A stretch of 8,341 nucleotides of DNA. Source: a virus (taxonomy: Duplodnaviria; Heunggongvirae; Uroviricota; Caudoviricetes). Below are positions 1 to 8,341 of the stretch, in pieces (position 1 is the first letter of the stretch; each line of letters opens with the position of its first letter). The position numbers and the translations under genes were made by a program. The notes below the pieces were generated by a model. The model was given only the letters and a program-made list of their open reading frames with translations, was not told where the DNA came from and ran no database searches. The DNA lies in IMG/VR virus record IMGVR_UViG_2529292921_000006; one strand, given 5' to 3'.

Positions 1-818
<818 letters not shown>

Positions 819-820
<2 letters not shown>

Positions 821-824
821 GAGG
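819..824 (+). promoter_or_regulatory. Shine-Dalgarno AGGAGG for terminase large subunit
   Basis: AGGAGG lies 4 nt upstream of ATG 829. Confidence 0.6.
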
Positions 825-828
825 AATA

Positions 829-2331
829 ATGGGTTTTTCATCAGCCCGAAATTTGGGAAGGGACATATCGGCAGGATTTTCTCCACCACGTCGCATGCCG
901 ATTTCGGAGGCTGTTAAAAAATTCATGCGTGTTCCCAAGGGGGCTGGTAACTCGGTGCCATGGGATCCTGAACTGACACCCTACATCATTGAGCCCATGA
1001 ACTGCCTGGCATCGCGTGAATACGATGCGGTGATTTTTGTTGGTCCTGCGCGAACAGGGAAGACCATTGGTCTGATCGATGGATGGATTGTCTATACCAT
1101 CGTTTGCGATCCTTCGGACATGCTCGTTGTGCAGATGACCGAAGATAAGGCCCGCGAGCATTCAAAAAAGCGCCTCGACAGAACGTTCAGAAGCAGTGCG
1201 GCGGTAAAGAAAAGAATGAGTCCACGTCGTAATGACAATAATGTCCATGATAAGACGTTCAGGGATGGCTCGTTCCTTAAAATTGGTTGGCCCTCGGTCA
1301 ACATTATGTCGTCGTCGGATTACCGGTTTGTCGCCTTAACCGATTACGACCGTTTTCCGGAGAATATCGACAGCGAGGGTGATGGTTTCTCCCTGGCCTC
1401 AAAACGTACCACCACATTTATGTCCTCCGGGATGACTCTGGTGGAGAGCTCGCCGGGACGTGACATCTGCGACAGCAAATGGCGACGTAAGTCGCCTCAT
1501 GAAGCGCCACCGACGACTGGTATTCTTTCCCTTTACAATCGTGGTGACCGCCGCCGCTGGTACTGGCCATGTCCGCACTGCGGTGAATATTTTCAGCCAG
1601 CCATGGATGCCATGACCGGCTACCGTAATGAACCGGATCCCTTTAAAGCCAGTGAGGCGGCGTATCTACTTTGCCCGCACTGCAGCGGCATTATCACTGC
1701 GGAGAAAAAGCGTGAGCTCAATAGTGCAGGAGTCTGGTTGCGTGAAGGTCAGGTCATTGATTGTAACGGCAACGTTTCCGGTGAACCGCGCCGCTCCCGT
1801 ATCGCCAGTTTCTGGATGGAAGGGCCAGCTGCTGCGTATCAGACCTGGGCGCAACTGGTTTACAAATTACTGACTGCAGAACAGGAGTATGAAGCGACAG
1901 GAAGTGAAGAAACACTCAGGGCGGTTATCAACACCGACTGGGGATTACCTTATCTTCCCCGCGCCAGCATGGAGCAACGAAAAAGTGAACTGCTTGAGCA
2001 GCGGGCAGAGCCAGTTCATTCCCGCAGTGTGCCGGATGGCGTTAATTTTCTTGTGGCGACAGTGGATGTGCAGGCGGGACGTCATCGCCGTTTTGTGGTT
2101 CAGGTAACGGGCTATGGCAGCCGTGGCGAACGCTGGATTATTGATCGTTACAACATCACGCAGTCATTGCGCGGTGACAGCGACGGGGAGAGCCAGCGAA
2201 TTGATCCGGCCAGCTATCCGGAAGACTGGGATGTCCTGCTGACGGATGTTTTTCATAAAAGACTGGCCGCTGGCCTCCGATCCTTCTCAACAAATGCGAC
2301 TGATGGCAATGGCGGTGGACTCCGGCGGTGA
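829..2331 (+). CDS. Terminase large subunit (lambda gpA family), N-terminal ATPase and central portion; reading frame breaks near 2245-2262
   Basis: Strong SD upstream of ATG 829. Canonical Walker A FVGPARTGKT. Motifs WYWPCPHCGEYFQ and LLCPHCSGII match the lambda gpA CPHCGE region; FWMEGPAAAYQTWAQLV and VNFLVATVDVQAGRH...WIIDRYNI match further gpA blocks. The final ~25 residues (AAGLRSFSTNATDGNGGGLRR) look out-of-frame. Confidence 0.85.
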   Translation: MGFSSARNLGRDISAGFSPPRRMPISEAVKKFMRVPKGAGNSVPWDPELTPYIIEPMNCLASREYDAVIFVGPARTGKTIGLIDGWIVYTIVCDPSDMLVVQMTEDKAREHSKKRLDRTFRSSAAVKKRMSPRRNDNNVHDKTFRDGSFLKIGWPSVNIMSSSDYRFVALTDYDRFPENIDSEGDGFSLASKRTTTFMSSGMTLVESSPGRDICDSKWRRKSPHEAPPTTGILSLYNRGDRRRWYWPCPHCGEYFQPAMDAMTGYRNEPDPFKASEAAYLLCPHCSGIITAEKKRELNSAGVWLREGQVIDCNGNVSGEPRRSRIASFWMEGPAAAYQTWAQLVYKLLTAEQEYEATGSEETLRAVINTDWGLPYLPRASMEQRKSELLEQRAEPVHSRSVPDGVNFLVATVDVQAGRHRRFVVQVTGYGSRGERWIIDRYNITQSLRGDSDGESQRIDPASYPEDWDVLLTDVFHKRLAAGLRSFSTNATDGNGGGLRR

Positions 2332-2929
2332 AGACGGGGTCACTGATAATGCCTATAAATTCTGGCGTCGTTGCCGTCGTGATGGCCTTGGTAAACGTAT
2401 TTACCTGTTTAAGGGCGACAGCATCCGGCGCGCAAAACTGATCACCCGTACATTCCCTGATAACACCGGACGAACGGGCCGACGGGCGCAGGCCGCAGGT
2501 GATGTGCCGCTCTGGCTTCTTCAGACGGATGCCCTGAAAGACCGGGTAAATAACGCGTTATGGCGTGACTCGCCAGGTCCCGGCTATGTGCATTTCCCTG
2601 ACTGGCTGGGGAGCTGGTTTTACGACGAACTGACGTATGAAGAGCGGAGCAGTGACGGGAAATGGAGTAAGCCGGGTCGCGGTGCCAACGAAGCTTTTGA
2701 CCTGATGGTGTATGCCGAGGCTCTGGTCATTCTGCATGGATACGAAAAGATCCGCTGGCCGGATGCACCGGAGTGGGCGAGCCGGGAAACCTGGCTGGAG
2801 TGTGTCCCGGACAGTACCGAACCGTCATCCTCACCGGAACCGGTATCCACGCCTGTTAAAAAACAAAAACGGAAGAAAACAGTAACTGACGATGTTAACC
2901 CCTGGCTGACTTCCGGAGGATGGTTATGA
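2246..2929 (+). CDS. Terminase large subunit, C-terminal nuclease portion (continuation of 829-2331 in the +1 frame)
   Basis: Translation ...LASDPSQQMRLMAMAVDSGGEDGVTDNAYKF...IYLFKGDS...PGYVHFPDW...KWSKPGRGANEAFDLMVYAEAL parallels the lambda gpA C-terminus (...ICWDTGGIDPT...IPIKGAS...PGAVHFPNN...NEALDCFVYALAA). This frame opens only at 2243 (in-frame TGA 2240-2242), so it is a continuation rather than an independent gene. Confidence 0.8.
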   Translation: MFFIKDWPLASDPSQQMRLMAMAVDSGGEDGVTDNAYKFWRRCRRDGLGKRIYLFKGDSIRRAKLITRTFPDNTGRTGRRAQAAGDVPLWLLQTDALKDRVNNALWRDSPGPGYVHFPDWLGSWFYDELTYEERSSDGKWSKPGRGANEAFDLMVYAEALVILHGYEKIRWPDAPEWASRETWLECVPDSTEPSSSPEPVSTPVKKQKRKKTVTDDVNPWLTSGGWL

Positions 2930-3138
2930 ACCAGAATGATATCGAAGCCATGATTCAGCGTTATACGGAAGCTGAAATGGCGGTGCTGGACGGAAAATCC
3001 GTCACCTTTAATGGTCAGCAGATGACCATGGAAAACTTATCTGAGATCCGGCAGGGACGGCAGGAGTGGGAGCGCCGCCTTGCGGCTCTGATTACACGAC
3101 GACGGGGGCATCCCGGGTATCGGCTGGCGAGGTTCTGA
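2926..3138 (+). CDS. Head-tail joining protein, lambda gpW family
   Basis: 70 aa. The C-terminus ...LITRRRGHPGYRLARF resembles the lambda gpW C-terminus (...RRRGPAGFYV). GGAGG at 2915-2919 lies 6 nt before ATG 2926, which overlaps the terL stop (ATGA). The ORF-track start at 2920 leaves no room for an SD. Confidence 0.8.
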   Translation: MNQNDIEAMIQRYTEAEMAVLDGKSVTFNGQQMTMENLSEIRQGRQEWERRLAALITRRRGHPGYRLARF

Positions 3139-4646
3139 TGGCAATTCTTGATGATGTGATTGGCGTTTTTTCACCAGGATGGAAAGCGGCAAGGCTGCGT
3201 TCCCGTGCGGTGATCCAGGCTTATGAGGCCGTAAAAACGACGCGGACACACAAAGCCCGACGGGAGAACCGAACTGCCGACCAGTTAAGCCAGTACGGGG
3301 CCGTGTCGTTACGTGAGCAGGCCCGTTACCTTGATAACAACCACGATCTGGTTATTGGTGTATTTGACAAGCTGGAAGAACGGGTGGTGGGGAAAAACGG
3401 GATTATTGTCGAGCCACATCCGGTATTACGCAATGGGGCCATTGCCCGTGATCTGGCAGCGGAGATTCGCACCCGATGGAGTGAATGGTCTGTCAGCCCG
3501 GAAGTCACCGGGCAGTTTACCCGTCCGATGCTGGAACGTCTGATGCTGCGTACCTGGCTGCGCGATGGTGAGGTGTTTGCCCAGATGGTTTCCGGGCGCA
3601 TAAACAGCCTGACGCCTTCTGCCGGTGTTCATTTCTGGCTGGAGGCGCTCGAGCCGGACTTTATTCCCATGACCAGAGATGAGAGCAACAGGCTGAATCA
3701 GGGCGTGTTTGTTGATGACTGGGGGCGTCCCGAAAAATATCTGGTGTATAAAAGCCGTCCCGTATCCGGGCGGCAGATGGAAACCAAAGAAGTGGATGCA
3801 GAGCGAATGCTGCATCTTAAATTTGTTCGCCGTCTGCACCAGATGCGCGGGACGTCTTTGTTGTCCGGTGTGCTGATCCGCCTCAGTGCCCTGAAAGAGT
3901 ATGAAGATTCTGAGCTGACTGCAGCAAGGATCGCCGCTGCTCTGGGGATGTACATCCGGAAAGGCGACGGGCAGAGCTATGAACCGGATGGTAATGGCAG
4001 CAAGGAGAATGAACGCGAGCTTACCATTCAGCCAGGCATTATTTACGACGATCTGAAACCCGGCGAAGAAATCGGAATGGTGAAGTCGGATCGTCCCAAT
4101 CCTAACCTTGAAACTTTTCGTAATGGTCAGTTGCGTGCCGTGGCGGCGGGCAGTCGTCTGAGTTTTTCCAGTACGGCACGCAACTATGACGGCACTTACA
4201 GCGCCCAGCGTCGGGAACTGGTTGAGTCTACTGATGGCTACCTGATCCTGCAGGACTGGTTTATTGGTGCCGTCACCCGCCCGATGTATCGTGCCTGGCT
4301 GAAACAGGCTGTGGCATCCGGTGTTATCAGGCTACCCCGCGATCTTGACCGTTCTTCACTGTATACCGCGGTGTATTCCGGACCAGTGATGCCGTGGATT
4401 GACCCTGTTAAGGAGGCTGAGGCCTGGAAAATCCAGATTCGTGGTGGAGCGGCGACAGAATCAGACTGGGTACGTGCAGGTGGTCGTAATCCGGATGATG
4501 TCAAACGTCGGCGCAAGGCCGAAATTGATGAAAACCGCAAGCTGGATCTGGTATTTGATACCGATCCGGCCAGTGATAAAGGAGGCAGCAGTGCCGCAAC
4601 GAAACGACAGGAGCCACAGCACACCGACGACCAGTCCGAAGAATAA
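3138..4646 (+). CDS. Portal protein (lambda gpB family)
   Basis: 502 aa from ATG 3138, which overlaps the gpW stop (TGATG). Its size and position after terL/gpW fit a portal, and the C-terminal half (...SAQRRELVESTDGYLILQDWFIGAVTRPMYRAWLKQAV...) has a lambda-portal-like pattern. The upstream extension to 3066 in the ORF track overlaps gpW and is not adopted. Confidence 0.85.
   Translation: MAILDDVIGVFSPGWKAARLRSRAVIQAYEAVKTTRTHKARRENRTADQLSQYGAVSLREQARYLDNNHDLVIGVFDKLEERVVGKNGIIVEPHPVLRNGAIARDLAAEIRTRWSEWSVSPEVTGQFTRPMLERLMLRTWLRDGEVFAQMVSGRINSLTPSAGVHFWLEALEPDFIPMTRDESNRLNQGVFVDDWGRPEKYLVYKSRPVSGRQMETKEVDAERMLHLKFVRRLHQMRGTSLLSGVLIRLSALKEYEDSELTAARIAAALGMYIRKGDGQSYEPDGNGSKENERELTIQPGIIYDDLKPGEEIGMVKSDRPNPNLETFRNGQLRAVAAGSRLSFSSTARNYDGTYSAQRRELVESTDGYLILQDWFIGAVTRPMYRAWLKQAVASGVIRLPRDLDRSSLYTAVYSGPVMPWIDPVKEAEAWKIQIRGGAATESDWVRAGGRNPDDVKRRRKAEIDENRKLDLVFDTDPASDKGGSSAATKRQEPQHTDDQSEE
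4581..4585 (+). promoter_or_regulatory. Shine-Dalgarno GGAGG for the prohead protease (GTG start)
   Basis: AAAGGAGG followed by a 5-nt spacer and GTG 4591. Confidence 0.5.
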
Positions 4647-5286
4647 TTCCTGGTTCAGGATGCAGGCTGGTCACCAGAGTGACGCGGATATTTATATTTA
4701 TGACGAGATTGGTTTCTGGGGTGTTACAGCGAAGCAGTTTATCAGTGATCTGAATGCACTGGGCGATATCACCCACATTAATCTCCATATTAATTCACCG
4801 GGTGGCGATGTCTTTGAAGGCATCGCCATTTTTAATGCGCTGAAAACACATGGTGCGTCCATTACCGTTTATGTCGACGGTGTGGCGGCGTCAATGGCGT
4901 CGGTCATTGCGATGGTGGGAAACCCGGTCATTATGCCGGAAAACACCTTCATGATGATTCATAAACCATTTGGCTTTACGGGCGGTGATGCGGAGGACAT
5001 GCGCACCTATGCCGACCTGCTCGATAAGGTTGAGGCGGTTCTGTTACCCGCTTATGCACAGAAAACCGGGAAAACCACCGATGAAATTGCTGCCATGCTG
5101 GCGGATGAGACCTGGATGTCCGGTGCCGAATGTCTGGCACATGGATTTGCTGATCAGGTGACGCCAGCCGTTAAGGCAATGGCATGTATTCAGTCAAAAC
5201 GTACAGAGGAATTTAAAAAGATGCCGGAATCCATTCGAAACATGATTTACTCCGCCACGCAACAGTGCTCCACGCGTACAGGATGA
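4591..5286 (+). CDS. Prohead (head maturation) protease, ClpP-like serine protease (S14 family)
   Basis: ClpP-fold motifs: ...SWFRMQAGHQSDADIYIYDEIGFWG..., INSPGGDVFEGIAIFNAL, active-site-like GVAASMASVIA, and MMIHKP (His). Start chosen at GTG 4591 because of the strong SD and because it keeps the SWFR N-terminal motif; ATG 4660 is an alternative. The stop TGA 5284-5286 overlaps an ATG at 5283 (ATGA). Confidence 0.8.
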   Translation: MPQRNDRSHSTPTTSPKNNSWFRMQAGHQSDADIYIYDEIGFWGVTAKQFISDLNALGDITHINLHINSPGGDVFEGIAIFNALKTHGASITVYVDGVAASMASVIAMVGNPVIMPENTFMMIHKPFGFTGGDAEDMRTYADLLDKVEAVLLPAYAQKTGKTTDEIAAMLADETWMSGAECLAHGFADQVTPAVKAMACIQSKRTEEFKKMPESIRNMIYSATQQCSTRTG

Positions 5287-5413
5287 TGGACCTGCAGCCT
5301 CCCGGACGCCAGTGCAAGGCAGCAGCACCTGTGGTGGATGAAAACAGTATCCGTGCGCAGGTACTGGCAGAGCAAAAAAGCGCGTGTAAAACGGTATTAA
5401 TGATCTGTTTGCC

Positions 5414-6622
5414 ATGTTTGGCGGGCGTTATCAGACGCTGCAGGCTCAGTGTCTTGCCGATCCTGAATGTTCGCTGGAGCAGGCCCGCGAAAAGCTGTTG
5501 AACGAGATGGGGCGCGAGTCCACGCCATCCAATAAAAATACCCCGGCTCATATTTATGCCGGTAACGGTAATTTTGTGGGGGACGGGATCCGCCAGGCGC
5601 TGATGGCGCGTGCCGGATTTGAAAAAACCGAACGTGATAATGTCTACAACGGGATGACCCTGCGTGAATATGCCCGTATGTCACTGACTGAACGGGGTAT
5701 TGGGGTTTCCAGTTATAACCCGATGCAGATGGTCGGTGCGGCGTTCACACACAGTACGTCTGACTTCGGTAATATTCTGCTGGATGTTTCGAACAAAGCC
5801 ATTCTGCAGGGCTGGGAAGATGCCCCTGAAACCTATGAACAGTGGACGCGGAAAGGTCAGTTGTCTGATTTTAAAATTGCCCATCGTGTGGGTATGGGGG
5901 GCTTCAGTGCTCTGCGTCAGGTGCGTGAAGGGGCGGAATATAAATACGTCACCACCGGAGATAAACAGGCCACTATTGCACTGGCGACCTATGGCGAGCT
6001 GTTCAGTATCACCCGTCAGGCCATTATCAATGATGATCTGAATATGCTGACCGATGTCCCGATGAAACTGGGCCGTGCGGCGAAATCCACTATTGCCGAT
6101 CTGGTTTATGCCATTCTGACGTCTAACCCGAAAATCTCCACAGATAATGTAAGTCTGTTCGATAAAGCGAAACATGCAAACGTACTGGAGAGCGCTGCAA
6201 TGGACGTGGCATCGCTGGATAAAGCCCGCCAGTTGATGCGCGTTCAGAAAGAGGGGGAGCGTCATCTGAATATTCGTCCTGCGTTCGTACTGGTACCGAC
6301 GGCGATGGAGTCTGTTGCTAACCAGGTCATTCGCTCCTCAAGTGTCAAGGGGGCTGACATTAACGCCGGTATTATTAACCCGGTGAAAGATTTTGCGACC
6401 GTTATTGCAGAGCCTCGTCTTGATGATAACAGCCAGACCACCTTCTACCTGGCTGCGTCCAAAGGCTCCGATACGATTGAAGTGGCTTATCTCAACGGTG
6501 TGGATACGCCATATATTGATCAGATGGAGGGCTTCAGTGTGGATGGCGTGACAACGAAAGTGCGTATTGACGCCGGTGTCGCGCCAGTTGATCACCGCGG
6601 TCTGGTGAAATGTACGGCGTAA
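5414..6622 (+). CDS. Major capsid protein (probably HK97-fold with an N-terminal scaffold-like region); 5' end uncertain
   Basis: 402-aa ORF directly downstream of the portal and prohead protease and upstream of a decoration-like gene and gpFII; followed by a terminator-like hairpin. The first ATG (5414) has no recognisable SD, and the frame opens only at 5390. See the finding on a possible frameshifted 5' extension from 5283. Confidence 0.75.
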   Translation: MFGGRYQTLQAQCLADPECSLEQAREKLLNEMGRESTPSNKNTPAHIYAGNGNFVGDGIRQALMARAGFEKTERDNVYNGMTLREYARMSLTERGIGVSSYNPMQMVGAAFTHSTSDFGNILLDVSNKAILQGWEDAPETYEQWTRKGQLSDFKIAHRVGMGGFSALRQVREGAEYKYVTTGDKQATIALATYGELFSITRQAIINDDLNMLTDVPMKLGRAAKSTIADLVYAILTSNPKISTDNVSLFDKAKHANVLESAAMDVASLDKARQLMRVQKEGERHLNIRPAFVLVPTAMESVANQVIRSSSVKGADINAGIINPVKDFATVIAEPRLDDNSQTTFYLAASKGSDTIEVAYLNGVDTPYIDQMEGFSVDGVTTKVRIDAGVAPVDHRGLVKCTA

Positions 6623-6645
6623 ACGTCGCAGACAACAACTCTGAT

Positions 6646-6665
6646 GGCCCGTAAGGGCTTTTTTT
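6646..6665 (+). terminator. Weak rho-independent terminator/attenuator-like hairpin after the capsid gene
   Basis: GGCCC-GUAA-GGGCU stem-loop (4-5 bp GC stem, tetraloop) followed by a run of 7 T (6659-6665), 24 nt after the capsid stop. Confidence 0.35.
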
Positions 6666-6708
6666 GTACCTGAAATCAGCCCCTGAACGGGGCTGTGCGG
6701 AGACAGTT

Positions 6709-7032
6709 ATGGCAAAGAATTTTGTAGAAGAAGGAAAAACGGTGGCGATTGTTGCCAGTGCAGCCATCAGCAGCGGAGATCTGGTGCAGGTGGGTGATGT
6801 TTTTGCGGTGGCGCTGACCGATATTCCACAGGGTGAAACAGGCGACGGCATGACCGAAGGTGTGTTTATCCTGCCTAAGCTGAAAACGGATGACATGAAA
6901 ACGGGTAAGAAGGTTTATCTGAAGTCCGGAAAAGTTCAGCTGACTAACAGCGGCTCTGATCCGCTGGTCGGGGTTGTCTGGGCAGATGCCGGAACCAGTG
7001 CAGAAGAAGTGCCGGTAAAACTCAATGTCTGA
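6709..7032 (+). CDS. Small head protein, putative capsid decoration/cement protein (DUF2190-like); function tentative
   Basis: 108 aa from ATG 6709 with GGAG 6 nt upstream. MAKNFVEEGKTVAIVASAAISSGDLVQVGDVFAVALTDIPQGETGDG...GVFILPK... resembles, from memory, the small beta-rich proteins encoded next to capsid genes. The ORF-track start at TTG 6664 is not adopted. Confidence 0.5.
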   Translation: MAKNFVEEGKTVAIVASAAISSGDLVQVGDVFAVALTDIPQGETGDGMTEGVFILPKLKTDDMKTGKKVYLKSGKVQLTNSGSDPLVGVVWADAGTSAEEVPVKLNV

Positions 7033-7300
7033 TCCCTTTTCTCGGCTGGCAGCGCGTATGGATGCGATCACGGTCAGAAAGATGGGAAAGACAGCCTCGA
7101 TTAATGATGTCGATATGGCTGTGATCCCGGGCGAAACACTGGCAGAGCTGAATGCTCTGTCCGGACCTGCTGTCTCTCTGGTGGTGTTTTCTTTGGGATA
7201 CCGCCCACGGCGCGGGGATCGCGTTGTTTATGACGGACAACATTGGACGGTCACACGGCATGAACGCTTTAACGGTAAGCCAATGATCTTTATTGAGTAA
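7025..7300 (+). CDS. Head-tail joining / head completion protein, lambda gpFII-like
   Basis: 91 aa. N-terminus MSDPFSRLAARMDAITVRKMGKTAS parallels lambda FII (MADFDNLFDAAIARADETIRGYMGTSA) and the conserved RRGD motif is present (PRRGDRVVYDGQHW). Overlaps the preceding gene by 8 nt. Confidence 0.75.
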   Translation: MSDPFSRLAARMDAITVRKMGKTASINDVDMAVIPGETLAELNALSGPAVSLVVFSLGYRPRRGDRVVYDGQHWTVTRHERFNGKPMIFIE

Positions 7301-7311
7301 AGAGGTGTGGG

Positions 7312-7890
7312 ATGAAGGGGCTTGAGAATGCCATCCGCAATCTGAACAGCCTTGATACCCGTATGGTGCCACAGGCCAGCGCATGGGCGATAAACCGTGT
7401 GGCACAGAAAGCGGTCTCGGTTGCCACCCGGCAGGTTGCCGGGAATACCGTTGCGGGAGATAACCAGGTGAAAGGGATACCCCTGAAACTGGTACGTCAG
7501 CGTGTCCGGGTGTTTAAAGCCAGTCCGTCAGGAAAAATGACGGCCAGGATCCGCGTCAACCGGGGCAATCTGCCCGCCATTAAGCTGGGGACAGCCCGGG
7601 TCAGACTGGCCCGGCGTGGTGGAAAACTGCAGTACCGTGGCAGTGTGCTGAAGGTGGGTAAATATCTTTTCCGGGATGCGTTTATTCAGCAACTGGCGAA
7701 TGGTCGCTGGCATGTGATGCGGCGTATTGATGGCAAAAATCGTTACCCCATTGATGTGGTGAAAATCCCGTTGTCCGGACCGCTGACACAGGCATTTGAA
7801 GATGCCCGCGACCGCATCATTGCTGCGGAAATGCCGAAACAGTTGGGTTATGCACTGAAACAACAACTGAGGTTATGGCTGACCCGATGA
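7312..7890 (+). CDS. Tail completion protein, lambda gpZ family
   Basis: 192 aa, the same length as lambda gpZ. Matching blocks include MKGLENAIRNL, AWAINRVAQ, IRVNRGNLPAIKLG, NGRWHVMRRIDGKNRYPIDVVKIP and ELGYALKQQLRLWLTR. SD AGAGG lies 6 nt upstream of ATG 7312. Confidence 0.85.
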   Translation: MKGLENAIRNLNSLDTRMVPQASAWAINRVAQKAVSVATRQVAGNTVAGDNQVKGIPLKLVRQRVRVFKASPSGKMTARIRVNRGNLPAIKLGTARVRLARRGGKLQYRGSVLKVGKYLFRDAFIQQLANGRWHVMRRIDGKNRYPIDVVKIPLSGPLTQAFEDARDRIIAAEMPKQLGYALKQQLRLWLTR

Positions 7891-8288
7891 ACCGACATAC
7901 ACAAATCCGCCAGGTCGTACTGGCACGCCTTCGGGAACAGTGTGGAGACAGCGCCACGTTTTTTGACGGGCTTCCGGCATTTGTTGATGCGCAGGAACTG
8001 CCTGCCGTGTCGGTGTGGCTGAGTGATGCTCAGTACACCGGAAAAATGACGGATGAAGATGACTGGCAGGCTGTTCTGCATATTGCTGTCTTCATCCGGG
8101 CACAAGCACCGGATTCAGAGCTGGATATGTGGATGGAGAGCACCATTTTCCCGGCCCTGAATGATGTACCGGCACTTTCCGGACTCATCGACACCCTGAT
8201 CCCACTCGGTTTTAACTATCAACGTGATAATGAGATGGCCACCTGGGCGATGGCGGAAATCACGTACCAGATCACGTACACGAATTAA
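7887..8288 (+). CDS. Tail terminator protein, lambda gpU family
   Basis: MNRHTQIRQVVLARL...ATFFDG...AVSVWLSDAQYTG...PDSELDMWMES...PALSGLI...ITYQITYTN parallels lambda gpU (MKHTELRAAVLDAL...ATFFDG...AEYTG...PDSELDAWMES...TYVITYEM). ATG 7887 overlaps the gpZ stop (ATGA). The upstream ATG 7875 is in frame, but its SD spacing is only 2 nt. Confidence 0.85.
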   Translation: MNRHTQIRQVVLARLREQCGDSATFFDGLPAFVDAQELPAVSVWLSDAQYTGKMTDEDDWQAVLHIAVFIRAQAPDSELDMWMESTIFPALNDVPALSGLIDTLIPLGFNYQRDNEMATWAMAEITYQITYTN

Positions 8289-8293
8289 GGAGG
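8288..8293 (+). promoter_or_regulatory. Shine-Dalgarno AGGAGG for the major tail protein gene
   Basis: AAGGAGGTGG with a 5-nt spacer to ATG 8299. Confidence 0.6.
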
Positions 8294-8298
8294 TGGTA

Positions 8299-8341
8299 AT
8301 GACCACACCAAATCCACTGGCAAAAACGAAAGGTGCGGGAA
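8299..8341 (+). CDS. Major tail protein, lambda gpV family; first 14 codons only, continues beyond window end
   Basis: MTTPNPLAKTKGAG parallels the lambda gpV N-terminus (MPVPNPTMPVKGAGTT...). Strong SD upstream. Follows gpZ and gpU in the lambda order. Confidence 0.7.
   Translation, partial: MTTPNPLAKTKGAG

Follow-up and report, generated by a model that had tools for sequence, protein, structure and literature searches.

The window analysed here, a stretch of 8,341 bp, is the whole of contig AIEW01000013.1 from a 2012-era draft whole-genome-shotgun assembly (GCA_000249075.2) of Escherichia coli DEC1B, the strain name carried by the protein records EHU17836.1, EHU17837.1 and EHU17839.1. It carries the module for head morphogenesis of a lambdoid prophage resembling cdtI and Tritos, and its phage part is 99.1–99.5% identical to relatives over the aligned stretch. 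The gene for the large terminase subunit (TerL) sits between the small-terminase and portal genes, in the order DUF1441 remnant, TerL, 70-aa ORF and Phage_portal_2, and the portal gene is followed in turn by a fusion of a ClpP-like prohead protease with the major capsid protein, a DUF2190 head protein, a Gifsy-2-type protein, and the minor tail proteins Z and U. Features lie on the plus strand unless stated otherwise.

The left edge of the contig is occupied by one end of IS100, an element of the IS21 family (positions 1–635, minus strand), in which istA is open over its N-terminal 182 codons (1–548). This end abuts, at about position 635, the final 62 codons of the small-terminase gene (DUF1441; 635–820), so that the first ∼114 codons of that gene are missing from the contig. 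The contig probably ends at this point because IS100 is a repeat. The junction between IS100 and the small-terminase gene occurred in none of the 5,426 complete E. coli genomes searched, and a search for sister contigs carrying either the ORF at this junction or an identical portal protein found none besides AIEW01000013.1, that portal protein being present only in GCA_000249075.2. The IS100 segment differs from common IS100 by three substitutions (98, 252 and 405) in 635 bp, with best matches of 98.9–99.1%, a higher density of substitutions than in the phage part.

As deposited, the terminase gene is split between two ORFs. The upstream ORF (829–2331; 500 aa, with its TGA stop at 2329–2331) is 99.7% identical to intact gpA-family large-terminase genes; its codons 1–477 are authentic, while the final 23 (2260–2328) are read out of frame, close to the 25 or so residues that a preliminary description of this DNA had suspected. 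The 3′ part of the gene lies in the +1 frame (2243–2929; 227 aa), which opens at 2243 after a TGA at 2240–2242 and offers a first ATG at 2246 and another in-frame ATG at 2303. Pfam searches place the full GpA_ATPase profile (PF05876, E = 4.6e-81) at residues 40–303 of the upstream ORF, followed by positions 1–133 of the 294 positions of GpA_nuclease (PF20454), which cover the initial 45% of the nuclease domain; profile positions 133–294 fall in the downstream ORF, which thus encodes the second half of that domain together with the C-terminal tail. The sharing of the GpA_nuclease profile between the two ORFs means that one domain has been cut midway, in keeping with the earlier assignment of the ATPase and central gpA-like motifs to 829–2331 and of the C-terminal nuclease region to the +1 frame. 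In GenBank the terminase appears as two annotated proteins, EHU17836.1 (444 aa, from the internal ATG at 997) and EHU17837.1 (208 aa, from the ATG at 2303), and these fragments (997–2331 and 2303–2929) stand as separate entries in public protein databases.

Alignment of 829–2929 to intact gpA-family genes, which the preliminary description had proposed as a means of locating the indel, places it at A2262. The 2,101-nt stretch matches terminase genes of 2,100 nt, and at base level the intact AAAAG-CTGGCC is aligned with AAAAGACTGGCC in the window, A2262 being the sole indel in the terminase and lying between G2261 and C2263. The supernumerary base, AAAAG[A]CTGG, is absent from every homologue examined in the alignments; the deposited form of the site is AAAAGACTGG, and without the extra A (AAAAG^CTGG) it becomes AAAAGCTGG. 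It is this additional A that splits the ORF at codon 478. It also interrupts the first copy of a tandem 7-bp direct repeat (GCTGGCC twice, 2261–2275).

The claim that a single gpA-family gene has been interrupted by a one-base frameshift is therefore borne out by both the Pfam domains and the alignment to intact homologues, although the lesion is not the one first proposed. The T5 run at 2249–2253 and the A4 run at 2257–2260 were correctly positioned, but a change in the length of either one was rejected since both runs are as long as in every intact homologue, and the extra base lies one position 3′ of the A4 run. Taking one base out of either run does restore the reading frame, as had been stated, but not the ancestral sequence, for which A2262 itself has to be removed. 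Its removal gives a 699-aa protein without stops in which GpA_nuclease is complete (residues 325–643, profile positions 1–294 of 294), and the gene then becomes the single ORF of ∼640–700 codons expected of a gpA-type TerL. The junction peptide is ...LLTDVFHKSWPLASDPSQQMRL... and the repaired protein reads ...LLTDVFHKSWPLASDPSQQMRLMAMAVDSGG...; at the junction this gives ...DVFHKSWPLAS..., so that the (H/I)KDWPLAS suggested earlier was wrong at one residue, S rather than D. The repaired protein differs from the commonest TerL allele only by A200S and P397H.

The closest phage relatives are the TerL proteins of phages cdtI, Tritos and HannyBb, members of the lambda gpA family (PF05876 + PF20454) whose genes share 98.9–99.2% DNA identity with the window over all 2.1 kb and which match it in the order both of domains and of the surrounding genes (small terminase, TerL, 70-aa protein, portal, protease-capsid fusion). 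The window differs from all three in the extra A2262, with its ORF split at codon 478, and in the private amino-acid changes A200S and P397H. Beyond these phages, the terminase is up to 99.7% identical to that of hundreds of E. coli prophages, and the intact relatives are all single CDSs of 699–700 codons. The two-ORF layout, which the preliminary description had named as the organisation that would speak against its reading, was accordingly not encountered among intact homologues: the gene is a single ORF in cdtI, Tritos, HannyBb and ∼1,920 complete E. coli genomes.

To place the allele among sequenced strains, 5,426 complete E. coli genomes were searched with a 60-nt query that has the insertion site at its centre. 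The site was found in 1,921 of them (2,078 places), and none of these 1,921 genomes was identical to the 60-mer and so carried the extra A; the best matches listed were all 98.3% identical, which corresponds to a single-base gap. An exact 39-mer containing A2262 was searched for in the GTDB species-representative genomes, in IMG/VR and in the JGI metagenomes and matched nothing, and the exact products of both ORFs, when looked up, were on record only from AIEW01000013.1. By sequence matching, the +A2262 allele is a singleton in the collections searched.

The terminase is not the only head gene that is broken on this contig. The gene for the ClpP-like prohead protease/major capsid fusion (4591–6622) is interrupted by four private single-base insertions, namely TT to TTT (5246–5248), A to AA (5316–5317), A5 to A6 (5374–5379) and A3 to A4 (5388–5391), all of them homopolymer extensions and all packed into 143 bp. 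This clustering is the strongest hint of a low-quality patch in the contig. GenBank calls the fusion as two proteins (4660–5286 and 5576–6622). Including A2262, the contig has five indels relative to its close relatives, each a +1 insertion of A or T, and across 7.7 kb of phage sequence this comparison revealed no deletions. When the five extra bases are deleted all nine coding regions are open, the small-terminase remnant included, with neither internal stops nor any other defect. Nine candidate-private substitutions were also identified against the three closest relatives compared (at 882, 1426, 2018, 2548, 3677, 4188, 4213, 5330 and 5789), three synonymous and six non-synonymous, the latter comprising A200S and P397H in TerL, S180R, N351D and Q359R in the portal protein, and A399S in the capsid protein.

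In other strains the terminase gene exists as a second, independent frameshift allele. It has lost one copy of GCTGGCC, a 7-bp deletion equivalent to window positions 2261–2275 and hence within 15 bp of A2262, and it occurs in at least three independent samples (SRR33931544, ERR9384361 and GCA_017132015.1), which are unrelated assemblies with read support. Its products, of 488 aa and 208 aa (HAY3826878.1 and HAY3826879.1), reflect a split of the same gene into an N-terminal fragment and a C-terminal fragment identical to the 208-aa one of DEC1B. The deletion is classic slippage seen in several independent samples, whereas DEC1B has a 1-bp insertion that was encountered once. Among complete E. 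coli genomes, no record matched at least 80% of the 60-mer for the deletion allele at ≥99% identity, the lone match at ≥99% being partial. In the loci compared, the deletion-allele sites lie at 4397–4475 (both L009 and L010) and 3042–3120 (L011).

What remains is to account for the extra base, for which an inactivating mutation and a sequencing or assembly error, the two possibilities raised at the outset, proved to be the only serious candidates. We consider it probable that A2262 is an uncorrected base-calling error in the deposited consensus, a reading in which both the sequencing platform and a lack of read support for the base are inferred, while the position and uniqueness of the insertion, the error-like character of all five indels and the contig's draft origin are shown. 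The large-terminase gene itself would then be an ordinary 699-codon gene of the lambda gpA type. In a flow-based error of the 454 type (phasing, or ‘carry-forward’), signal from the neighbouring A4 run would spill into the next A flow, and the base-caller would then add a spurious A past the intervening G. The four clustered over-calls in the capsid gene would be errors of the same kind in a poorly covered stretch, and the terminase ORF would be intact in the living strain, the apparent split having no biology behind it.

Carry-forward errors are described as insertions of one base identical to that of a homopolymer close by but not adjacent (PMC3764156), and A2262 fits this description, since in AAAA-G-A the inserted base is that of the homopolymer one position away. 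The other four insertions in the window likewise extend homopolymers, as 454 over-calls do; 454 errors also include under-calls, whereas all five events here are insertions, and the error would further have had to survive into the consensus. Just 0.55% of all possible 1-bp insertions in the contig would mimic carry-forward next to a run of at least four bases, and the chance of at least four of five random sites lying within 143 bp is 1.1e-4. The DECA genomes were presumably produced by a centre that released other E. coli drafts at about the same time. Those contemporaneous drafts were built from 454 Titanium paired-end reads with the Celera assembler (PMC3491183). The DEC1B assembly may likewise have been made from flow-based reads, with which the four homopolymer over-calls on the contig fit.

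Several observations count against an artefact, and most of them bear on the alternative that the insertion is real and arose in the DEC1B lineage after IS100 had crippled the prophage, leaving its packaging genes to drift neutrally. This we regard as possible but unlikely. Genuine decay is plausible because IS100 has already cut the small-terminase gene: the junction at ∼635, with the first ∼114 codons gone, is structural damage of a kind that no base-calling error can produce, and thus the further, non-artefactual inactivating lesion expected of a cryptic prophage is indeed present. Since the prophage is already defective, frameshifts in its head genes would be selectively neutral and a real one would be no surprise. 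The ∼9 candidate-private substitutions, with their neutral-looking ratio of six non-synonymous to three synonymous, look like relaxed selection and not like pyrosequencing error; a miscalled base would need to persist through several reads to enter the consensus; and the read-supported loss of GCTGGCC within the same 15 bp in at least three samples demonstrates that the gene does decay at this very spot in nature. The indel spectrum, however, is unlike that of spontaneous mutation, with five A or T insertions, no deletions, and four of the five within 143 bp (P about 1e-4). Three of the five insertions are at runs of at most two bases, in which slippage during replication is uncommon. If spontaneous mutation in E. 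coli is taken to yield ∼1 indel per 10 substitutions, the indel-to-substitution ratio of at least 5:9 (at least five indels among 14 private changes) has a probability of about 0.009. In addition, the inserted base copies a rare, platform-specific error pattern, and the allele has turned up in no second assembly. A variant in which the +A is real and the 15-bp AAAAG-(GCTGGCC)x2 element is a recurrent hotspot for terminase loss in lambdoid prophages, struck independently by the +A and by the 7-bp deletion, seems to us very improbable; in its stronger version, the AAA_AGA context would let a trickle of full-length TerL form by +1 slippage.

Slippage of this sort is also the basis of a reading to which we attach hardly any credence, that the extra A is real and that full-length terminase is made by recoding. 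The Lys-tRNA on AAA (2257–2259) would re-pair with AAA (2258–2260) while the rare Arg codon AGA (2260–2262) occupied the A site, giving a product that reads ...HKDWPLAS... (S478D). As sequence context AAA_AGA_C permits perfect re-pairing in the +1 frame just before a rare codon, and rare AGA and AGG codons promote +1 shifts in E. coli. It resembles the frameshift sites of E. coli prfB (CUU_UGA_C) and yeast Ty1 (CUU_AGG_C) in having a shift-prone P-site codon followed by a slowly decoded A-site codon, but differs from them in lacking a conserved two-ORF layout, an upstream Shine-Dalgarno-like or structural stimulator, and evidence of function. The allele is a singleton, with the extra base in none of the 1,921 genomes and the two-ORF layout in none of the homologues; the overlap contains no stimulatory structure (minimum free energy z = 0.15), and neither an Rfam match nor a tandem-repeat array, the latter sought in the frameshift test, was found. 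Moreover, because the small-terminase and capsid genes are broken too, a restored TerL would serve no evident purpose. Programmed frameshifting thus finds no support and is excluded in practice. Least probable of all, to a degree that we regard as negligible, is a naturally split terminase whose ATPase and nuclease parts are made as two polypeptides from an independent downstream start; the in-frame ATGs at 2246 and 2303 are all that speaks for it, whereas the break falls inside a single Pfam domain and not between domains, and a two-gene terminase is refuted by the single ORFs of 699–700 aa in every intact relative, in phages and ∼1,920 genomes alike.

The split terminase is thus no new biological feature, being most likely a sequencing error and otherwise the ordinary decay of a broken prophage, and either way it reveals nothing new about terminases or recoding. 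If the insertion were real, it would be one more neutral lesion in a prophage already inactivated by IS100. The 5′ product would then retain the ATPase and one half of the nuclease fold and end in 23 nonsense residues, while the C-terminal fragment would be either untranslated or translated separately, the 3′ half needing its own initiation; with one Pfam domain bisected, neither fragment would be predicted to cut cos DNA. A search of the PDB for a solved structure of a close TerL homologue, as a guide to the catalytic residues, returned no sequence match.

With a base-calling error as the preferred explanation, the main consequence is one of data quality. GenBank itself and the protein databases drawn from it contain the truncated ‘terminase’ proteins EHU17836.1 and EHU17837.1 as well as the split protease and capsid proteins, and any scoring of prophage intactness or pseudogenes in DEC1B would count at least two head genes as broken that may be intact in the cell.

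Comparison with a further prophage terminase, that of the EPEC strain E2348/69 (NC_011601.1, 1063842–1065944), gave a different pattern of divergence along the gene. It is strongly diverged from the window over 930–1921 and nearly identical from ∼1962 onwards, a pattern that marks the terminase gene as mosaic, with a recombination boundary within window positions ∼925–1962.

Follow-up and report, generated by a model that had tools for sequence, protein, structure and literature searches.

The DNA that we analyzed (hereafter the window, 8,341 bp) is the complete contig AIEW01000013.1 from GCA_000249075.2, a draft whole-genome shotgun assembly of E. coli DEC1B; DEC 1B is also the strain given for AIEW elsewhere (PMC4959244), and the names EHU17839.1 and ECDEC1B_0871 occur among the protein records of the contig. 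The contig is short and repeat-bounded, and the end of an IS100 element abuts a truncated terS gene at 634/635. The head module that it carries is of the type found in phages cdtI and mEp460 and prophage Sp3, with the portal gene followed by a protease–capsid fusion gene and then by a DUF2190/cement (decoration) gene. Phage cdtI (NC_009514) aligned to positions 635–8341 of the window in a single alignment with 99.4% identity, and matches of comparable closeness were found in mEp460, Ayreon, phi458, and many E. coli prophages, including Sp3 of O157 Sakai. The gene calls contain 4-nt overlaps at the terL/gpW junction (2303–2929/2926–3138) and the gpZ/gpU junction (7312–7890/7887–8288), as had been reported in a first-pass annotation of this DNA.

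In all of the relatives that we compared, the region that begins after, or overlapping, the portal gene and ends at the capsid stop codon is a single CDS, with an ORF of 652–675 aa. In cdtI this CDS is gp05 (YP_001272518; 4563–6521 in cdtI), which spans the region as one gene. The region is annotated as 'ClpP protease-like protein/scaffold protein' in Ayreon and as 'phage protease/scaffold protein' in Sakai Sp3 (ECs_0829), and RefSeq uses the name 'ClpP-like prohead protease/major capsid protein fusion protein'. In the window, the corresponding protease/scaffold/major capsid protein fusion gene occupies 4591–6622 on the + strand, as do all of the features described below, and on this contig it is interrupted by four 1-bp insertions. 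A Shine–Dalgarno sequence, AAGGAGG (4579–4585), could be read directly from the window 5 nt before a GTG at 4591. The equivalent GTG is the RefSeq start in relatives and yields a 675-aa protein, whereas phage records use a shorter form of 652 aa that starts at the equivalent of ATG 4660. Because an SWF/SWY motif encoded upstream of ATG 4660 is conserved in the Stx2-phage and Pseudomonas-phage homologues, we favor the 675-aa form (the residue numbers below nevertheless follow the 652-aa form used for the phages).

The ClpP-like serine protease domain (4726–5163, residues 23–168) lies intact 5′ of the first insertion and was matched by both Pfam CLP_protease (E = 4e-36) and NF045542 (Clp_rel_HeadMat, 215.8 bits). 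Two of its motifs, AASMAS (containing Ser78) and IHKP (containing His101), were invariant in the homologue alignment and, judging from known ClpP motifs, are probably catalytic. The protease domain is followed by a Pro/Ala-rich linker (~5249–5335) that is variable among the E. coli, Stx2-phage, and Pseudomonas homologues; the indels in this alignment were exclusively in-frame and confined to the linker. After the linker comes a conserved block, (D/T)E..IRA..(L/M)AE...R...I...F, which runs into the capsid domain, and this linker-to-capsid segment is presumably scaffold-like (delta-like). The major capsid protein domain itself (5726–6610, residues 355–649) was matched by Pfam Phage_capsid_4 (E = 1e-53) and also by Mu-like_gpT (E = 4e-8). 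A sequence search of the PDB matched ClpP chains to the protease part (E = 1e-16) and detected no solved relative of the scaffold/capsid part.

Comparing the window with cdtI base by base, we identified six single-base insertions in the window. Four of these fall in the fusion gene, all within 143 bp, and in every case the extra base extends a run that was already there. The first is an extra T at 5246 (run 5246–5248), which converts the TT found in all relatives to TTT and takes the reading out of window frame 1 into frame 2. The second is an extra A at 5316 (run 5316–5317), which converts a single A in all relatives to AA (frame 2 to 3). The third is an extra A at 5379 (run 5374–5379), which converts A5 in all relatives to A6 (frame 3 to 1), and the fourth is an extra A at 5388 (run 5388–5391), which converts A3 in all relatives to A4 and returns the frame from 1 to 2, the frame in which the capsid domain is read. 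The authentic path through the gene accordingly follows window frames 1, 2, 3, 1, and 2, and its piecewise translation reads MPESIRNMITPPRNSAPRVQDDGPAASRTPVQAAAPVVDENSIRAQVLAEQKARVNGINDLFAMFGG... The remaining two insertions lie elsewhere in the window: other E. coli share the extra base at 7270, an ordinary allele, and the one at 2262 splits terL and sits outside any homopolymer. The A1-to-A2 and T2-to-T3 changes extend very short runs, which is less typical of homopolymer over-calling.

When we deleted bases 5246, 5316, 5379, and 5388 and translated the product, the resulting 675-aa fusion was identical (100% identity) to a public protein (WP_143366452.1/STE11338.1), and the 652-aa ORF was 99.4% identical to cdtI gp05, from which it differed at 4 residues. 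The repaired 652-aa ORF also scored 982.9 bits against NF045540 (NCBIfam scaf_prot_MCP1, for which the cut-off is 475 bits), aligning to positions 2–651 of the 652 in the model. As deposited, the gene lacks the single ORF that characterizes this family, with the frame changing four times between 5246 and 5388 and leaving pieces of 208 and 348/402 aa; the four deletions restored it. Repairing terL analogously gave a 699-aa protein that was also an exact match to a public protein (WP_000507040.1/STE11341.1). STE11338.1 and STE11341.1 are neighboring accession numbers.

A tblastn search using the repaired protein found 80 phage records with at least 80% of the protein at one place. The single-ORF layout is thus kept down to Pseudomonas phage vB_Pae_CF165a, which matched residues 1–649 in one piece with 56% identity. 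The repaired window product shares its position and its domain order with the NF045540 members (cdtI gp05, mEp460, Ayreon, ECs_0829, and WP_143366452.1), but whereas those members are uninterrupted, the window copy is cut by four 1-bp insertions that were found nowhere else. The window copy is a disrupted or mis-sequenced member of NF045540; its architecture is not different, and it is not a new variant.

The insertions at 2262, 5246, 5316, 5379, and 5388 are most likely base-calling, consensus, or assembly errors of the draft. Positions 5150–5480 were matched by 2,063 complete E. coli records, none of which reached 99% identity; the best of them matched at 327 of 331 positions, with the four gaps as the sole differences, and no otherwise identical complete record carried even one of the four insertions. 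An exact 40-mer spanning two of the insertions was absent from 185,579 species-representative genomes. Likewise, this contig is the sole recorded source of the two products specific to the frameshifts, a protease stub of 208 aa and a terL stub of 444 aa, and we found no public record of the 402-aa ORF product. Over positions 635–8341, the nearest DNA, UFZD01000005.1, differed from the window by 6 substitutions and 5 insertions and by nothing else, and four relatives, two of which are independent read assemblies, were identical to the window over 5200–5440 except at the four bases. The gene is intact in the Logan assemblies of runs SRR490938 and SRR094171. All five of the indels relative to UFZD01000005.1 are +1 insertions, with no deletion among them, and in simulations the probability that at least four of five insertions would fall inside 143 bp of 7.7 kb was ~1e-4. 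Because there are 5 indels to 6 substitutions, and because the indels are all +1 and clustered, as expected of a locally poor draft consensus, we favor an artefactual origin. The insertions conform to the pattern of an artefact (private to one assembly, of the same sign, within runs, clustered, and in near-identical surroundings), with the exception of the one at 2262, which is outside any run. The DEC genomes were presumably sequenced on an error-prone early platform.

It is rather unlikely that the insertions are instead real and that the fusion gene is a true multi-frameshift pseudogene in a decaying DEC1B prophage remnant. Because IS100 interrupts or truncates terS at 634/635 and the portal gene contains three nonsynonymous substitutions that are private to the window, the prophage is possibly defective, and some real decay is plausible. 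Decay would also agree with the frameshift at 2262 in terL and with window-specific changes that all alter proteins, as expected without selection, but it fits less well with 5 indels to 6 substitutions in 7.7 kb relative to the nearest relative, an indel share that we judge to be far above that of natural divergence. Nor would decay by itself predict that all five indels are +1 and that four of them lie so close together, and the insertions are common to no other public sequence. Counted against three relatives, the window-specific substitutions comprised 10 synonymous and 8 nonsynonymous changes, numbers that do not discriminate between sequencing error and decay.

Two more unusual possibilities, which even taken together we consider quite doubtful, are that a protease-free scaffold–capsid protein is initiated at Met188, or that the clustered insertions are real and were produced in a decaying prophage by some unusual process of local insertion. 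The ATG of Met188 (5221–5223) is preceded by an SD-like GAGG at 5206–5209 and is a possible Nu3-like internal start. The residues M188-P189 were invariant in four homologues, down to 59% identity, and a GAGG or GGAG lies 9–11 nt upstream of Met188 in the E. coli, Stx2-phage, and Pseudomonas-phage genes. An internal start at this position in the NF045540 family is speculative; if true, it would set the protease:capsid ratio, analogous to lambda Nu3, which arises from an internal start within C. The question of how stoichiometry is controlled when one protease is tied to every capsid subunit concerns the whole family and is not specific to the window.

With an artefactual origin preferred for the insertions, we return to the ORFs that they leave in the deposited sequence. 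The T inserted at 5246 sends the protease frame into a TGA at 5284–5286, which ends the 208-aa stub and overlaps an ATG at 5283–5285 to form ATGA (5283–5286). From this ATG, frame 3 reads MMDLQPPGRQCKAAAPVVDENSIRAQVLAEQKSACK... until a stop codon at 5501. Further downstream, a 402-aa ORF (5414–6622) opens at an ATG (5414–5416) that is preceded by gtattaatgatctgtttgcc, which contains no purine-rich SD. The first-pass annotation had correctly described the ATGA overlap, the frame that runs to 5501, and the ATG without an SD, and had proposed from them that protease and capsid are separate genes, with the capsid translated either from ATG 5414, after a 127-bp untranslated gap, or from ATG 5283 by ATGA coupling combined with one frameshift. 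ORFs of such shapes are indeed present in the raw sequence, and the 4-nt overlaps at two other junctions resemble the proposed coupling, yet we consider an arrangement of this kind very improbable. Neither 5414 nor 5283 has a ribosome-binding site, none of the relatives has a split gene, and the split pieces occur on this contig only.

The individual elements of the split arrangement fared no better. The ATGA at 5283 falls within the authentic codons CAG GAT GAT GGA (Q-D-D-G), such that its TGA is a premature stop created by the insertion at 5246 and its ATG lies out of frame in GAT GAT, opening a meaningless frame-3 ORF; the apparent coupling is spurious. The tetranucleotide is unremarkable in any case, being found at 61 sites on the + strand of the window, 4 of which lie in 5150–5500. 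The ATG at 5414 is that of an internal methionine, Met251, within the scaffold-like segment and is no initiation codon: the motif FAMFGG that contains it is replaced in the Pseudomonas phage homologue by AFGAFAS, without a Met. When homologues were aligned across the region, as the first-pass annotation had suggested, they extended N-terminally through it, and none began at the equivalent of 5414. All relatives read through, and the supposed gap is coding in every one of them, which refutes a start at 5414 preceded by untranslated DNA. Initiation there would, moreover, leave the product without ~27 residues at the start of the conserved segment (DENSIRAQVLAEQKARVNGINDLFA).

The suspicion that the capsid gene carries a frameshift was partly right, in that a lesion exists, but it consists of four extra bases and not of one missing base. 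Positions 5388–5391 are indeed A4, and adding one base there does move frame 3 into frame 2, the capsid frame. This repair seemed to work because a +1 change is frame-equivalent to removing the extra A's at 5379 and 5388, but it yields ...AEQKSACKNGINDLF, compared with the authentic ...AEQKARVNGINDLF. In the upstream peptide obtained from ATG 5283, only the residues AAAPVVDENSIRAQVLAEQK are authentic, and the ORF from 5283 is out of frame but for 20 residues. In place of the proposed 447-aa ORF starting at 5283, the restored ORF joins the protease, starts at GTG 4591, and encodes 675 aa. Nor is it any longer puzzling that a highly expressed capsid gene should lack an SD, because the fusion ORF has AAGGAGG 5 nt before its GTG. 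Whether the insertions are real or not, there is no capsid-gene start, coupling site, or untranslated gap in 5283–5501. The apparent start is most likely an indel artefact within a well-known gene, from which no new biology follows.

Programmed recoding, in which ribosomal frameshifting or transcriptional slippage at the A6-G (5374–5380) and A4 (5388–5391) runs would restore the full-length product, has the least to recommend it and is close to negligible. AAAAAAG resembles a dnaX-type slippery heptamer, but four separate corrections would be required, and the TTT and AA sites are not slippery. We rejected programmed frameshifting at AAAAAAG on phase (A_AAA_AAG is phased in frame 2, but the authentic frame entering the run is 3), on direction (a −1 slip cannot compensate for an inserted base), and on lack of conservation (none of these runs is lengthened in any relative, and nothing is conserved).

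The intact gene at 4591–6622 would encode one polyprotein comprising a ClpP-like prohead protease, a linker, a scaffold-like segment, and a C-terminal major capsid protein domain, probably translated from the strong ribosome-binding site at the 5′ end of the gene. Together with its neighbors, the gene follows the portal–protease–capsid–decoration order known from lambda/HK97-like head modules. By analogy with the HK97 delta domain and with lambda C/Nu3, the N-terminal parts may act as an internal scaffold and as the maturation protease. As in HK97 and lambda, a procapsid would assemble and would then be trimmed, here by the polyprotein's own protease domain, and we expect by the same analogy that such self-processing releases the mature capsid protein in the prohead.

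The HK97 major capsid protein carries an N-terminal scaffolding delta domain, and the HK97 protease presumably belongs to a family other than the ClpP-like one. HK97-type modules likewise have the order portal, protease, capsid, with a scaffold segment (in the window family, a presumed one) belonging to the capsid protein itself. In HK97-type modules, however, the protease is separate, whereas in the window family a ClpP-like protease is inside the same polypeptide. Lambda C/Nu3, P2 gpO, and the T1-like phages (Drexlerviridae) resemble the window family in having protease and scaffold on one frame but differ from it in encoding the major capsid protein in a gene of its own. The window family unites protease, scaffold, and capsid, which neither the HK97-type group nor the lambda C/Nu3-type group does. 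In the Drexlerviridae, the prohead protease carries a C-terminal scaffolding domain (CBASS preprint, bioRxiv 10.1101/2023.05.21.541620), and this preprint, the D3 preprint, and the KL1/AH2 paper present separate-gene or protease–scaffold arrangements only. Our literature search on protease–scaffold–capsid fusions found no description of the NF045540 family.

The interruption has left its mark on the annotation of the contig: gene callers report two pieces, a stub called 'Clp protease' and a fragment called 'hypothetical / Mu-like gpT' (EHU17841.1, ECDEC1B_0871). A break of this kind could pass for unusual translation initiation or coupling. At five positions of the window (2262, 5246, 5316, 5379, and 5388), the comparison points to a probable error in the consensus of this public draft genome.

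The same prophage module is present in two independent read-level assemblies (L017, Logan SRR490938; L018, Logan SRR094171), where its sequence is almost base-identical to the window, and in both of them the gene encoding the protease/scaffold/major capsid fusion protein is uninterrupted. In terL, a single extra A at position 2262, which lies outside any homopolymer, cuts the gene into calls of 444 and 208 amino acids. Taking out this base yields a 699-amino-acid protein that matches WP_000507040.1 exactly, and the truncated terL product is recorded on this contig only. The portal gene carries three contig-private substitutions (3677, 4188 and 4213), all of which are nonsynonymous relative to its relatives (S>R, N>D and Q>R), and the exact portal protein, EHU17839.1, is likewise recorded on this contig only. 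Either genuine mutation or additional errors in the consensus could account for these substitutions.

Annotations differ on where the fusion gene starts (4579–4660). Phage records place the start at the ATG at 4660, which has a weak ribosome-binding site and gives a 652-amino-acid protein, and RefSeq places it at the GTG at 4591, which lies 5 nucleotides downstream of AAGGAGG, overlaps the 3′ end of the portal gene by 56 nucleotides and gives a 675-amino-acid protein. Because an SWF/SWY motif encoded upstream of 4660 is conserved among distant homologues, sequence comparison favours the longer form, beginning at GTG 4591.

Within the fusion protein, Met188-Pro189 (numbered on the 652-amino-acid form) does not vary in homologues down to 59% identity. 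A GAGG or GGAG lies 9–11 nucleotides upstream of Met188 in the E. coli, Stx2-phage and Pseudomonas-phage genes (window 5206–5223; locus L006, 3347–3365; locus L005, 3048–3064). By analogy with lambda Nu3, Met188 could be a putative internal start, from which a scaffold-capsid product without the protease would be made.

The contig begins within an insertion sequence, with positions 1–634 corresponding to the istA-side end of IS100 (IS21 family), and this end directly joins terS (DUF1441) at a point in mid-gene, in the region 635–820. In E. coli K99B, by contrast, terS is intact and the same IS100 lies 2.3 kb farther upstream of it; the DEC1B terS is therefore interrupted or truncated.

Further downstream, in the FII-like (Gifsy-2 family) gene, positions 7267–7293 differ from phage cdtI by seven clustered substitutions and one indel. 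Because the window agrees here with other E. coli prophages (those of K99B and the UFZD01 genome), this cluster is an ordinary mosaic allele and not a lesion.
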